Positions 1 through 64,000 of a DNA stretch of 64,000 nucleotides are shown here, in pieces. Positions within the stretch are counted from its first letter, which is position 1, and every line of letters starts with the position of its first letter. The stretch comes from a virus (Duplodnaviria; Caudoviricetes). Location: IMG/VR virus record IMGVR_UViG_3300036783_000113, positions 17,484-81,483 of that record; one strand, 5' to 3'. A program made the translations under genes and the position numbers. The notes under the pieces are model-generated. The model made no database searches. It was not told the DNA's origin and saw only the letters and a program-made list of their open reading frames with translations.

Positions 1-137
1 GGTTTTCAGTAGATACAGCAAAACGAAGATATGATAAGTCAATCGTTATTATGAAAGAGTATTACGAAACGATTTAACTTTACGAAGTTATGTATTTATG
101 ATAATCTTTAACTATAAAATATTTGGAGGTTTTACCA

Positions 138-737
138 TTGACAAACACAATTAATTTAAAAGAACTATTCGATATCCAAAAATCATTAGATGCTCATATC
201 GCTTCAAAACGTGGTTTAGTTCTAACTGAACGTATCTCATTAATGAAACGCTTCTTCGCTGGTATCGTTGAGTTTACAGAATGCGCTAATGACCATCAAG
301 AATCATTTAAGGATTGGAAGCCGAATAACCAACCTAAACCGACTACATTAGAAGAGTATGTTGATGGGTTACACTTCATCTTATCAAGTGGAAATAACTT
401 AGCTGCTGCTGGATTAATTCCTGATCCATCTACAACTGATTACTTACCAATCGTACTTGAATTCGGTGATGCTGATACACCTGCTGGAAAAGACGAAGTT
501 GTAATGTCTTACTTCACTAACGCTATCGGACTTGAACTTGAGTTATACGGCGGTTTACAACAAAGGATGCACGATTATCTATCTGAAGATTATCACGCTT
601 TAGTTTGCACGTATTTAGGACTTGCTAACCAAATCGGATTCTCTCCTGAAGAAATTAAAGCTGCTTACTTAACTAAAAACGAAGAAAACTTTGCACGACA
701 AAACGGTCAATCAACTAAAGAAGGATATGAAGCTTAA
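138..737 (+). CDS. dut: Dimeric (all-alpha) dUTPase
   Basis: Motifs ELFDIQKSLD, EFTECAN..FKDWK, LEEYVDGLHFILS and YLTKNEENFARQ match the dUTPase_2 family. Start placed at TTG 138 after GGAGG (125-129); the track start is 123. Confidence 0.85.
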   Translation: MTNTINLKELFDIQKSLDAHIASKRGLVLTERISLMKRFFAGIVEFTECANDHQESFKDWKPNNQPKPTTLEEYVDGLHFILSSGNNLAAAGLIPDPSTTDYLPIVLEFGDADTPAGKDEVVMSYFTNAIGLELELYGGLQQRMHDYLSEDYHALVCTYLGLANQIGFSPEEIKAAYLTKNEENFARQNGQSTKEGYEA

Positions 738-770
738 TTAACATCTACCTCCTTTTCCAGTAATTCACTA

Positions 771-800
771 TTGATTAACTTCAACGATAAATGTTATAAA
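771..800 (+). promoter_or_regulatory. sigmaA-like promoter of the rsfA-like gene
   Basis: TTGATT-18-TATAAA with TGn extended -10. Confidence 0.5.
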
Positions 801-865
801 TTAATTATAGCTAGTATCATTTGAGGTTAAAGTGAATATACTGTAAACAAGGAGGTAGATTTTTT

Positions 866-1447
866 ATGACTAAATCTAAAATTAAATATGGTGATTGGGA
901 AAATGACGATCTGTTACTTGTGGAGACTATCTTGCGGTATGTTAGGAATGGAGAAGCTATAAATGATGCTTGTAAGGAAGTTGAAGAGAAATTGGGTTAC
1001 ACTAGAACATTCACGACATTAAAACATAGATGGTTCACTGTATTAAAAAAGGATTATGAACATGCGTTTAATTTAGCATCAAGAGAAGGTAAAAAGAAAA
1101 AGAAGAAAAGATACAGACAATCTCAAAGTGTAAATCCTGATGAAGTCGGAATTAATGATGTGTTAAAAATAGTTAAGGCCTATAGTGAGAAAGTGGATAG
1201 AGAGGAAAACGAAAGGGTAAAGAATGAAGAACTCAAAAAGGAAAATGAAGCAATAAAAAATAGATTGAATAAGATTAAAAGTGAAATGGATATGATTTCT
1301 GATTTACTTGAATATGAGAAAGCAAAAAATAATGATTTAATTAAGACGATTCAAACTTTAAATTCAATCGGATTTAACTTGGATGAAAATAATAGAAAAA
1401 AGTTTAAAGTGGATAAACAGGGTGTTGTTGAAGTACCTGCTCGTTAA
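866..1447 (+). CDS. rsfA: RsfA/YlbO-family transcriptional regulator
   Basis: N-terminal W..DDLLLVETILRYVRNG...EV...L..T....RW...K.Y, central coiled coil and C-terminal FKVDKQGVVE resemble the RsfA family termini. RBS AAGGAGG. Confidence 0.75.
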   Translation: MTKSKIKYGDWENDDLLLVETILRYVRNGEAINDACKEVEEKLGYTRTFTTLKHRWFTVLKKDYEHAFNLASREGKKKKKKRYRQSQSVNPDEVGINDVLKIVKAYSEKVDREENERVKNEELKKENEAIKNRLNKIKSEMDMISDLLEYEKAKNNDLIKTIQTLNSIGFNLDENNRKKFKVDKQGVVEVPAR

Positions 1448-1543
1448 GAGTTGGGTACTTTTTTGTGTACATAATTATTTTGACTTTTTAGTATTTAAAA
1501 TGGTATATTTTACACAAGAACTAATGTTTGGAGTTGATTGATT

Positions 1544-1732
1544 ATGGAATGGTTATTTTTTACTTTTATCTATTTAATTATTGGTTATATAGTTGCTTAT
1601 AAAAATGGTTTTAAAGGTGGATATTTAATATTTTGGGTTATAGCTTGGTTTCCTATGTTATTTGTCGCTTTATGTATTATCGGATTGATGATTTACGAAG
1701 AAAGAAAAGGATCACGAAAATGGAAACGATGA
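1544..1732 (+). CDS. Small membrane protein
   Basis: Two hydrophobic segments; GGAG RBS. Confidence 0.55.
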   Translation: MEWLFFTFIYLIIGYIVAYKNGFKGGYLIFWVIAWFPMLFVALCIIGLMIYEERKGSRKWKR

Positions 1733-1845
1733 TTTGTGTATTCATTTTTATTTACGGTTTAAGTTTAGCTATTCACTTAGAAGATTATTATTATGGAGGT
1801 GTTAACGATGCAAAGAGCAAAGTTACAGAAGGAAGAGAAATTTAA
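1720..1845 (+). CDS. Small hypothetical protein
   Basis: ATG 1720 after AAAGGA; overlaps neighbours as in an operon. Confidence 0.45.
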   Translation: METMICVFIFIYGLSLAIHLEDYYYGGVNDAKSKVTEGREI

Positions 1846-2068
1846 ACAATCTTTAAAATCATATGGAGAGAACGATAATCGCCCCTTCATCCGAATTAGA
1901 GAATTTAAATTAGAAGATGAAAAAGATTACGCTGCAAAAGAAGAACGTGTTCAAAAAGAGAAAGAACGTATCGCTAAAATAACTGGTGATGATACTAAGA
2001 ATATTCATTTACAAGATAATTGGGGTAACTCTGAAGTATATGATTTCGCAAATCGCCCTCTCCGATAG
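1808..2068 (+). CDS. Hypothetical protein
   Basis: GGAGGT RBS, ATG 1808. Confidence 0.55.
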   Translation: MQRAKLQKEEKFKQSLKSYGENDNRPFIRIREFKLEDEKDYAAKEERVQKEKERIAKITGDDTKNIHLQDNWGNSEVYDFANRPLR

Positions 2069-2177
2069 GACAGGCTGAAGTTGAAGTTGATATTTTGTCG
2101 AAAAGTATTTTAAAGCAATAAAGCCTATTGTATCGGTAAGGGATGACACTTGGAAATAATTACTAAGGACAAATTAC

Positions 2178-2206
2178 TTGACAAGTTTAAAATAGTCCTG
2201 TACTAT
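2178..2206 (+). promoter_or_regulatory. sigmaA promoter P1 of the non-coding locus
   Basis: TTGACA-17-TACTAT. Confidence 0.75.
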
Positions 2207-2314
2207 TAAGAGTATAGACTATCGCGGTTAAGTTATATCGTAAATAATATATAATTCTATTTATTACTTTACAAGTTAAGTTATTAAAGAGTTAATATAA
2301 CTTTAACAAAAGTG

Positions 2315-2343
2315 TTGACAAGTTATTTAATAACTGTTAAGAT
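2315..2343 (+). promoter_or_regulatory. sigmaA promoter P2 with palindromic spacer
   Basis: TTGACA-17-TAAGAT with TGn; the spacer contains the palindrome AGTTATT-T-AATAACT (2321-2335). Confidence 0.75.
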
Positions 2344-2447
2344 TAACTTATAAACATTAAACGTTTATGCCATGTGTTTTCTCTCTTTTCATATCTTGGA
2401 TCAGACTTTTCTACATCGGTTATACGAGTGGCTGGTGTAGAAATAAT

Positions 2448-2524
2448 GGCGTTTGTAGCATTGTAGGAAATGCACCCTAAGAATCCCTTAGGTAGATGGT
2501 GTTCGACTCACCCTTACGTCACCA
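2448..2524 (+). tRNA. tRNA-like element 1 (8/4 fold, non-canonical anticodon loop GAAUCCC)
   Basis: D arm GCAT/ATGC with GG; T loop TTCGACT; encoded ACCA 3' end; anticodon-like stem CCTAA/TTAGG lacking U33 and purine 37. Confidence 0.65.
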
Positions 2525-3160
2525 AAATAAACACATTAAGTTGTCTTTTTTGACTGTTAGGAAAGACTAACATTAAACTATAAAATCTTAGTCATGTTGA
2601 GATAGTTTAGGCGAAACCCTAAATAAATCATATCCGTCCTACTGCGATATTAAAAAAGAAGGCAAACATGACGTGGCGACACTGTTCGCGGACACGATAA
2701 GAAATAAACAGATGTCAGTAAAGACTCGAAAATCCAAGAGAAGGAAAACTCACGTACAGAAAACCCGAAAACGACAATTCGTAAAAATGGTTCTTGTTCA
2801 CAAAGAAAAGTAGCTTTAAAACCTGTTAAGGCAAGAAACATTAATTCTTCCGAATTTAACTTCCGGTATACGTCCTGCATGTTCTGACAGGAGGTTGCGA
2901 AAACTTTATATCAACTACAGTAAATAAGATTTGGACATGGTTTTAATTACTGGTTGATCCTACGGTTAAAGTAAAAGGTTAAAGAACCGTCTAGTCCCTA
3001 GTATAAAGTTCAGGTTTAAATGCGAACGTACTTTATACGTGAAAACTTTCCAAAACGTTATTCGCATACGGTTAGTGGTTATCGCATTAAGTTGAAAGGT
3101 TATGAGTGCGATAAAAAATAATTGTTTGTTTTCGTTGAGCCAACTTAACTGTTGGCAATA
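2525..3160 (+). ncRNA. Candidate large structured ncRNA
   Basis: No convincing ORF; at least 10 hairpins found by eye (incl. a GCGA tetraloop and multibranch junctions); lies between two tRNA-like elements downstream of strong promoters. Confidence 0.5.
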
Positions 3161-3161
3161 T

Positions 3162-3237
3162 GGGTTGTAGTTTAAATGGGAAGAACAAATTCTCTCAGTG
3201 AATATACGTGTTAGGTTCGAATCCTGACCAACCCACC
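3162..3237 (+). tRNA. tRNA-like element 2 (6/6 fold, anticodon UCA, C33)
   Basis: Acceptor GGGTTG/CAACCC; D arm GTTT/GAAC; loop TCTCAGT; 6-bp T stem with TTCGAAT; A discriminator followed by CC. Confidence 0.7.
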
Positions 3238-3241
3238 TCAT

Positions 3242-3305
3242 GTAGGATTATGGTATTGCTTTTACGTCATGGTTTTGCAAGGTGGTTCGACTCCACTATC
3301 CTACT
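3242..3305 (+). tRNA. tRNA-like element 3 (D-armless)
   Basis: Perfect acceptor GTAGGAT/ATCCTAC and T arm GGTGG-TTCGACT-CCACT; only 32 nt between them, with no D stem. Confidence 0.6.
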
Positions 3306-3435
3306 ACTATCATGGTGAGAAATCACCACCTAACCCCCTTAGGTTCGTGAGTTAAATTGTTTTCATTTTAAATTTCTCCTTTCTAACTAAGTAAAAAGTA
3401 AGCATTGGTCTTAATTGGCTGGTGCTTATTTTTTT
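3306..3435 (+). ncRNA. sRNA-like 3' module with C-rich loop and anti-RBS tract
   Basis: GAAA-tetraloop hairpin 3313-3328, CCCCC-loop hairpin 3329-3343, pyrimidine tract 3360-3384, then a terminator. Confidence 0.4.
3399..3435 (+). terminator. Intrinsic terminator ending the non-coding unit
   Basis: 12-bp stem (with G-U pairs) followed by a T7 tract. Confidence 0.7.
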
Positions 3436-3477
3436 GTAATTTTTGGTATTAATGGTTTTTTGAAAGGAAGTGTTAAT

Positions 3478-3891
3478 ATGGCTGAAGTTACAAATAAACT
3501 AAAAGCTAATTTAGAAAAGACTCCAAACGGACAGGAATTACTGGCTGTAGAAGATGTTGACGGTGTTAAGGCTGTACCTATGGTGTTGGTTACTATCGAT
3601 GTAAACGGTAAGTATACTTATGCTGGATCATTAGGTGGAGGTGGCGGTTTAACTGCTGAAGAAGTTAATACGATGTTAGCTGGTTATTCTAAAACTGACC
3701 ACAATCACGATTCTGTATACGCTAAAACATCTGCTTTAAGTGGTTATGCTACAACTGCTAATTTGAACGCTAAGTTAACAGCAAACAAAATGACTAATAT
3801 TCCTAATAGTGCCGCTACTGATGTAACTGGTGCTGTAGCTGATATTAATAAAATATTAGCTGGATTAAAAACTGCTGGAATTATGCTTTAA
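3478..3891 (+). CDS. Head fibre/decoration-like protein
   Basis: C-terminal ATDVTGAVADINKILAGLKTAGIM resembles the head-fibre motif; HNH metal-binding-type motif as in fibres. Confidence 0.55.
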   Translation: MAEVTNKLKANLEKTPNGQELLAVEDVDGVKAVPMVLVTIDVNGKYTYAGSLGGGGGLTAEEVNTMLAGYSKTDHNHDSVYAKTSALSGYATTANLNAKLTANKMTNIPNSAATDVTGAVADINKILAGLKTAGIML

Positions 3892-3894
3892 AAG

Positions 3895-3919
3895 GAATCG
3901 CTCCGGCGGTTCTTTTTTT
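3895..3919 (+). terminator. Intrinsic terminator
   Basis: GAATCGC-TCCG-GCGGTTC plus T7. Confidence 0.75.
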
Positions 3920-3972
3920 ATTTGTTCAAATGAGTAATATTGGTTTATAGAAAAGTAAGGATGGTGAGGAAA

Positions 3973-4839
3973 ATGTCAGAAGTAAAACAGTATTTAACTA
4001 AAGAAGGTGAAGTATTTGAAACTTTAGTTGAATTAGGTGGAGCAAATCCGAAGGACTATGATTTAACATTATTACAAGCTGCTGAAGCGCGCGTTATCAA
4101 AGGTACAAATAAAACGTTACAAACAGCATTGAATAGTTTATCCGGTTTTAAGAATTTCAAGAATGACGGAGTTAAAGTTAAGGATGCTAAAGATGCTGAA
4201 TTCGATGAATACGGATTAAGTGACTCTTTTTATACTCAACAACAAATGAATTATATAAGAAGTTCAATCGATAAATACCGCAATGGTTACGATATCGCTA
4301 CACCTTATCAAGAGACTGGTGTTATCCAGCTTGCTAAATTCGAATGGACAATCACTGAATTAGGAACTAAGATTGCTCAAAACCCTAAGAAGGATGATAT
4401 AGCAAGTTTAAAGATGATACAAGAATTACACGCTAAACTTTCTAATGATTTAAAGTTAACAACAAGACAATCTGTAGGCGATGCTAATTCTGAAGATATG
4501 TTCACTAACGCGTGTATCGATTATGAAAAACGTTTTAGAGGTGAGTATTTCGCATTTGAAGAAGTTGAAGACAGGGATGCGATGCAAGAAGTAATGATTA
4601 AGTATGCTGATCGTATAGTTGATTTTATGAAAGAGTCGTCAACTTATTTCCACTTCAGAAAGAAAATCGCTGATGAATTAGATGTTAAGCCGAAAGAACT
4701 TAAACAAATCGGACTATTTACTATAGAAGAGTTTTATGATTTCCTTCAAATAAATGCCGATAGAAAAATGATTCAAGATAAGAATGATTTAACGTTCGAT
4801 GATAACTTTAAAGATAAGGGTGATTCGGATGGAAATTAA
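3973..4839 (+). CDS. terS: Terminase small subunit (putative)
   Basis: Immediately upstream of, and overlapping, TerL; helical protein. Confidence 0.55.
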   Translation: MSEVKQYLTKEGEVFETLVELGGANPKDYDLTLLQAAEARVIKGTNKTLQTALNSLSGFKNFKNDGVKVKDAKDAEFDEYGLSDSFYTQQQMNYIRSSIDKYRNGYDIATPYQETGVIQLAKFEWTITELGTKIAQNPKKDDIASLKMIQELHAKLSNDLKLTTRQSVGDANSEDMFTNACIDYEKRFRGEYFAFEEVEDRDAMQEVMIKYADRIVDFMKESSTYFHFRKKIADELDVKPKELKQIGLFTIEEFYDFLQINADRKMIQDKNDLTFDDNFKDKGDSDGN

Positions 4840-6457
4840 ACCAGTAGTTGGTCATGTTTCTTCTATAGATAAGAATAGACGGCAATATATACGTGAAGTT
4901 AGAAAAGGTGTAAGGCGTTCTCAAATTGACCTTATCGAATTCATTCATTATTACCGTTCACATCCGGTAGAAGCTTGTTATGATTTATTAGGCATTTCAT
5001 TAATGCCGTATCAGAAAGAACTTCTTCGTAATTCGTGGGGAAAAGCATTCCCTCTTTGGGTTATGAGTCGTGGATCAGGTAAATCATATCTTGCTGCAAT
5101 TGATATGGGACTGAATGCTATATTGTTCCCTAACATGCGTATCGGTATTATTGCTCCTTCTTATCGTCAGTCTAAATTCTTATTCCTTAAATTTAAAGAG
5201 GAAGTATACAACAAGTCAAAACTGTTAAGAAAATTCGTTACTGGTAATATGAAAGAAGGTAATGAAGAGTGTAAAGTTCAATTCTCAAATGGTTCATTTA
5301 TTCAGGCCTTACCTTTCGGTGATGGTTCTACGATTCGTGGTCAGCGTTATAATACTATTTATATAGATGAATATGCTGCAATTGACGAACAGATCGTACG
5401 ACTTGTAGTTGAGCCGATGTTAACTGTTAAACGTGGATTCGACCCTGATAATCCTGATGATTCAGAAGGAAACCGTGTTGTAATATTTTCTTCTGCTTAT
5501 TACACTTGGAATCATTTTTATGAAGCGACTCAACGTTACTTGAGCCGTATTAAAGGTGGGGATGATGATTATTACGTAGCTATAGTCGATTATCACATGC
5601 CTTTAAAATATGGATTATACGATGAAAGAGCAATCACAAAAGCGAAGAAAGATAATACTGAAGGTGACTTTTTAATGGAGTATGGTTCTGTATTCCAAAG
5701 TGAAAGTCAAGGCTCTTGGATTCCTACAATGGTATTTGACAGAAGGGTTGTATGGGATCAGGATTTAGAACCGCAATTAGTTGGTAGTAGAAATAAGGAA
5801 TACGGTTTATATTGTGACTTCTCTATCTCACAAAAAGATTCAGCCGATAATACAACGTTCCTTATTTGTGAACTTGAACCAACTGGAAAGAATAAACCGA
5901 TTTTAGTTCGCGGTGAAAAAGGATTAACTTTAGATGCTATCCACGCGCGTATGAGAAAGTATGATGCTGATTTCAACTTACGTCATATTTGGATGGATGG
6001 TGAGAAATTAGGATTAGCTCTTAAAGGTTATTTAGAAAAGCCATATACAAACCCTGAAACTGGTGAAGAACAAATGCCGCTACTTGATATAGAAGGAAAT
6101 AATCCTGATGTAATTGGTAAGAAGTTCGTTAAGTATTTCCGACATAGCGCTGAAAACAATCACAACATGGGACTTGCTGCAAAACGTATGGTTGAACAAA
6201 GACGTATAGTTATGCCTGTATTACAAGATCGTCACGAAAACCCTGACATCGAATTAGCATTCCTTGAGTTATTAGCAATGAAGAAAGAGGTTACGCAAAT
6301 CAAAGCTGTACCGAGTGGAATGTACTATAAGTTTGAACAGGAGAAAAAGTCAACTCTTAAACGTGATAGATGGACGGTATTTGCTTATAGCTGCATGGCA
6401 TTAGAGGATCGTTTACACGGTGAAGAAGACGACGATTACTATTTCGCGGTTGTCTAG
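4829..6457 (+). CDS. terL: Terminase large subunit
   Basis: Walker A SRGSGKS, IRGQRYNTIYIDE Walker B, and a C-terminal nuclease with acidic residues. Confidence 0.92.
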   Translation: MEIKPVVGHVSSIDKNRRQYIREVRKGVRRSQIDLIEFIHYYRSHPVEACYDLLGISLMPYQKELLRNSWGKAFPLWVMSRGSGKSYLAAIDMGLNAILFPNMRIGIIAPSYRQSKFLFLKFKEEVYNKSKLLRKFVTGNMKEGNEECKVQFSNGSFIQALPFGDGSTIRGQRYNTIYIDEYAAIDEQIVRLVVEPMLTVKRGFDPDNPDDSEGNRVVIFSSAYYTWNHFYEATQRYLSRIKGGDDDYYVAIVDYHMPLKYGLYDERAITKAKKDNTEGDFLMEYGSVFQSESQGSWIPTMVFDRRVVWDQDLEPQLVGSRNKEYGLYCDFSISQKDSADNTTFLICELEPTGKNKPILVRGEKGLTLDAIHARMRKYDADFNLRHIWMDGEKLGLALKGYLEKPYTNPETGEEQMPLLDIEGNNPDVIGKKFVKYFRHSAENNHNMGLAAKRMVEQRRIVMPVLQDRHENPDIELAFLELLAMKKEVTQIKAVPSGMYYKFEQEKKSTLKRDRWTVFAYSCMALEDRLHGEEDDDYYFAVV

Positions 6458-6560
6458 CCCTAGTCAGAAGAAAAAACTTATTCTTTGGTCAGGGCTATTG
6501 CGAAATTAAAATATACACTTTGTAATACTGTTTTATAGAAATTGAGGAAGGAGGTTGAAC

Positions 6561-7931
6561 ATGGAAGAAGAAGTTGCTACTGGCGGTTATAAACCGAAGA
6601 CTGAAGCTGAATACGCGTTCGGTTCTGCTGATAATGCCGAAGAAAGAACACGTTATAGCTCTAAGGTTATGCACAACGCCGGATTAGAAACAAATAAACT
6701 ATTGGCTGATTACCAAAACAATTTCCCTGATATTGTAAGCCTTGCTCATTTCTACACCGACAAGATAGGTCTTATCAAGTCCAGTATTCGTGTTTATGTT
6801 ACCTTTACATATGGTGACATTTTATTTGATGGTGGTACTAAGAAAAACTTAAAGTTTTGTCAAACCATGAAAAAGAAACTTAAATTAAACAAGATATTGA
6901 GACAAAGTTTACAAGACCTATATAAAGCCGGAAACTTCTTTTGGTATCGCGAAAAAGACACTAAAGGAAATACAGCTTGGATTCATCAATTAGCTCCTGC
7001 TGATGTTAAAGTTAAAGGTCATCATAAGGATCGACCTGTTGCTGAAATAAATTTCCAAACGACTGATGAAGATACTATTCCATTCGGATTATCGAAAGGA
7101 AACTATGGTGGTTACAAATTACCTTTAGAACAATCCTACCATTGCGCGATTGATCGAGAAGGATATAGTCGTTATGGAAAATCAATTGTTACAGCTGCTT
7201 TCGAGCCTATCCAACACATTGAAGAGTTAATGGATATGGAGAAAGAAACAATCGATCAAGTTATTGACTTTATGATTATCTTTACTATTGGTGATAAAGA
7301 TAGACCAGCTGGCGAAACAGCAATCAAAAAGTTGACTGAAAAAGTACAGAACTTGAAAAACAGTTCTCGTTTAGTTGGTAATCACACTTTAAAAGCTGAT
7401 GCAATTAAACCTGATACAGCATTATTCAATCCTGATAAATATGAAGTGCCGATGAAAATGTTATTACAATCATTAGGTATCACTCCATCTATATTTACAG
7501 GTGAAGGAAGTTATGCTACTGCAACTGCTGGTATGATGTCAGCAAAACAAACGATGGAAAATGCGCGCGAAGAAGTTATTGATGCGCTAGATCAACTCTT
7601 TTATGATATGGCTGTAGAAGCTGGATTAAATCCTGAAAACAATCCAACTATTAAGTTAGGAAAGTTAAATCTTACTGATGAAAAAGTTCAACATACTATC
7701 TTACGAGATTTATTCCTTGACGGTATTCTTTCGGCTGATACTTATGCTGAACAACATGGATATGATCTTGAAACTGAACAGAACGAAATCAAAGAAGAGA
7801 AGAAATACAAAATTGAACCACGCCCTATGTCAAGTACAATGTCATTTGGCGGCGAAGGTGGTCGTCCTTCTGATTCACCTCAAGGGGCAAACCCTGATAA
7901 CCCTGATAAGAAACCATCAAGGGATCAATAG
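6561..7931 (+). CDS. Portal protein
   Basis: Follows TerL; ~456 aa; YGKSIV motif. Confidence 0.75.
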   Translation: MEEEVATGGYKPKTEAEYAFGSADNAEERTRYSSKVMHNAGLETNKLLADYQNNFPDIVSLAHFYTDKIGLIKSSIRVYVTFTYGDILFDGGTKKNLKFCQTMKKKLKLNKILRQSLQDLYKAGNFFWYREKDTKGNTAWIHQLAPADVKVKGHHKDRPVAEINFQTTDEDTIPFGLSKGNYGGYKLPLEQSYHCAIDREGYSRYGKSIVTAAFEPIQHIEELMDMEKETIDQVIDFMIIFTIGDKDRPAGETAIKKLTEKVQNLKNSSRLVGNHTLKADAIKPDTALFNPDKYEVPMKMLLQSLGITPSIFTGEGSYATATAGMMSAKQTMENAREEVIDALDQLFYDMAVEAGLNPENNPTIKLGKLNLTDEKVQHTILRDLFLDGILSADTYAEQHGYDLETEQNEIKEEKKYKIEPRPMSSTMSFGGEGGRPSDSPQGANPDNPDKKPSRDQ

Positions 7932-7942
7932 GAGGTGAAAAA

Positions 7943-8959
7943 ATGTTCAAAATAGAACACGCTAACGTAACTAAATTCGAACTTGCTGAAGCGAAAGACC
8001 ATTATGATTTCACTTATATTTTAGCTTCTTCAGTACCTAACTTAAACGGCTGGCATGTTGAAGCTGCTGATTTAGAATTAGCAAAAGAGACTATTCTACA
8101 CCAACCGTTAATTATTGTTCCTGATTGGGATAACTTGCCTACTGGTCATTCATTAGCTAAGTTCCCTGAATTAGATTGGGATGCAAAAACAATCGGTACT
8201 CATATAGCTGCTGAAACATTTGAAGAAGATGGAATCACTCATTTAAAAACTACAGCTAGGGCTTGGAAAATTAGGAGTCCTAAAGAGATTGAACAAATGA
8301 AAGCTTTGCATGAAGCTGGCGCTTTACGTTTCTCAATGGAAGCTCGTTATGAAGAAGCTGGTATTGAAGGGACTACACGAAAAGCAAAAGATGTTCATTT
8401 TATTGGTTCTGCTGTAGTTGACGATCCGGCAAATCCTTTTAGCTACTCGCTAGAGGTTGCGAATAGAAAAAAACAAAAACAAGAACAAGGAGGTTTCAAG
8501 TCGATGGAATTTAAAACATTAGAAGAAGCTGTCGCTCATATCGGTGGTATGAAAGTTACATTAAAAAACACTGAAAAAGAATTAGAAACAGCTAATAAGA
8601 CTGTTGAAACATTAACAAGTGAAAAAGCTACTTTAACTGAAACTTTAGAAACAGCTAACACAAACGTTACTAACTTAACTGAAGAAGTTAAAGGACTTAA
8701 AGAAGAAAAAGAAACTGCTGCAAAAGCTAAATTAGCTGGTGAGCGTTTCACTGAAATGTCAGAATACGTTGAGTTTACTGAAGCTGAAAAAACTGAAACT
8801 GCTTCTAAGTATGGTGAAATGTCAGAAGACGTTTACAAAATGGTTTTAGAAACTGCTAAACGCGGCGGTAAGAAAGACGGAAAAACTGAGGTTGCTGGTG
8901 CATCTTCTGATACTAAAGTTAATTTAGATTCAGATAATCCGCTTGCATTCTTAGACTAA
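7943..8959 (+). CDS. Prohead protease-scaffold fusion
   Basis: N-terminal protease-like region (PTGH, FSME, GSAVV..PA) followed by a long E/K/T coiled coil. Confidence 0.7.
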   Translation: MFKIEHANVTKFELAEAKDHYDFTYILASSVPNLNGWHVEAADLELAKETILHQPLIIVPDWDNLPTGHSLAKFPELDWDAKTIGTHIAAETFEEDGITHLKTTARAWKIRSPKEIEQMKALHEAGALRFSMEARYEEAGIEGTTRKAKDVHFIGSAVVDDPANPFSYSLEVANRKKQKQEQGGFKSMEFKTLEEAVAHIGGMKVTLKNTEKELETANKTVETLTSEKATLTETLETANTNVTNLTEEVKGLKEEKETAAKAKLAGERFTEMSEYVEFTEAEKTETASKYGEMSEDVYKMVLETAKRGGKKDGKTEVAGASSDTKVNLDSDNPLAFLD

Positions 8960-8980
8960 TATATTAGGAGGTCATTTATA

Positions 8981-9418
8981 ATGGCATTAACACATTTTAC
9001 AAATCCTACAGCGTTCTACTACCGTAAGGATTTAACAGTAACTAAACATGGTGAATACAAAGCTAAAGTTGATATGGATTTCGGAACTGCTGGTAAAGTT
9101 GATCCAAAGACTGGTCTTATCGAACCTGCTGCTACTTCCGATGACTTTGAAGGTATTGTTGACAAAATAATTCTTGATTGGCAGGGTACTGACCGTGGCC
9201 GTTTAAAAGTTAAAGCTGGCGAACGTTGCCGTATCGGTATTGGTAATGACTACGAATTCGTTACTAAAGGACTTGCTTCTGTAGATGCTGCACTAGTTGT
9301 AGGCGATGCTGTAGAAGTTAAAGCTGGTAAGTTTATCAAACTAGCAACTGGAAAACAAGTTGGTAAAGTAACACAAAAATTTGCTAATGGCGAAATCGCT
9401 ATTGCTATCCGCAAGTAA
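8981..9418 (+). CDS. Capsid auxiliary/decoration protein
   Basis: Lies between protease and capsid genes; beta-rich, 145 aa. Confidence 0.55.
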   Translation: MALTHFTNPTAFYYRKDLTVTKHGEYKAKVDMDFGTAGKVDPKTGLIEPAATSDDFEGIVDKIILDWQGTDRGRLKVKAGERCRIGIGNDYEFVTKGLASVDAALVVGDAVEVKAGKFIKLATGKQVGKVTQKFANGEIAIAIRK

Positions 9419-9432
9419 GGAGGAAAAAATTA

Positions 9433-10371
9433 ATGTCTAAATATACTGTTGCACAACGAGAAAAATTCTTTGAACAAGTTAAGAAATACGCTCAAGCTTC
9501 TAAATTAGATGAAGCTGGTAAGAAACTTCAAGAAGGTATTAAAAAAATGGCTTCAACAACAGCTGGTCGTGAAGAACTTGCTGCTTTAGTAACCGAAAAC
9601 TTAGAAGCTGAAATGACTTCTTATGATTTACGTTCGTTACTTTTTGAAACGAAACAACGTGAATTACTAGAAAAAGTCGAGTACAAGCGTAAAGGTAAAT
9701 TCCGCGCATTCCGTATTACTCGCGGTGGTTACGTTCCTAAAGTTCAAACGTTCCAAGATGTAGTTATGGCTCAACCTGAAGAGTTCGCTGTACGTGCTTC
9801 TTGTCACCTTGACCAAATTCGTACAGGTCGTATCTCTTCTGTTGATGAATTACGTACTGGTATGTCTGAAGCTTTAATCACTGAATACAACCGTTATTTC
9901 TTTGAATCGTTAAACGCTGCTGTAAACTCTACAGACAATCCGAAAAACGTATTCACTGTATCTAAAGAAGTTAACAAAGATGTATTAGATGCTGCTATCG
10001 CTTCTGCTGCTAAACATGGTCATGTATCAATCGTTGGTACTTACCAATCGCTATTACCAGTAACTAACTTTGCTGGTTACACTGATACACAAAAAGATGA
10101 AATCATGCGTACAGGTAAAATCGGTGTTTACCGTGGAGCTAGTTTAGTTGAGTTAACTGAATACGATGATGCTGATGGTTTACCAGTAGTTAAAGACGAT
10201 TGCATTTTCTTAGTAGTTCGTAAAGCTGGTTTCATTGATGACTTCGGTGAAATGGCTAATGAAGAAATCACTGATAAAGAGCATTCAGAGTTCTCAATCT
10301 TAGTTCGTAAAGAATGGGGCTTCACAATCCTTTACCCTGAATACATCTTCATGATTAAGATCACTGCATAA
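9433..10371 (+). CDS. Major capsid protein
   Basis: 312 aa, position, highly expressed codon bias, followed by a hairpin. Confidence 0.8.
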   Translation: MSKYTVAQREKFFEQVKKYAQASKLDEAGKKLQEGIKKMASTTAGREELAALVTENLEAEMTSYDLRSLLFETKQRELLEKVEYKRKGKFRAFRITRGGYVPKVQTFQDVVMAQPEEFAVRASCHLDQIRTGRISSVDELRTGMSEALITEYNRYFFESLNAAVNSTDNPKNVFTVSKEVNKDVLDAAIASAAKHGHVSIVGTYQSLLPVTNFAGYTDTQKDEIMRTGKIGVYRGASLVELTEYDDADGLPVVKDDCIFLVVRKAGFIDDFGEMANEEITDKEHSEFSILVRKEWGFTILYPEYIFMIKITA

Positions 10372-10372
10372 T

Positions 10373-10392
10373 GAGAGGGGTTATCCCCTCTT
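10373..10392 (+). terminator. Hairpin after capsid gene
   Basis: GAGAGGGG-TTAT-CCCCTCTT; weak T tract. Confidence 0.4.
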
Positions 10393-10416
10393 AACTTTAA
10401 TAAACAAGGAGAGGTT

Positions 10417-10815
10417 ATGGTTATGGCTGTTACTAAAAAATATGTATTAGAGGTTATTTTCAAGGGTAATTTATATTTGAACTTCCAAGGTGTATACCTT
10501 AACAAATGGGCTATTTCAGGTGGAAAAATCACTTTGACAGAAGATGAATATGATTACGCAAAGATGAACTTCCCTGAAACATTAGCTAAATATCTTGAAC
10601 CGATTGGTTTCAAGTATGATAAAGATATGGAGATTCCTGAATTTGAACCATCGCTTTATTTCGACTTACGCGCTGATAAACGTGAAGAAATCTTAAACAA
10701 ACTTAAATTAGAACAACTTGAAGAACTTCACACTTTTGCAGAATTAAGTGATATTAATGAGGTAACGAAAGATGTTATCAAAACTAAAATTCTATTAACT
10801 AAGGCTGGCAAGTAA
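10417..10815 (+). CDS. Hypothetical head-associated protein
   Basis: GGAGAGG RBS; position. Confidence 0.5.
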   Translation: MVMAVTKKYVLEVIFKGNLYLNFQGVYLNKWAISGGKITLTEDEYDYAKMNFPETLAKYLEPIGFKYDKDMEIPEFEPSLYFDLRADKREEILNKLKLEQLEELHTFAELSDINEVTKDVIKTKILLTKAGK

Positions 10816-10816
10816 C

Positions 10817-11179
10817 ATGGATCGGCTAATTGAAATCCTAAGACGTAGGTTAATGGATTTACCGATTATGGAAATGCTCCCTGATAGTAAAACTGCATTT
10901 GCTGATGAATATTTAAGTGGTGTTCTAAATGACGCATTAGATCAACAAGGTTATGAAGTTCCTTTACCTTCCAAAAAACACGAACAATTGATCGCGCTTG
11001 ACGCGGCTGTAATTGTAATTACCGGTTTAAAATCTTGGAGTGACGGTGAAAGTTATTCATACAAATCTGATGCTGTTCAAGTAACGCGTGGACTTATGCC
11101 ACGACATTTTAAAGATACGATTTCACTATTGAAAAATCAACGCGACGAAATAGTCGAAAGGATGGTAATGGAACTATGA
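10817..11179 (+). CDS. Head-tail adaptor (putative)
   Basis: Helical 120 aa with a C-terminal SYSY beta motif; position. Confidence 0.5.
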   Translation: MDRLIEILRRRLMDLPIMEMLPDSKTAFADEYLSGVLNDALDQQGYEVPLPSKKHEQLIALDAAVIVITGLKSWSDGESYSYKSDAVQVTRGLMPRHFKDTISLLKNQRDEIVERMVMEL

Positions 11180-11349
11180 ACGAATCGAAAGCTGTAAACG
11201 CAAATGAGTTATGGAAATTGCACATTGGTTTACTTCAATATGTTGACTGTATTGAAAATAAAGCTATGAGACAATTGATTAAAACTAGAGTTCTTGATGT
11301 TGCTCATGTAGCGAAAGAATCTCTTGAAGAATTAGAAGGAGGTCAATAA
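11176..11349 (+). CDS. 57-aa hypothetical protein (not in ORF track)
   Basis: ATGA overlap with the upstream gene; MNESKAVNAN...LEGGQ; its 3' end contains the RBS of the tail tube gene. Confidence 0.55.
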   Translation: MNESKAVNANELWKLHIGLLQYVDCIENKAMRQLIKTRVLDVAHVAKESLEELEGGQ

Positions 11350-11351
11350 TA

Positions 11352-11867
11352 ATGGCTGAAGTAGTATTTACTGGTAGAGAAGAAGTATATAATGGTTTTA
11401 ACCGTGAATTATTTTTCACAACTGATTCGCCTAAAGCATTACCTGAAACGACTCCTGTTGCAAAATGGATTCAATTAGGTTATGATGATTCATTCAGTTT
11501 TGACGAAAATGAGAACGAAACGCAAAAGTATAACAAGCGTGACAAATCTCATAAGAAAAAAGGACGTAAAGAATATACGTTTGATATCTCTCAAATGTAT
11601 GCGGGTGTTCAATATTCTATCTTCATGTTAAAAGGTAAGAATGGTACACTTAAACAAGTAACTAAGAATGACGAAGGAAAAGTTGTAGAGGTTAACTACT
11701 TCCACAATACTGATATTAACTCTCCTAAGTTTGCTGGTGGCGGTGACGATAAGGACGATACGATCAGTGCTTCAGGTTCTTACGAAAACCGTTTCTTATA
11801 TGACAAGGAAGGAACTGGCGCTAAGTTAATGTTCGCAACTGACGGAAGCCATGTGGTTACACCCTAG
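11352..11867 (+). CDS. Major tail tube protein
   Basis: 171 aa, strong RBS, ends CCC TAG. Confidence 0.7.
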   Translation: MAEVVFTGREEVYNGFNRELFFTTDSPKALPETTPVAKWIQLGYDDSFSFDENENETQKYNKRDKSHKKKGRKEYTFDISQMYAGVQYSIFMLKGKNGTLKQVTKNDEGKVVEVNYFHNTDINSPKFAGGGDDKDDTISASGSYENRFLYDKEGTGAKLMFATDGSHVVTP

Positions 11868-12132
11868 TAATCCCCTAGCGCCAATCGGTTTGAAAGTTGA
11901 TAGCAAGACAGCGGTACAAGCTGTTATCAGCTGGACGGCCGTTACGGATAGCAGGGGTATTAAAGCGTATGACGTATACAAAGATGGAGTTAAAGTTGCT
12001 AGTCCAACAACACCATCGTATACGGCTACTGGCTTGACTACAGCTACGACTTACAAATTCAAAATTAAAGCTGTTGCTAATGACAATATGGTTTCTGATT
12101 TCAGTCAGGAATTGTCTGTAACAACTAGTTAA
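11863..12132 (+). CDS. Fibronectin type III domain added to the tail tube protein by +1 frameshift
   Basis: FN3 pattern (P..L....ISW.......Y.VY.DG......Y...GL...TTY.F.I.AV); no RBS; CCC-TAG site at 11862-11867. Confidence 0.8.
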   Translation, partial: PSNPLAPIGLKVDSKTAVQAVISWTAVTDSRGIKAYDVYKDGVKVASPTTPSYTATGLTTATTYKFKIKAVANDNMVSDFSQELSVTTS

Positions 12133-12137
12133 AAAGG

Positions 12138-12169
12138 TGGCAAGGGGATGATTCCTCTTGTCATTTTTT
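12138..12169 (+). terminator. Intrinsic terminator
   Basis: 11-bp stem plus T6. Confidence 0.7.
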
Positions 12170-12185
12170 ATTAGGAGGGAATAAA

Positions 12186-12878
12186 ATGCTAAGTTATATG
12201 CACGAAGAGATATACGTCCATGTTGATAATTTAATTACTGAAGAGTATAAAAAGACAGGTGACAATGTATCTTTTGATGATGATTGGTATTTTGTAAGGA
12301 AGGGATTATTAAAAATAACTTTAGGTGGATCAGTAACTACTTTGACGGTTAAAGTTAATGAAGGAACTGCTGTATTTAATTTAGCTGGTAAAGCTGCTGA
12401 TGTATTAGAGTTAAATTTTGAGAAGATGATATTCAAATTGAATGGTAAATTAATATTCTTGAATTCATATATAGCCCCTGCCAATACGGATAAGGTTAAA
12501 TTGAGCTGCTCGTTTGGTCAGGGAAGCCACCAATTCAGTTACTTTGGATTGAAAGAAGTACGCAACGAAAACGATATTAACTTCTGTACATCATTGGATT
12601 ATAACTATTCAACTGAAAAACAAAGAAGAACTTTAATAAATAATGAAACAATTGATGTTGGAATTGCGAAACCGGAATATTCATGGAGTATTAATGGTTT
12701 ATGGAACAACGAAGAAGTAAGTAAATTTGGCGAACTGTTCAATTTAAGATTTATTGATGAAGAAGCAAAGCCTATGGTAAGGCTAATCGGATGTACTTCT
12801 GACAGCTTCAAGAACGGTTCATCGGATAGTGGAGATTTAACTTATTCGTTGAGTGGTAAATTCAAAAAAATTATGTAA
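12186..12878 (+). CDS. Tail protein, C-terminal half tail-tube-like
   Basis: Position and beta-rich pattern (inference). Confidence 0.4.
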   Translation: MLSYMHEEIYVHVDNLITEEYKKTGDNVSFDDDWYFVRKGLLKITLGGSVTTLTVKVNEGTAVFNLAGKAADVLELNFEKMIFKLNGKLIFLNSYIAPANTDKVKLSCSFGQGSHQFSYFGLKEVRNENDINFCTSLDYNYSTEKQRRTLINNETIDVGIAKPEYSWSINGLWNNEEVSKFGELFNLRFIDEEAKPMVRLIGCTSDSFKNGSSDSGDLTYSLSGKFKKIM

Positions 12879-12894
12879 AGGTATGGTGTTGAAA

Positions 12895-13344
12895 ATGGCT
12901 GTATTAAAATTTGCTGACAAAGTTAAAAAATTAAAGAGAACTGATAGTGTTGATTTCAAGGATAACGTTGGTGAGGTTACTTCATTCGTTGTCACTTCTG
13001 TAAAACAAACTGATTTAGATGAAATCAATAATAAATATAATGCTATGATGCCGGCTGTTCCAATTAAAAAATTACCATCTAAAACTGGAATTAAAACGGT
13101 TGAGGATCATGAAAATCCTGCTTACAAAGCTGAAACAATCAAAATTGACAAAGAACGTATGTATGAAATGGCTGCTCTTTTCTTACGTGAAGGAGAAGGT
13201 CTTGAAGGTACTATTGAAGAACAAATCGAACTAGTTAAGTCTGTTGAACTTGCTGGATTCGTTGGTAAAGTAGTTAATAAAGGTCTTGAAGTTTCAGGTC
13301 TTTTAAATGATGAGACTGATGAAGAAATTGAAGAGGGAAAGTAA
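12895..13344 (+). CDS. Tail assembly chaperone (gpG-like)
   Basis: Acidic protein ending in the G GGA AAG slippery site. Confidence 0.75.
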   Translation: MAVLKFADKVKKLKRTDSVDFKDNVGEVTSFVVTSVKQTDLDEINNKYNAMMPAVPIKKLPSKTGIKTVEDHENPAYKAETIKIDKERMYEMAALFLREGEGLEGTIEEQIELVKSVELAGFVGKVVNKGLEVSGLLNDETDEEIEEGK

Positions 13345-13541
13345 TTCTCTCTCCTAAATTAAAGGTTGAGGAAGGTGTAACGGACTTTTACATAATGTTA
13401 GATTTATGTGAAAGATACAGTGTAAACCCTCAACACTGGAACGATATAGACCACGACAAACGAGTTCTTATGAGAGCTAAATGGGAACTTGACCGTGATT
13501 ATCGTGATAGACAAGCTAAACAACAATCTCAAGGAGGGTAG
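13335..13541 (+). CDS. gpGT-like -1 frameshift extension
   Basis: The -1 frame is open for 68 codons from GGGAAAG to TAG 13539-13541 and has no independent start. Confidence 0.75.
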   Translation, partial: GKVILSPKLKVEEGVTDFYIMLDLCERYSVNPQHWNDIDHDKRVLMRAKWELDRDYRDRQAKQQSQGG

Positions 13542-13584
13542 GTGCTAAATGTGCCTACTCTCTTTTTGTATAGGAGGTGAAAAT

Positions 13585-14016
13585 ATGAGAAACAATCCAA
13601 TGGTAAAAGCGATATACGAAACGATGCGCCGTGACGTTAAAATGACTATCGACAAAGTAGGTGAAGAAGCTGTATTCGAATGGACTGAAATGGTCGGTGG
13701 TGTTTGGAATGAAACGTATGAAATATGGGAAGGCGGCGTAATGGAGAAGAAGTTTTATAAGGAAATGGGTATCGGAAAAATCTACTGGTACAAAGAAGAT
13801 TTGATTGAAGTCGAGTACGGTAAGTTGAATGTTGGCGACTGCATCATTCGTTTTGTGTACGATTCTCCTGTATTTGATACATTACGTGGTAAACATAATG
13901 TTGTGTTTACTTACAAGAATCAACGATTTGCGTTCAACTCTCCATTCGATATAGGTGATTCGGTTCAAGGGAAAATGACTTGTAAAGTTGTACGTGGTAC
14001 TAAGTCAACTGAATAG
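13585..14016 (+). CDS. Head-closure/connector protein (putative)
   Basis: AGGAGGTG RBS; beta-rich. Confidence 0.45.
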   Translation: MRNNPMVKAIYETMRRDVKMTIDKVGEEAVFEWTEMVGGVWNETYEIWEGGVMEKKFYKEMGIGKIYWYKEDLIEVEYGKLNVGDCIIRFVYDSPVFDTLRGKHNVVFTYKNQRFAFNSPFDIGDSVQGKMTCKVVRGTKSTE

Positions 14017-14026
14017 AGGTGTACTA

Positions 14027-14491
14027 ATGATTAAAATGAATATTGATACAAGTGATATGAAAAGACTAGCTGCTCAACTAAGAGAATTTACAAGCGCTGC
14101 TGAACGTGAAGCTCAAGATGTTATGGTTGAACTTTCAGATAAGACTAATAGATCATTTGATAATAAGATGCTTAGTTTAGTATACGATAAGTATTCTCCT
14201 TACAAATATAAACGTACTGACCATTTAAGAGGTAAGGATGGTTCAAGGGTTGAGGAAATGAAGATTGATGGTTCAGTAAGTTCATATTCGTTTCAAATCG
14301 ATGAAAATAGTCGCGACCGAAAAGGTGAAACTTGGTACAACAAAGCTGAACGTGTTGAGTCAGGTGATTTACGCGGTTCTGCTCCTGAACGTCCTTTCAT
14401 TGAAGAAACTCAAAATGATTTGAAAAAAGGATTAAAAGAAGCAGAAATAAAATATATGGCTAAAATTAGAATGCTATTGAATAGGAGGTGA
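14027..14491 (+). CDS. HK97 gp10-like tail completion protein
   Basis: N-terminal helix, RTDHLR, and RPFIEET motif. Confidence 0.55.
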   Translation: MIKMNIDTSDMKRLAAQLREFTSAAEREAQDVMVELSDKTNRSFDNKMLSLVYDKYSPYKYKRTDHLRGKDGSRVEEMKIDGSVSSYSFQIDENSRDRKGETWYNKAERVESGDLRGSAPERPFIEETQNDLKKGLKEAEIKYMAKIRMLLNRR

Positions 14492-14495
14492 TTAG

Positions 14496-14960
14496 ATGGT
14501 ATTGATGTACGATCAAGAAAAGTACGTTGAAACAACTAAAGGTATAGTTAAAGAATTTGTTCAGAAACAAATACCTGAAGCGAAAATTATATTGGGTGAA
14601 TTACCGAACGCCGATGACAACTTAGTTATCGACAAACCTAATATATATATTGAGTACGAACGTGACTTAGCTATTGATGATAGGTATGGGTATAGGACTG
14701 GTAGAGGTGGCCATAAGAAACGTTATCGTCTTACTTATTCGTTTCAGATTATAACACAAGGTGATACTTATGGAGTTATGGACAGGGACAGAATCGTTCA
14801 AAAAATAGTTGCAGCGGTGAATAAAGAACAGACTTCTCAAGAATTCGCGCAAAGAGGACTTTACAAATTAGGTGGTAAGTTCGTAAGTAGTTATCGTGTG
14901 CGTGAAAATTTATTCTTAGCGAGAGTTGAAATTAACTTCATTATTCACTTTGAATCTTAA
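14496..14960 (+). CDS. Tail terminator (putative)
   Basis: P.I.IEY...YSFQII pattern typical of tail terminators. Confidence 0.5.
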   Translation: MVLMYDQEKYVETTKGIVKEFVQKQIPEAKIILGELPNADDNLVIDKPNIYIEYERDLAIDDRYGYRTGRGGHKKRYRLTYSFQIITQGDTYGVMDRDRIVQKIVAAVNKEQTSQEFAQRGLYKLGGKFVSSYRVRENLFLARVEINFIIHFES

Positions 14961-14979
14961 TATAAGGAAGGTGTAGTAA

Positions 14980-17900
14980 ATGAACGAGAACAATCGTATA
15001 GGTATTCGGTTTGAGGTAAATACAAAAGAGTTAGCGGAAATGAACAAAGCGATTGCTACAATTGATAAGTTCAATCAAGCTTCAGCAAAAATGGCACAAT
15101 CAATGAGTCAAACTGCTACTGCAAGTACAAAAAGTGAACAGGCAATCAAGAACACGACTCAAAGAATCCAAGAAATAGAAAGAGCAACTAGTTCTTTGCC
15201 TAACCAAATGAAAGCTAGTTCTCAAAGCATAGATAGAATGGGTCAAGCTGTAACTAAATTACAAAACGATTTAAAAGGTTATGGTCGTGATGTAAAAGTT
15301 GCTGTAGATTCTAACGGCAAAATGAACGCTAGTTTCAAAGATTCACAAGGTAATATAGTTAAGATGAAAGCTGAATTAGATCAGACTGCAAACCGTTTTG
15401 TTAACTTTTCAAATTCAATACAAACAACTAACGGTCATTTAAAACAGCTGGCTCAAGCTGAAAAAGCTGCTGCTCAAGAACAAAAGAAAATGGCTCAAGA
15501 AGCTGCTAAAGCTGCATCTGAAATGAAGAAGAATGAACAACATGCTGAATCTTTAACTCGCGCATATAATAAGTTACATCAAGGATTAGACATATCAGAA
15601 GTTTTACGTAGAAACGGTGGAACTTTTAATGTTTACAATAATGCTGTTAAAGGTAATAGTGAAATTGTACGTGCAAATATTGATCGTCACGGTAAATTCA
15701 CACAAACATTGCGTGACCAACAAGGTGCTTTAACAACTATAAATGGTTACTATAACCAATCACACGGACGTTTGGTTCAGTATTCTGAAGCTGTATCTTC
15801 AGGTAATAAAAAAGTTGCACAATCAATGAATGAAACGACTGCTGCCGCAAAAACAGGAGCTAGTGCAATGGGAGAGTGGGCTAACCAAACAAGAATTGCA
15901 TTTGAACGTATGATCCAGTGGACTGCCGTTACGACAGTATTCTTCCAAATAATTAACGGATTAAAAGCTGTCGGTGCAACTATAGTCGAAGTTGACCATC
16001 AAATGACTAATCTTAGAAGGGTTATGAATGAAGATCAATTTATGGCTGGAACTTCTGCTGTTCAAGGTTTTGAACGTATGTTAAAAACTGCAACTAGTAC
16101 AGCTCAAGAATTAGGGGTTACAGTTGTAGGCGTTCTTGAATCGATGAACGAATTCGCGAGACAGGGTTTTGATGAAAATACAATTAACTATTTATCTCGT
16201 ATGGCAACTGTATTTTCTGCTGTAGCCGATATCGATATGTCAACTTCTGCTTCATACTTAACTTCTGCTATGAAAATATTCAACTTGGAAGCTGAAGAAT
16301 CTATCAGAATAGTCGATGAATTGAATCAGGTCGATAACGATTATGCCGTGAGTTCTGATGACTTAGCGCAATCATTAGCTCGTGCTGGTGGTACTGCAAA
16401 TGCGTTCGGTGTATCTATGGAGCAAGTTTTAGGTCACACTGTAGCAATTGGTGAAGCGACTCGTGAATCAGGGGCTATCGTTGGTAACTCATTAAAAACA
16501 ATTTACTCTCGTGTTACAACTGTTGATTCTGCTATTAGTGCATTGAAAGAAGTTGGCGTAGATGTATTTGATCCGATAACAAAAGATTCGAAAGACGTTA
16601 ACGTTATCTTAGGTGATTTAGCTGGTAAATGGGATGGTCTTTCTAAAACTCAACGTGAAAACATTGGTGTAACTTTAGCTGGACGACATCAATTATCTCG
16701 TTTCATGGTATTAATGGATCGTTGGGGACAAGGGGTTGCCGCTACTGATACGGCTTATAAAGCTGCTGGTTCAGGTATGCGTGAGTATGATAAATACATG
16801 CAATCAATTGGAGCAAATATGAATTTAGCTATTGCTGCATTCCAAAAATTAGCTATCGCGCTAGGTGAAGCTGGTATTGGTGCTGCTATGATTGTCGCTC
16901 TTAAAGGTGTGACAATGTTCACTGAAGGAATAACTGCAACTGTAGAAAAGTTAGGTGCTTTATCATTTGCTGTTCCTGCTGTAGTAGCTGCATTAGGTTA
17001 CTTAGCTGTTGCGTATGTAACTACTTCTAGGGCTGCTACTGCTGCTGGAACTTCATTAGCTATTCCTATGAACAAGGCTGGTATGGCAGTTAACAACTTA
17101 ATGAATTCAATGGGTGCATCTTCAATTGCTGCTGCTAATATGGGAGGGGCTGTTTCAAAGTTAACAACTGGCATGAGAGCGTTGGCAATGGCCACAATAA
17201 TGAATCCGTTCGTTTGGGTAGCTGCTGCTGTAATAGGAATTACTGCTTTAGTCGGTGGTATGTCTCAAGCGAAACAAGAAGTAGAATCTATGGCTGAATC
17301 AGCTCGTAATGCCGAATATGAATTCGACCAATTGAACAAACGTATCAAAGAGGGTAATCCCCAAGATATGCGATACGATTTGAATAAATTGGATCAAATG
17401 AGAGATAAACTTAAAGAAGTAGCTGATGGTGCTAAGTTTTCCGAAGCTGCATTTAATAACCAAAAGGCCTCAATGGAAGGTAGTGCTAATGCTAGTTTGA
17501 ATTTAGGTTTCCAATTAGCTAATCTTAAAGATAAAATAATGGCTAACAATAACGGTACTGCAACTTGGTTTGAACGTTTGCCTGAAGATTTAAAGAAAAC
17601 AGCTGCCGAATTAGGTGTGACGTATGAAAAGGGTATGACATTCAATGAATTCATTTCTGCATTAGATGAAAAATCTTCTCGTGCTACTGATTCTTATAAT
17701 GAATTAAATAAGAAAATTAAAGAAACTGGTAAACCTGAAGGTATTCTTGAAGCTGCTAAAGCTATGAATGACTTATCAGAGAATACTGACGAAGCGTTTA
17801 ACTCATTTTCTAAAATCGCTGGTTTCAAAGATGAAATGATTAATTCTTTAAAAGAACAAATGACTTACATTCAATTAATGTCAAAAGTTCCTGCTGAACA

Positions 17901-20900
17901 ACGTACTGCTTTAGAAGATTCAGGCCTTAAAGAAGCTATCGGTTCTGTAGCTGACAGATTGAACTTAGGTAAAGATGCCGCTGATGGAATGTACAATGGT
18001 AATCAAAAAATCATAGATCAATCCAGTTCTAACATTTCTGCTTTTGAAAATGTAAAAAAAGCTGTTGAAGATGTTAAAAATGCGACTACAGACAAAGAGA
18101 GAGCCGATGCTACAGCTCGTTTCAATGAAGCTCGTAATATTGTTAAGTCTATTAGTGAACGAAAAGTCGAAGCGGATAGTTCTCTAGAAAACGCTGATAT
18201 TTTCAAAACGGCTGAAGGTGTCAAACGTCAAGAAATGGCTAATACCGTTGAGCAAATGCGTTTAACTGGCCTTATTAGTAACGATTTCGCTCATCAATTG
18301 CAACAAAAAATTGGTGTGGAAGTTCCTTTAGCTTTCGCTCAAATGAGTAAAGGTGCTTCAGAATCTCAACAAACAATGGCTTCGGAATCAGATACAACAG
18401 CTTCAAGATTCGAAACTTCATACGACAGAATAAGAAGAACATTCGGCTTAACAGGTGATACATCCGAGAATACAGGGGTTCGTATCGGTGGAGTTGAAGT
18501 AGGACTTCAAAATGGTGCAAACCAAACTCAAAACACTTACGGCGTAGCTCATAACGGTATGCAACAAAATATGAATCAAACAGCCGGAACTGCTGAACAA
18601 ACTGGTGGAAGAGTGCAAGGTAGCAATACAGGAATGCAACAATCCATTGGTAATACAGGAGTAACATTCGGTGTTAACTTAAATGGAATGGGTGGTCACT
18701 ACAATACATTCGGCCAAACTTCTTCTAATACTGCTGGTACAGTAGGTGGAAGTAACAGCAATATCGACAGTTCTACAAGTGGAATGTCAGGTAATGTTCA
18801 AGGTTATTTAAAAGGCGTTCAAGGTGCTAACAAAGATACTGGAACATCTTACGGTAACATGGCTGATGAAGCTAGTAAAGGATCAAGTAGTGCTAATTCA
18901 AGCGCTCAATCAGGTCTTGGTGGAGCTAAGAAAGAAGCTGATGGTTTATCTAAAGCTTTAGATGGTTTAAAAACAGCTTGGAACGCATTGACTAAACTTG
19001 GTACAATTGCTCTTAATTTCGCTACTGGTGGTTTAATTGGCGGTGGTGGTTCTGAAGGTATTCGTGATTTATCAAGTAAAGTTAATAAGACTCATGACTT
19101 CGTTAAGAGTGGCGGTGGCACTGCAAGCGGAGTGTTCAGCGGATTACCTATCACTTCTGAATTTGGCTATCGTACCGATCCATTTACTGGCGCTAGAACT
19201 GGCCATAATGGTATGGATTTCGCTGCTCCTACTGGAACTCCTGTTCGTGCTACAACTGGTGGCGTAGTAATTAAATCCGGTTGGGGCGCTCAAGGTTCAG
19301 GTTATGGTGGTTACGGAAATGTTGTAGCAATCCAAGATATGGGTGGTCGCGTTCATATTTACGGACATAACAGCGGTGTGAATGTTCGCGAAGGTTCATT
19401 CGTCGGTGCTGGAACTACAATTGCTAGTTCAGGTTCAACAGGTCGTTCAACCGGCCCACATATTCATTATGAAGTACGTAATGGTGGTACTGCAATTTCA
19501 CCAAGAGGATTTATCGGTGGAGGTAATGAAGGAGTTCGTGACTTACGCAAATATCATACTGGTGGTGTTGTTCAAGGTGGTATGGTAGATGATAAGTTCC
19601 GTAGAAACAATGAAGTTGATGCTCGTTTACTGAAAGGTGAAATGGTATTAACTCAAGCTCAACAAAAGAACTTATTTGATATGATGAAAACTCCAATGGA
19701 AGGTGACCGTAAGCCTAAGTTCCATTCCGGCGGTGTGGTTGGTGGTTACGATAAACTTTACGGTTCTTGGACTGCTAAAGATTTCAGAGCTTCTTCTAAC
19801 CAATTCGTCACTAATAACTTCTATCAAGGCGAATATCGTGATCGTGTATCTTCAGCAAGTTACGTTAAGGATATAGGAGCATATAGCACTAATGATATGC
19901 TTTATCTATTAACTACTTCAATTAGACAAGTAGCTTCTACTGATGAAGATAAAAAAGATTACAACAAACAAATTATCGACTTAATCAAACAAGGTAACAA
20001 TCGCGATTACGCTAGTAAAGCTTTTGACAATGCTAACCTATTCTTACCTGAAGGTGTACGTGACTTAGTTAAGCAAGACGTAATGAATGCCGTTAAGGAG
20101 AATGAATTCGACGGTTACGCGGAACGCACTAAAAAGTTCTTAGATGAATTCATTGAAAAAATGCCTAAAGTTAATGAACAGGTAACTAAATTCGTTGACC
20201 TTCATCATTCTTTAAATGAGGAAAATGAACGTTACAAAGAAGATTCATTCATTAACAAGTTTGTCGATAAAGGAATGCTATCTTTAGGGTTAATGGAAAA
20301 GCCTACAGAATTAGAAGCTACAGAGAAGAAAATGCAAGAGATTCAAGAAAGAAGTAAAAATCTTTTTGAACAAAACGCAAAAGTCAAATACAACACGAAG
20401 AACCCTGAACTTTATTCTCAAATGGCTCAATACGCTAAAGAATTTAATGCGCTGAATGAACGATTGTATCAAGATCGTTCTTACGGTAAATTAATGGGTT
20501 ACAGTGACGAACAAGTGAAAGAGTCTACAAAAGAACTTGAAAGTCAATGGAAGGAAGCTCTTTCTAGATGGAAAGACTTAGAATCAGCGATTGATGGTAA
20601 CAAAGCAATTGTATCTGACAATGAGAAGATTCTAGAAACGTTAGCTATCGACTATAAAAAACTTCAGAAAGAAATGGAAGAAACTAAAAAGAAAACTGAA
20701 ATCATGGAGAAGATTAAGGATAAAGTTAGTTCTATCTTTAATTGGAATGCTTCTTCTTTAATCACTGAAAAGACGGATGAATTTGGTAACGTTGTACGTG
20801 ACGTTGAAGGTACGATCCGCGCTGTTCTAGATGTTCAGAAAGCTATCGATGAAATTACTAAAGATATTTATTCTAACATCGACAAAACAGTTGAGGAAAT

Positions 20901-21537
20901 GATTACTAGCATCTTAACTTCTGAATTACCTGATATCGGTAAGATATTCGAACAAAAAGGTGACTATTCAGGAATTGAGAATGGTGTCGTTGGTGCTGTC
21001 GATAAAATCCGTCCTGCATGGAATGAAACATTAGATTACATGGCAGGTAGTATGTCTAACATGTTTAACAGCCAACAATGGGGTAGTGTCATTGGTAACT
21101 GGACAAGTAACATGGGTGAAGCGATGAAAAATCTAGCTCCAATATTTGAAGGGGTATTCGCTACTCTTCCTGAAACAATTGGAAAGATTATGTCTGACCT
21201 TCCTAACTTAGTTAATACTGCTATTCAGAATATCACTGTCGGATTATTTAACACTGTTATCGGCATCTTGAATCATATGGTTGGATTAGTGAATCAAATC
21301 ATTCCTGCTACTCAACGTATTCCAGCGTTTGAAGAAATGAAATACGCTAAACCGACTTATACTCAAAATAACGAGACAAATAATGAGACTCAAACTCACA
21401 AAGCTGACACTAATGTTTATAGAAACGTAACTTACGTTGTACAAACAGGTGTTGCTTTAGCTAGTGAATCAGAGCTTAAAGAGTTCGCAATGATTATGGC
21501 TAAGATGATTGAAGAAGAACAGGAGCGTGGGAACTAA
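14980..21537 (+). CDS. Tape measure protein with peptidase M23 domain
   Basis: 2185 aa; TP901-like core; M23 motifs HNGMDF, YGH and GPHIHYEV at ~19150-19490. Confidence 0.92.
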   Translation: MNENNRIGIRFEVNTKELAEMNKAIATIDKFNQASAKMAQSMSQTATASTKSEQAIKNTTQRIQEIERATSSLPNQMKASSQSIDRMGQAVTKLQNDLKGYGRDVKVAVDSNGKMNASFKDSQGNIVKMKAELDQTANRFVNFSNSIQTTNGHLKQLAQAEKAAAQEQKKMAQEAAKAASEMKKNEQHAESLTRAYNKLHQGLDISEVLRRNGGTFNVYNNAVKGNSEIVRANIDRHGKFTQTLRDQQGALTTINGYYNQSHGRLVQYSEAVSSGNKKVAQSMNETTAAAKTGASAMGEWANQTRIAFERMIQWTAVTTVFFQIINGLKAVGATIVEVDHQMTNLRRVMNEDQFMAGTSAVQGFERMLKTATSTAQELGVTVVGVLESMNEFARQGFDENTINYLSRMATVFSAVADIDMSTSASYLTSAMKIFNLEAEESIRIVDELNQVDNDYAVSSDDLAQSLARAGGTANAFGVSMEQVLGHTVAIGEATRESGAIVGNSLKTIYSRVTTVDSAISALKEVGVDVFDPITKDSKDVNVILGDLAGKWDGLSKTQRENIGVTLAGRHQLSRFMVLMDRWGQGVAATDTAYKAAGSGMREYDKYMQSIGANMNLAIAAFQKLAIALGEAGIGAAMIVALKGVTMFTEGITATVEKLGALSFAVPAVVAALGYLAVAYVTTSRAATAAGTSLAIPMNKAGMAVNNLMNSMGASSIAAANMGGAVSKLTTGMRALAMATIMNPFVWVAAAVIGITALVGGMSQAKQEVESMAESARNAEYEFDQLNKRIKEGNPQDMRYDLNKLDQMRDKLKEVADGAKFSEAAFNNQKASMEGSANASLNLGFQLANLKDKIMANNNGTATWFERLPEDLKKTAAELGVTYEKGMTFNEFISALDEKSSRATDSYNELNKKIKETGKPEGILEAAKAMNDLSENTDEAFNSFSKIAGFKDEMINSLKEQMTYIQLMSKVPAEQRTALEDSGLKEAIGSVADRLNLGKDAADGMYNGNQKIIDQSSSNISAFENVKKAVEDVKNATTDKERADATARFNEARNIVKSISERKVEADSSLENADIFKTAEGVKRQEMANTVEQMRLTGLISNDFAHQLQQKIGVEVPLAFAQMSKGASESQQTMASESDTTASRFETSYDRIRRTFGLTGDTSENTGVRIGGVEVGLQNGANQTQNTYGVAHNGMQQNMNQTAGTAEQTGGRVQGSNTGMQQSIGNTGVTFGVNLNGMGGHYNTFGQTSSNTAGTVGGSNSNIDSSTSGMSGNVQGYLKGVQGANKDTGTSYGNMADEASKGSSSANSSAQSGLGGAKKEADGLSKALDGLKTAWNALTKLGTIALNFATGGLIGGGGSEGIRDLSSKVNKTHDFVKSGGGTASGVFSGLPITSEFGYRTDPFTGARTGHNGMDFAAPTGTPVRATTGGVVIKSGWGAQGSGYGGYGNVVAIQDMGGRVHIYGHNSGVNVREGSFVGAGTTIASSGSTGRSTGPHIHYEVRNGGTAISPRGFIGGGNEGVRDLRKYHTGGVVQGGMVDDKFRRNNEVDARLLKGEMVLTQAQQKNLFDMMKTPMEGDRKPKFHSGGVVGGYDKLYGSWTAKDFRASSNQFVTNNFYQGEYRDRVSSASYVKDIGAYSTNDMLYLLTTSIRQVASTDEDKKDYNKQIIDLIKQGNNRDYASKAFDNANLFLPEGVRDLVKQDVMNAVKENEFDGYAERTKKFLDEFIEKMPKVNEQVTKFVDLHHSLNEENERYKEDSFINKFVDKGMLSLGLMEKPTELEATEKKMQEIQERSKNLFEQNAKVKYNTKNPELYSQMAQYAKEFNALNERLYQDRSYGKLMGYSDEQVKESTKELESQWKEALSRWKDLESAIDGNKAIVSDNEKILETLAIDYKKLQKEMEETKKKTEIMEKIKDKVSSIFNWNASSLITEKTDEFGNVVRDVEGTIRAVLDVQKAIDEITKDIYSNIDKTVEEMITSILTSELPDIGKIFEQKGDYSGIENGVVGAVDKIRPAWNETLDYMAGSMSNMFNSQQWGSVIGNWTSNMGEAMKNLAPIFEGVFATLPETIGKIMSDLPNLVNTAIQNITVGLFNTVIGILNHMVGLVNQIIPATQRIPAFEEMKYAKPTYTQNNETNNETQTHKADTNVYRNVTYVVQTGVALASESELKEFAMIMAKMIEEEQERGN

Positions 21538-21902
21538 TGGCTGGATATTTTAAACTTGGAGTGGATGGAGAAGGTTATGCCTTCTTCGTTCCTTCTTCTT
21601 TTAATAAGAGTGAAAAGATTTTAGGTTCAGGTATAAGACGTACAATTAACGGTACAGCAAAGAGAGATATAATTACAACTAAACACGGATTCAGTTTAGG
21701 CTTTGAGTTTTTAGATGAAGATGAAGTTGCTAATTTATATACTCAATTTGAAAAATATTCTAAACAAGGGAAGAAGTTATCTTTCATTGATGACCACGGA
21801 AATAAATACTTTGTCCATTGGGGTGAAGAGTTCGGTATTAATGAAAGGCAAAAGAATGGTGTGGAACTTTGGAGTGGATCAATAACATTGGAAGAGGTGT
21901 AA
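21537..21902 (+). CDS. Distal tail protein (Dit-like)
   Basis: Small beta protein directly after the tape measure gene. Confidence 0.55.
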   Translation: MAGYFKLGVDGEGYAFFVPSSFNKSEKILGSGIRRTINGTAKRDIITTKHGFSLGFEFLDEDEVANLYTQFEKYSKQGKKLSFIDDHGNKYFVHWGEEFGINERQKNGVELWSGSITLEEV

Positions 21903-21905
21903 AAA

Positions 21906-24900
21906 ATGCAAGGACGTTTAGGCCAAGTAATTAGATTTCCGGTAATGAAAGTTCTAGTTGACTTTGATGATACAGGGTATTCGGATTTAAGCAAATGGTA
22001 CGACATATCTAGTTATGTATTGGAAGTTAGTGGTAGTAAAGAAAAAGAAGGAGAAAAGACAGGCGGCGTTACTCATGACATCGTTAACTTTTCTGTAGAT
22101 AATGCCGAAAAGCATTTCAATAATGATAATCCTAACAGTCCGTTCAAAGGTAAAATAAAAAGTAATTTGAAGTTTAAATTATTAGCTGGATTCAAAGAAG
22201 AAACGTTAACTGTTTACGCTGCTGGTTCTATTGAAGCTTTTGAACCTTCTTGGAAAGAAACTAAATACAACATCAAGACAATTGATTACATGAAGTTATT
22301 AAAGAAAACACCAGTACCTAAACAATCTTTCCGTGATGTTTCATTTGAACAATTAGTCAATATATTATGTGATGAATCAGGACTCCCTAAACATATTGTA
22401 AGGAAAATACCTAAAACTGATTTCTTCTATAGATATGTTAGATTTGAAGAAGAGAACTGTTTTGAAGCTTTGAAGAGTTTAATTCAAGCTGTTGTAGGTG
22501 CTGCTTACTTTGAAGGTGAAGAGTTTATTGTAGAAACTAAATTAGCACTTGACTACAGATTAGATACTGTTGAAAAGTGTACCATCAATGTTGATGACTT
22601 AATTGATTTCGATGAATCGACAGACGGTTCAGATATCATTAATACGGTTTCCGTAACTTCCCAATACAAAGACATTGCTCCTTTGGAAATCGTGTGGGAA
22701 ACGCCGGAGAACGTCGTTAAAGTTCAAAACGAAATCATTAAGTATCTTGGTGGTAATTCAATTAAAATTGACCAAAAGAATTTACCGATAATTAACACTA
22801 GTGACGAACCAATTGTATTCAAGAATATCACACAAGGTAAAACTATTTACATCCAATCTGTAGATGTTAAGACAGGAACTATTACGATTCATCCTGATAG
22901 TTTGTCTAATGTTGGATTAAACGATATGTTATCGGTTAGTTATTCTTATCAACAACTAGCTTTGTTACCTTTAAATGAACGTAAGTTTTCTGTACAGTTC
23001 AGTGACGATATTGATTCAATAAACACGCTTGACGTTGCCGTGTGGGATTCGAAAGGTGAAGCTAAGTTAAAGTATTCAGATAAACCTAACGTAGTCAATA
23101 CGGTATCTCTACAGTCTTTCAAGTTCGATGCAAAGAACAAGAAATGTGAATTCACTTTAAAAAATAACTACAGTGATGCTATTACAATTTCTACATTACA
23201 ATTACGCGGTTATCCAATTAAAGTATTAAATCCAATTGAAGTTTATGTGAAGAATGATCCTTCTATTCTGAAGTACGAAAAAGCTGAATGGTCATTCCAA
23301 AACAATTACATCAACAACATTAAGTTAGCGCAAAAGATAGCTCAATACATCGCTGATAACTTTAGTGAGCATAGAAAGAAACTTCAAATCAAAATAGATG
23401 GATTCCCTGAACTTAAATTAGACAACGTTGTAAAAGTTATTGAACCGAAAAGTGGTACTAATCATAAGTTTACCGTTGAAAAGATAAATTATGCATTCAG
23501 TATTACTAACGGCTGGACAATGGATGTTGGGTTGTTAGAACTTGATAAGAAACCGTGGGTATATGAATCGTTCAAAGGTGAATCATGGGAGAATACAAAT
23601 TCAGGTAAGCCGGATATAGATTTCATTAGTGATATCAATGCTAATATGATCCGTAACGGTGGAGCTGAATTGTACACTGGATTCGCTGACTATAAAGATG
23701 TACAAGCTTTAGACGGCCAACATTTAGTTCCTGACTATTGGAGATTTGTTCGTGAAACAGGTAACGCAACTTCTCGTATTCGTTCCGGTGGTAACTTAGT
23801 GCTGCATGGTATGAACAGTTTCGAAATCACTACAATAAATAGTGGTAGCGGTTATTATGAACAAATTGTTGACGGAATCAAACCGAGTGCTAACTACGTT
23901 CTAACTTTCATGGCAAGTCCAAGCTCCTGTCTCGGAAAGGGCTATTTAGACTTTTATAACGGTGCTGAATTACTTGATACTAAGGTTATCGATATTGACA
24001 AGTATCAAAATTATGAAATAAAGGCTGTTAGCCCTGACCATGCGACGAAGGCTGTTGTTCGTCTAGCTAAGTTAGGTGGTACTAATAGTAATGAGTCGAT
24101 TGTTTTCGATAAAGTTAAGTTAGAAAATACCGACACTTCAACTCCTTATATCGAAACAGATAATTCGACCGCTATCCAAATGAAACAAAAATACGCTAAC
24201 TCATTAGTGTTAGGTAACAATTATGGATTAGAAGTATTCGACCAAAACTTAAACATTAAAGTTAGATTAGGCCAATACCAAGCTGGTAAATATGGTTTAC
24301 AAATATTTGGTGGTGGTATCAATATCATCAATGGATTACCTGAAGACCAAATTTCCGGTGATGCAACAGGTAAGTGGAATGATGCTAGTAACACTTTAAA
24401 GAAATTAGCTGATGATAGTATCATTTCAATTATCGAAAAGCAATTGTTGAAGCGTGAATTTGCATCAATAGAACTTGGTTACGGTTCACTCCTTTCCATT
24501 GCTAAGAATTATTTTCCTGTAGAAGATGGGATAATAGAAATTTCTAACTTCAGACTTTATTTTGATAAGCTGAAAAAGTTTTTATATACTGATCCTGATT
24601 TGAATAACGGCGCTCCTATCTTAATTGACATCAACATGACACGCGATAGTCAAGTAGACCCATTGTTATATAGTCAAAGGTTTGGAGAGTACGAAACTTC
24701 TAAATTGAGATTAAATGAAGCTATCGAAAGACGTTCTAAAGAAATGATTAAAGAAGCTAATGATTTAATTGAAGAGGTTAAGGATCAAGTTACATTCAGT
24801 TGCGACTTATTCAGTACGAATGGAATAACTTTCGTTAATGGCCAAAGGGAAACGATTCTATATGTTGTCGTTAGAAGAGGGAAGGATGACGTAACAGATT

Positions 24901-25064
24901 TACTTGATAAATCTAATTTCATTTGGAAGAAGAAAAATGATAACGGTCATTTCGATGATAATTGGAACTTAGCTCATATTGGGATAGGGAAACAAGTTAC
25001 CCTTCCTGATAATGAAATTTTAAGACGCGCAACGTTTTCTTGCGACATAGATATCCCTGATTGA
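21906..25064 (+). CDS. Baseplate hub/Tal-like protein with carbohydrate-binding module
   Basis: Position after Dit; NMIRNGG-type CBM start; helical spacer shared with the fibre. Confidence 0.6.
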   Translation: MQGRLGQVIRFPVMKVLVDFDDTGYSDLSKWYDISSYVLEVSGSKEKEGEKTGGVTHDIVNFSVDNAEKHFNNDNPNSPFKGKIKSNLKFKLLAGFKEETLTVYAAGSIEAFEPSWKETKYNIKTIDYMKLLKKTPVPKQSFRDVSFEQLVNILCDESGLPKHIVRKIPKTDFFYRYVRFEEENCFEALKSLIQAVVGAAYFEGEEFIVETKLALDYRLDTVEKCTINVDDLIDFDESTDGSDIINTVSVTSQYKDIAPLEIVWETPENVVKVQNEIIKYLGGNSIKIDQKNLPIINTSDEPIVFKNITQGKTIYIQSVDVKTGTITIHPDSLSNVGLNDMLSVSYSYQQLALLPLNERKFSVQFSDDIDSINTLDVAVWDSKGEAKLKYSDKPNVVNTVSLQSFKFDAKNKKCEFTLKNNYSDAITISTLQLRGYPIKVLNPIEVYVKNDPSILKYEKAEWSFQNNYINNIKLAQKIAQYIADNFSEHRKKLQIKIDGFPELKLDNVVKVIEPKSGTNHKFTVEKINYAFSITNGWTMDVGLLELDKKPWVYESFKGESWENTNSGKPDIDFISDINANMIRNGGAELYTGFADYKDVQALDGQHLVPDYWRFVRETGNATSRIRSGGNLVLHGMNSFEITTINSGSGYYEQIVDGIKPSANYVLTFMASPSSCLGKGYLDFYNGAELLDTKVIDIDKYQNYEIKAVSPDHATKAVVRLAKLGGTNSNESIVFDKVKLENTDTSTPYIETDNSTAIQMKQKYANSLVLGNNYGLEVFDQNLNIKVRLGQYQAGKYGLQIFGGGINIINGLPEDQISGDATGKWNDASNTLKKLADDSIISIIEKQLLKREFASIELGYGSLLSIAKNYFPVEDGIIEISNFRLYFDKLKKFLYTDPDLNNGAPILIDINMTRDSQVDPLLYSQRFGEYETSKLRLNEAIERRSKEMIKEANDLIEEVKDQVTFSCDLFSTNGITFVNGQRETILYVVVRRGKDDVTDLLDKSNFIWKKKNDNGHFDDNWNLAHIGIGKQVTLPDNEILRRATFSCDIDIPD

Positions 25065-25117
25065 TTCAGGGGTATTATTGTTTTTATGAAATTAAAAATT
25101 GAAGGGAATGGTCAAAA

Positions 25118-26854
25118 ATGGCAATAGTAGCAAGTGGTCAGCTTACGTTAGTTGATTTAAATGATGCAAAAGTTTTACAGTTATACATTAATTCTAATCA
25201 ACCAAAGATTCAAATTTTCAATCCGAACGGCGGGGCTTATGTACCTGATTGGGGCGTAGCTGCAACGAATGTTGTATTAACACCTCAAATGTTTATTGCT
25301 GGTTCTAACACGGATATCATCACTGATTCAAGCGTTACAATCAAATGGTACGATTCAGCTGCTCCTACAGTTCAATTAGTTACCGATACAAATTATGATA
25401 TCCCAACTACAGGATTAAAAACATTAAAAATCAAAAAGAATTTATTGTCAGCTAAAAACCAAATTAGTTACATTTGTAAAGTTACTTGGTATGATCCTGA
25501 TATAATGACTAACATTGAAGCAATCGCTACAATCGATTTTGCTAAAGTTACTGCTGGTGCTGATGGTTCAAGTGGTCAAAATGCGATTACAGCTGTATTA
25601 ACAAATGATACACACACTGTACCAACTGATAGTGCTGGTAATGGAGGTTCTTTCACTTCAGCAACTACGACGATGTTAGTTTATAATGGAGCTACTTTAG
25701 ATAGTGATAATTGGAATTATACAGCTGTTGTATCAAGTGGTATTACAGGAGCTTTCGGAACTAGTACAAGCAAAAATGTTTATACGGTTTCCAATATGAC
25801 AGTTGATTCAGGAACAGTTGACATTACAGCTAAACGTAGTGGTTACGCTGATATAGTTAAACGATTTACTATCATTAAAAACAAGCAAGGTATTACAGGT
25901 GCAAATGCTACTTCTTATTGGTTGGTTACGGCTGCTCCTGCAATTCAAAAAAATACTTCAGGCGCTTATTTACCAGCTACATTCGCTATGAACGGAAAGT
26001 CACAAACTGGAACTGCTGCTCCTGTTGATTACAAAGGTCGTTTTAAAGTTTACGATTCAACTGATGGTACAACTTTCACTACAGTTAAGTACAGTTCAAC
26101 TATCGATGAATCTGTAGCTTCATTCACACCTACAGTTGGAATTAAAGCGGTTAAGATTGAATTTTATTCAGCTGGACAAGTTAATTTATTAGATTCACAA
26201 ATTATACCTGTTGTATCTGACGGAACGAACGGTACAAACGGTACTAACGGCCAAAACTCAATTGTAGCTTATGTTTGGACTCCTGAAGGTAACGTCGTTA
26301 AGAATGGTGGAGGAAGTGTCAAAGCTCAATGTGATGTTTATAATGGTACTTCTCAAGTGACTACAGGAGTAGCTTATCAATGGTACAGATATAAAGCTGG
26401 ACAAGCGGATCAGGGAGCTGGTATTGGTTGGGAGAAATTAACTTCAACAGTTAACTACGGCTGTACTAATTACGCAACTGCAACGATGACAATTCCGGCA
26501 CAAGCTGTTGAAAGTATGACTAGTTTCATTTGTGTTGCTACTTATAACGCAAAAGCATACAAAGATGTAGCGACTATTATTGACCAATCTGATCCGTTAC
26601 AATTAGTTATATTCTCGCCTGAAGGAACAGTATTTAAGAACGGTCAAGGTGAAAAAAACCCTGTCGCAAAAGTATACCAAGCTGGAAGTGAGATAGATGT
26701 AAATGGTACAATATATGATTATAAGTGGTCATTAAGAAAAGGTGATGGTTCTGTTGATGCAACTTTCTCTATGACTGGAAAAACAATTAAAGTTTTAGCT
26801 ACTAAAGTTGATAATATAGGTAACTTAATTTGTGACTTATGGACTAAAAGTTAA
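25118..26854 (+). CDS. Minor tail/fibre protein
   Basis: Ig-like repeats, GTNGTNGTNG linker, T-rich. Confidence 0.6.
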   Translation: MAIVASGQLTLVDLNDAKVLQLYINSNQPKIQIFNPNGGAYVPDWGVAATNVVLTPQMFIAGSNTDIITDSSVTIKWYDSAAPTVQLVTDTNYDIPTTGLKTLKIKKNLLSAKNQISYICKVTWYDPDIMTNIEAIATIDFAKVTAGADGSSGQNAITAVLTNDTHTVPTDSAGNGGSFTSATTTMLVYNGATLDSDNWNYTAVVSSGITGAFGTSTSKNVYTVSNMTVDSGTVDITAKRSGYADIVKRFTIIKNKQGITGANATSYWLVTAAPAIQKNTSGAYLPATFAMNGKSQTGTAAPVDYKGRFKVYDSTDGTTFTTVKYSSTIDESVASFTPTVGIKAVKIEFYSAGQVNLLDSQIIPVVSDGTNGTNGTNGQNSIVAYVWTPEGNVVKNGGGSVKAQCDVYNGTSQVTTGVAYQWYRYKAGQADQGAGIGWEKLTSTVNYGCTNYATATMTIPAQAVESMTSFICVATYNAKAYKDVATIIDQSDPLQLVIFSPEGTVFKNGQGEKNPVAKVYQAGSEIDVNGTIYDYKWSLRKGDGSVDATFSMTGKTIKVLATKVDNIGNLICDLWTKS

Positions 26855-26884
26855 GTAATAAAAGAAGTGAAGGGAATGTTGGAT

Positions 26885-29800
26885 ATGGTAAAACAGATTA
26901 TTGCTTCATCGCAAATAACTATGACAGATTTAAGTGATGCGATTATTTCAGGAACGCAACCTACTGCTCCTAAATTGGATCAGTTATGGATTAAACGCGT
27001 TCCTCCTAATCCTGACCAGTTATTTAGATGGAATGGTACGGCGTGGGTAGAACAAACTTTAGATTTAAGTAAGCTAGACCCTGATGCTGATGGTAAAATT
27101 GAGAATCATGATATCACCATTGGGAATATGGTTGACGATGCAAAGTTAGATATTACAGAAAGACAAGAAGTTAAGAATAAGTTAACTCCTATCATTGGTG
27201 CTGTTGTCGCTGATGCTACAGCTTCACTACAGAACATCGACCAATTATTAGCTACAGGTGTAGGTGAGCCTGTAGCTGTATTAAAAGCTGCGACTAACGT
27301 TGGAATCCCAACTAGTGATGCTGATTATGCTAATTTAAGAACTAAGTATAATAATTTATCCACTTATTTAAATGGATTAATACCAGTTAAACCGTGGGAT
27401 GCTTCTGCTACTAATAAAGATAAAGTTATCACTGTCATTCCTACTGATTGGAGAAGTAAATGGTTAGATTATTACAAAGCTGTACAAGTTTTAACTACAG
27501 CTGTACAAACGAAGTTACAAGGTAATATAGAAAACATCAATGTTGGCGTTCGTAATTTACTATTAGATACTAGCGGAACAACAATGAAATCAGATACAGG
27601 AACAAACATTTCCGATACTGTTCTTAAATCATTTCAATTTGCTCCTGATACATTCGAAATGATTAGAGGTAAAGAAGTGTCTCTTTCTCTCACGGCTAGA
27701 ACACAAATTTTCTCAAAGGGAACTCCTTCGCCGTGGGCAGGTATGGAATTGTCAGTGACGTACGATGACAACGAACAAGTCTGGCTTCCTATTCGTGTGG
27801 AAGATAAAGTTGCTACCACTCAAGGTTGGACTCGTCATTCAGCTGTTGTCACGATAAAAGACAAAGCAATTAAGGCTGGTTATTTGAATAGCTTAATTAG
27901 AAACGTTAAAGGTATGATAGAAATTAAAGAGTGGCAAATGGAAGTAGGTAACAAAGCTAGTAATTACAAACCTGCTATTGAAGATATAGACAAAGCTATT
28001 AAAGATGCCGATAAAAAAGCTCAAGATGTAACTAATTCAGTTAACGATATGTCTTTAGATAGCAAATTAACACCAGTTGAGAAGATTCAATTAAAGACTG
28101 ATTATGAATCAATAACTGCTGAATTCAATACAACTCTTACTTCGGCTGATGCGTTTAATTTGACTTCATCATCGGAAAGGGTTTCCTACAATGCTGCTTA
28201 TGATGTGTTAAAAAAATACATTGATCCATTGCTCGTTAAGATGAACGAAACATCTGATGTGGATCGCACTGTATTCAGACAACGTTTCAAAGATTACTAC
28301 GATACTAAAGCTAAGTTGTTAAAGAAAATTTCTGATACTTCAAAAGGTTTAATTGATTTAACTGGTCAAGGTAATGGTAATATTTTACGTAATTCAGCTT
28401 GGATAAACAGCGAAAAATATTGGATAAAATCAGCGAACAGTGCAACTCATACACTTGAGCTTTTAGATAATTCATTTTTAGGCCAAAAAGTTTACAGACA
28501 AACAGTAATAAATGAAACTGTAGATAAATGGTATGCTGTTTATTCTGATTACTTTCCTGCTGTAGCTAATCAAACCTTCACTTTTAGTTTGTTCGCTAAC
28601 ACTACCGACAAAACAAAATTAGACAAACCTGCATTTTTGATAGCTGAATGGTTTGATAAAGATGGCACAAGACTCCTTAGAGGTAGTGTAGAACTTGCAG
28701 CTTCTACTAATAATAAATGGGAAAGGTTTTCTTTCACAACTACAGTTCCCGATACAGCCGTTAAAGGTAGATTAAGATTTCACTTAACGAGAAACGGTCA
28801 AATTTATTATGCTAAACCGATGGTTCAACAAGGTTCTTTCTTAGGAGAATGGAGTCCTAGCTATCTAGATTTTTCATTAGACGAAATTGATAAGAATGCT
28901 GAAGAGAGCAAAAACAACATCGCCGATATGTCAAACGACAGTAAATTAACTCCATTAGAAAAAGTTCAGTTAAAGAAAGAATGGGGAACGATGGTTGCTG
29001 AAAAGCCGCAATTTGAAGCTTTAGCAAACTCATTGAAGATTACAACTGAACTAAATGATTATATCAACGCGTATACTACATTGAATAATACACTTAACGG
29101 AACTACTGGTTATCTCAAAAACATGCAATCTACTGATGACATTAATGCTGCTACATTCCGTACTCAATTTGAAACATATTACGCGAAACAAGCTGCACTA
29201 ATCAAAAAAGTTAACCAATTAATTCAAGGTAACATTGATGGTATTCAAGGTACGAGAAATTTAATTCTTAATTCAAAGGTTACAGTTACGAATACCAATT
29301 ACCTAATTAATGAATATAAAACTTCTGAAGACTTTATTGAAGGTCAAGATTACACATTAGTGGTAAAAGGCTCTGTACCTTCAGGTCAGTTGTTCGGAAT
29401 TTGGTTATACGACGGAAATCATAGTCCAGCTATGATAGATATAACTAAAGCTGACAGTAAATTTTCTGAAGGTGTATATTATATTTCGTTTAAAGGATCA
29501 AAAAGAAATTCAGGTGATCCAAGAGTTTTAAGATTGTACAATTGGAGAAGCGAAAACATCGCTGGTAAAAGTGCCACTATCGAATGGGTTGCTTTATATA
29601 AAGGAACTAAAGCTTTCGATTGGTCACCTGCTCCTGAAGATGCTGATATTGGTAAGACTAACTTGTTTGTTGATTCTGAATTTAAAAGTTCGATAAACTG
29701 GATTATGCAAGATGTATCAAGACAAAAAGTAGAGACTGGTATTATGCCTAATGGAGTTAGACATTTTCAAGCTACTGTTTCTGTCTCTCCTGCTTATGTT

Positions 29801-31444
29801 GATTTCACTCAATTCATAGAAGTTGAACCGAACACTGAATACACTTTTTCAATGAATGCTGGCGGTTCTTTTAGAACATATTTTGTTGAAAATAAAGCCG
29901 ATAAAACAAATACAGCAATTTACAAAGATAACGCTTTAATTCAAAGTGCAGCTTGGGATATGTCAGCTCCAAGAAATACATTCACAAGAACCTTCAAAAC
30001 TCAACCTGACACTAAGATTGTAAGGTTTATTTTCAGAGTACAAGCTTTGGATGCTGGAGCTACTGGCGGTCGTTTTGCGCTACCTAAATTAGAAAAAGGG
30101 ACTACGGCAAGTGAATGGACAGCTAATCCTTTCGATTCTACTAATGGTGAAATATTCATTCAAGGTTCAGGAGCGGATCAGACTGATAAATCTAGACAGT
30201 TAACTGTAAATGGAGTTCCTGTTTACAATGAATCTATTGGTCGTGGATTAAGATTAGTTACATTAAGAAAAGATTCTTTAGCTGTAGTTGATAATATTTT
30301 GTATGATGTATACGGAAATGATACTGAAAGAAATAACTTAGCAACAAAAATTAATTCTTTAGGAGATAATGTATTCATAACTTTAAGTTCTTATGATGCT
30401 ATTCAATTCAATACAAATTTATTAACGGCTATGGTTGCGGTTGGTGCTTCAGGTACTATTTTACAAGGACGTGTCCCTTATGTATTTATTGGTATGAAAG
30501 GATTGGGACGTTATAACGGATTAGAACAATACACTGGCATCGGCTCATTATTCTCTCCTGCTACAATTTCTTGTAAAGTAGTTAATGGATCGATACAAGG
30601 AGTTAATAATAACAATGGTCAATCTGATACTAACGTCCGTCAAGATTTAAGACTCAATGCTCCCTTACCAACAAGTATCCTCATGGACTCAAAGGGGATA
30701 ACAGCTAGTGGTACTGATGCTTCTAAATACGCTCGTTTAGATTATCGTGGCTTGTATATAGCTGGTGGAGCAATACAAATTGATGGTGGACTTGATGAAG
30801 GTCAATTGTCTTCAGGTGTTGCGAGAAAAATGTCGTATTTGGATAGTAATGGTTTATATACAGGACAAGTTAATATTGGTGGTTCAGGTCAAAATGGTAT
30901 CTTATCCATTAAGAATGCTTCTAATTCAGAAATCGTTCGTGGTGATACAAATGGATTAACTATCAATAACGGCGCAATTACAATTAAACGACCTGATGGA
31001 GCTGCTTTAATTCAAAATGGCCAAGCTGTTTATAACTTTGCTGTAACAACACATTCACCTCCATTCCGTGGTGGTAATATCGATACAAGATCATGGTATT
31101 ACCATACGACAAAAGGGTTGCCGTTTGATCGAGATTTACAAGTTTGTGATTATATAGCAACTCAACATACAGGAAGATATATGAAAATGGATGTTGATTT
31201 CTATACAACCGTTGGTAATTCAGGAGCTTTAGTTATTGTACAAGCTGGTAAGTATAATCCAAATGGTTCAGAAGCTATAGTTGCTCAAATAGAAATCACA
31301 AACACTAAACCACAACCAGCTTACACAATTTCAATTGATTGTGGAGTACCAACGTATCAAAGAATAGGTTTCTATTTCTGTATAACATCTTGGTCAGCTG
31401 GTGATGTGTACGCTCGTTTAGTAAGGCCGTGGATGGAAGGTTAA
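26885..31444 (+). CDS. Modular tail fibre / receptor-binding protein
   Basis: Three helical DSKLTPxEK repeats, several RNL-initiated CBM-like modules, and an ILEI-like domain. Confidence 0.7.
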   Translation: MVKQIIASSQITMTDLSDAIISGTQPTAPKLDQLWIKRVPPNPDQLFRWNGTAWVEQTLDLSKLDPDADGKIENHDITIGNMVDDAKLDITERQEVKNKLTPIIGAVVADATASLQNIDQLLATGVGEPVAVLKAATNVGIPTSDADYANLRTKYNNLSTYLNGLIPVKPWDASATNKDKVITVIPTDWRSKWLDYYKAVQVLTTAVQTKLQGNIENINVGVRNLLLDTSGTTMKSDTGTNISDTVLKSFQFAPDTFEMIRGKEVSLSLTARTQIFSKGTPSPWAGMELSVTYDDNEQVWLPIRVEDKVATTQGWTRHSAVVTIKDKAIKAGYLNSLIRNVKGMIEIKEWQMEVGNKASNYKPAIEDIDKAIKDADKKAQDVTNSVNDMSLDSKLTPVEKIQLKTDYESITAEFNTTLTSADAFNLTSSSERVSYNAAYDVLKKYIDPLLVKMNETSDVDRTVFRQRFKDYYDTKAKLLKKISDTSKGLIDLTGQGNGNILRNSAWINSEKYWIKSANSATHTLELLDNSFLGQKVYRQTVINETVDKWYAVYSDYFPAVANQTFTFSLFANTTDKTKLDKPAFLIAEWFDKDGTRLLRGSVELAASTNNKWERFSFTTTVPDTAVKGRLRFHLTRNGQIYYAKPMVQQGSFLGEWSPSYLDFSLDEIDKNAEESKNNIADMSNDSKLTPLEKVQLKKEWGTMVAEKPQFEALANSLKITTELNDYINAYTTLNNTLNGTTGYLKNMQSTDDINAATFRTQFETYYAKQAALIKKVNQLIQGNIDGIQGTRNLILNSKVTVTNTNYLINEYKTSEDFIEGQDYTLVVKGSVPSGQLFGIWLYDGNHSPAMIDITKADSKFSEGVYYISFKGSKRNSGDPRVLRLYNWRSENIAGKSATIEWVALYKGTKAFDWSPAPEDADIGKTNLFVDSEFKSSINWIMQDVSRQKVETGIMPNGVRHFQATVSVSPAYVDFTQFIEVEPNTEYTFSMNAGGSFRTYFVENKADKTNTAIYKDNALIQSAAWDMSAPRNTFTRTFKTQPDTKIVRFIFRVQALDAGATGGRFALPKLEKGTTASEWTANPFDSTNGEIFIQGSGADQTDKSRQLTVNGVPVYNESIGRGLRLVTLRKDSLAVVDNILYDVYGNDTERNNLATKINSLGDNVFITLSSYDAIQFNTNLLTAMVAVGASGTILQGRVPYVFIGMKGLGRYNGLEQYTGIGSLFSPATISCKVVNGSIQGVNNNNGQSDTNVRQDLRLNAPLPTSILMDSKGITASGTDASKYARLDYRGLYIAGGAIQIDGGLDEGQLSSGVARKMSYLDSNGLYTGQVNIGGSGQNGILSIKNASNSEIVRGDTNGLTINNGAITIKRPDGAALIQNGQAVYNFAVTTHSPPFRGGNIDTRSWYYHTTKGLPFDRDLQVCDYIATQHTGRYMKMDVDFYTTVGNSGALVIVQAGKYNPNGSEAIVAQIEITNTKPQPAYTISIDCGVPTYQRIGFYFCITSWSAGDVYARLVRPWMEG

Positions 31445-31474
31445 TAAAAAGATATATCGAGAGGTGGTGGTAAG

Positions 31475-31843
31475 GTGTCTAACGTTACAAACGTTGTGGT
31501 AAAAGTTGATGAAAAAGGGAACATAATTAATTCGATGTCAGGTACAAATATTGGATTATCCGTTGATAACTCAATCGAATATGACTTAATCATCAATAAA
31601 GTTCCTGCTGAACAAGCTTTCGAAATTAGAAAGTACAAGGTTGCTATGGATGGTTTTAAACCAAGATTAGTATTAAAAGATGGTGAAACGCCACCTGTAA
31701 TCCCTGAAGCTGAATTAACTTTAGAACAAAAAGTTGCTAAATTAGAAAAGGCTTTAATTGAACAAGAAGTATCAAATAGTGAATTCAAAGAAATGACAAA
31801 TTCTTCTATGGATTTTTTGTTGGAAATGGCAATACAAACTTAA
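31475..31843 (+). CDS. Fibre-associated hypothetical protein
   Basis: Position; C-terminal coiled coil. Confidence 0.5.
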   Translation: MSNVTNVVVKVDEKGNIINSMSGTNIGLSVDNSIEYDLIINKVPAEQAFEIRKYKVAMDGFKPRLVLKDGETPPVIPEAELTLEQKVAKLEKALIEQEVSNSEFKEMTNSSMDFLLEMAIQT

Positions 31844-31871
31844 AAAAAATAAAAGAAAGAAGGTACTAATT

Positions 31872-32129
31872 ATGGCAGAACTTAATTATCCACAATTCGT
31901 ATATGAAGATGAAATTTGGGTAGCTAGTCAACAAGCTTTGATTTGTAAATTTATTAAGGCTGGTGCTGATATCAATAAATATCCTGTACGTTATCATCCA
32001 ATTGTTAAAAACAATGATTGTGCAACTTTCATGGCTGAATATGAAGCTTTCAAGGCTGCTCAAGCTAAAAGTATCAAAGAAGCTGAAGCAAAACAAATTC
32101 AAGAAATTAACGACTCAATTAAAGGATAA
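31872..32129 (+). CDS. Hypothetical protein
   Basis: GAAAGGT RBS. Confidence 0.5.
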   Translation: MAELNYPQFVYEDEIWVASQQALICKFIKAGADINKYPVRYHPIVKNNDCATFMAEYEAFKAAQAKSIKEAEAKQIQEINDSIKG

Positions 32130-32134
32130 TCATT

Positions 32135-32563
32135 ATGGATTTACTAGAATTCGTAAAGATTGCTAGTCAAATCGTTCAGTCCCCCTTCGTATTTTCGATC
32201 CTCTTCGTTATCGTTGGGGGGCTTTCTTTTTGGTTCTTATATAGCAAGTTCAATAAGAAAGAAGAAGACGCTAAAGCTAACCAAGACGAAATGAAGAAGA
32301 CACACGACAAGCATCAAAAACAGTTGTTAAAGATTATGGAAGATAACGATGTAAAAAGCGATGCAAGGGAGAAGAGGTTGATGGATCATAATCAAAGTTT
32401 AGTTGATGAAATAAACAAATTTAATAACTCTCTTGAAGATATTACAGGGACAGTTAAAGAAGTTAGTACAAGCGTTTCTAACATTCAAAAGCAACAAGAA
32501 ATGATGCAATTAAAGAATGATAAAGAGTTTGAAAGATTATGGGATAAAATTAAAAACGAGTAA
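32135..32563 (+). CDS. BhlA/UviB-like holin component
   Basis: Single N-terminal TM, coiled coil, DAREKRLM motif; upstream of the endolysin. Confidence 0.65.
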   Translation: MDLLEFVKIASQIVQSPFVFSILFVIVGGLSFWFLYSKFNKKEEDAKANQDEMKKTHDKHQKQLLKIMEDNDVKSDAREKRLMDHNQSLVDEINKFNNSLEDITGTVKEVSTSVSNIQKQQEMMQLKNDKEFERLWDKIKNE

Positions 32564-32581
32564 AGAAAGGAATGATGTTAA

Positions 32582-33352
32582 ATGGCTGATGTAACTAGTC
32601 ACGGTGGACATAATGCAATTATACAAGGAGCGAATTGGGGTTCTAGAAAAGAACACAATATGGATCGCGAATGTAACTCATTGTTTATTTCTAAGTTACG
32701 CGCATTAGGTCACAACGTTAAAAATGATACCGATGATGTAGGCACAACTCAAAGTATGATTGTTAATAACCAAATTCGAAATATCAATAGCCGTTACAAT
32801 GACGTTGGTTTCTCATGGCATTTAAACGCTTCCGATACAACTGGTCACGGCGTAGAAGTATTGTGTTATTCTGAAAAAGAAGCTCCAATAGCTCGAAAGA
32901 TTTCTGCTGAAATTGCTAAACGTACAGGTTGGAAAGATCGTGGAGCTAAGTTACGTCCTGATCTTGGAGTTATTCGTTCTACAAGCTGTCCAGTGTTCTT
33001 AATTGAAGCTGGTTTCATCGACAATGATTCGGATATGGCTAAGTGGAATGTTGAAAATATCGTTAACGCTGTTATCTTCGCTTACTTTGGACAAGAAGCT
33101 GGTAACGGTTCTAATAATAATGGAGGTGCCGCTAAAATGTGGGTTGCTAAAACTGGTGGTCTTGGTTGTCCTGAAGCTCAAGAAGTTATGAACAAACTAG
33201 CTGAATTCAATGTTGCAGGAAGTTTAGTGTATCAAGGTCAAGGTATCTTCTATCTCGAAACAAAGCCTGTAGCTGATCGTAATCGATTAGGTGCTATCTA
33301 TTGGTATTGTAAAGATTATCGCGGTTGGTTCACTGAATTATATGAAGTTTAA
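32582..33352 (+). CDS. Endolysin, N-acetylmuramoyl-L-alanine amidase (Amidase_3) with PlyG-like CBD
   Basis: HGGH...E, SWHLNA...GHGVEV and FLIEAGFIDN motifs; C-terminal TGG...W domain. Confidence 0.9.
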   Translation: MADVTSHGGHNAIIQGANWGSRKEHNMDRECNSLFISKLRALGHNVKNDTDDVGTTQSMIVNNQIRNINSRYNDVGFSWHLNASDTTGHGVEVLCYSEKEAPIARKISAEIAKRTGWKDRGAKLRPDLGVIRSTSCPVFLIEAGFIDNDSDMAKWNVENIVNAVIFAYFGQEAGNGSNNNGGAAKMWVAKTGGLGCPEAQEVMNKLAEFNVAGSLVYQGQGIFYLETKPVADRNRLGAIYWYCKDYRGWFTELYEV

Positions 33353-33478
33353 TTAATTGTAAATATTTTGTAAATTCAATAAAACACTTCCAATGATTGG
33401 TATTAATGTTTTATGTAATACCGCAACTTAGACATTTCATTAATGGCTTTTCAAAATCATTGGAGGTGTTTTATTTTT

Positions 33479-33703
33479 ATGGCAAAATTAGTTAACGTTT
33501 ACACTGGTGGTTACAGCAAGGCACATTTAGTTGAGGTTCATAATTTCTTGGTTCAAAATAAGTTATTCTTTGTTCCTTCACGTCATGAAAGTGGTTCTTT
33601 AATGTTCGATATCGGTGCATTATCTGATGACTCTCAAATTTATACTAACCTAATTAACATGCTACAATATTTAGGTTACTGGTATACTGTTCGTAACGCA
33701 TAA
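33479..33703 (+). CDS. Stand-alone cell-wall-binding-domain-like protein
   Basis: YTGGYS...EV...L...GSLMF....SD...GYWY aligns by eye with the endolysin C-terminus and PlyG-type CBDs; GGAGGTG RBS. Confidence 0.55.
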   Translation: MAKLVNVYTGGYSKAHLVEVHNFLVQNKLFFVPSRHESGSLMFDIGALSDDSQIYTNLINMLQYLGYWYTVRNA

Positions 33704-33730
33704 TCAATTAATTTTAAAGGAGGTGATATC

Positions 33731-33958
33731 ATGGATAAAGCTAGTATTGTTCGTGTGATCGTCTTAGTTGCTACGATGGTAAATGCTGCTTTAACTTTAA
33801 TGGGTGTTCCTCCAATTCCAATTGGTGAAGCTGAAGCTACAGTTATTTCAATGATTTTATTGAGTGCCGCTGCTTCTTGGACAACTTGGAAGAATAATTA
33901 TTTAGGTAAAAAAGGAATTAAGCAACGCGAAGAATTGAAAAAGAAAGATTTACATTAA
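33731..33958 (+). CDS. Holin, SPP1 family
   Basis: SIVRVIVL...VNAAL...P, WTTWKNNY..KKG motif. Confidence 0.85.
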   Translation: MDKASIVRVIVLVATMVNAALTLMGVPPIPIGEAEATVISMILLSAAASWTTWKNNYLGKKGIKQREELKKKDLH

Positions 33959-33960
33959 TC

Positions 33961-34025
33961 AAAGACCTTCCTTTTGTATCCTGACTATGTTACAATGTAG
34001 TTATTATACAAGAGGGAGGTTTTTT
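33961..34025 (+). terminator. Long hairpin: terminator and RBS-sequestering structure
   Basis: 19-bp stem (with G-U) whose 3' arm is the HNH RBS; TGnTACAAT in the loop; T tract follows. Confidence 0.65.
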
Positions 34026-34027
34026 AT

Positions 34028-34531
34028 ATGAGATTAATAGATTTAAGTGGTAAGAAATACGGAAGGTTAATTGTATTGCATAGAGAAGGTAAAGACAATC
34101 AAGGTAATGTCATGTGGAAATGTAGATGTGATTGCGGAGAAATTAATTCAGTTAGAGGTTACGCTTTGAAAAACGGTAGTGCAACTTCTTGTGGCTGTCT
34201 TGCTTCTGAATTAACCAAGAAAAGGTCAACGACTCACGGAATGACAAATACACCTGAATATAACATTTGGGTTGGAATGATACAAAGGTGTACTAATTCT
34301 AAAAACAAGGATTACAAAAATTACGGCGGTAGAGGAATAATCGTTCATCCTGATTGGTTATCTTTCGAAAATTTTTATAATGACATTGGTAAACGTCCGA
34401 CAGATAATCATTCTATAGACAGAATAGATGTTAACGGTAATTATGGAAAAGATAATTGCAAATGGGCTACGTTAGAAGAACAAGCTACAAATAAACGACC
34501 TTTAGGTTTAATTAAAACTAATACGTCATGA
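34028..34531 (+). CDS. HNH homing endonuclease
   Basis: GKKYGRL, CRCDCG, SCGC, YGGRGI and SIDRIDVNGNY...NCKWAT motifs. Confidence 0.9.
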   Translation: MRLIDLSGKKYGRLIVLHREGKDNQGNVMWKCRCDCGEINSVRGYALKNGSATSCGCLASELTKKRSTTHGMTNTPEYNIWVGMIQRCTNSKNKDYKNYGGRGIIVHPDWLSFENFYNDIGKRPTDNHSIDRIDVNGNYGKDNCKWATLEEQATNKRPLGLIKTNTS

Positions 34532-34675
34532 TGTAAAGGTGTTTACCAAAGTAAGAAAACAGGAAAGTGGATAGCTGAAATAAGGATCAATGGTAAAACA
34601 AAATACTTAGGCTGTTACTATGAAAAAGATGAAGCTGTATCCGTTAGATTGAAAGCTGAAGAAGATAATAAATAA
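34532..34675 (+). pseudogene. AP2 DNA-binding domain separated from HNH by an in-frame TGA
   Basis: NTS*CKGVY...KWIAEIRINGKTKYLG...EAVSVR.KAE in the same frame as HNH. Confidence 0.8.
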
Positions 34676-34718
34676 TTAAGTAACCTCTTGGACATAATAC
34701 GTTCAGGGGGTTATTTTT

Positions 34719-34796
34719 ATGGGATTAAATATTGTAGCTGTATTAGTTGTCATATTTTTAATTCTTATGTATGGATGGTTATGGTTTGGGCATTAA
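34719..34796 (+). CDS. 25-aa hydrophobic peptide
   Basis: MGLNIVAVLVVIFLILMYGWLWFGH; AGGGGG RBS lies in the 3' arm of a hairpin. Confidence 0.45.
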   Translation: MGLNIVAVLVVIFLILMYGWLWFGH

Positions 34797-34820
34797 AAAA
34801 AGAGGGGTTAATTCCCCTCT
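34795..34820 (-). terminator. Terminator at the late/early convergence
   Basis: AGAGGGG-TTAATT-CCCCTCT with an A tract on the left. Confidence 0.75.
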
Positions 34821-34884
34821 ACTTTGACTTATTTAACGATTCATCGATAGCTTGTTTTATTTTCTTTTTGGTCGTTCCATTCCA

Positions 34885-35460
34885 TCACTTAGCCACTTCC
34901 CTTCTTCTATTCTTTAGATACTCATTTCTAATTAACCAATCGATACCAATACCTACAGCATCCGATTCATCGTCTGTTCTGAAATTAAATGGTGGAGTTT
35001 TAAATTCTGTCTTGGCCTGTAACTCCTTCTCGTACTTCTTACATTCTTCTTCAACTTTACCTTTAGAAGCTTCTCCATGACCTGTAAAACGTAACTTGAA
35101 TTGTTTATTGTGTACATCTTCAATTTCAAGGTTAAGGAATACTTTTTCAGCAATACCATGTACTTTAGCTAAGATAGGTGACTCGAAACTTACGTTAACA
35201 CCTACCATAGCATCTTTTGTTTTAGTTACAAGTTCTTCTTTAATAACTACATGAGGATAATACATATTCTTCAAACGGAACAATTCAGATTCGATATGAG
35301 CTAACTTCAATCCGATTTGCTTAGTTGTAAAATGATGATTAGGTATATGACCAAAGCTAAGTATTTTAGGTTTGTCTTTAACTATGAATACAGCCCAACC
35401 ACTTGAGTTAAGTGATGGATCAATAACGATTAAGTAAAATGGTTTCTGTTCTTCAGTCAT
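34885..35460 (-). CDS. RuvC-like Holliday junction resolvase
   Basis: VIDPSLNSSGWA, IKEE, DDESDAVGIG. Confidence 0.85.
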   Translation of the reverse strand: MTEEQKPFYLIVIDPSLNSSGWAVFIVKDKPKILSFGHIPNHHFTTKQIGLKLAHIESELFRLKNMYYPHVVIKEELVTKTKDAMVGVNVSFESPILAKVHGIAEKVFLNLEIEDVHNKQFKLRFTGHGEASKGKVEEECKKYEKELQAKTEFKTPPFNFRTDDESDAVGIGIDWLIRNEYLKNRRREVAK

Positions 35461-35993
35461 TACTTGTACTCTCCTTTAATGCGTGTGAATTTTAAGAAGT
35501 TCATTGCGTATTTATTTTTTTCGTCACTTCTTTTTTCGTATAAAGATTCAGGATTAAAGTCATCATTTAAACATTTACTAAATTCAATATCAAGACCTGT
35601 ATCACCTTCAAATACACCTTGCACTTCTGTAATGTATATCTCTTGTACATATGGCATAAACTGTTTGTATACGTTCATTCCACCAATGATCCATAAGTCT
35701 CTATCTCCACCAGTATAATCATATTGGTCAAGTATAGCACCGATATCATTAGAGTGATATAAATTCTTGGTATGGTCGTCAACAAGCGACTTCCTACTTA
35801 AAACAACATTCTCTCTATTTGGCAAGGGCTTGCCACCGATTGAATCAAATGTCTTCCTACCCATTACTACGATATGACCTTCTGTAAGCTCCTTGAAACG
35901 GTTTAAATCATATGGTAAGCTTTTACCCCACGGTAATTCGTTCTCGTTACCTATAACACCGTTAAGGTCACATGCAAGTATAAGTTTTATCAT
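35460..35993 (-). CDS. dfrA: Dihydrofolate reductase
   Basis: IGNENELPW, DL.RFKELT, VVMGRKTF, PLPNRENVV, IIGG. Confidence 0.95.
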   Translation of the reverse strand: MIKLILACDLNGVIGNENELPWGKSLPYDLNRFKELTEGHIVVMGRKTFDSIGGKPLPNRENVVLSRKSLVDDHTKNLYHSNDIGAILDQYDYTGGDRDLWIIGGMNVYKQFMPYVQEIYITEVQGVFEGDTGLDIEFSKCLNDDFNPESLYEKRSDEKNKYAMNFLKFTRIKGEYK

Positions 35994-36052
35994 TAATAAC
36001 ACCATCCTTTTCAAAAGTTAAGGAAAGGCATAAAGCCCTTCCTGTTATTTAT

Positions 36053-36601
36053 TTAAAATTCAAACGAACTTTGTTGTACTCCTTGTACTGGTTGTGGGTA
36101 AGGTTGCGGCTGTTCTTCAATTTCGACTAACACAAATTTACTACTGAACAAATCATTTAAAGTAGATTCTGAACTTCTCCATAATTCGTTTACTTGTTTT
36201 TCTGAAAACATCAATGAGTTATTAGTGATTTTATAGCAATCAAGTTTCATTTCAGAAGAACTATATCTTTGTACAATTTTACCTTCTTTCATCAATCCAT
36301 AAGCTTGATCCCAATTTAAATATTCAACTTCAACTTCGTAACCGTTATTTAAAGCTATAATCAAATCAATTACATTAACTGGATCAAACAACCAATCGCT
36401 AACAAATTGATCCACACTAAGTAAACTCAATTGATAAGTAATGTGATTCCCTCTAAGAGTATGTTCGTTAAGTTCTATTCTTTCTGCTACGAATTTAGGA
36501 ATTTTAACTTTACTCATTTCATTTCCCCCATGTTTTAATTTGTTTTCCAAATTGTTATTATTTTCGTTAGCGATGATTGATGTCATTTGCTTTCTCTCCA
36601 T
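36053..36601 (-). CDS. DUF1642-like hypothetical protein
   Basis: KVKIPKFVAE...A..NGYEVE; the start may be at 36517. Confidence 0.55.
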   Translation of the reverse strand: MERKQMTSIIANENNNNLENKLKHGGNEMSKVKIPKFVAERIELNEHTLRGNHITYQLSLLSVDQFVSDWLFDPVNVIDLIIALNNGYEVEVEYLNWDQAYGLMKEGKIVQRYSSSEMKLDCYKITNNSLMFSEKQVNELWRSSESTLNDLFSSKFVLVEIEEQPQPYPQPVQGVQQSSFEF

Positions 36602-36640
36602 TCTGTAATTAGTTTAGTGACTTCGTATACACTATTTTCT

Positions 36641-36904
36641 TTAGTCATTGATTTTCACCTCTTTTTCGTTACGAAGAACAATTTTAGTTGTAGTAATTTC
36701 GATTAACGTTCCTTTTAATAATTTGGCTATTTGACTTGCTACAATGTAAGTTTGGAATGAAACAGAATTAAATTCAGAACCTAAATTATAATCATGTATT
36801 TTTATTACTTCTGTACCAGTGTATTTACAACTTCTAACGAAATGTTCTCCTACTTTAATTTTATAATTAACCTCAACCTTATTTTCAATTACTTTGTTTT
36901 CCAT
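36641..36904 (-). CDS. Hypothetical protein
   Basis: GGGGG RBS. Confidence 0.55.
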   Translation of the reverse strand: MENKVIENKVEVNYKIKVGEHFVRSCKYTGTEVIKIHDYNLGSEFNSVSFQTYIVASQIAKLLKGTLIEITTTKIVLRNEKEVKIND

Positions 36905-36924
36905 TTTAATATCCCCCTTTTTTA

Positions 36925-37863
36925 TTATTCAGCAACCTGAAGACCGATACGCGGTAACTTAACTTCGTCATCATAAAATCTTAATTTAAAACTATCCGGT
37001 GTGAAATCATAGAAGCTAGTTACTTTAGGATCAATCCATAATTCAGGTGTTCTATATGTTTCATTTTGCATTTGGCCAAGCATAGGCATTAAATGTCTGT
37101 CATAAACGTGTATGTTATCGATGTTGAATACTAAACTACCAACCTTTAAACCTGTAACTTGCGCAATCATACACTGTAGAACGTAATATTGAAATACATT
37201 GAATGGTTGTCCTAAACCTAAATCATTAGAACGAACATTGACTGTAAGGTGTAATTCTCCACGTTGAGTTTGCCAATGAGTTTCATACACACAAGGCTCA
37301 AGACTCATATTATCTAAGTCTTCAACACACCATAACGTAGTTTTAATACGGCGTGAAGTTGGATTTTGAATTAATTCGTTGATAAGGCAATCAACTTGAT
37401 CCAACATTATATAGTTACCCTTTTCATCTTTTCCGTGAACATAAATATATTCACGTCTAATTTTAAGTTCGTCAGGATTTTTATAATAAAACTTTCTTTT
37501 TTTATTAGCTAATTGCCAACCATAAGCTTTACCAATTGTTCCGTCAGGTAGTTCCCATTCTGACCATACAGTTTTCTGAGTTCCATTTAACTTTCGTAAA
37601 ACGTTGACATTGTTAGATTTATAAACCCAAATCCAAAACATTTCTTTAATCGCTAATTTCCAGTATACATACTTAGAAGTTAAGATTGGTACAGCTCCAC
37701 TTTCAAAACGTAGCTGCTTATTTAAATATTCAATGGTATGCGCTGGTGTAAGGAATTCTCCATCCCTCCACCGCGCTCTTACATCTTGTCCAGTAGTTGG
37801 ACACCCTTCATTAAGTATTTGCCAAAATTGTTCTTCATACAGTCTATCGTAATGTGTTGTCAT
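36925..37863 (-). CDS. thyA: Thymidylate synthase
   Basis: IGKAYG, SRR, LEPC, RSNDL.LG.PFN, HVYDRH. Confidence 0.95.
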   Translation of the reverse strand: MTTHYDRLYEEQFWQILNEGCPTTGQDVRARWRDGEFLTPAHTIEYLNKQLRFESGAVPILTSKYVYWKLAIKEMFWIWVYKSNNVNVLRKLNGTQKTVWSEWELPDGTIGKAYGWQLANKKRKFYYKNPDELKIRREYIYVHGKDEKGNYIMLDQVDCLINELIQNPTSRRIKTTLWCVEDLDNMSLEPCVYETHWQTQRGELHLTVNVRSNDLGLGQPFNVFQYYVLQCMIAQVTGLKVGSLVFNIDNIHVYDRHLMPMLGQMQNETYRTPELWIDPKVTSFYDFTPDSFKLRFYDDEVKLPRIGLQVAE

Positions 37864-37875
37864 TGTTGTTCCTCC

Positions 37876-38061
37876 TTAAATGTTAGCTTTCAATTCTAGT
37901 TTTAAATCGCCGTGTTCCCATTCTTGCACACGATAATTTTGTTGTGACTTAACTTTAATTTCAATTTTATCTAAAGGTATGTGAGCATTTATCTTTCTTT
38001 CTAAATCATCTTGGATTAGTTGTTTAATTTGTTGAGAGTCGTAAGAAACTTCAATTTCCAT
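37876..38061 (-). CDS. Hypothetical protein
   Basis: Operon-packed ORF. Confidence 0.5.
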   Translation of the reverse strand: MEIEVSYDSQQIKQLIQDDLERKINAHIPLDKIEIKVKSQQNYRVQEWEHGDLKLELKANI

Positions 38062-38312
38062 TATAGATACACCCCTTCGTAAATACTCAATACTTCGTGC
38101 ATTAGATCAGCGAATGTTTTATCTTTATTTAACTCTTCATTTAATTTTTCATCAATTAATTTCCCATCTTCACCGAAAGCTTCACCAAAAATCTTTTCTA
38201 ATCTTTCATCTAAAAGAGGATCGAAACCTTCATAGTCTTTATTAACCGTTTCCCAAACCTTAGAAATGCCAGCTATCAAAATCATCAATTCTGCTTTGCT
38301 AATTTGATTCAC
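38061..38312 (-). CDS. Hypothetical protein
   Basis: Follows the promoter at 38346-38374. Confidence 0.5.
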   Translation of the reverse strand: MNQISKAELMILIAGISKVWETVNKDYEGFDPLLDERLEKIFGEAFGEDGKLIDEKLNEELNKDKTFADLMHEVLSIYEGVYL

Positions 38313-38345
38313 TTTAACTTCAACTCCTTAATAAGTTATGTTTCA

Positions 38346-38374
38346 AATATAAACTATTAATATATGTCCGTCAA
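38346..38374 (-). promoter_or_regulatory. sigmaA early promoter
   Basis: TTGACG-17-TATATT. Confidence 0.7.
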
Positions 38375-38387
38375 TACTTTTTATGAA

Positions 38388-39131
38388 TTATTTTCTATTT
38401 TTTTCTAGGTACATAGGACACGCGTGTTTGAATTGGCAGAAGTTGGAACACCAAAACCAATTGTACGTAGCTGAATAATTGCTATTCTTAATCTTTTCCC
38501 ATTGCGTTTTAACCTTCGCTTTAGCTATTTCTAAGTGTACATCATCAATGATAACTGTACGCGTTTCGTCATGCATAAAGTGGTCGAATTCAAAGATGTC
38601 AGGTTTAACACCAGTCATTAAATAATAAGCTAATGGATAAACATATGGTTGCCACTGTTCGCTCATTTTCTTAGGTGTAAACGGCTTAGATGACTTATAA
38701 TCTCGAATAACTATCTTACCGTATTCATTTCTATAAGCTAAGTCAATAAAGCCGTATAACTGCGGTACAGCGAAATCAAATCCTACAGTGAATTCTAATT
38801 CTGATCCGATGATTCTGTTTTCTTTTATTAATTGTTGTAACCATCTGAAGCGTTCTATAACGGCCTGTTTACCTTTTTGGTAGTATTCGGCACGTTTATC
38901 TTCAGGAACTTCACAAACTGGAAACCCTACATCGAAAGCTGCTACAGCTTGATATTCTTGAGTTATAATACCTTTAGCTATTTTCTCTTTAACATCATGA
39001 CAATGTTTGCCAAACGCTCCATACCACGTTACGACTGGCGCTATAATATTTGTACCTTCTACATAATCGAATTTAAAGCTTAACGCGCATACATCAATTA
39101 AAGTTAACCTTGATGACGATAAATATTTCAT
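38388..39131 (-). CDS. PD-(D/E)XK Cas4/RecB-like nuclease
   Basis: SEL.F, GFIDL, IRDYKS; Cys cluster C...WCSNFCQFKHAC. Confidence 0.85.
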   Translation of the reverse strand: MKYLSSSRLTLIDVCALSFKFDYVEGTNIIAPVVTWYGAFGKHCHDVKEKIAKGIITQEYQAVAAFDVGFPVCEVPEDKRAEYYQKGKQAVIERFRWLQQLIKENRIIGSELEFTVGFDFAVPQLYGFIDLAYRNEYGKIVIRDYKSSKPFTPKKMSEQWQPYVYPLAYYLMTGVKPDIFEFDHFMHDETRTVIIDDVHLEIAKAKVKTQWEKIKNSNYSATYNWFWCSNFCQFKHACPMYLEKNRK

Positions 39132-39164
39132 AATCTAAATCATCCCTTTCCGATGAATAGCCAT

Positions 39165-39350
39165 TTATTTTTTCTTGCATTTTTCATGAGCTAATCCGAA
39201 CCCTACAGACAATGCAATTGCATATTGAATCCACATAGGAGTAAATGCTAATCCGATTGATGCTATTAAAACAACCATAAACCCTAAAATTATAAGTGTT
39301 GAATACCATAATCCTTTAATTAAGAAATCCATTTTATTCATTAGGTTCAA
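39165..39350 (-). CDS. Small membrane protein
   Basis: Two hydrophobic segments. Confidence 0.5.
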   Translation of the reverse strand: MNLMNKMDFLIKGLWYSTLIILGFMVVLIASIGLAFTPMWIQYAIALSVGFGLAHEKCKKK

Positions 39351-39632
39351 CCTCCCTTGTTACTTCTTCAATTTCAAAACCTGTAGTTGATATATCTCCC
39401 CATAAATGAGATTTTATAAGCGACAATATTTCTGAAGCATCCCTTGAATTCGATGATATTTTAATAGTTATAGAATTCATTTTGTTTTCTCCTTTGCTAA
39501 TTCATAAATTTTTAGTTTGATGAATTTTCTTCTGAAGTGAAATTGTTTGTTAATATAGTCTTCAAGTTCTTTTAATGTTTCAAATTCATCCCATAAGTCT
39601 TCAACTAATGTTTCTAAATTGTGATAAGCCAT
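39334..39632 (-). CDS. Two small coupled ORFs (39477-39632, 51 aa; 39334-39480, 48 aa)
   Basis: Each has an RBS; ATGA overlap; read by hand. Confidence 0.4.
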
Positions 39633-39643
39633 ATTACCACCCC

Positions 39644-40000
39644 TTAATATCTAATCACACGTAAATCTAACTTATAAGCTTCAGCAATGTCAATCATATT
39701 ACGTGTGCCATGACTTGAACCATCCCAAAAACAAATACAAGCATCTGCATATTGAGCCATTTCTTTATTTCGTTTAGCTCCTGCTTTATCACCGAATTCA
39801 GTCCAATTAGCCGGAAATTGTTTTATAGGCATGTTATTTTCTTTAGCATACCATTCTCCTAATTGATCTGCTCCTTCAGCTGTACCACTCACAATTTCAA
39901 TATCACGTTTATCTAAAGTTACGAATAAATGGTTAAGCATCGATTTTAATTTTCCGTAATCAGTAAACTTTCTTCCTCCTGCTACAATAATTTTCATCAT
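39644..40000 (-). CDS. SLOG-family protein (DUF2493-like)
   Basis: IIVAGGR, VSGTAEGAD, AG.KRN..MA, FWDGSSHGT.NMI. Confidence 0.85.
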   Translation of the reverse strand: MMKIIVAGGRKFTDYGKLKSMLNHLFVTLDKRDIEIVSGTAEGADQLGEWYAKENNMPIKQFPANWTEFGDKAGAKRNKEMAQYADACICFWDGSSHGTRNMIDIAEAYKLDLRVIRY

Positions 40001-40003
40001 CTG

Positions 40004-40354
40004 TTATTCCCCCTTTTTGAATCCTAATGGATAAAAGTCTTTTGTTGCTTTAGGTTTAACTTCTAATAAAGTCTTAGTTAAGTCTTCATTCCATTTATAT
40101 AGATACACACCGTATGTCAAACCGTTTCTAAAATACTTTTTACTGAAATATTCATTCATTTTATTCCTTGCTGCTTTTTCAGAGCCAAACCTAGCAGAAC
40201 TACCACCACTGTAAGAACTAATTACAGCTACATATGGTTTTTCTAAACGGTCAATATTAGTTAATTGATGTTCAACTAAATTCAATTCCCTTTCTAATTC
40301 TTCTTTACGCGATAATAACATTTGTTTTTCTAACTTTAATTTTTCCTTATCCAT
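40004..40354 (-). CDS. Hypothetical protein
   Basis: N-terminal coiled coil; GGGGG RBS before ATG 40354. Confidence 0.5.
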   Translation of the reverse strand: MDKEKLKLEKQMLLSRKEELERELNLVEHQLTNIDRLEKPYVAVISSYSGGSSARFGSEKAARNKMNEYFSKKYFRNGLTYGVYLYKWNEDLTKTLLEVKPKATKDFYPLGFKKGE

Positions 40355-40365
40355 CTTAATTCCCC

Positions 40366-41388
40366 CTATTGATACCATTTTGCATTTTTTAAACACAAGT
40401 TGAATGTCTCTATGTTACAGTCACTCGCGTCCCCTATAAATGGCGGCATCGTACACCATACTTTACAACCTTTGCTTTTTAATCTTGCTGCTGTCTTCAT
40501 AGCTGCTACTTGTCCAGCCTGACTCTCATCATCATCATGATCCGCAAACAATAACACATCAACCCCTAGTGAAGCTATTAAATTCAATTGTCTTTCGGTT
40601 ACAGAAGTACCCATTGTAGCTACGAAGTTATGATGTCCGTATTGGAATGCTCGCCAAACGTTTCCGCAAGACTCTACAACACCAATCCATCTTTTCTCCC
40701 TAGCGTACAGACTAGCTGTAAAATAATTATATAATGTGAGATTAGCTGATTGCCCTTGTTGAGTAGAACCGAACATATACTTAGGATTAACATTATCATC
40801 GGTTGTACGCCCTTGAATGGCCACAAGACGATTCTGTTCATCAAATACAGGATGTACAATTCTATCTTTAAGTGAACCATTGTATGGATAATAACCAAGC
40901 ATAAATTGTTTAGCTACTTCAGGTGTGTAACCTCTATTAGCCCAATACGGATGTAAACAGAATTGAATAGCGTTTCCAATATTAGGATCAATCGGTACTG
41001 GTTCAGCGATTTCTTGATTCTCATAATTAAAACCTTCAATCCATCCATCGTTGATTTGTTTGTCCATTTCTTTGCCGCTTGCAAATGACATCCAACCGAT
41101 TGCATCTTGGAAACTATGTCCACAATGTTTAGTTATAAACTCAAGTAAATCAATATTAGAAAATGTCTTATGCGTGAAATCTGTAATACGGAACTTTTCA
41201 TCGTCGTAATTATAAGTCGCTGCACAACCATTTGGATTATCTCCACCGCGAAAGAACGCTGGAAATCTCCAATCAGAACGATTTTTATTCATTGGTCTTA
41301 ATAGTTTAGAGGGGCAACCTAAGAAGGTGAAGAGTACCCCTATATCAACTGTTTTATTTAAATGTGCGATTTCATCTTTTGTAATCAT
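40366..41388 (-). CDS. DNA primase (DnaG/TOPRIM)
   Basis: RIVHPV, QGR, KY, VVES, FADHD; adjacent to the helicase. Confidence 0.85.
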   Translation of the reverse strand: MITKDEIAHLNKTVDIGVLFTFLGCPSKLLRPMNKNRSDWRFPAFFRGGDNPNGCAATYNYDDEKFRITDFTHKTFSNIDLLEFITKHCGHSFQDAIGWMSFASGKEMDKQINDGWIEGFNYENQEIAEPVPIDPNIGNAIQFCLHPYWANRGYTPEVAKQFMLGYYPYNGSLKDRIVHPVFDEQNRLVAIQGRTTDDNVNPKYMFGSTQQGQSANLTLYNYFTASLYAREKRWIGVVESCGNVWRAFQYGHHNFVATMGTSVTERQLNLIASLGVDVLLFADHDDDESQAGQVAAMKTAARLKSKGCKVWCTMPPFIGDASDCNIETFNLCLKNAKWYQ

Positions 41389-41406
41389 ACAATCACCCCT
41401 CTAATT

Positions 41407-42765
41407 TTATACACCTTTAATTTTACCGTCAGCCCAACCTAATTCTCTTACACTATGAATATTCTGTTGGAAATCAAACGATATAGCTTTACCAATTAAG
41501 TTTTGGTCAACTTTACGACCTGTAGTTAATACTAATTCATGAGTACCTTGTTTCATTGGGTCACTCTTATCTCTTAAATACAAGAAGCAAATAACATCGG
41601 CTAACTTACCAAAGTGTGATGTCTCCCAAAACTTCCACTTCTTCGTTTGTTCATTAATGATAGCTTGTCCTGAAGTTATAACAGGTATTTTACATTGCTT
41701 TGCTATCTTTTCTTTCAATGTATCAATCTTAGCTGCCATAACTAAATCCGTACGACCTACATCAATTTCGTGAGATTGTATTTTAACATAATCGTAGACG
41801 AATAGTTGTATGTTGTACTTTAACTGTAACTCTTTAACTTTACTTTCTAACTTACCATTGTCCATCATGTTTGCATTGAAATAATACAACGGCAATGTTT
41901 CTATTTCTTCCCACGCTTTATTTACTAATTGTTCTTGTATTTCATTAAGTGTATCGTTAGAAATTGAATCTTCAGGAACACCTGATATTTTAGATGCTAT
42001 ACGAAGTAAGATTTCTTCTTCAGTCATTTCGGTATCAGCATAAGCTACAGGTATTCCATATGTTCTAGCTAAGAAGATAGCTATTTCTAACATGAAAGAT
42101 GACTTACCTACCTTTTCAGGCGCTCCAATAACGTACAACGCTGCTGGACGTAATGCCTTGAACATTTGATTAAGAAGTGGAAACTTTTCAGCTATACTTA
42201 TACCAGCTGATTCTTTACTCTTAATCGATTCACGAACTCGTTGTACCTTAGAACCGATTTTCTTAACTTCTTCATCATTATCTAAGTTGGATCGTAATGC
42301 GTAAACATTTTCTTTTATTCTTTCATCAATAGCTTGTACATCAATGAATTCTTGACCGCTTTCGGAATCATAATTAGTTTCTGCATAAGCAATAACTTTA
42401 TTCGCTGTTACGATAGCGTTTCTTCTGTAAGTGTAACTTTTCAACATCTTAACTTGAGCTTCAATCGAAGGAGTTTCCGGCATAGAACTATCACGGAATG
42501 AACTTTCAATCATATAAGTTCCACCAGCATCCATAAATTTCTGATGATCCCCTTTTCTTTCAGCTTCAAGTAATGTCATGATACCTTCAGCACTAATGCC
42601 TCCACTTGCCGCTACTCTCAACATTGCTCCAAACATAATACGATTGTTATTATCCACGAAATCATTAGGCTTTAACTTTTGAGCGATTTCAGGAATCATT
42701 GTTTCACGATTGTACATAACTTTTAAAATATAAAATTCTGTTGAATGACTATGAAGTCCAGCCAA
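41407..42765 (-). CDS. Replicative DNA helicase (DnaB-like)
   Basis: GAPEKVGKS, DTEM..EEI, VYDY, LAD.I.FL. Confidence 0.9.
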   Translation of the reverse strand: MAGLHSHSTEFYILKVMYNRETMIPEIAQKLKPNDFVDNNNRIMFGAMLRVAASGGISAEGIMTLLEAERKGDHQKFMDAGGTYMIESSFRDSSMPETPSIEAQVKMLKSYTYRRNAIVTANKVIAYAETNYDSESGQEFIDVQAIDERIKENVYALRSNLDNDEEVKKIGSKVQRVRESIKSKESAGISIAEKFPLLNQMFKALRPAALYVIGAPEKVGKSSFMLEIAIFLARTYGIPVAYADTEMTEEEILLRIASKISGVPEDSISNDTLNEIQEQLVNKAWEEIETLPLYYFNANMMDNGKLESKVKELQLKYNIQLFVYDYVKIQSHEIDVGRTDLVMAAKIDTLKEKIAKQCKIPVITSGQAIINEQTKKWKFWETSHFGKLADVICFLYLRDKSDPMKQGTHELVLTTGRKVDQNLIGKAISFDFQQNIHSVRELGWADGKIKGV

Positions 42766-42770
42766 TTAAC

Positions 42771-43376
42771 TCACCCTCTTGACAATTCATGTTTAAAGTA
42801 ATCCATATGAAGATTGTAATAATTTTCTTTATCTAGATTAGTAATAAGTTGGTCAACCTTTGCATATAAATCTTCTAAAGTACCATTATTAGTAATAACT
42901 AAACCTTTTAAATTAGCTTGTTCGGTTTCTGTTGAATGACCGAATGCTTCCATGTCGATATTACCATCGCGTTCAACTACACGGCTTACACAACTGTCAA
43001 AATCAGCTTCAATCTTAACTGGTAAATAACCTTTTTCTAGATAGTGTGAATACTCGTATGTACGTCTTACATCTGTAATAACGTGCAACGGTTTTTCGTC
43101 TAGTTGGAATGTTTCAGTGTAATTATTGTGGTCTTTGATCCATAACTCAATATCCTTATCTAATAAGTCAATCCATTTAGTTTGGCCACAAATTCCTTTA
43201 ACCTTTTCGCCAATATTAATTAAGTTTGTTTTTGTCATTGGCAAATCAAGTACCGCACAAGTCCGTCTTATTCTATCGGCAAGGGCAAACGTCTTATACT
43301 CATGTCTTGCGTTTAAATGATTAGCAACGGTATCTTTACCGCTGCCGCGTAACCCTAAAATCATAATGTTAGTCAT
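42771..43376 (-). CDS. Deoxynucleoside monophosphate kinase
   Basis: GLRGSGKDT, ITDVR...E, HSTE. Confidence 0.8.
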   Translation of the reverse strand: MTNIMILGLRGSGKDTVANHLNARHEYKTFALADRIRRTCAVLDLPMTKTNLINIGEKVKGICGQTKWIDLLDKDIELWIKDHNNYTETFQLDEKPLHVITDVRRTYEYSHYLEKGYLPVKIEADFDSCVSRVVERDGNIDMEAFGHSTETEQANLKGLVITNNGTLEDLYAKVDQLITNLDKENYYNLHMDYFKHELSRG

Positions 43377-45028
43377 TCTGAAATTCCTCCTTTAATACAA
43401 ACATATCAGCATTTCTACCCCAACTACATCCAGTGCCATCTTGATTAGTGTACAAAATAGACCCTTGCTTCACTCTTGTTACAATACCTTTTGATCCTGA
43501 AGCTTCATTATAAACAAAATCACCTTTCTTTATATAAACTTCACTCGATGGATACCATTTGTAATTAGAATCATTCATGTTAACTTAATTCCTTTAGTTG
43601 CTTTGCGGATATCCATAACAGCCTTTTGGATAAATGTCTTTAACTCTTCAACTGTCGTAACATCGCTACCGATAATTTCTTTGTTTAGAATACCTACACA
43701 AGCTTGTTCTAAGTTAGGGTAGAAACCATCTTCTTTATAACCGATTTCACCAGTTTTCTTACCTTCTTTATCTTCTTTCTCGTAACGTTTTTCAATAACT
43801 ACATTCAATGGTTTAGTTGTGATACGATAATTTTCAGTTACTTGTAATTCTTTCATTTTTGCTCACTCTCCAATTTCGAAATAATTTCATCTATTTTATC
43901 AATTACTTTTTCTTTTCGTTCTGAACCACATGAATCATCGTTAATTTCTTGCAATTCATGAATTAAGTCTTTGTAATTAATAAGGACTCCGACCTCTTCA
44001 TGAAGGACTTTTAATTCTTTTAAATCAATTTCGTTAATATAAGCAACTTCTAATTCATTTAATTCTTTTTCTGTAGCGCCCATTTCGACTAAAATATGGC
44101 CAACGGCACACATACATTTACCGTGATTAGTTGTATCTGAAATGTAATAACAATCAACTAAATATTCAGCTGTTTCAATACGATTTCTAGCACCTTTTAA
44201 AATTTCGATTAAATCCATTTTATTTTTCCCCCTTGTTAACTGTATTTAAAATATAAAACATAGCTGACATGAAAATTATAAATCCTAAAAGCATTAAGTA
44301 CCATTCGTCGTTAGCGAAAAAAATTCCTGATCCTAAACCGTAAACTAATAATCCGCATGTTACTTTAAAGCTTTTATTCATTTAACTTCACCGTACCCTT
44401 CCAAAAAGTAAGTTGTAACTTGTCCACTTAAATTTTCGCACATTTTATCGAAATTATCTTTACCTTTAGCTTCGTGTGGCATCTTAACTAATCCAGCTCT
44501 TTTGTCTACGTAAGTATCTTCTTTTTCAACCCACGGTAATAAAGTTCCGATACCTGCTGTTACGTTTGTTAATTCGCTTTTCATTTTAAATTCCCCCTTT
44601 TACCATTCGTTAAGGTTTAACCATGCTGGCGTTTGTTCCTTAACCTTGTCCTTATTGTAATCTGTATTACCGTATTTTACAATGCTTTCAGGTAAAATTT
44701 CTTCAACTTTATTTAAGTTATGTTGCTCACTACGTCTTCTAATCTTCCAATATTCTAAACTCTTAGGAAGACAATCATAACCTAAACTAGCCATTACACG
44801 CATTTTCCAACCCATCATAGAAGCGTATTCAATCGCATCCATAATGATTGCTTCAACAGATAAATCCGTTACAACGTTGTTATCTTCAATGTATTGTTTA
44901 ACATCTTTCTTTAATGTTTTAGATAGATATATTCCCATCATACGTTTCTCACCTTGTGTAAAAGGTTTGTCACCTTCAAACTTTTTAATAAATGAATCAG
45001 TAATATCACGATTAGTTATACGTGCCAA
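43369..45028 (-). CDS. Run of hypothetical early ORFs (43369-43578, 43575-43856 DUF5405-like, 43853-44218, 44220-44381, 44378-44584, 44600-45028)
   Basis: Tightly packed and overlapping stops/starts with RBSs. Confidence 0.5.
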
Positions 45029-45040
45029 TTTAATTCCTCC

Positions 45041-46037
45041 TTAGTAAAATGAAAGTTGAACTAATTCGATTATAACTTGTTTGCTTTTGTCGTATTGGAT
45101 TCGATTAATAATTCCTTCTAACATAGTTAAGTTACGCGCTTCTAATTCGTAGGTCGTCCATTTGTTTCCTACATAACATTCAATGTGGTAATTATTCATA
45201 AACACTAACCTCCTTATGATCCCTTTCCATAGAATAGCCTTTAATATTTCTTCAACATCGCCCCACTTGTAACCCAATTACGGAAGACACTTCTTCTTAC
45301 TCCTGTAGTTGTGCCTCTTTTAATGTCTGTCTTCGTTTTATAATACATGTAGAAAGCATCGAAACCAACAATTGTTTTTTCACGATTACCTTTAACCCAC
45401 GTTTGACCTACAGCTAAATTACCTCTAAATTCAGTTCCGTCAGTATAAGTTACCATCGTTAATGCCCAACTCCTTTTCCCATCTAATTTGCCACTGTTGT
45501 AAACATAGTTCAAAGTCCTTTAAACATGATACAGGGAAACTATCACCTGATTTATGTGTGCTTGTACTCCAAACTTCAAGGTGTCTAAATTCAAAGTTGT
45601 ACATCATTCCTATACCTATATTTTCTAACCCTATAGAATGTGGTGTTTTGTTTGTTAATCTAAATCCCCATTGGTCGCACCATTTCTTTTTAATTAAACA
45701 CGCTTCAGGTTTAACTATCAACCCTCTTTTCAATAAATCATTAGCTAAGTCATCCCTCATTTCACGCCAAACTTTCCAATTCGATTCAATACGTTTCATC
45801 CTAAACATCCCCTTTTAGGCAAAATTAAAGAAGGGTAAGTTAATACCCCTCTTATTTAGTTTTTATAACCAATAACATTCCGAATATAGATGCTAACATT
45901 CCATACATAGCTTCATCTGTATTACCTTGAAGGAACGATACACTAGCTGCACAAGCTATTATTAGTGATATTAACTCCATCAAATGAGGATAAATCTTGT
46001 CCCAAACTTTCTCTTTCCAAGCGATTAACTTTTTCAT
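45041..46037 (-). CDS. Run of hypothetical early ORFs (45041-45199, 45241-45456, 45440-45808, 45852-46037)
   Basis: RBS-supported starts; operon packing. Confidence 0.45.
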
Positions 46038-46038
46038 A

Positions 46039-46779
46039 TTATAACTCCCTCTTTTCTAATTCTTCAAATTTAGGATTCATTGTATCTTCTTTAAAGATAG
46101 TTTCAATAACTTTAATGACCGGATGACGTTGTACTTCAGTTAAATGAACATGGTCAAAATATTCTCCATTAGGATCATGTTTGTAAAGGCCATTCAAGAA
46201 TGTATAGAATCCATTATCCTTGCTGCTACGTAATGACTTTTCGTCGATTTGAGAGAAGTTACCCATGATAACATATTTAGAATTAGAACCAATACGAGTT
46301 GTAATTCCATGCATCGTAGAGTTATCAATGTTTTGGGATTCATCAATCATAACGTAAGTGCTATGTTTTGTAGAACCGCGCATCGTTTGAATAGGATCAA
46401 AGAATATTTGTTTCTTGGAATTTAATTTAGAATCATTTTCTTCACCAAAGAAGATGTAGTCTTTAATATTCTTAACTCCTTCTTGGTCACTCATTACTTC
46501 TAAGTTATCCAAGAATGGAGCGATGAAAGGAAGTGTTTTAGCGTTAACATCACCTGTAAGATAACCTAATTCTTTACCCATTTGAACTTGTAAACGAGTA
46601 TAAATCATCTTTCTGAAGTCTTTTCTTTCGAACGTCTTTTCAAGACCTACAGCTTGTGCTAAAAGTGTTTTTCCTGTTCCGGCTTCACCAGTAAGTATAG
46701 TAAATGGTTTCTTGCTATTTAAGGCTCTAAGTGCTGCTTTCTGTCTTTCGTCTTGTCCTACGATTCCCCAAAACGGCAT
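46039..46779 (-). CDS. phoH: PhoH-family ATPase
   Basis: GEAGTGKTLLA, LGYL.GD, MRG, IDESQN, TRIG..SK.VIMG...QID. Confidence 0.92.
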   Translation of the reverse strand: MPFWGIVGQDERQKAALRALNSKKPFTILTGEAGTGKTLLAQAVGLEKTFERKDFRKMIYTRLQVQMGKELGYLTGDVNAKTLPFIAPFLDNLEVMSDQEGVKNIKDYIFFGEENDSKLNSKKQIFFDPIQTMRGSTKHSTYVMIDESQNIDNSTMHGITTRIGSNSKYVIMGNFSQIDEKSLRSSKDNGFYTFLNGLYKHDPNGEYFDHVHLTEVQRHPVIKVIETIFKEDTMNPKFEELEKREL

Positions 46780-46791
46780 ATTAACATCCCC

Positions 46792-47280
46792 TTAATCTAA
46801 ATTAGTGTATCTAACTAGTTTAGTACCACCTTTAACTCTATACCATTCAATTTGACATTTAGTGCAATTGGCTGCTTTATAACTTTTATAGAAGTAATTT
46901 TCACCTACAGGCGCTACTTTATCTGAAGTATTGCATTCAGGACAAGTATCGAAATCATCCCAATTAATCGGTTCTTCTTCAGGTTTAACACTTGTATCAA
47001 TTGCGAATCCTGAATCATCGATCAACTCTTTAACTGAACTTCTACTCATTCTTATTTCTTTAGCTATTTCTGAATACGCTATACCGCGAAGGTATCTATC
47101 GACGACTATATCCTTTATTTCTTGTGTATATTTAAAACCTCTCCCCACTGTTGACCTTTGAGTCATTTTGTATTCAGTGAGTCTATCTATTAATTCAGGG
47201 ACACTACAGTTTAAATTAACTGCAATGTCACCTAAAAGTAAACCGTCCGAATACAAATCGATTAACTTGTTTTCATACAC
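46792..47280 (-). CDS. HTH plus zinc-ribbon DNA-binding protein
   Basis: Two HTH-like segments; CPEC...CTKC. Confidence 0.55.
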   Translation of the reverse strand: MYENKLIDLYSDGLLLGDIAVNLNCSVPELIDRLTEYKMTQRSTVGRGFKYTQEIKDIVVDRYLRGIAYSEIAKEIRMSRSSVKELIDDSGFAIDTSVKPEEEPINWDDFDTCPECNTSDKVAPVGENYFYKSYKAANCTKCQIEWYRVKGGTKLVRYTNLD

Positions 47281-47285
47281 TTAAA

Positions 47286-48275
47286 TCACCCTTCCGTATT
47301 CTGTTGTTGTAACGCATTGTCACGATATAAACGAACTTGATTTAATACGTGTGGAGCTTGTTCGGCTGTTAAAGAGTATGGATTATTAACTTGATTGTTC
47401 GTTACGTGCAATAAAAATTGTGTAGCTGTTTCACTAGACATTTGAAGTTGTTGAGTAATGATATTTACAATTTCATCAATTTGATTACTTAAATTAGCAT
47501 CTGTTTTAATTATGTTTTGTTGTTCGGGTTTAGTTTCAACGAAACCTTTATCTTTTCTAGCGTGTTCAAGAACAACTTTTAATAATGTTGAGTTATCGAA
47601 TTTATCAATAACAGCTGGAATAAGTTGGTTCTTATCTTTGTCTAATACGTCAGAACGTACACGTTCACACTTATGATTTTGACCTGTTTTCTTTAGCATT
47701 AAATGAACATCAACTTCATATGGTAAACGTTTTTCTGTATCGGGAATCAAAGGAGTATTAGGATCAATCTTCATCATTGTTCCTTTTAAATAATTATCTT
47801 TCGTATGAGCTGTAATAATCAAATGACAATCAAGACGTTTCAAGTTATTGATAATTTCGTAAAAGATATCTTTTGGCATATCGTTCTCGTTAAATTCTAA
47901 TTTAAATTTATCAGGATTGCCTGATTTATCTTTCATATATTCTAATGAATATTTCTTAACACGTTGCCATAAAACCGTCCCTGAATCGATTACAACCGTT
48001 TTATAATAAGAATAACCAGTTTGTTGTTGTGATGCTAATAACTGTTTTGTCATGTTTAAGATAGCCATTGGATCATCGTTATCGAAAATATCAAAGTCAG
48101 CAACGTGAGAATACATTTCTGATTTCTTTTCGGGATCGATAACCAAAGTTGGTGTTTCTGCTCCGAAAATAGCTACAGTAGATTTTCCAGCGCCGTCATG
48201 CCCTGATAATAATATTGTTACAAATAATTCTTTCATACCAGCTTTTCGTATTCCGTATTGTTCCATTGGATTCAT
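47286..48275 (-). CDS. Sak4-like AAA ATPase (single-strand annealing)
   Basis: GHDGAGKS, VVIDSGT, IITAH, PYEVD; next to SSB. Confidence 0.75.
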   Translation of the reverse strand: MNPMEQYGIRKAGMKELFVTILLSGHDGAGKSTVAIFGAETPTLVIDPEKKSEMYSHVADFDIFDNDDPMAILNMTKQLLASQQQTGYSYYKTVVIDSGTVLWQRVKKYSLEYMKDKSGNPDKFKLEFNENDMPKDIFYEIINNLKRLDCHLIITAHTKDNYLKGTMMKIDPNTPLIPDTEKRLPYEVDVHLMLKKTGQNHKCERVRSDVLDKDKNQLIPAVIDKFDNSTLLKVVLEHARKDKGFVETKPEQQNIIKTDANLSNQIDEIVNIITQQLQMSSETATQFLLHVTNNQVNNPYSLTAEQAPHVLNQVRLYRDNALQQQNTEG

Positions 48276-48357
48276 GCTACATAACCTCTTTCAAATTTTA
48301 TTTTTAAGGGGGTTGTCATAAATTTACGACTTCCCCCATATGATAAGTTAAAGTTAA

Positions 48358-49566
48358 TTATTGTTGAAACGGATTGCCGCCTTGTTGACCACCGAAGAAT
48401 TGATTGGCTTGTTGACCAAATTGTCCTTGTTGTTGACCTTGCTGTTGTTGATTGAATCCTTGCTCAAATGGAGCTGCTTGAGAAGTATCAACATTCATAA
48501 AATCGTAAGGTGTCATTCCGTTACCTTGTTGTTGTACAGGTTGTTGTTGTCCTGTAAATGGATTCTGCCCCATTTGTTGTTGTTGACCTTGATTAGCCGC
48601 GTCAGGATGACCGCCAAAAGGATTCTGGCCTTGTTGTTGGTTCACAGGCTGCTGATTAACTTGTTGCTGTTGTTGTCCGAAAGGATTACTTTGTTGTTGG
48701 TTGAATTGATCTTTCTGTAAGTTAGGTTGTTGTCCAAATCCATTACCTTGTGGAGCTTGTTGTCCCATTCCTGTAGGCATTTGATTATTAATATTAGACA
48801 TTCCTTGCGGCTGACCACCAAATTGTTGATTTTGAGGTTGTCCACCAAAACCTTGTTGTTGTTGAGTGTTGTTAGGTGCTGCACGATGAACGTCAATACG
48901 ACCTGCTTCAACACGCTCAATTTTATTGTTTGGATTACCTACAGTCATTCCGAAATCATCATAAGTAACATCTTGTTTGTTGTAGTAGTAGTAACCAACT
49001 TCAGCGTTTGCACCATTACCTAAACCAGCTGCTAATGACGATTGGATAATTTCAGGGTTATGAACTTCAACTTTAATTACTGCTGGATCAATAGGTTGTC
49101 CAGTTGTTCGACTAATAACTAAGTTTCCGTTTTTGTCTAAGCTATAAGAGATTACAGTGAATTTAAGTACGTTACCTAAGTTTTGGAAATTTGTAATTTC
49201 TCCACCGATACGACCTGAAATTTTTGGTTGCATTGGTTGGTTTTGATTATCTACAGCTTGTTCAACATCTACGAATGAAGTTAAGTTTGTATAAGTTACA
49301 CCACTTTGTTCTGCTGTAAATTGTTCAAGTTTAGCCATATTAACTCGAATCATTGGTTTTTCTGATACAGGGAAGTTGTCCAATGCGCGTTGACCTATAT
49401 CTAATCCTACACGAACGTTTACCGATCCGTAGCCTTTAGCGAACACTAGTAATTCTTTTCCGTAAACTTCACCATTGTCTTTCTTAGCGCGATCTTGGAC
49501 ATATGTAAGTTGTCCAATCACGATACCCATATTGATATACTTGAAATCTTTTTTAAAATTTGTCAT
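48358..49566 (-). CDS. Single-stranded DNA-binding protein with long Q/N/G/F/P-rich tail
   Basis: Tandem OB-like N-terminus (inference) and ~170 aa low-complexity tail; own promoter. Confidence 0.7.
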   Translation of the reverse strand: MTNFKKDFKYINMGIVIGQLTYVQDRAKKDNGEVYGKELLVFAKGYGSVNVRVGLDIGQRALDNFPVSEKPMIRVNMAKLEQFTAEQSGVTYTNLTSFVDVEQAVDNQNQPMQPKISGRIGGEITNFQNLGNVLKFTVISYSLDKNGNLVISRTTGQPIDPAVIKVEVHNPEIIQSSLAAGLGNGANAEVGYYYYNKQDVTYDDFGMTVGNPNNKIERVEAGRIDVHRAAPNNTQQQQGFGGQPQNQQFGGQPQGMSNINNQMPTGMGQQAPQGNGFGQQPNLQKDQFNQQQSNPFGQQQQQVNQQPVNQQQGQNPFGGHPDAANQGQQQQMGQNPFTGQQQPVQQQGNGMTPYDFMNVDTSQAAPFEQGFNQQQQGQQQGQFGQQANQFFGGQQGGNPFQQ

Positions 49567-49621
49567 TTTTAATTACCTCACTTTTTGAATTTGTTTTGTT
49601 GTATTGCTTACTACACTTATT

Positions 49622-49650
49622 ATTCTATTAAACTTTAACTTTTAAGTCAA
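49622..49650 (-). promoter_or_regulatory. sigmaA early promoter
   Basis: TTGACT-17-TAGAAT. Confidence 0.75.
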
Positions 49651-49800
49651 TCATTTTTCGAAAACTTTTTTAACTTTTTTTGAATTATGTTCTAAACACT
49701 TAGAATAGCCAAAGCGGAAACCATCGGAATAACCGATGTAATAACCGCTTGCTAAACAAATTAGAGAAATTAATATTCCTGTAATCAACTGGAACATCAT
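49651..49800 (-). CDS. 49-aa membrane peptide
   Basis: MMFQLITGILISLICLASGYYIGYSDGFRFGY...; overlaps the nrdF stop. Confidence 0.4.
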   Translation of the reverse strand: MMFQLITGILISLICLASGYYIGYSDGFRFGYSKCLEHNSKKVKKVFEK

Positions 49801-50786
49801 CCTTCAATACCTTCAAACTTCCAATCTTCTTTTCTCATACGTTCAATTGTAGCTTTAACATACGACGAACCTTTCATACTGAAGAAGTCGTGATTTTCTG
49901 CTTCTGTACTCAATGCATTTAATACGATTGGATCAATCTCTACATGTTCGAAAATAGGTTCTTTACCAAGATTCATACATACTTTATTTGTGTTGTAACG
50001 TAGGAAATTCTTAACTTTATGAGTTAAGCCTAAATCAGCGTATAACTCCTGAATGTAACGCAATTCATTTTCGTATAAATCATAAATAAGGCTTTCGAAT
50101 TCATTATCTGCAAATAAGCGTTCTTCTTCGGAAAGGGAGCTATAAAGTTCTTGTGCAACCAGTCCAGTATATATACCGTGAATATTTTCATCTAGCATGA
50201 TTTTCTTAATGATTTCACCGGATGCTTTCATGTAGCCCTTTCCGGAAAGATAGAGTGGAAAGAAGAATCCTGTATAAAAAAGTTTACCTTCTAAGATACA
50301 AGAAGCAGCCATTGCTAAATATAAACTTAGAGAATCATTAACTCCTTTATAATATTTCATAATACGATTCATCTTGTACTGTTGGGCTGGATGTTCTTCA
50401 ACCCATTTCCCAAGATGTTTAATATTAGGAGCTGTAGTTAAGGCTGAAAAGATACGACTGTACGATTTAGCATGAATAACAATTTCTTCCATTTCAATAA
50501 ATTTGAATACAGTTAACTTTTGTGGACTATGAATATGTCGCAACCAGTTATCAATACCATGATTACCACCTTGAAAGAAATCTAGTCCAGTAAGTCCAGC
50601 TAATACTTTCAAATAAGTATCTTGTTCTGAATCACTTAACTGATCCCATTTCTCTTTATCATTAGATGGAGCGAATTCATCTTCAAACCACATCATCTTT
50701 TTCAATTGATTCAACATGAATTCCGAATAATTATCTTCAGGTTCGTTCCAATCGACCATAATATGTTTTACTTCATTCATTTGCAT
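49797..50786 (-). CDS. nrdF: Ribonucleotide reductase class Ib beta subunit
   Basis: LD, E...HAKSY, LE..LFY.GF, DE.IHG. Confidence 0.92.
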   Translation of the reverse strand: MQMNEVKHIMVDWNEPEDNYSEFMLNQLKKMMWFEDEFAPSNDKEKWDQLSDSEQDTYLKVLAGLTGLDFFQGGNHGIDNWLRHIHSPQKLTVFKFIEMEEIVIHAKSYSRIFSALTTAPNIKHLGKWVEEHPAQQYKMNRIMKYYKGVNDSLSLYLAMAASCILEGKLFYTGFFFPLYLSGKGYMKASGEIIKKIMLDENIHGIYTGLVAQELYSSLSEEERLFADNEFESLIYDLYENELRYIQELYADLGLTHKVKNFLRYNTNKVCMNLGKEPIFEHVEIDPIVLNALSTEAENHDFFSMKGSSYVKATIERMRKEDWKFEGIEG

Positions 50787-50792
50787 ATCCTC

Positions 50793-52880
50793 CTATACCG
50801 AACAAGCTTCGCACTCTTCGACTTGAGTTAATTTAGTACGAACGTAATAGATTGTTTTGACTTTCTTTTTCCAAGCGTATGCATATATACGGCCTAATAA
50901 TCTCGTATTAGCTTCTCCTTTATAATGAATAGTAAAGGATATGCCTTGATCGATATGCTTCTGAATTTCAGCAATAACATCAACTATTTTAAATGGATCG
51001 ATGTCATATGCTGATTCATAATAATCTTCAGCTTCTTCCATAAATGGAGCTGGATATTGTACAGTGAACTTATTAGTCGTTCTAGCTTCGATTAAGTTAA
51101 CGATAGGTAAAACTCCTTGAGTTGCATTTTGAACGTAACTGATGCCACCTGTAGGCGCTGAAGCTAAACGGTATGAATGATACAATCCGTGAATCATAAT
51201 ATTATTCTTTAACTTTTTCCAATCTTCTTGAGTTGGTATTTCAATACCTTCAAATAACTTTTGTACTCTTTTCATCTTCGGATAATAATCTTCTGCAATA
51301 TGAGATTCAAAATATTCTCCATTTGCATAAGTTGACTTTTCGAATCCATAAAACTTACTATTTCTTTCAATTGCCATTTGATTTGATTTAACTAAAGTGT
51401 AATAATTAATTGTACTAAAGAAAGTACGTGCAAAATCAATAGAAGCTTTAGAGCCGTATGGAATTCCGTTTTTAGCTAAGTAACCTTGTAAGTTCATAAA
51501 CCCAAGACCAACTGACTTCATTAAATCATTTGCTTTCTTAATGGTAGGAACGTTTTTAATGTCCGAGAATTCAGTTACAGCCGTTAACATTTCCATTGCT
51601 GCAAATACATCTTCTCTTAATTCTTTGCCTTCCATTACGTTAACGATGTTTAATGACCCTAAGTTACAACTAATATCTAATCCAAGTTCATCCTCTTCGC
51701 CATAATCGGCTTTTGTAGTGTCAGAAGAGTATTGTAGTATTTCGGTACATAAATTAGACTTTTTAACTCGACCAAGATATTTTAATGGATGTTGGTTATT
51801 TACGTTGCCTTCAAACATTACATATGGATAACCTGACTCGAATAATACACGCATGATATAATCACAAAACATTTCGTTTGCTGACATTTTCTTTTTCTTA
51901 ACTTTAGGATTACTAACAACTTCATCGTACATTTCATCCCAATCGATTTCATCAATAGCTAAACCATATTCTTTCTTAACATCATAAGGAGAAAACATAT
52001 AAAACTCTTCGTCAGATTCAGCTAATTCTAAGAAACGATCAGGAATACTAACGCCGATTGAAAGTGATTGAATTCGTGTCTTTTCATCGGTATTTATTTT
52101 CTTTGTATCTAAGAAGTCGATGATATCCCAATGGAATATGTTTAGATATGCTACGCCTGAACCTTTACGAGCGCCTAATTGATTAGCGTAAGAGAATGAA
52201 TCCTCAAGTAATTTCATAACTGGAACTACACCACTAGCGCGGTTATCGATACCTTTAATCGGATCACCTTTAGCACGTAAACCAGTTAAGTTTAATGCTA
52301 CGCCACCGCCTTGTTTAGAAAGTTCTAATGAATTTCCAATACGGAATGAAATATCATTCATTGCATCACCGACATCAAGCAAGAAACAAGATACCATTTC
52401 ACCACGTGCATATTTACCTGCATTTAAGAATGTCGGTGTAGCTGGTTGATAACGTTGCTTCATCATTCTGTCACAAAAGTTCATAGCACTTTTAAAACTA
52501 CCACGACCTAAGAATAAAGCTGTCATTGATACGCGGTCTTCGTAACGTTCTAAATACCGATCACCTTTTCTATTCTTCAATGCGTAATCACTAAAGAATT
52601 TTTGAGCGCTCATGAAGGAAGGGAAACGGAAATCGAAAGAGTACGCGTGATTAAATACTTCTTCAACTTGTTCGGGAGTGTATTGATCCAATACTTCCTT
52701 ATCATAATACTTTTCATTAACCATATAATTAATTTTCTCTTCAAAGTCCAAGAATGAACGAAGATTATCATTAATGTAATCCATAAAGAAAGAACGTACA
52801 GCTTCCTTATCTTTTTGTAACTGATATTTACCATCGACTTTAGTTGTCACTTCGTTGTTTAGTTCAACCCATTTTGACAT
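50793..52880 (-). CDS. nrdE: Ribonucleotide reductase class Ib alpha subunit
   Basis: PATPTFLNAG, SCFL, SNLCTEI, ISCNLGSLN, C-terminal CEACSV. Confidence 0.95.
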   Translation of the reverse strand: MSKWVELNNEVTTKVDGKYQLQKDKEAVRSFFMDYINDNLRSFLDFEEKINYMVNEKYYDKEVLDQYTPEQVEEVFNHAYSFDFRFPSFMSAQKFFSDYALKNRKGDRYLERYEDRVSMTALFLGRGSFKSAMNFCDRMMKQRYQPATPTFLNAGKYARGEMVSCFLLDVGDAMNDISFRIGNSLELSKQGGGVALNLTGLRAKGDPIKGIDNRASGVVPVMKLLEDSFSYANQLGARKGSGVAYLNIFHWDIIDFLDTKKINTDEKTRIQSLSIGVSIPDRFLELAESDEEFYMFSPYDVKKEYGLAIDEIDWDEMYDEVVSNPKVKKKKMSANEMFCDYIMRVLFESGYPYVMFEGNVNNQHPLKYLGRVKKSNLCTEILQYSSDTTKADYGEEDELGLDISCNLGSLNIVNVMEGKELREDVFAAMEMLTAVTEFSDIKNVPTIKKANDLMKSVGLGFMNLQGYLAKNGIPYGSKASIDFARTFFSTINYYTLVKSNQMAIERNSKFYGFEKSTYANGEYFESHIAEDYYPKMKRVQKLFEGIEIPTQEDWKKLKNNIMIHGLYHSYRLASAPTGGISYVQNATQGVLPIVNLIEARTTNKFTVQYPAPFMEEAEDYYESAYDIDPFKIVDVIAEIQKHIDQGISFTIHYKGEANTRLLGRIYAYAWKKKVKTIYYVRTKLTQVEECEACSV

Positions 52881-53233
52881 TTGTTTACCTCCTTGATAAC
52901 TTGTTTGACATTTTCAACATCAACTTCGTCACCACTTAATTCAAATTTGTATAAAACAGGTACATTATATTTAGCTGAAATTATATCCGCTGCTGCACCA
53001 AACATTTTACCCCACACTCTATTCCCTGAACTAATCACCCCTTTCAAATAACTTTTGTTGTCCTCAAGAAAGTTAAGGCTTGTATCAGGACATTGGCCAA
53101 ATCCAGTAGTGAAAGTTATGAGTATAAAAGGTTCATCCAGCTTATGAATCTCTTTGACTGAAAAACAAGGGAATGGAAGCTTATTTACAAAGCGTTCAAC
53201 ATTCCCTGTTTTACTATCATATATAACTTTCAC
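52859..53233 (-). CDS. nrdI: NrdI flavodoxin
   Basis: YDSKTGNVERF, TTGFGQ.P, GVISSGNRVWG, KFELSG. Confidence 0.95.
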   Translation of the reverse strand: MKVIYDSKTGNVERFVNKLPFPCFSVKEIHKLDEPFILITFTTGFGQCPDTSLNFLEDNKSYLKGVISSGNRVWGKMFGAAADIISAKYNVPVLYKFELSGDEVDVENVKQVIKEVNKCQNGLN

Positions 53234-53601
53234 TATTTAACAGTTAAAGTTTCAGAAACAGACTCAAGAAGATGTTGTTTAGCTTCAGCTGGAATAATTC
53301 CTAAAGTAATGTACTCTTGAACCTTTTTAACATCGATATCATCTTTCTTACACATATCTAACTTGCCGATATTATGAAGGTATTGTTGTAATGAATCAGC
53401 TGCTTTAACAGAAGTTTTATGTGAACGAGTTACACCACCAAAACCTGTTTCGAATTTGCCGTCTTGTCCATTAAAAGCCGCTGACAACGATTTACGAGCT
53501 GCATCTTTCGCTTTCTTTGCTTCCTTTTCTAACTTAGAGAAGTAAATATATTTTTCAGTATCGTTATTAAAAGTTGGTAAGTTAATATTAAACATTTCCA
53601 T
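53233..53601 (-). CDS. Hypothetical protein (Gam/Gp157-like, tentative)
   Basis: Helix, then beta-hairpin, then IDVKKV pattern (inference). Confidence 0.35.
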   Translation of the reverse strand: MEMFNINLPTFNNDTEKYIYFSKLEKEAKKAKDAARKSLSAAFNGQDGKFETGFGGVTRSHKTSVKAADSLQQYLHNIGKLDMCKKDDIDVKKVQEYITLGIIPAEAKQHLLESVSETLTVK

Positions 53602-53743
53602 TCCCTCTTCCTATTTGTTATTTAAATCCCATTCCATTAACTTTTGAGATAACCTATATACCTTGTCCCATTCCATTAAACCATTGCGATACTTTTTGTC
53701 CAAGAAATCATAGTAGCGGTCAATAAATACTGATCCCATAACA

Positions 53744-53935
53744 TTAATCTTCAGAAATTGTAACTACATGATGACCTGATACAAGGTGTTGAACTTCAGT
53801 GTTCACATGGTCAATTACTAACGTAATTGTTGTGATTGGATATTCGACAGCTTCATCACCACGACCTTCTTTCTTAATACTTACCTTCGCTTCTTTTACT
53901 AACGCTTCAAATTTAGTCATTTTATATTCCTCCAA
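53744..53935 (-). CDS. Hypothetical protein
   Basis: ORF track. Confidence 0.45.
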   Translation of the reverse strand: MEEYKMTKFEALVKEAKVSIKKEGRGDEAVEYPITTITLVIDHVNTEVQHLVSGHHVVTISED

Positions 53936-54025
53936 TTAATTTATTAGTTTATTAAATTAAAATGCTACCATTCAACTTTTGGCATCTTGGTAGCACGTAT
54001 TAATCATTAATACTTGTCCACCAAA

Positions 54026-54823
54026 TTATTTTCGGTTAGAATCATCTAAAACTTTTAAGCTATCGAAAAACTTTTTGCTCACTAGATGTTTGCGATGAAC
54101 CGTATCTTTTCCTAAAACGTGGAAATCAGCAATTACTTGTTCGTGGTCAATTTCCCTGTGATTTTGAATAGTCCATTTTGTTGTATTACCACAAGGATCA
54201 ATCACTAAATCTCCATCTTCAACATTTTTAGGATTCGGAACAGTAAGGAAGATTTTAGGAATTTCTTCACCAGCCGCTCTATAAAATGCGATTAACTTTC
54301 CGATATATTCATTGAAAGTATCGATTGGATCGCATTTAGCAATTCCTCTTGCGTAAACGTGTTTCGATTTGTGACCTACAAGCAAGCAAACAACTGTTCG
54401 TTTCTCTTTGTTTACAATGAATTTTTCATCCATCGTAGCATATGTTGTTGTTTTAAACCCGTTAACTTCTCTTTTTTCGATATCCTCTTCTTTATGTTTG
54501 AAAGCTACTGTAGTTTGACGATTTGCAAAACCAGCAATTTCTTCTTTCGCTAAATCAACGATGTACTTTCTGTAAGAATCTGATGTTGAGAAAACATGAA
54601 GTCCGTTGTCATCTAATAAAGTGTATTTACCATTTGCTTTAACTGTTGTTTTTTCTTCATCTACAGTTAATTTTTCATTTCCTTCTTCAGTTGCTTCAGT
54701 AAATAACTTAATAGCTCTTTTTGATTCTTCAATTGCTCTTTGTGAATAATTCACGGCATCATTATGTAGTTGCGTCGCTGTCTCTAAAGCCGTTAAAGCA
54801 TCTGTGAATTTTTGTTTGTTCAT
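54026..54823 (-). CDS. Hypothetical early protein
   Basis: First gene after the promoter at 54882-54910. Confidence 0.6.
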   Translation of the reverse strand: MNKQKFTDALTALETATQLHNDAVNYSQRAIEESKRAIKLFTEATEEGNEKLTVDEEKTTVKANGKYTLLDDNGLHVFSTSDSYRKYIVDLAKEEIAGFANRQTTVAFKHKEEDIEKREVNGFKTTTYATMDEKFIVNKEKRTVVCLLVGHKSKHVYARGIAKCDPIDTFNEYIGKLIAFYRAAGEEIPKIFLTVPNPKNVEDGDLVIDPCGNTTKWTIQNHREIDHEQVIADFHVLGKDTVHRKHLVSKKFFDSLKVLDDSNRK

Positions 54824-54881
54824 TTTGTTTTCCCCCTTGAATATTCATTTTGGACAACGTTTGTTGTTGTCTACGTTTCCT

Positions 54882-54910
54882 ATATTACAGGCATATTTCT
54901 GTCGAGTCAA
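54882..54910 (-). promoter_or_regulatory. sigmaA early promoter
   Basis: TTGACT-17-TAATAT. Confidence 0.75.
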
Positions 54911-55007
54911 CATATTTTTTTCATTAATTTAACTATTTTATGTATTTATTTTTAAATTATTCATAAAAAGAAAGTTAAATTAGGACACTACACGGACAGA
55001 CATAATT

Positions 55008-55039
55008 TTGCAATTTACGCAATAACTATTTAATAACTA
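55008..55039 (+). promoter_or_regulatory. Promoter of the RHH gene with AATAACTA direct repeats
   Basis: TTGCAA-17-TAATAA; AATAACTA at 55021 and 55032 (11-bp period). Confidence 0.5.
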
Positions 55040-55082
55040 CTTAACAAGTGGTTGCAACCTACTTATACAGGAGGTAATAACA

Positions 55083-55379
55083 ATGGTTAAAAAGGATAAT
55101 TACATTCGTAAACCGCTTGTATTCAACAGAAAATCTGCTTGGCACATGGATTTATATGAAAGAATTGAAAATGAAAGTGAAAATTTCTCCGGTTATTGCA
55201 TGTCTATATTGAAGAATCATTTTGATAACAAGCCGAAAATTGAAAAGAAAGTTATTACTATAAAAGAAAAAGCCGAACCTCAAAAGAAAGAAGTTCGGAA
55301 AGTTAATAACTCAACAAAAGAAAAGGTAACACAAGCTGCAAACTCACCTAAAATTTTTAAAAACTTAAAACAGTCATAA
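55083..55379 (+). CDS. Ribbon-helix-helix-like regulator
   Basis: RKPLVFN beta strand, helix, NFSGYCMSIL helix, then a disordered K-rich tail. Confidence 0.6.
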   Translation: MVKKDNYIRKPLVFNRKSAWHMDLYERIENESENFSGYCMSILKNHFDNKPKIEKKVITIKEKAEPQKKEVRKVNNSTKEKVTQAANSPKIFKNLKQS

Positions 55380-55506
55380 CTGTGTGGAGTCGGTAATATA
55401 CTATTCATAAACTTTCGCTTTTAGTGAACGAAGGAGCGGAACGAAAGTTCTAGCCTAATATATCCCTAGTGAATTAATCGAACGTTATTAAGTAGTTAAT
55501 AACGAG

Positions 55507-55572
55507 TTAAAACGGTAAAGATGCGATCCACATTAAAGTAAGTCCTACACTTATTAACACCGCTTCAAACAT
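55507..55572 (-). CDS. 21-aa hydrophobic peptide
   Basis: MFEAVLISVGLTLMWIASLPF; AAAGGAG RBS 8 nt upstream; TATAAT at 55604-55609. Confidence 0.5.
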   Translation of the reverse strand: MFEAVLISVGLTLMWIASLPF

Positions 55573-55651
55573 GAAATCAACTCCTTTATAAGTTCTTGTC
55601 TATATTATATTCGCAAAACGAAAGTATAAACCATGAAAGGACTGGTAAGTT

Positions 55652-55768
55652 ATGGGTTTAGCGGCTTTTGTTACGACAAGTACGTTAATGGTCTTATGGT
55701 TTGGATTTGGATTAAAAGCTTACATCAAGAACGTTAAGGAGGATGAAAAAAATGATCGTAAAAATTAA
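55652..55768 (+). CDS. 38-aa membrane peptide
   Basis: AAAGGA RBS; one TM segment and a charged tail; overlaps the pilin-like gene. Confidence 0.55.
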   Translation: MGLAAFVTTSTLMVLWFGFGLKAYIKNVKEDEKNDRKN

Positions 55769-56231
55769 TGGTGTGGCGCAAATTCCAAGTGTGGGTTTAA
55801 AACAACGAATGAAGTTGGATAAATATGTAGAACCTGAAGTGTTAGTTAAGAAAAGAAAAGTTGATTTAAAGAAGTTAGCTGTAACGTTATGGACTACTTC
55901 AGGTATATTCTTTGCTAAACACGCTGTATTCGCTGCAACTGAAGGAGCGCAACGGATTAACTTATGGCAACAGCTGTTTCCTGTATTCGATATCTTCCAA
56001 CAGTTAGGGATGGTAATTGGAGCTTTCGCTTTAATCGCTGGTTTAAGTGTTATGTTTGTTAAAAAACGTGTTGGTATGGGGATTATAATGACTTCAGCAA
56101 TTGTAATAGCTGGTGTGTTCCTTGTTCCTTCAGCTGTAATGTTAATCGCTATAATAGGTAGCATGTTAAATGATACATTGGTTGATGTGTTCAATAATTT
56201 AAATGTGAAAGGATCGGTGAACATAAAATGA
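55752..56231 (+). CDS. VirB2/TrbC pilin-like membrane protein
   Basis: Basic leader, signal-like segment ending AVFAA, then two long hydrophobic helices; AAGGAGG RBS. Confidence 0.55.
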   Translation: MIVKINGVAQIPSVGLKQRMKLDKYVEPEVLVKKRKVDLKKLAVTLWTTSGIFFAKHAVFAATEGAQRINLWQQLFPVFDIFQQLGMVIGAFALIAGLSVMFVKKRVGMGIIMTSAIVIAGVFLVPSAVMLIAIIGSMLNDTLVDVFNNLNVKGSVNIK

Positions 56232-56380
56232 AGATGATTATAAATGTTGTTATCGGTGTAGCTTTCGGTTTCCTTATTGGTTTCCCTTTCGGTATTTCAT
56301 ATACGGTTACAGCTGCTCAAGATTCAGATATAGTAAAAGTAATTTCGAACATTAAAGCAATGTGGGAGTTCTTCCAATGA
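56228..56380 (+). CDS. 50-aa membrane protein
   Basis: MKMIINVVIGVAFGFLIGFPFG...; overlapping start/stop coupling on both sides. Confidence 0.6.
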   Translation: MKMIINVVIGVAFGFLIGFPFGISYTVTAAQDSDIVKVISNIKAMWEFFQ

Positions 56381-58785
56381 AGATTAAATTAAATGTCCCT
56401 AAATTTGAGAAGCCGATGGATCAGCCGCAAATGGTAATTCCGAAATTTCCGAAAAAAGAAGAGAGAGAATATATGCTTCCGATGGTAGTAGAAAAATCCC
56501 TGACTATCGTATCGGAAAGGGAACAACCAAAGAAACCTAAACCAAAAGCTAAATTTAAATTTGCTATAGCTCCTGCTGAATATGAAACACATCAAATAAC
56601 AGCTGTACCATCTACTAAGAATGATAAAGCTCATTTATTAATTGAATCATTCGCCAATCAAAATAAAGAGATAATTGATATTGTAAAAGGATGTAATATA
56701 GATGAAAAAGGTATTCATTTGCCACGAACAGGTAAATTCTTTTTTGAAACAGTTATTACTAATAAAGAATTTAAACAGTATATAACGTTCAATAAAGATG
56801 TTAGCGAATATGCAATACAACAAGCTGGTTTTTGTTGGCATAACTCACCGATAGTTAAACAAGAAGAATGTATATATGAAGATATAAATATTAAAAAGTC
56901 TACTGGTTATGAATATAGGTTAAAGTATACACCAGCACTCTCTTTAACTATCGATGGAAGATTACAAGAACGTCCATTACGAGATTTTCTTGAGTTAGGT
57001 AAATTACTGAAGAAGGACGAAAAGGTTATAGTTCAATTTGGTTTTATGCCTTGTGAAGAATCTTGGTTCAAGACTGGCGAAAAGTCACTTGATGAATTAC
57101 CTAAACGTATCAAGAAAGATGCTAAAGGTGACAAATTAGCTTTTAATGGCTTTGAATGTTCATTAAGGATAATTTGTATGGGGACAACGAAACAACGGTC
57201 AGAAATCATCTACAGGGGCTTTAATATGGCTGTTAGGCAATTAAATAAAGATAATGAATTGATTGGCGAAAAGATAAAGGATAAGAAGCTAGATAAATGG
57301 TTAAAACAATATGTTATAGCACGTAAAATAATTTCACCGATCCGCTTTAATAAACGTTTCATATTAACTCATAAAGAAATCACTCACTTCATTAAGTTGC
57401 CGCAACGAAACTTACAAGTGGAATATGAAGTAAAAGTTAAAGAACGAGAACAATTGACGATACCAAAAGAAATACGTGGAAAAGGTATAATGATGGGACA
57501 TTCTGAAGAAAGGAATAACAAGATACCTATATCAATACCGATGAAGAATAAAGATCACCTTGCAGCTACTTATGCGTTCGTGGGTAGTCCACGTAATGGT
57601 AAGGATATGTCATCGGCTAGGTTTATAATTGAAGCCGCTAAAAACGGTCATGGAGCTGTTATAACGGATGTGATTGATGAACAAGGTCGTGGTATGAGTG
57701 ATTTAGTGAAACAAAATTTACCTGATGATAAGGTTGTTGATATTGATTTCACTGATATAAATAACCCTATTTACTTTGGTCTTGATGATGTAATTGAATT
57801 AATCGGTAAACAAGGTAATGATATTATAGCGAATGATTTAGTTAAAATACTGGAACTTGATGATAAGTATGATTCAAAACAATTAGCGCGACTTGTGGCC
57901 AAAGTTAATAAATGTAACATATACGATATGTATTGTTTCTTGAAGTCTGATTCATTTGCTAAACAGGTATTCGAACGATTAGAAAAAGAAGATAAGTTAT
58001 TAGCGTTGCAACTTGAAAATGATTACTTTGAGAAAAATATAAGTCCGACAATAAAAGGAGCTGTATTAACTCGTTTAGATGAGATATTAGGATTTAAGTT
58101 AACTAAGAATATGTTCGCACAAAAACCAGCTATTAAACTTGATTTAGAAAAATTAATCAATCAGAATAAGGTGATTATATGCCGTATGCGTAAAATGGGT
58201 GGATTAGGTGAGCTTGGAACACGATTAATGATGAATTTACTTACATTAAAAGTGGCGTGGATCAAAAAGATTAAAAAGACGGATAATGTAACTTTTATGG
58301 CATTCAATGAATTTCACCAGTATCAGAATAAAGCATGGGATGAAATGATGTCGGATTATATGATGGAAATGCCAAAGTATCGTTTGGGCTTTGTATTGAT
58401 ATTCCATACACCTGAAAAGATTGGCCGCTTCTTATGGGACTCAATCCAATCAGCTTCAGTTAATTACTTTCTCTTTAAAAATACGAATATAAATATCTAT
58501 CGACAAATGCAAGAACAACTAAAGCCGTTTGAAATTGATATATGTATGAAGACTGAAAAATATGAAAGTATATTTGTACCATTCATTGAAGGTAAAACGC
58601 TGACACCTATATTCGTTAAGATGTCACCAGTAGATGAATTTAACACATCGTACCGCACACCACATGATTATAATTACGGCACGCCAATTGATGAAGTTGA
58701 GGATTACATTTACCAGCGCGAGATAAATATGTATGAGAAGAAAAAGAAGGATAAGAAAGATAAAAAAGAGAAGACCGATGACTAA
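56377..58785 (+). CDS. VirD4/TraG/HerA-FtsK-superfamily ATPase
   Basis: Walker A FVGSPRNGKD, AVITD, VVDID, Walker B variant AFNEFHQY, KYRLGFVLIFH; no TM segment. Confidence 0.7.
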   Translation: MKIKLNVPKFEKPMDQPQMVIPKFPKKEEREYMLPMVVEKSLTIVSEREQPKKPKPKAKFKFAIAPAEYETHQITAVPSTKNDKAHLLIESFANQNKEIIDIVKGCNIDEKGIHLPRTGKFFFETVITNKEFKQYITFNKDVSEYAIQQAGFCWHNSPIVKQEECIYEDINIKKSTGYEYRLKYTPALSLTIDGRLQERPLRDFLELGKLLKKDEKVIVQFGFMPCEESWFKTGEKSLDELPKRIKKDAKGDKLAFNGFECSLRIICMGTTKQRSEIIYRGFNMAVRQLNKDNELIGEKIKDKKLDKWLKQYVIARKIISPIRFNKRFILTHKEITHFIKLPQRNLQVEYEVKVKEREQLTIPKEIRGKGIMMGHSEERNNKIPISIPMKNKDHLAATYAFVGSPRNGKDMSSARFIIEAAKNGHGAVITDVIDEQGRGMSDLVKQNLPDDKVVDIDFTDINNPIYFGLDDVIELIGKQGNDIIANDLVKILELDDKYDSKQLARLVAKVNKCNIYDMYCFLKSDSFAKQVFERLEKEDKLLALQLENDYFEKNISPTIKGAVLTRLDEILGFKLTKNMFAQKPAIKLDLEKLINQNKVIICRMRKMGGLGELGTRLMMNLLTLKVAWIKKIKKTDNVTFMAFNEFHQYQNKAWDEMMSDYMMEMPKYRLGFVLIFHTPEKIGRFLWDSIQSASVNYFLFKNTNINIYRQMQEQLKPFEIDICMKTEKYESIFVPFIEGKTLTPIFVKMSPVDEFNTSYRTPHDYNYGTPIDEVEDYIYQREINMYEKKKKDKKDKKEKTDD

Positions 58786-58800
58786 TTTGTCAGGTCTTCT
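58769..58800. terminator. Hairpin built from two overlapping convergent stop codons
   Basis: AGAAGACC..TGAC-TAATTT-GTCA-GGTCTTCT. Confidence 0.55.
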
Positions 58801-58967
58801 TTCTCCTTGTTATCCCTAGCCAATGAAGAGTCTTCTTTTTCGGCTTCTATATTAGAAAAGAATTCTATTTTATCCGCTGATACACCTCGTAAAGGTTCTC
58901 CATTTTCATAAGTTATACCTGAAATCACACTACCATTGGCGAATTTAATTTCTAATTTATCGCTCAT
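58782..58967 (-). CDS. Hypothetical protein
   Basis: KFANGS.I...G motif; ORF track. Confidence 0.5.
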   Translation of the reverse strand: MSDKLEIKFANGSVISGITYENGEPLRGVSADKIEFFSNIEAEKEDSSLARDNKEKEDLTN

Positions 58968-58968
58968 A

Positions 58969-59850
58969 TTATTTCAATCCTATCTTTTGATCCGCTACAT
59001 AATTATCTTCTTCAGGGTGTTTAACCCATTCTGTAGCTACATTTCCAACTTCAATTTGCTTAATTTCAGCTTTATCATTATATGCAACCACTAAATTATC
59101 ACCATATTGTTCTTTTAACGGTTCTAACTTTTCTTTCTCTCGCTGTAGTTTCTTATGTAGCCACACACAACCCTCTTTGTTTAAAACTGTCACACGGTAT
59201 TGTTTTCCGCCTTTAACAGAATCGATAATTTTAAAGTATTTCATATGACGTTGATAAGGCATGTTATAATTAACGCCTTTATTCATTAAAACTTTCATTT
59301 GGCGTAACTTTTCAAACAATGTATTTCGTCCGATATTAACTCTTCGTCCAAATTCACCGATTGAACAATGACCTTCTACATCTAACCAAGCATCGTACAT
59401 ATCAAGTTTAGGTTTTGCTTCAATAATTTTTTCGGATAACTCTTTATTTTGGACAAGTAGCAATTGTTTCTCCTGCTGCTCTTTAATCCATCGTTTAGCT
59501 CTTGCGATTGGATCATCAATCATATAAGAATTTAAATCGCGGTTCTTTAACTCTTGTTCCATTCGATTAAATTCAGTGATATACATTTCTTTAAATCGTG
59601 CTGCTTCGAACCCAATAAAACCCATTACAAGGAATGAAACACCATCGCGTTTAATTAAATATTTTTTGTTTGTTTTTCCACTAGAATCTTTGTAATCACT
59701 CAAGCCAAAGTTGGCTTCAGTAAATTTTTCGCTACATTGAAGACTTTCGATTGCTCTAATAACTTTAGAGTGTTCTTTCCCAAAAACTTCAGCCACCATT
59801 AAACTATCTGTTATTACCTCGTCATTTTCGATAAATACAATGTTATTCAT
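58969..59850 (-). CDS. rha: Rha-family regulator with KilAC/ANT domain
   Basis: TDSLMVAEVFGKEH..V.R.I, FLVMGF.G, SYMIDDPI.RA..W, IGRN.LF..LR, PYQ. Confidence 0.88.
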   Translation of the reverse strand: MNNIVFIENDEVITDSLMVAEVFGKEHSKVIRAIESLQCSEKFTEANFGLSDYKDSSGKTNKKYLIKRDGVSFLVMGFIGFEAARFKEMYITEFNRMEQELKNRDLNSYMIDDPIARAKRWIKEQQEKQLLLVQNKELSEKIIEAKPKLDMYDAWLDVEGHCSIGEFGRRVNIGRNTLFEKLRQMKVLMNKGVNYNMPYQRHMKYFKIIDSVKGGKQYRVTVLNKEGCVWLHKKLQREKEKLEPLKEQYGDNLVVAYNDKAEIKQIEVGNVATEWVKHPEEDNYVADQKIGLK

Positions 59851-59851
59851 T

Positions 59852-59956
59852 TTATTTTCCTCCTTTAGTTTTTAAAACAAAATTTGTAGCTACAACTTCA
59901 CCACAACCAGTTAATAAAGCTACAGATAATCCAGCGATCATAAATAACTTTTTCAT
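59852..59956 (-). CDS. 34-aa lipoprotein signal peptide ORF (possibly truncated)
   Basis: MKKLFMIAGLSVALLTGC lipobox, then only 16 residues. Confidence 0.5.
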   Translation of the reverse strand: MKKLFMIAGLSVALLTGCGEVVATNFVLKTKGGK

Positions 59957-60141
59957 TCTGTTTCCTCCTTAGGCTTTTTCAAAGCTTTCTTGAGTTCTTT
60001 TATTGATACGTTATTAGTGGCGGTTATACCACCTTCATTACTCTTAATGGTCACTGTGCCGTCATCAAAAATCATTACTTCCATTGAATCGTCAGGAATT
60101 ACCGAACAATATAATTTAACTTTTTTTATTTCTTTCGTCAT
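59953..60141 (-). CDS. Hypothetical protein
   Basis: First gene after the promoter at 60172-60200. Confidence 0.5.
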   Translation of the reverse strand: MTKEIKKVKLYCSVIPDDSMEVMIFDDGTVTIKSNEGGITATNNVSIKELKKALKKPKEETE

Positions 60142-60171
60142 TTCAATTCCCCCTTATTAGTATTTGATTTC

Positions 60172-60200
60172 ATTTTAACTTAACTTATTAGTATACGCAA
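60172..60200 (-). promoter_or_regulatory. sigmaA promoter
   Basis: TTGCGT-17-TAAAAT. Confidence 0.6.
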
Positions 60201-60301
60201 CATAAAATTAAATATTCCTTTAAGAAATTTCGGAAATATAGGAATTAAGCAAGTTATTAAGCTCATAAATTAGACTATAAAACAATTTAAGGAGTGATTA
60301 A

Positions 60302-60529
60302 ATGAATGAGAGAGTCCGTTTGTTTAAGGCAGCAAGAAAGGAAAAAGATGCCGCTTATAAAAGAACTATAGAACTTATGAATCATATGGTTGATAATGAT
60401 TTGTTTCACGACAAAAAGTTAATGGCTGAATTGCATGATGTTATGCATACGTATGACGTTATGAAATGTGTAATGAAAACATGTAGAAAGGAAGTTGATA
60501 AAAATGTTATTAGCTATAGATTCAGGTAA
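60302..60529 (+). CDS. Hypothetical protein upstream of parM
   Basis: AAGGAG RBS; overlaps parM. Confidence 0.55.
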   Translation: MNERVRLFKAARKEKDAAYKRTIELMNHMVDNDLFHDKKLMAELHDVMHTYDVMKCVMKTCRKEVDKNVISYRFR

Positions 60530-61328
60530 TTGGAATGTTAAAGTTGCATGGGAAAATGGTTTTGATATATTTGATTCATGTTTAGGTGAAGGTCGAAAAC
60601 GTAACCTTGAAAGTAAATATAATGATGAAATGATTGTTAAATACGCTGGCCAATATATGTTTGCTGGTATGTTAGCTGAATACGAATCAAACTTTCCACG
60701 CCGTTCATTTGGCCTTTCGAAAGCTCATGACGATATGAAAGTTAGAACGTTAATAGCCTGTCATCGCTATGGCAAGGGCAACACTTTAGATTTAATGGTA
60801 GGGCAACCAATTAAAAAGCACGATGATAAAAGCAAGGAAATGATAAAAGAGCTGCTATTAGGCGACCATGAAATTGAAGTTAATGGAGTTATGAAGAAAT
60901 TCACTGTAAATAGCGTTAATGTAGGGGCTGAAGGAGCTTCTGTTTACTGGACTTTAGATTCTCATGAACCAGCAATACGAATAGTTGACATAGGATCAGG
61001 AACAATAAATATAGCTACAATTCGTGACGGTTTCTTTATTGATAAGGAATCAACCACACTTCCATTCGGAACGAATAAAGCTGATAATGATGTATACAGT
61101 CTTGCTAATGCAGTCAATTCAGCTTTAACTAGTGTGTGCGATGTACGAGATAAGTTATATATTTGCGGCGGTATCGCTGATTATATTTTCCCTTTAATCA
61201 ACCAACAATATCCGAACTCACAAACTGTTATACCTAAACATTTCGCTAATGGTAAAGTTGATGAATTACCTCCACAATTTGCTAATGTTATAGGTCTATA
61301 CAATCTTGGTACAGTGATACACTCATGA
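60504..61328 (+). CDS. parM: ParM/StbA-family actin-like ATPase
   Basis: LAIDSGNWNVK (phosphate 1), EGA, IVDIGSGTIN (phosphate 2), ICGG, ANV.GLY. Confidence 0.9.
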   Translation: MLLAIDSGNWNVKVAWENGFDIFDSCLGEGRKRNLESKYNDEMIVKYAGQYMFAGMLAEYESNFPRRSFGLSKAHDDMKVRTLIACHRYGKGNTLDLMVGQPIKKHDDKSKEMIKELLLGDHEIEVNGVMKKFTVNSVNVGAEGASVYWTLDSHEPAIRIVDIGSGTINIATIRDGFFIDKESTTLPFGTNKADNDVYSLANAVNSALTSVCDVRDKLYICGGIADYIFPLINQQYPNSQTVIPKHFANGKVDELPPQFANVIGLYNLGTVIHS

Positions 61329-61555
61329 CTATGAAGATAACTATTTCATTCACTGACGAAGAGGAAGAATTGTATTTAAAAGCTTATAAACAAGATGATA
61401 AATCAAAGTATATAAAGCGTCTTATACGGCGTGATATCAGTCCGAATACAATTAGTCCTGAAGTTCTTTTAAAACCTGAAATAAGGCGAATAGAACCGTC
61501 AAAACCTATAATAAAAGAACAAAACAATAATAAAAAAGCCCTTAGCTTCATTTAG
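61325..61555 (+). CDS. parR: ParR-like ribbon-helix-helix adaptor
   Basis: KITISF strand, helix, KSKYIKRLIRRDI; ATGA-coupled to parM. Confidence 0.75.
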   Translation: MTMKITISFTDEEEELYLKAYKQDDKSKYIKRLIRRDISPNTISPEVLLKPEIRRIEPSKPIIKEQNNNKKALSFI

Positions 61556-61566
61556 CTAGGGGCTTT
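61535..61566. terminator. Bidirectional terminator
   Basis: 13-bp stem between convergent genes. Confidence 0.7.
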
Positions 61567-61752
61567 AACATTGAACATTTCTTCAAAGTCAGAATAATAA
61601 TCTTTTGGTATATTCTTTTCTCTTTTGCATTTAGGACAAGCTACAACGAAATATCTATCTTCACTATCTATCCCATCCGGTATAGTAAATGTATCAATCA
61701 AATGCCAATCGTGAATACAAAACACTTTCTTTTGTTCAAAGAAACCAAACAC
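61552..61752 (-). CDS. Small zinc-ribbon protein
   Basis: C.HDW...CPKC. Confidence 0.55.
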   Translation of the reverse strand: MFGFFEQKKVFCIHDWHLIDTFTIPDGIDSEDRYFVVACPKCKREKNIPKDYYSDFEEMFNVKAPS

Positions 61753-61763
61753 ATAAACACCTC

Positions 61764-62672
61764 CTATACTTCTTGTAATGTTTTGCTAACTTTATTAATA
61801 ACTGATTTTTGAGTATCAAGATAATTCTTTTTAGTGATATTAACATCTGAATGCCCTAAGTAATCTGAAACGTAAGCTAAATCTAAACCTTGTTCTAAAA
61901 GCATTGTACCAGTTGTCTTACGTAACATATGAGGGTGAAGTTTATCTTCAATACCTATTTTCTTACCCATTGATTTTAAATGTCTATTGATAGTAAAACG
62001 TGAAAGTTGGCCTTTATGACGATCTGATTCAAAAATATAAGTTGATTCCCATGTACGCGCTGCTTTCATTTCTAAAAGTTTTTCCATTGTATTATCTTGG
62101 ATATGAGCCTTGCGAAGTTTTGACATCCCACCTTTACCTTTACCGTAAATGTGAATAATATGTCCTCCATTTTCCACTTCAATATCTCCCCATTTAGCTT
62201 CAACTAATTCGCTAATTCGGCAAGCTGTTGAGTAGAAAAATCTTACGATACATTCTTGGGTTAAACTATCTGCTGATTCAATTAACATTTTGATTGTATC
62301 TAAATCTAAAACTTCAACAGGTTTATCTTTAATTACTGGTATCAGATCAGTTAAATCTCTTTTACGTGCGAATAATACCTTTTCAAGTTTACCTTCTTCG
62401 TATAAGAATGAGATAAATTCATGTAGTGAATATACTTTACGCTTAATCGTTGATGCTTCAAAGTTATTTGCTTTTAAATGATTGATATAAGCTATGAAGT
62501 CATCTTTAGTGAATGCTTTCATGTTGTAGTTGATCCCTTTTTCTTCAAGGTATTCAAAGAATTTTTCAACATCTAATCCGTATGCATATACCGTTCCTTT
62601 AGCTTTGTTTCTATTTTCTAAGTATCGTTTAAAATCATATCTTGATTTAATTAAGTCCTTCTTGTATGTCAT
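61764..62672 (-). CDS. Tyrosine recombinase, XerC/D type
   Basis: SAM-like N-domain; catalytic R (ACRISEL), K (GKG), HxxR (HPHMLRK), LGHS, Y; 302 aa with no arm-binding domain. Confidence 0.92.
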   Translation of the reverse strand: MTYKKDLIKSRYDFKRYLENRNKAKGTVYAYGLDVEKFFEYLEEKGINYNMKAFTKDDFIAYINHLKANNFEASTIKRKVYSLHEFISFLYEEGKLEKVLFARKRDLTDLIPVIKDKPVEVLDLDTIKMLIESADSLTQECIVRFFYSTACRISELVEAKWGDIEVENGGHIIHIYGKGKGGMSKLRKAHIQDNTMEKLLEMKAARTWESTYIFESDRHKGQLSRFTINRHLKSMGKKIGIEDKLHPHMLRKTTGTMLLEQGLDLAYVSDYLGHSDVNITKKNYLDTQKSVINKVSKTLQEV

Positions 62673-62703
62673 TTCTGTTTCCTCCCTTTATTAACTTAAC
62701 CTC

Positions 62704-62732
62704 ATATTATCATTAAAGTTATGTTGAGTCAA
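62704..62732 (-). promoter_or_regulatory. sigmaA promoter of the recombinase
   Basis: TTGACT-17-TAATAT. Confidence 0.75.
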
Positions 62733-62742
62733 TAGGCAAAAT

Positions 62743-62853
62743 AAAAAGACACCTAGTTTCCGCTAGATGCCCTTTGACGATTTTATGAAAACATGATTAG
62801 ATTCAACAGAAAAGAGGTTTTCACCTACCTTTTCTTATTTAATCTTATGAACA
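62743..62853 (-). ncRNA. ~110-nt standalone transcript (sRNA or 13-aa peptide mRNA)
   Basis: Promoter TTGACT-17-TATAAT (62860-62888), GAAA-loop hairpin 62809-62834, terminator 62743-62772. Confidence 0.5.
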
Positions 62854-62874
62854 CTTATCATTATAATATGTTGT

Positions 62875-63237
62875 TTACTTAGAGTCAATAATTTCTTTTA
62901 TTTTTCTTAAAACAGGTAATGGTACATGAGATTTTAAAGCGTTACTGATTTGATGTTTTAATTCAGCTCTTTCTTTTCTTATCACTCTACTTTTTAATAT
63001 TTCTTCTTTTGTTGAATAAGCATAATGATATTCGAAAGTCCCTTTGTGTGTGAAAGTTTTCAAATCAAAACGCCTTATTAAATCTCCATCTTTATTATGA
63101 GCATAAAAACTAGCTGTATTTACCTTCGTAACAATATATTCGTAAATGTTACCTCCTTCATTGCCAAACATACCACTAACCGTTACATATACAGTTTGTC
63201 CAACTTCAGGTTTTTGTCTTTTTGTTTTCTTAGCCAT
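62875..63237 (-). CDS. Hypothetical protein
   Basis: P.VGQTVYV SH3-like start; GGAGG RBS. Confidence 0.55.
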   Translation of the reverse strand: MAKKTKRQKPEVGQTVYVTVSGMFGNEGGNIYEYIVTKVNTASFYAHNKDGDLIRRFDLKTFTHKGTFEYHYAYSTKEEILKSRVIRKERAELKHQISNALKSHVPLPVLRKIKEIIDSK

Positions 63238-63763
63238 TGTAAATCCCTCCATTATCTAAAGGAAATGCTGTTTCAATAGCTAGTCTTATTTTTTGAGCTA
63301 AATCAAATACGACAGCTAATCTAGTCACTTGTAAAATTGAAATATTAAAATCTGTATCACCAGTACTAAAGTTTACTATAGGTCTAATAAAGTATTCACC
63401 AATTTCAATCAAATCTTTTCCGACAGCTTTTCCTATTTTCGCTTCTCCTGAATCTAATTTTATCTTTCCGATATTTTCTCTTTTTCCTAAACACGGATTG
63501 ATAACAACAACGCGAACACCTTCAGGTATCAATTTAACTTTTTCTTCTAAATTAGTTGCGTGAACCGGATCATCTAAAGTTCCAATTACATTTTTATAAC
63601 CTTTTTCTTTTAATTGAGTACCGACTAATGGAGCTAATGAATCACCTATTACCCTATCACTACCGATGCACACGAAGAATACGTCTTCACCAATCAACAT
63701 CCTTCTTAAATTCATAGCTATTTCAAATGAGTTTCTTGTCATTACAATATTATTTTTAGTCAT
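63230..63763 (-). CDS. yyaC: YyaC-family (GPR-like) spore protease homologue
   Basis: CIGSDRVIGDSLAPLVG, GTLDDPVHATN, CLG, G.AVGKDL..IG, IVN, LQ.TRL. Confidence 0.88.
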   Translation of the reverse strand: MTKNNIVMTRNSFEIAMNLRRMLIGEDVFFVCIGSDRVIGDSLAPLVGTQLKEKGYKNVIGTLDDPVHATNLEEKVKLIPEGVRVVVINPCLGKRENIGKIKLDSGEAKIGKAVGKDLIEIGEYFIRPIVNFSTGDTDFNISILQVTRLAVVFDLAQKIRLAIETAFPLDNGGIYNG

Positions 63764-64000
63764 TTTTATTCCCCCTCAATAGTTTCAATGTGATAAAAAA
63801 TCTCGTTATATCTTTTTATAATATCATCAATTGTAGCACTATCATCATCCCACAACTCTTTTATGGTTAAATACTTTTCTTTGTACGTCATTTTATTCCT
63901 CCCCAATATATGCTTTTAATTTATTCATCGCCGTACTTGCTTCAATAACTAACTCTTTAAGTTTTGGATCAGATATAGTTTCGATGCTCACATAATCAAA

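Follow-up and report, generated by a model that had tools for sequence, protein, structure and literature searches.

Conserved structured RNA modules within a tRNA-operon-like unit of a Bacillus cereus-group phage

The tract at positions 2525-3160 is best explained (probability of about 0.6) not as one RNA gene but as the central part of a unit spanning ~2345-3434 that corresponds to the tRNA operon of related phages. The tract appears to comprise two or more distinct, conserved modules of RNA, here called B and C, joined by an unstructured linker, and on the best reading of the sequence a polycistronic RNA would be cut at tRNA-like elements into separate stable RNAs. The preliminary description of this DNA had proposed a single integrated RNA of ~630 nt; this was not supported, since the modules vary independently, the linker is unconserved and no helix between the modules is supported.

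The source phage is Basilisk/PBC4-like (Sejongvirinae) and belongs with the phages of the Bacillus cereus group, its closest relatives being Basilisk, Bak1, Bak6, Bak10, PBC4, BSG01, pW4 and BCPST. At the equivalent site, with the same flanking genes, the relatives carry either tRNA-Trp and tRNA-Asp or tRNA-Asn and tRNA-Trp. The tract is the middle of a non-coding unit of ~1.1 kb on the + strand, limited by two promoter-like sites on one side and a terminator-like hairpin, found by the terminator scan, on the other (Table 1). ARAGORN detected neither tRNAs nor tmRNA in the window, that is, the whole 64-kb stretch analysed; the phage has lost canonical tRNAs and has retained three tRNA mimics, X, Y and Z. 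The locus is an insertion/deletion hotspot, and HNH endonuclease insertions occur there in related phages. Between the terminator and the first ORF on the structural side (ATG 3480, frame 3415-3891) lie ~45 nt, and the large terminase subunit is encoded at 4799-6457, 1.6 kb downstream of the tract. In all relatives the unit is placed at the same boundary with the structural genes, and the PBC4 record ends just downstream of the equivalent region.

Table 1. Features of the non-coding unit, in window coordinates
Feature	Position	Strand	Description
Sigma-70-like promoter candidate	2178..2206	+	TTGACA-17-TACTAT, 10/12; predicted
Sigma-70-like promoter candidate, extended -10	2315..2343	+	TTGACA-17-TGnTAAGAT, 10/12; predicted
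Leader hairpin, 13 bp	2409..2442	+	Kept in L011 with 2 compensatory pairs
tRNA mimic X	2446..2524	+	Acceptor stem, anticodon-like arm (loop GUAGGAA), long variable arm, T arm, encoded CCA; no D arm
Phage-specific insert	2525..2573	+	Hairpin 2555-2572; weak promoter-like site 2550-2579 (9/12)
Element B, mobile structured RNA module	2574..2715 (end approximate)	+	Four hairpins and candidate pseudoknot
B P1	2585-2590/2598-2603	+	
B P2	2605-2611/2618-2624	+	
B P3	2630-2634/2646-2650	+	
B P4	2672-2679/2686-2689 plus 2693-2696	+	
B candidate pseudoknot	2591-2597 with 2666-2672	+	GUCAUGU with ACAUGAC; P1 loop to strand just before P4
ORFs in tract (no others)	2673-2813; 2650-2880; 2966-3241	+; -; -	
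A-rich linker without stable fold	2716..2857	+	Largely specific to source phage
Module C, conserved structured Sejongvirinae RNA	2858..3116	+	Six to seven hairpins; alignments, RNAalifold
C hairpin 1	2873-2877/2888-2892	+	Loop CAUGUUC (2878-2884)
C hairpin 2	2910-2958	+	Loop GGACAUG (2933-2939)
C candidate kissing loop	2878-2884 with 2933-2939	+	Complementary loops of hairpins 1 and 2
C hairpin 3	2962-2990	+	Loop with UUAAAG-type repeats; almost invariant
C hairpin 4	3001-3038	+	
C helix 5	about 3048-3058/3068-3080	+	
C hairpin 6	3081-3088/3105-3112	+	Invariant loop UUAAGUUGAAAGGUUAUGAG
C 3' extension	3117..3161	+	Invariant GUUUGUUUUCGUU (3124-3136); hairpin 3139-3144/3151-3156
tRNA mimic Y	3162..3237	+	Acceptor, D-like and T arms; anticodon-like loop UCUCAGU (centre UCA, C at position 33)
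tRNA mimic Z	3241..3306	+	Reduced D arm, 7-bp acceptor and T arm
3' sRNA-like module	3306..3434	+	GAAA hairpin, CCUAA-CCCCC-UUAGG hairpin, terminator hairpin 3393-3434

Two consensus promoters had been claimed to drive the tract. Both sites are present, but the promoter scan as a whole was not enriched (14 sites versus 12.1 in shuffles). The block that contains the upstream site is conserved at 77-84% in all relatives, and the downstream site, a predicted promoter that is likely to be the start of the non-coding unit, is almost unchanged in L011, the nearest relative of the same layout, whose overall identity is 78%. The 3' module is kept in all 8 aligned relatives, shows a compensatory change in its first hairpin and folds better than shuffles (z -3.97).

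The tRNA-shaped elements X and Y do bound the tract, as described earlier, and they are tRNA-like only. A canonical tRNA was defined by a full cloverleaf, a 7-nt anticodon loop (U33) and an above-threshold score, and X, Y and Z are instead acceptor/T-arm 'minihelices' with defective decoding arms. Mimic X received no ARAGORN call and no Rfam match; in its homologues from pW4, Xoo-sp15 and L011, compensatory changes preserve the pairing of the acceptor stem and the variable arm. Because X encodes CCA, which in B. subtilis disfavours RNase Z, cutting at 2524/2525 need not be clean. Mimic Y (3162-3235) scored 25.1 bits with the Rfam tRNA model, below its threshold of 29, and was negative in ARAGORN; in L011 it retains the acceptor and T arms, but a longer branched insert takes the place of the anticodon arm. 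The 'tRNA-SeC' reported for Basilisk and Bak phages (PMC6145125) is probably this element. Mimic Z, present or absent depending on the relative, gave a weak match to the tRNA-Sec model (18.5 bits) and has an acceptor-stem compensatory change in L011.

That the tract is ORF-poor and non-coding was borne out. Its three ORFs gave no Pfam or PHROG match, in all relatives each reading frame of the conserved part is interrupted by stops, and the substitutions do not follow a codon period. Coding readings of 46, 76 and 91 aa were dropped, having neither family matches nor conservation, and the small CDSs annotated over homologous DNA in BCPST, TP21-L and Basilisk are unrelated as proteins. Whole-tract folding energy (z -2.16 on the + strand and -2.77 on the - strand) singled out neither the tract nor a strand; therefore the evidence rests on covariation and not on stability. 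The tract is read on the + strand because its helices hold U-G and G-U pairs and G-C to G-U transitions, which would be A-C mismatches on the opposite strand, and because the folding z of module C favours that strand (-3.57 versus -1.88).

Covariation in homologues, on which the earlier proposal had been made to depend, exceeded shuffled and slid controls in both B and C, and from these comparisons the two modules are classed as structured non-coding RNAs maintained by selection. For B, an alignment of nine distinct homologues, a small and closely related set that limits statistical power, had 94.9% of its cells paired, with six pairs changed on both sides against 2.1±1.1 in shuffled (1/500) and 0-1 in slid alignments, kinship being ignored in this count. 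Compensatory changes fall in all four hairpins. By itself B is no more stable than shuffles (z -0.60). A pseudoknot between the P1 loop and the strand before P4 is probable from the sequence, its strands being invariant except for one G-C to G-U change, which is conservation and not compensatory proof.

The distribution of B is unusual. It is absent from most Sejongvirinae, including Basilisk, Bak10, PBC4, BSG01, pW4 and BCPST, and it is found in myophages of the Bastillevirinae, where it lies in tRNA arrays directly after tRNA-Asp and before tRNA-Leu or a terminator, far from terminase and with no structural-gene boundary there. In those phages the 3' end of tRNA-Asp marks the start of B. In Janet B runs up to tRNA-Leu, in Bastille it is followed by 85 nt and then tRNA-Leu, and in W.Ph. 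and Crookii it ends at a strong hairpin with U6 (-16.9 kcal/mol, z -5.65), which in W.Ph. was not flagged by the terminator scan and was identified directly from sequence and fold. Identity is 83-87% between sipho- and myophages that otherwise share little in the region. Exact-pattern scans of viral, genome and metagenome contigs found B in B. cereus-group phage contigs only, other matches being chance, and the plasmids scanned gave no match. Movement of B between unrelated B. cereus-group sipho- and myophages, in which it remained tied to the tRNA operon, argues for a selectable function borne by the RNA.

Other identities for this part of the tract were rejected. RAGATH-27 (RF03100) scored 21.2 bits at 2550-2633 against the 76.1 needed, its hairpin is not formed, the similarity resembles a promoter and start region, and five related phage records held no genuine member. 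A tmRNA or two-piece tmRNA made of X and B was negative in ARAGORN and Rfam; the mini-ORF after the SD-like AAGAAGG-N5-AUG (2668-) has 2-12 codons and is not conserved, which also counted against that idea.

Module C gave the larger signal. In its alignment (nine distinct sequences, again few and closely related) 94.7% of cells were paired and 11 pairs had changed on both sides, compared with 4.3±1.5 in shuffled (0/500) and 0-3 in slid alignments, with kinship ignored; the alignment fitted by covariance model was inflated by one spurious row. Its stems vary around invariant loops of 20 nt. A covariance model of 2955-3113, the 3' half of C, recovered all 10 Sejongvirinae-type loci at 145-198 bits and had no match in five other whole phage records. 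Scanning viral contigs with a 30-mer gave one contig, and a protein-anchored search two more divergent loci. The candidate kissing loop, like the pseudoknot of B, has invariant complementarity, altered solely from U-A to U-G or from G-C to G-U; in its covariation test pW4 proved to have a different 5' domain. An alternative pairing of 3104-3112 with 3056-3065, given by RNAalifold, is disfavoured, a change in one homologue (L042) being compensated only in the local hairpin. The 3' extension belongs to the same conserved unit: relatives have an extra hairpin-rich insert of 60-110 nt ahead of it, and its hairpin at 3139-3156 is formed by different but still paired sequences in Bak10, BCPST and L011. 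Between a tRNA and a tRNA mimic, the conserved unit is C plus the 3' extension, ~300-450 nt.

All nine helices listed in the preliminary description exist as written, and relatives conserve six. Five of these six also show compensatory changes: 2606-2623 (P2 of B), 2873-2892, 3001-3038, 3079-3114 and 3139-3156. The sixth, 2962-2990, is almost invariant and so shows no covariation. One was contradicted, namely the GTG-GCGA-CAC hairpin with its TGAC/GTCA closure (2669-2717), which homologues do not keep; the conserved fold there is CGUG-GCGA...UCGC...CACG (2672-2696). For the helices at 2555-2572 and 2791-2837, the surrounding DNA is peculiar to the source phage.

Rfam searches with cmscan gave no match in the whole window at gathering scores, and at E<=10 only sub-threshold tRNA-type matches and noise in 2000-3500. 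GOLLD (RF01998, modelled by its conserved 3' domain) and ROOL (RF03087, a multi-pseudoknot fold of about 580 nt) were among the families unmatched at both levels, the earlier suggestion of such a check having also named OLE, tmRNA, RNase P and group I introns, likewise negative even at E<=10. Models of 6S, SRP, group I/II introns, known ribozymes, tmRNA and RNase P RNA were unmatched, and YrlA had no match in 2000-3500 at E<=10. B and C are two compact, covariation-supported RNA folds with candidate tertiary contacts, neither matching any Rfam family. The link of B to Bastillevirinae, its candidate pseudoknot and the candidate kissing loop of C are added here.

One large ornate RNA, of ~640 nt between the mimics or of ~1.1 kb, possibly multimeric and forming a new class analogous to GOLLD and ROOL in which C would form the conserved core and B an optional 5' domain, is unlikely. 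GOLLD and ROOL are likewise RNAs of Firmicutes phages and prophages, often beside tRNA islands, with many hairpins, pseudoknots and kissing loops. Moreover, GOLLD has a variable 5' and a conserved 3' part, sometimes with linker tRNAs, so that mosaicism alone is not decisive, and its multimers are built by kissing loops (bioRxiv 10.1101/2024.12.08.627333). Loops with a palindromic CAUG core are complementary within C (2878-2884/2933-2939) and between B and C (2590-2598/2934-2942), and GCGAAAAC (2897-2904) could close C on the invariant 3128-3135. However, this closing helix has no covariation, in Basilisk, Bak10 and pW4 it is interrupted by an A-C mismatch that nothing compensates, and Rfam was negative for any large RNA. 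A large ornate RNA was taken to need a single conserved, contiguous architecture with co-occurring domains tied by long-range or tertiary pairings. This was not found: Bastillevirinae have B but not C and most Sejongvirinae C but not B, which speaks against one integrated RNA, and among long-range helices from B to C compared with L011 none had more than one compensatory change, in a two-sequence test of low power. Each module has its own distribution among phages and, by this comparison, is inherited independently. The linker fits the same picture, 2716-2860 folding no better than shuffles (z +0.72) and 2716-2857 being absent from L011, as is the insert 2525-2573, found only in the source phage. 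A short motif at 2706-2766 has partial matches in TP21-L, pW4 and L042. Compared with GOLLD and ROOL, the units are much smaller (~140 and 260-300 nt), independently inherited and not joined by long-range helices.

A nearer comparison is offered by phage tRNA clusters, long known to hide extra stable RNAs, of which RNAC and RNAD of T4 are the classic case. These RNAs are roughly 120-140 nt in size, and module C is larger, at ~260-300 nt. RNAC and RNAD (species 1 and 2) are small stable RNAs from the tRNA region, of unknown role, that are co-transcribed with the phage tRNAs and released from a tRNA-containing precursor (PMC3014915, PMC9697503), as is proposed for B and C. The tract shares with them its place in a tRNA transcription unit, between tRNA or tRNA-like elements. 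It is unrelated to them in sequence, belongs to a different host group and has tRNA mimics flanking the modules, the canonical tRNAs being gone. A literature search found no report of transcription of the locus, and one paper on the Basilisk group mentions its tRNAs only.

Release of neighbouring RNAs at tRNA-like structures has precedents, since in the MALAT1/mascRNA 3'-end module and in bacterial YrlA, a Y-RNA-like RNA that has a tRNA-like domain, RNase P or RNase Z is brought in by an acceptor/T-arm minihelix, which sets the ends of the neighbouring RNA. A tRNA-operon spacer may also act as an RNA itself, as does 3'ETS-leuZ of E. coli. In the polycistronic reading, host RNA polymerase would transcribe the unit from sigma-A-like promoters, RNase P would cut at the 5' sides of the mimics and RNase Z or 3' exonucleases at their 3' sides, and B and C would be released as stable RNAs, together or apart. 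The modules might then act on a protein or RNA partner through their invariant loops (CAUGUU/AACAUG, the UUAAAG repeats, GAAAGGUUAUGAG), and would most likely target host translation, RNA metabolism or a tRNA-directed defence. The mimics and structured RNAs have been kept after the loss of every decodable tRNA; therefore the value of the operon is not codon supply. Both the phages and their hosts, laboratory strains of B. cereus and B. thuringiensis, are culturable, which makes the role of the RNAs experimentally approachable.

It is quite unlikely that the sigma-A-driven transcript of ~1.1 kb represents a new class of modular large phage RNA, built like GOLLD from a 5' part open to exchange (tRNAs, mimics, B) and a conserved core (C, mimics and 3' module). 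In that case the complementary loops centred on CAUG, GUCAUGUU/AACAUGAC and CAUGUUC/GAACAUG, would act in trans, either joining copies of the RNA into an RNA-only multimer or docking B onto C, and the mimics would be handles for host tRNA-binding factors and not simply places to cut.

A cis-acting leader of the late (structural) operon, for instance one for processive antitermination or a regulated terminator, is most improbable. It would suit the short distance from the terminator to the first structural-side ORF, the terminase gene beyond it and the constancy of this boundary among relatives, but the genuine tRNA genes in the relatives' unit fit an operon of gene products better, B sits inside Bastillevirinae tRNA arrays that have no such boundary, and the Rfam antitermination RNAs were unmatched. 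More doubtful still is a decaying, functionless tRNA array with scars of homing elements. The absence of canonical tRNAs, the indel hotspot with its HNH endonuclease insertions, and the resemblance of 2525-2573 and 2716-2857 to unconstrained filler speak for decay; against it, lineages 13-25% apart have kept the helices of B, C and the mimics through compensatory substitutions, the 20-nt loops stay invariant over variable stems, and B retains its high identity between sipho- and myophages. A DNA-level element (a packaging site or replication origin beside the terminase genes, as the proximity of the tract to the large subunit and the end of the PBC4 record might suggest) or a minus-strand gene, for which whole-tract folding energy is as good, is scarcely credible, since in a cruciform or on the opposite strand the conserved G-U pairs would become A-C, the - strand ORFs are neither conserved nor matched to families, and B is far from terminase in Bastillevirinae.

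Mapping of shared blocks in seven relatives, together with a full alignment to L011, the IMG/VR contig that is the nearest relative with the same layout, divided the tract at 2525-3160 into five parts (see the table). We favour, with a probability of about 0.6, several RNAs rather than one, because element B and module C differ in phylogenetic distribution, B is free-standing in Bastillevirinae, both joining pieces are unconserved and the second is unstructured, and no helix with at least two compensatory changes between the window and L011 joined the modules. The nine helices of the preliminary description were all located at the coordinates given there, and conserved helices do exist in B and C, but their union into one structured RNA of ~630 nt is improbable given those independent distributions and unconserved joins. 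A single large RNA would agree with GOLLD, a large phage RNA that likewise has a variable 5' region and tRNAs in its linker, and the long-range search, being limited to two sequences (window and L011), was low in power. The helices with two or more compensatory changes that it returned were all short-range: three are hairpins of 18-37 nt, and the fourth, inside the 3' module, pairs 3317-3323 with 3428-3434, 117 nt apart, and may be chance. The piece found between tRNA and mimic in every relative is module C plus its 3' extension.

Features of the tract and its flanks (window positions unless the locus of a relative, L0xx, is named)
Feature	Position	Remarks
Mimic X	2446-2524	folds as D-armless cloverleaf; long variable arm; encoded CCA
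Insert	2525-2573	missing in L011; carries first hairpin of the preliminary description and a weak promoter-like site
Element B	2574-~2715	
Shared A-rich motif, 50-60 nt	2706-2766; L009 801-863; L005 2104-2151; L042 1849-1896	
Linker	2716-2857	A-rich; missing in L011
Module C	2858-3116	
C hairpin 1	2873-2892	GUAU.CG extension in relatives; three different stem sequences, all pairing
C hairpin 2	2910-2958	long; missing from the preliminary description
C hairpin 3	2962-2990	nearly invariant; loop of UUAAAG-type repeats
C hairpin 4	3001-3038	
C helix 5	~3048-3080	
C hairpin 6	3081-3112	20-nt loop invariant
C 3' extension	3117-3161	invariant GUUUGUUUUCGUU and GCCAAC/GUUGGC hairpin
Mimic Y	3162-3237	tRNA model 25.1 bits (threshold 29); anticodon-like loop UCUCAGU
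Mimic Z	3241-3306	compensatory change in acceptor stem; presence varies by phage
Terminator-like hairpin	3393-3434	downstream of tract; predicted

The linker folds no better than its shuffles (z +0.72), contains the putative TTCTTGT/GCAAGAA helix listed previously, and has in common with the temperate phage TP21-L, pW4 and the metagenomic contig L042 just the A-rich motif, AAAGACUCGAAAAUCCAAG.GAAGGAAAAC.CACGUACAGAAAACCC. This motif appears to be one more non-coding element that is small and mobile; its TP21-L copy is annotated within 'gp53', in a different frame.

Matches to 2069-3440 in the phage collection (blastn) were confined to Bacillus cereus-group phages, those in Sejongvirinae being Basilisk, Bak1/6/10, PBC4, BSG01, pW4 and BCPST, with blockwise identities of 75-96% (~80-85% per record). 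The source virus record of the window has 81.5 kb. The locus is flanked in these phages by a block of dUTPase, RsfA-like regulator and small ORFs on one side and by head and packaging genes on the other, and holds in the relatives two genuine tRNA genes (Trp and Asp, or Asn and Trp); ARAGORN detected no tRNA in the window. As had been claimed, the tract is poor in ORFs: none is credible, the three longest are without Pfam or PHROG match, and in the conserved part all frames are interrupted in every relative, with substitutions devoid of codon periodicity. Several small public CDSs lie over homologous non-coding DNA, namely BCPST_089 and BCPST_088 'capsid protein' (L006 2690-2954), Basilisk gp29 (L007 2594-2758) and TP21-L gp53 (L009 835-975). 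Since they are mutually unrelated as proteins and overlap conserved RNA hairpins or tRNA mimics, they are probably mis-annotations. Two sigma-70-like sites (10/12 each) are predicted upstream of the tract, from a promoter scan whose overall yield did not exceed that of its shuffles. Taken over all 636 nt, folding is only slightly more favourable than in shuffles, with no advantage of the + over the - strand, so stability alone would not support the finding.

Element B, a 140-nt block absent from most Sejongvirinae, has a counterpart of 83-87% identity in 17 records of Bastillevirinae (Herelleviridae) myophages, and scanning of viral, genome and metagenome collections for exact patterns located it in B. 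cereus-group phage contigs only. Its start in Bastillevirinae coincides exactly with the tRNA-Asp 3' end, and its downstream end is of three kinds: tRNA-Leu (Janet type), tRNA-Leu after 85 additional nt (Bastille and OTooleKemple52), or a strong hairpin with U6 after ~60 nt (-16.9 kcal/mol, z -5.65; W.Ph. and Crookii). The order in L011 and L038 is tRNA-Asp, mimic X, element B, module C. The Wphvirus hairpin (13 bp; L013 586-620 in W.Ph., with a counterpart in L012, Crookii) was missed by the consensus terminator scan, and the promoter of the next gene lies 3' of its U6. The extra 85 nt of the Bastille type (L014 534-623; also L015) hold two hairpins; 11-12 nt of the first loop, GGAUACGUCCUG, recur at the beginning of module C (GGUAUACGUCCUG, window 2865-2877), and this may be a remnant B-C link, or chance.

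Four hairpins of element B are kept in all nine distinct sequences of alignment A5. Base pairs are exchanged in P1 (U-A to C-G, C-G to U-A, and U-G/C-G/U-A at single positions), in P2 (G-U/G-C/A-U and U-A/C-G) and in P3 (A-U to G-C), and in P4 the outer and inner stems are always formed from differing sequences. In the MAFFT alignment 94.9% of cells are paired; both partners have changed in six pairs (shuffles, 2.1+-1.1, 1/500; slid partners, 0-1). The GTG-GCGA-CAC hairpin and its TGAC/GTCA closure, proposed earlier, are not conserved in the homologues. The P1 loop GUCAUGU(U) and (A)ACAUGAC just 5' of P4 are invariant and perfectly complementary, save for one G-C to G-U change in L011, and RNAalifold prefers this long-range helix. 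We read it as a candidate pseudoknot stacked on P4, on the basis of conservation, not of compensatory change. A gene in element B was rejected: the SD-like AAGAAGG-N5-AUG within the invariant stretch opens just 2-12 non-conserved codons.

Module C is 81-87% identical across all Sejongvirinae-type loci. Its helices, obtained from RNAalifold and per-sequence folds, have 94.7% of cells paired in alignment A6, where 11 pairs have changed in both partners (shuffles, 4.3+-1.5, 0/500; slid controls, 0-3). Two more divergent contigs added later, L042 and L043, raised the number of compensatory pairs in hairpins 4 and 6; the pair count of that later alignment is inflated by one spurious row. U-G pairs and G-C/G-U exchanges are frequent, and folding is stronger on the + strand (z -3.57) than on the - strand (-1.88); hence the + strand is that of the RNA, and a cruciform in the DNA is improbable. 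The hairpin 1 loop CAUGUUC (2878-2884) is complementary to the hairpin 2 loop G[G/A]ACAUG (2933-2939), whose A/G variation yields U-A or U-G, and both form a candidate kissing loop. The two halves of the module look like a duplication, consisting of GAAAACUUU, a hairpin and then a hairpin with AAAGGUUA in its loop. A covariance model of 2955-3113 scored 145-198 bits in 10/10 Sejongvirinae-type loci; run on the complete records of five other phages (Janet, W.Ph., Bastille, Xoo-sp15 and TP21-L), it gave no match. In relatives, another 60-110 nt precede the counterpart of the 3' extension.

The closest kind to B and C are RNAC and RNAD, stable RNAs of unknown role from the T4 tRNA region (PMC3014915, PMC9697503). 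The tract is alike in context to GOLLD and ROOL, yet membership tests placed it in neither. New here are the subdivision of the 630-nt tract, the mobility of element B across phage families, the link of B to tRNA-Asp, the candidate pseudoknot and kissing loop, and the correction of one previously proposed helix.

Compensatory changes preserve acceptor and variable arm in the mimic X homologues of pW4, L011 and two Caeruleovirus-type phages. The anticodon-like loop of mimic Y has UCA at its centre and C at position 33; in L011 a longer branched insert replaces the whole anticodon arm, which argues against decoding, with acceptor, D-like and T arms retained. The 'tRNA-SeC' reported downstream of two tRNAs in Basilisk and Bak phages (PMC6145125) is probably mimic Y. 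PBC4-type phages have a different ~61-nt mini-tRNA at the Y site. All mimics retain the acceptor/T-arm half, the part recognised by RNase P, RNase Z and the CCA-adding enzyme. One precursor would be driven by sigma-A promoters and cut by host tRNA-processing enzymes at the mimics (in relatives, at the real tRNAs); freed B and C would fold into compact pseudoknotted and kissing-loop structures and would bind a partner through their invariant loops. The repetition of UUAAAG and AAAGGUUA suggests that this partner is an RNA-binding protein of multimeric form, and the SD/AUG-like stretch of B suggests translation-start mimicry.

The number of mimics varies even among very close phages: at the Y position, BSG01 (L004 ~2440-2540; A8 columns 195-272) exceeds PBC4 by one tRNA-shaped element, GGGUUGUAAG...CCAACCCACC. 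Just 5' of mimic X, a 13-bp leader hairpin (2409-2442) is kept in L011 with two compensatory pairs, and a genuine tRNA-Asp lies there between both elements. The sRNA-like 3' module (3306-3434; z -3.97), conserved in 8/8 aligned relatives, comprises two hairpins, one with a GAAA loop and, in L011, a compensatory change, the other (CCUAA-CCCCC-UUAGG) invariant and with a C-rich loop; it also contains a CCUUUCU tract and the terminator.

What the first reader, a model, noticed from the sequence alone, without database searches (positions are those of the whole stretch)
55083..58785. Minimal conjugation-like module in a phage: RHH, membrane peptides, pilin-like protein and coupling-type ATPase, with no relaxase
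A translationally coupled plus-strand operon inserted against the early-gene direction: 38-aa TM peptide, VirB2/TrbC-like 159 aa (AVFAA leader plus two TMs), 50-aa TM protein and an ~800-aa VirD4/TraG/HerA-like ATPase without its own TM (GSPRNGKD; NEFHQ). Known: related RHH-membrane-ATPase cassettes in Bacillus phages and plasmids are often followed by a replication-relaxation protein, which is absent here, as are VirB4, VirB6 and a hydrolase. Inference: a stripped-down DNA or protein translocase that moves the extrachromosomal prophage across a septum, between cells, or exploits a co-resident conjugative system. The small TM proteins may supply the anchor the ATPase lacks.
Basis: partly seen in the sequence, partly recalled or inferred. 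Interest (0 to 1): 0.75.

Follow-up and report, generated by a model that had tools for sequence, protein, structure and literature searches.

The report
Phage VirB2/VirB4-like membrane ATPase module
This Basilisk-like Bacillus phage carries a real, conserved, cut-down relative of the conjugation (type IV secretion) core: a DNA-binding protein, a pilin-like membrane protein, two tiny membrane peptides and a VirB4-like motor. The same module was already noted in phages SPP1 and SPO1, where it is dispensable in the laboratory, and its job is still unknown.

Summary
Five plus-strand genes (98, 38, 159/162, 50 and 802/807 aa) lie against the flow of their neighbours. The last three are coupled by ATGA overlaps.

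The ATPase is VirB4-like, not VirD4-like:
- Its N-terminal domain, searched alone, matches only TrwK/VirB4 (Z 16.2; next hit 8.4).
- It has no TM segment.
- Family profiles sit nearer Bacillota VirB4 (96.6%) than coupling proteins (91.7%).

The 2-TM protein resembles TrbC/VirB2 pilins (hhalign up to 90.5%; reversed controls 5-10%). The "RHH" protein is a paralogue of the phage's ParR-like protein.

The module is not special to extrachromosomal prophages. Homologues are SPP1 genes 31-32 and SPO1 gp27.4-27.9, both from virulent phages. [quoted passage not shown] This scan also met the module on other DNA three times.

New here:
- the VirB4-type N-terminal fold;
- the pilin profile link;
- a monophyletic clade, including SPP1 gp32, with a perfectly covarying Walker swap (GKD with NE instead of GK[ST] with DE);
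- restriction to phages of endospore-formers.

Function remains unproven.

The parts
55023..55047 (.). Operator-like repeat upstream of the 98-aa gene, related in inverted orientation to the palindrome at 55483-55509
   Evidence: the repeat finder I1/I5: 25-nt arms 84% complementary, 15-nt core 93%. A regulatory role is inferred, not shown.
55083..55379 (+). 98-aa basic protein, paralogue of the ParR-like adaptor and homologue of SPP1 gp31. Presumed RHH-type DNA-binding regulator or adaptor.
   Evidence: phrog_28544. jackhmmer links it to the proteins that follow ALP in L004, L005, L017-L022 and L026-L029 and to SPP1 gp31 at E 2e-18. No Pfam or PDB sequence support for the RHH fold.
55483..55504 (.). 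Perfect palindrome CGTTATTAA-N4-TTAATAACG between the 98-aa gene and the membrane genes. Candidate operator.
   Evidence: the repeat finder I18; sequence read.
55652..55768 (+). 38-aa single-TM peptide
   Evidence: Conserved upstream of the pilin-like gene in 14 loci, E 7e-9 to 2e-25; weak hit to phrog_21171.
55752..56231 (+). VirB2/TrbC-like pilin-type protein: long leader, AFAA signal-peptidase site, then two TM helices joined by a KKR loop. 159 aa from ATG 55752; 162 aa if read from 55743.
   Evidence: phrog_13699; alignment A3; weak TrbC, T4SS_pilin and DUF4134 hits in relatives; hhalign vs Bacillota TrbC 65.7% (A3) and 90.5% (wide alignment), reversed controls 5-10%.
56228..56380 (+). 50-aa protein with one TM helix and an amphipathic helix, in the VirB3 position directly before the ATPase
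   Evidence: phrog_16518; conserved in 16 loci; ATGA coupling at both ends. VirB3 homology not shown.
56377..58785 (+). VirB4-like two-domain ATPase (802 aa; 807 aa from GTG 56362). Residues 1-66 disordered; VirB4-type N-terminal domain about 67-365; FtsK/HerA-class motor about 366-770 with Walker A GSPRNGKD and Walker B FNEFHQ; Lys-rich tail.
   Evidence: AF2 models with pLDDT 82.6 and 93.6; fold searches; hhalign; motif covariation and tree; homology to SPP1 gp32 and SPO1 gp27.4.
60495..61555 (+). Linked partner system: actin-like ALP/ParM (60495-61328) and a ParR-like 76-aa protein (61325-61555). In many relatives these lie directly upstream of the module in one gene string.
   Evidence: Pfam ALP_N 5e-19; synteny in L004, L005, L017-L022, L029 and L035 and in SPO1; the window ALP matches SPO1 gp27.9 at E 2e-49.

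Best explanation
The cassette is the Basilisk-clade version of a widespread accessory module of phages that infect endospore-forming Firmicutes. It corresponds to SPP1 genes 31, 31.1, 31.2 and 32 and to SPO1 genes 27.9-27.4. It derives from the type IV secretion core. The soluble hexamer-type ATPase has VirB4 architecture. It probably docks on the cytoplasmic membrane through the 38-aa and 50-aa TM peptides. It probably acts on the co-encoded VirB2/TrbC-like two-TM protein, as VirB4 does when it extracts and assembles pilin. The result would be a small envelope conduit or filament through which a macromolecule passes or is anchored. That macromolecule is most likely phage DNA held by the ParR-like protein and positioned by the actin-like ALP. 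The 98-aa ParR paralogue probably controls the operon through the flanking palindromes. The module is accessory, not needed for plaque growth, and is not a self-sufficient conjugation apparatus. Shown here: the genes, their coupling and conservation, the folds, the profile relationships, the synteny with ALP and the host range. Inferred: membrane docking, action on the pilin-like protein, and the cargo.
For: The ATPase N-terminal domain alone matches TrwK/VirB4 at Z 16.2 (245 of 299 residues, rmsd 3.6), with the next hit at 8.4. The nine best Foldseek hits are all TrwK. The motor domain matches VirB4 of T. pseudethanolicus at Z 27.9. Walker A and B positions and total length equal those of real Bacillota VirB4 proteins. 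Family profile vs VirB4 gives 96.6-96.8% (P 3-6e-10) against 91.7% (P 8e-7) for coupling proteins. For the pilin-like protein, topology is conserved, the only recurrent Pfam hits in relatives are T4SS pilin families, and hhalign reaches 90.5% against 5-10% for reversed controls. The gene order pilin-like, small TM, ATPase mirrors virB2-virB3-virB4 and holds down to about 22% ATPase identity. ALP and a ParR-like protein sit directly upstream in many loci and in SPO1. The GKD/NE clade is monophyletic and deep, and the pair is invariant, which argues for a working, rewired site. SPP1 gp31 and gp32 are homologous, and gp31.1 matches the wide 2-TM profile. gp32 and gp31.2 are non-essential genes of an early transcription unit (PMC6316719). 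A prophage actin-like system pushes phage DNA to the membrane (PMC4446434).
Against: No function has been shown for any member. Deletion or disruption in 0305phi8-36 and SPP1 gave no laboratory phenotype. This phage lacks VirB6-, VirB8- and hydrolase-type partners, a relaxase and a coupling protein, so a complete channel is hard to picture. The N-terminal domain shows no sequence-profile similarity to VirB4 (0.6%), and no Pfam VirB4 model is reached. The motor fold is nearly tied with DndH-C, HerA and TrwB. Distant relatives hit coupling-protein Pfam models more often than AAA_10. The Basilisk-clade alignment alone gives no hhalign signal to VirB4 or to coupling proteins (1-2%); only the wide family profile bridges. 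The pilin link is below Pfam thresholds, and compositional bias of TM proteins is only partly controlled. GKD/NE could instead mean altered or lost hydrolysis.
Confidence: 0.55

Rival explanations
1. Spore-entry device (a specialised form of the main reading). When the host sporulates, the ALP/ParR system brings phage DNA to the polar septum, and the VirB4-like machine holds it there or passes it into the forespore, so the phage genome rides inside the spore.
For: All 102 phage records (window ATPase as query) and all 146 (SPO1 gp27.4 as query) are from endospore-forming host genera, bar one doubtful Microcystis label. None comes from Staphylococcus, Listeria or Enterococcus Herelleviridae, although SPO1 belongs to that family. 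Plasmid and genome hits are also in Bacillus, Clostridium, Alicyclobacillus and Desulfotomaculum. The link to actin-like partition proteins is conserved. A laboratory-dispensable, environment-only role fits. Earlier notes of this scan raise the same idea.
Against: No sporulation-sigma consensus was found upstream of the module here or conserved in relatives. In SPP1 the genes lie in an early transcription unit, PE5. VirB4 proteins are not known to pump DNA. The host restriction may only reflect the shared gene pool of Bacillus-type phages.
Confidence: 0.2
2. One reading: a VirD4/TraG-type coupling ATPase that moves the extrachromosomal prophage between cells, or feeds it to a co-resident conjugative system.
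For: Distant family members hit TrwB_AAD_bind, T4SS-DNA_transf and TraG-D_C. L008 places a family member beside a true coupling protein and a Replic_Relax protein. SPO1-type phages have a Replic_Relax/relaxase-like gene directly after the ATPase (PMC3357382). This phage has ParM/ParR and a Xer-type recombinase, the plasmid-prophage hallmarks (PMC8026635).
Against: The N-terminal domain is VirB4-type and there is no TM anchor. Profiles favour VirB4 over coupling proteins. This genome has no relaxase. The module occurs in strictly virulent phages that have no prophage to transfer. In L008 a separate coupling protein stands beside the family member, so that member is not the coupling protein.
Confidence: 0.1
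3. Membrane anchor for phage DNA replication, or an envelope-remodelling or superinfection-exclusion device, with no transport across a membrane. The ATPase and TM proteins would form a membrane platform to which ALP filaments deliver phage DNA, or which blocks entry of competing DNA.
For: AlpC/AlpA of prophage CGP3 push phage DNA to the membrane and aid replication (PMC4446434). The SPP1 genes lie in an early transcription unit. The module sits in moron-like positions next to lysis cassettes or at prophage ends.
Against: No growth defect followed deletion in 0305phi8-36, and in SPP1 disruption showed the genes are non-essential. No PADLOC defence family matches. A signal-peptide-bearing pilin-like partner is not needed for a simple anchor.
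Confidence: 0.12

Closest known systems
Bacillus phage SPP1 genes 31, 31.1, 31.2 and 32 (putative trans-membrane translocon; Godinho et al. 2018, PMC6316719); also Geobacillus phage GBK2
   Same: Same gene string: a small basic ParR-like protein, a signal-peptide + 2-TM protein, a small TM protein, and a roughly 800-aa TM-less ATPase. gp32 is 25.5% identical (E 2e-37). gp31 matches the 98-aa protein (E 2e-18) and gp31.1 matches the wide 2-TM profile (E 7e-16). gp32 shares the GKD/NE Walker pair.
   Different: SPP1 is virulent and has no ALP/ParR or Xer genes. Its second TM protein is 105 aa with 2 TM, not 50 aa, and it has no 38-aa peptide. The published analysis covered only the C-terminus of gp32 and did not call gp31.1 pilin-like.
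'DNA translocation operon' of phages 0305phi8-36 and SPO1 (gp27.9-gp27.3; Pathria et al. 2012, PMC3357382)
   Same: An actin-like protein plus small TM proteins plus a TM-less T4SS-type ATPase (SPO1 gp27.4: 22% identity, E 1e-11). The ALPs are homologous (E 2e-49). Deleting the operon in 0305phi8-36 gave no laboratory growth defect.
   Different: Those phages add a relaxase-like Replic_Relax protein (gp27.3), and 0305phi8-36 has a reported VirB6-like protein. Both are absent here. SPO1 gp27.4 keeps the canonical GKT/DE pair. The authors read the ATPase as a TraG-type coupling protein.
VirB2-VirB3-VirB4 core of type IV secretion systems (e.g. R388 TrwL-TrwM-TrwK)
   Same: Gene order. Pilin-type topology. 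A two-domain VirB4 fold (NTD Z 16.2, CTD Z 27.9). Same length and Walker spacing as Bacillota VirB4.
   Different: No VirB6, VirB8, VirB1-type hydrolase, VirD4 or relaxase. No sequence-level similarity in the N-terminal domain. Non-canonical Walker residues. Phage-borne.
Archaeal Ced DNA-import system (CedA, CedA1, CedA2, CedB). Recalled from my own knowledge, not tested here.
   Same: A cut-down T4SS relative built from a VirB4-like ATPase, a VirB2-like pilin and small membrane proteins, with no relaxase.
   Different: Ced includes a polytopic VirB6-like CedA and is cellular, not viral. No homology test was run.

Membership tests
VirB4 (T4SS ATPase) | About 800 aa with two domains: a soluble N-terminal domain of the VirB4 fold, then the motor | tested here: met
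   NTD model (pLDDT 93.6) vs 48,161 PDB chains: TrwK/VirB4 Z 16.2, 245 residues aligned, next hit 8.4. Top nine Foldseek hits are all TrwK. Full-length alignment to TrwK spans residues 69-766.
VirB4 (T4SS ATPase) | FtsK/HerA-class motor with Walker A near residue 410-450 and Walker B near 640-650 | tested here: met
   Z 27.9 to VirB4 of T. pseudethanolicus, but nearly tied with DndH-C 27.5, HerA 26.3 and TrwB 25.9. Positions match nine Bacillota VirB4 proteins.
VirB4 (T4SS ATPase) | Sequence match to the family models (Pfam CagE_TrbE_VirB, AAA_10) or to VirB4 profiles | tested here: inconclusive
   No Pfam hit for this protein. Wide family profile vs Bacillota VirB4 gives 96.6-96.8%, against 91.7% for coupling proteins. 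The NTD alone gives 0.6%, and the phage clade alone 1-2%.
VirB4 (T4SS ATPase) | Canonical Walker A GxxGxGK[ST] and Walker B hhhhDE | tested here: not met
   GSPRNGKD and FNEFHQ. D415, N649 and E650 are invariant in the clade.
VirB4 (T4SS ATPase) | Encoded with other mating-pair-formation genes (VirB6, VirB8, hydrolase) | tested here: not met
   The 81.5-kb genome has no polytopic membrane protein other than the tape measure. Real T4SS loci fetched for comparison do have TrbL/VirB6, a relaxase, a coupling protein and an M23/SLT hydrolase.
VirD4/TraG coupling protein | N-terminal transmembrane anchor | tested here: not met
   No hydrophobic segment in the ATPase here or in relatives. Residues 1-66 are disordered.
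VirD4/TraG coupling protein | Match to T4SS-DNA_transf, TrwB_AAD_bind or TraG-D_C models | tested here: not met
   None for this protein or its genome. Only some distant relatives match (8, 3 and 3 of 62).
VirD4/TraG coupling protein | Cognate relaxase or oriT in the element | tested here: not met
   No Replic_Relax, MobA_MobL, Mob_Pre or SPO1 gp27.3-like protein in the genome.
TrbC/VirB2 pilin | Cleavable leader, then two hydrophobic helices joined by a short basic loop | tested here: met
   AFAA-type site, two TM helices and a KKR/KKQ loop conserved in 13 sequences.
TrbC/VirB2 pilin | Sequence or profile match to the family | tested here: inconclusive
   Below Pfam cut-offs: TrbC best E 0.0024 in 3 of 13 members, T4SS_pilin 0.021 in 2 of 13, DUF4134 in 1 of 13, plus L008 and L035. 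hhalign vs 12 Bacillota TrbC proteins: 65.7% (A3) and 90.5% (wide alignment), reversed controls 5-10%.
TrbC/VirB2 pilin | Polymerises into a pilus | not testable with these tools
   Needs microscopy or biochemistry.
SPP1 gp31-gp32 / SPO1 gp27.x phage module | Homologous TM-less ATPase preceded by a ParR-like protein and small TM proteins in the same order | tested here: met
   tblastn E 2e-37 (SPP1) and 1e-11 (SPO1); annotated gene order; gp31 E 2e-18, gp31.1 E 7e-16 to the wide profile, gp27.9 E 2e-49.
HerA-type defence ATPase | HAS-barrel N-terminal domain and a nuclease or Sir2 partner; match to defence models | tested here: not met
   PADLOC gives only a chance-level Cas3 hit at E 0.0013. 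The N-terminal domain is VirB4-type. No effector gene is adjacent.
Ribbon-helix-helix (ParR/Arc/CopG) for the 98-aa protein | Detectable RHH domain | tested here: inconclusive
   No Pfam or PDB sequence hit for the 15-member family. The beta-strand/helix/helix pattern (RKPVxFN ... NFSxYxKxLI) and the ParR position after ALP support it (PMC8026635).

The most novel reading that the evidence does not exclude
A virus-borne minimal descendant of the type IV secretion core (a VirB2-like pilin, TM peptides and a VirB4-like motor with a charge-swapped catalytic site) works with a phage actin-like/ParR system to carry phage DNA across a membrane without a virion. The crossing would be into the forespore of a sporulating host or into a neighbouring cell. 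That would explain how even virulent Bacillus phages persist in spores or biofilms.
Probability: 0.2. Interest if true: 0.85.

Novelty: new member of a known kind. Interest (0 to 1): 0.45.

Why it matters
The module is carried by at least about 150 sequenced phages of Bacillus and related spore-formers, including the model phages SPP1 and SPO1, and by plasmid prophages of the B. cereus group. No function has been assigned since it was first noted in 2012 and 2018. Three results sharpen the hypotheses and make them testable in SPP1 and B. subtilis. The motor has VirB4 architecture rather than a coupling-protein one. Its partner is pilin-like. A large clade keeps a compensated GKD/NE active site. 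If the module moves or anchors phage DNA at a membrane, it would be a virion-independent route of phage persistence or spread. It would also be the smallest known T4SS derivative in bacteria.

Tried and rejected
1. Pfam, NCBIfam and PADLOC scans of the five proteins gave nothing meaningful. PDB sequence searches with the ATPase alone or as a family profile also gave nothing.
2. Complex prediction of the ATPase N-terminal 365 residues with the 50-aa protein returned no verdict (score 0.00). It counts neither for nor against binding.
4. A sporulation-promoter scan used sigma-E, K, F and G consensus sequences recalled from memory. It covered the regions upstream of the 98-, 38- and 159-aa genes here and in relatives. 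It found only chance-level loose sigma-E matches in L013 and L014, and nothing in this window. The generic promoter/terminator scan was not above shuffles.
5. A prepilin peptidase (Peptidase_A24) follows the ATPase in L004 and L005 but is absent from this genome.
6. Megablast against plasmids found nothing; only the protein-level search did.
7. The RHH fold of the 98-aa family could not be confirmed by Pfam or PDB profiles.
8. The protein-atlas search gave only a sub-threshold TrbC lead (0.85).
9. One tree script was lost and was redone with FastTree.
10. The antisense 170-aa ORF at 55712-56224 was rejected as an artefact of a hydrophobic gene read backwards. The + strand ORF has the PHROG match and the conservation.

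Full report
**What is there.** The window is part of a complete 81,483-bp virus record. Across 55000-58800 it is 84-87% identical to the Basilisk-like phages of the Bacillus cereus group: Basilisk, Bak1/6/10, BCPST, pW4 and PBC4. In those records the same genes are all annotated as hypothetical or membrane proteins.

Five plus-strand ORFs lie between minus-strand early genes and a minus-strand antirepressor. Reading the DNA refines two starts.
- The pilin-like gene most likely starts at ATG 55752 (159 aa), nine bases after AAGGAGG.
- The ATPase most likely starts at ATG 56377 (802 aa).

ATGA overlaps join the pilin-like gene to the 50-aa gene and the 50-aa gene to the ATPase. Each protein has its own PHROG family, all of unknown function or simply "membrane protein".

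**The ATPase.** Pfam, NCBIfam, PADLOC and PDB sequence searches give nothing. An exhaustive search finds 286 cluster representatives, mostly 700-900 aa.

- The AlphaFold model (pLDDT 82.6) has a disordered 66-residue head, an alpha/beta N-terminal domain, a RecA-type motor with an inserted helical bundle, and a Lys-rich tail.
- The best full-length Foldseek matches are TrwK/VirB4 of R388 (E 5e-14).
- The motor alone cannot decide: VirB4 Z 27.9, DndH-C 27.5, HerA 26.3, TrwB 25.9.
- I refolded residues 67-365 alone (pLDDT 93.6) and searched without Foldseek. TrwK/VirB4 scores Z 16.2 with 245 residues aligned; the next hit is 8.4. The nine best Foldseek hits are all TrwK.
- I fetched real T4SS loci from Bacillota genomes. 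They carry a TrbC pilin, VirB4, TrbL/VirB6, a MobA relaxase, a coupling protein and an M23/SLT hydrolase. Their VirB4 proteins have the same length and Walker spacing as the phage ATPase.
- In matched three-sequence profile comparisons, the family is nearer VirB4 (96.6%, P 6e-10, 449 columns) than coupling proteins (91.7%, P 8e-7).
- Caveats: the N-terminal domain has no sequence-level signal (0.6%). The Basilisk-clade alignment alone gives no signal to either family (1-2%). Distant relatives touch coupling-protein Pfam models more often than AAA_10.

Conclusion: the ATPase has VirB4 architecture, not VirD4 architecture, inside the VirB4/VirD4 branch of the FtsK-HerA class.

**An unusual active site.** Among retrieved family members, all 51 with Walker A GK-D have Walker B N-E, and all 59 with GK-S/T have D-E. 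None is mixed. Apparent exceptions in a looser scan were pattern-matching artefacts.

The GKD/NE set is one clade (30 of 30 tips, support 0.999) with depth of about 1.1 substitutions per site. SPP1 gp32 has GKD/NE and SPO1 gp27.4 has GKT/DE. A paired, invariant, ancient swap looks like compensation around the metal site rather than decay. This is inference.

**The small proteins.**
- The 159-aa protein and 12 relatives share a leader ending in an AFAA-type site, two TM helices and a basic loop.
- The only recurring Pfam hits, here and for the equivalent proteins of distant loci, are T4SS pilin families (TrbC, T4SS_pilin, DUF4134). All are below cut-off.
- hhalign against 12 genuine Bacillota TrbC pilins gives 65.7% for the close family and 90.5% (P 1.4e-6, 85 columns) for a wide alignment. 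Reversed controls give 5-10%.
- The 38-aa and 50-aa peptides are conserved single-TM proteins. The 50-aa protein sits in the VirB3 position, but homology was not shown.
- The 98-aa protein is a paralogue of the 76-aa ParR-like protein that follows the phage's actin-like ALP. In L004, L005, L017-L022 and L026-L029 a single such protein stands between ALP and the membrane genes.
- Its RHH fold is not confirmed by Pfam or PDB profiles.
- A perfect palindrome (55483-55504) and a related copy (55023-55047) flank its gene.

**Context and distribution.** The string (ALP, ParR-like), 2-TM protein, small TM protein, ATPase recurs in several settings:
- phage and prophage contigs down to about 22% ATPase identity;
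- positions next to lysis cassettes or at prophage ends;
- 45-100-kb plasmid prophages of the B. cereus group, and large Clostridium botulinum plasmids.

Only L008 places it beside a coupling protein and a Replic_Relax protein. tblastn then showed homologues in 102 phage records, including the virulent phages SPP1 (gene 32), SPO1 (gp27.4), CP-51, SP-10 and TP-84.

In SPO1 the order is gp27.9 (actin-like, E 2e-49 to the window ALP), gp27.8, three small TM genes, gp27.4, then gp27.3, annotated "replication initiation by nicking". SPP1 gp31 matches the 98-aa protein, and gp31.1 matches the 2-TM family.

With SPO1 gp27.4 as query, all 146 records infect endospore-forming genera except one doubtful Microcystis label. 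No Staphylococcus, Listeria or Enterococcus Herelleviridae match.

**Prior art.**
- Pathria et al. 2012 (PMC3357382) described a "DNA translocation operon" in 0305phi8-36 and SPO1: a relaxase, a TM-less TraG-like ATPase, a VirB6-like protein and an actin-like protein. Deleting it had no effect on laboratory growth, and they proposed cell-to-cell DNA movement.
- Godinho et al. 2018 (PMC6316719) reported that SPP1 gp32 is non-essential and lies in an early transcription unit (PE5). Its C-terminus resembles TrwB, VirB4 and FtsK, and it may form a translocon with gp31.1 and gp31.2.
- The Basilisk-like phage paper does not mention the module.
- This scan has met the module on other DNA three times with the same closest-known system. 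An unfollowed first-reader note on another genome also recorded GKD/NE. I reached SPP1 and SPO1 independently, before reading those notes.

**Reading.** The cassette is a T4SS-derived accessory module, not a conjugation system and not specific to plasmid prophages. The best-supported mechanism transfers what VirB4 is known to do. A membrane-docked hexameric ATPase acts on its cognate pilin-like protein to build a small conduit or filament. The conserved ALP/ParR link suggests phage DNA as the cargo or the anchored partner.

Which membrane is crossed is open. The restriction to hosts that form endospores makes forespore entry attractive. Against that, no sporulation promoters were found here, and the SPP1 genes lie in an early transcription unit.

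The complex prediction gave no verdict, and read data could not be obtained.

**Verdict.** Real and conserved, and already described informatically. Its function is unknown. The fold-level reassignment to VirB4, the pilin link and the Walker swap are useful refinements. Novelty: new member of a known kind. Interest is moderate.

Noticed in passing
window 56377-58785 (residues K414-D415, N649-E650); family-wide: Perfect covariation of Walker A GK-D with Walker B N-E (51 of 51) against GK-S/T with D-E (59 of 59). The GKD/NE set is a deep monophyletic clade that includes SPP1 gp32. It looks like a compensated rewiring of the Mg-binding site.
   Followed up: yes
L004:12777-14138 and L004:14287-14925; L005:8135-8782 and L005:10714-12042: In two distant phage-like contigs the ATPase is followed by a Peptidase_A24 (prepilin peptidase) and by a membrane protein with a 3D (cell-wall hydrolase-type) domain. 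In L004 there is also a 453-aa paralogue of the motor domain, with GKD kept but a degenerate Walker B (LNDANEY). These may be fuller versions of the machine.
   Followed up: partly
window 55023-55047 and 55483-55509: Inverted copies of a TAACTAnTTAATAAC-type motif flank the 98-aa gene. The downstream copy contains a perfect palindrome, CGTTATTAA-N4-TTAATAACG. They are candidate operators for the ParR-like protein.
   Followed up: partly
NTD model of window 56560-57456: After VirB4, the next structural matches of the N-terminal domain are components of mycobacterial ESX-3 and ESX-5 type VII secretion complexes (6lar_G Z 8.4, 7b9f_E Z 5.9). This hints at a shared domain between T4SS and T7SS ATPase assemblies.
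   Followed up: no
P0012; phage hit lists: 'Microcystis phage MaeS' (about 80 kb) carries an ATPase 53% identical to the query, like the Slash/Staley group of Bacillus megaterium phages. Its host label looks doubtful.
   Followed up: no
L082 (Clostridium botulinum plasmid pCLJ 62126-64528) and about 18 similar plasmids: Large C. botulinum plasmids carry a family member (about 24% identity) preceded by a 133-aa gene. It lies away from any obvious conjugation genes in the stretch viewed.
   Followed up: partly
window 55712-56224, minus strand: A 170-aa antisense ORF overlaps the pilin-like gene. It is an artefact of reading a hydrophobic gene backwards: it has no family match, and the conservation follows the + strand.
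   Followed up: yes
window 58969-59850 (minus strand): A Rha/KilAC antirepressor gene and two small minus-strand genes separate the module from the ALP/ParR genes. In relatives the two blocks are contiguous. This suggests an insertion that split an ancestral parM-parR-pilin-ATPase string, with duplication of the ParR-like gene.
   Followed up: partly
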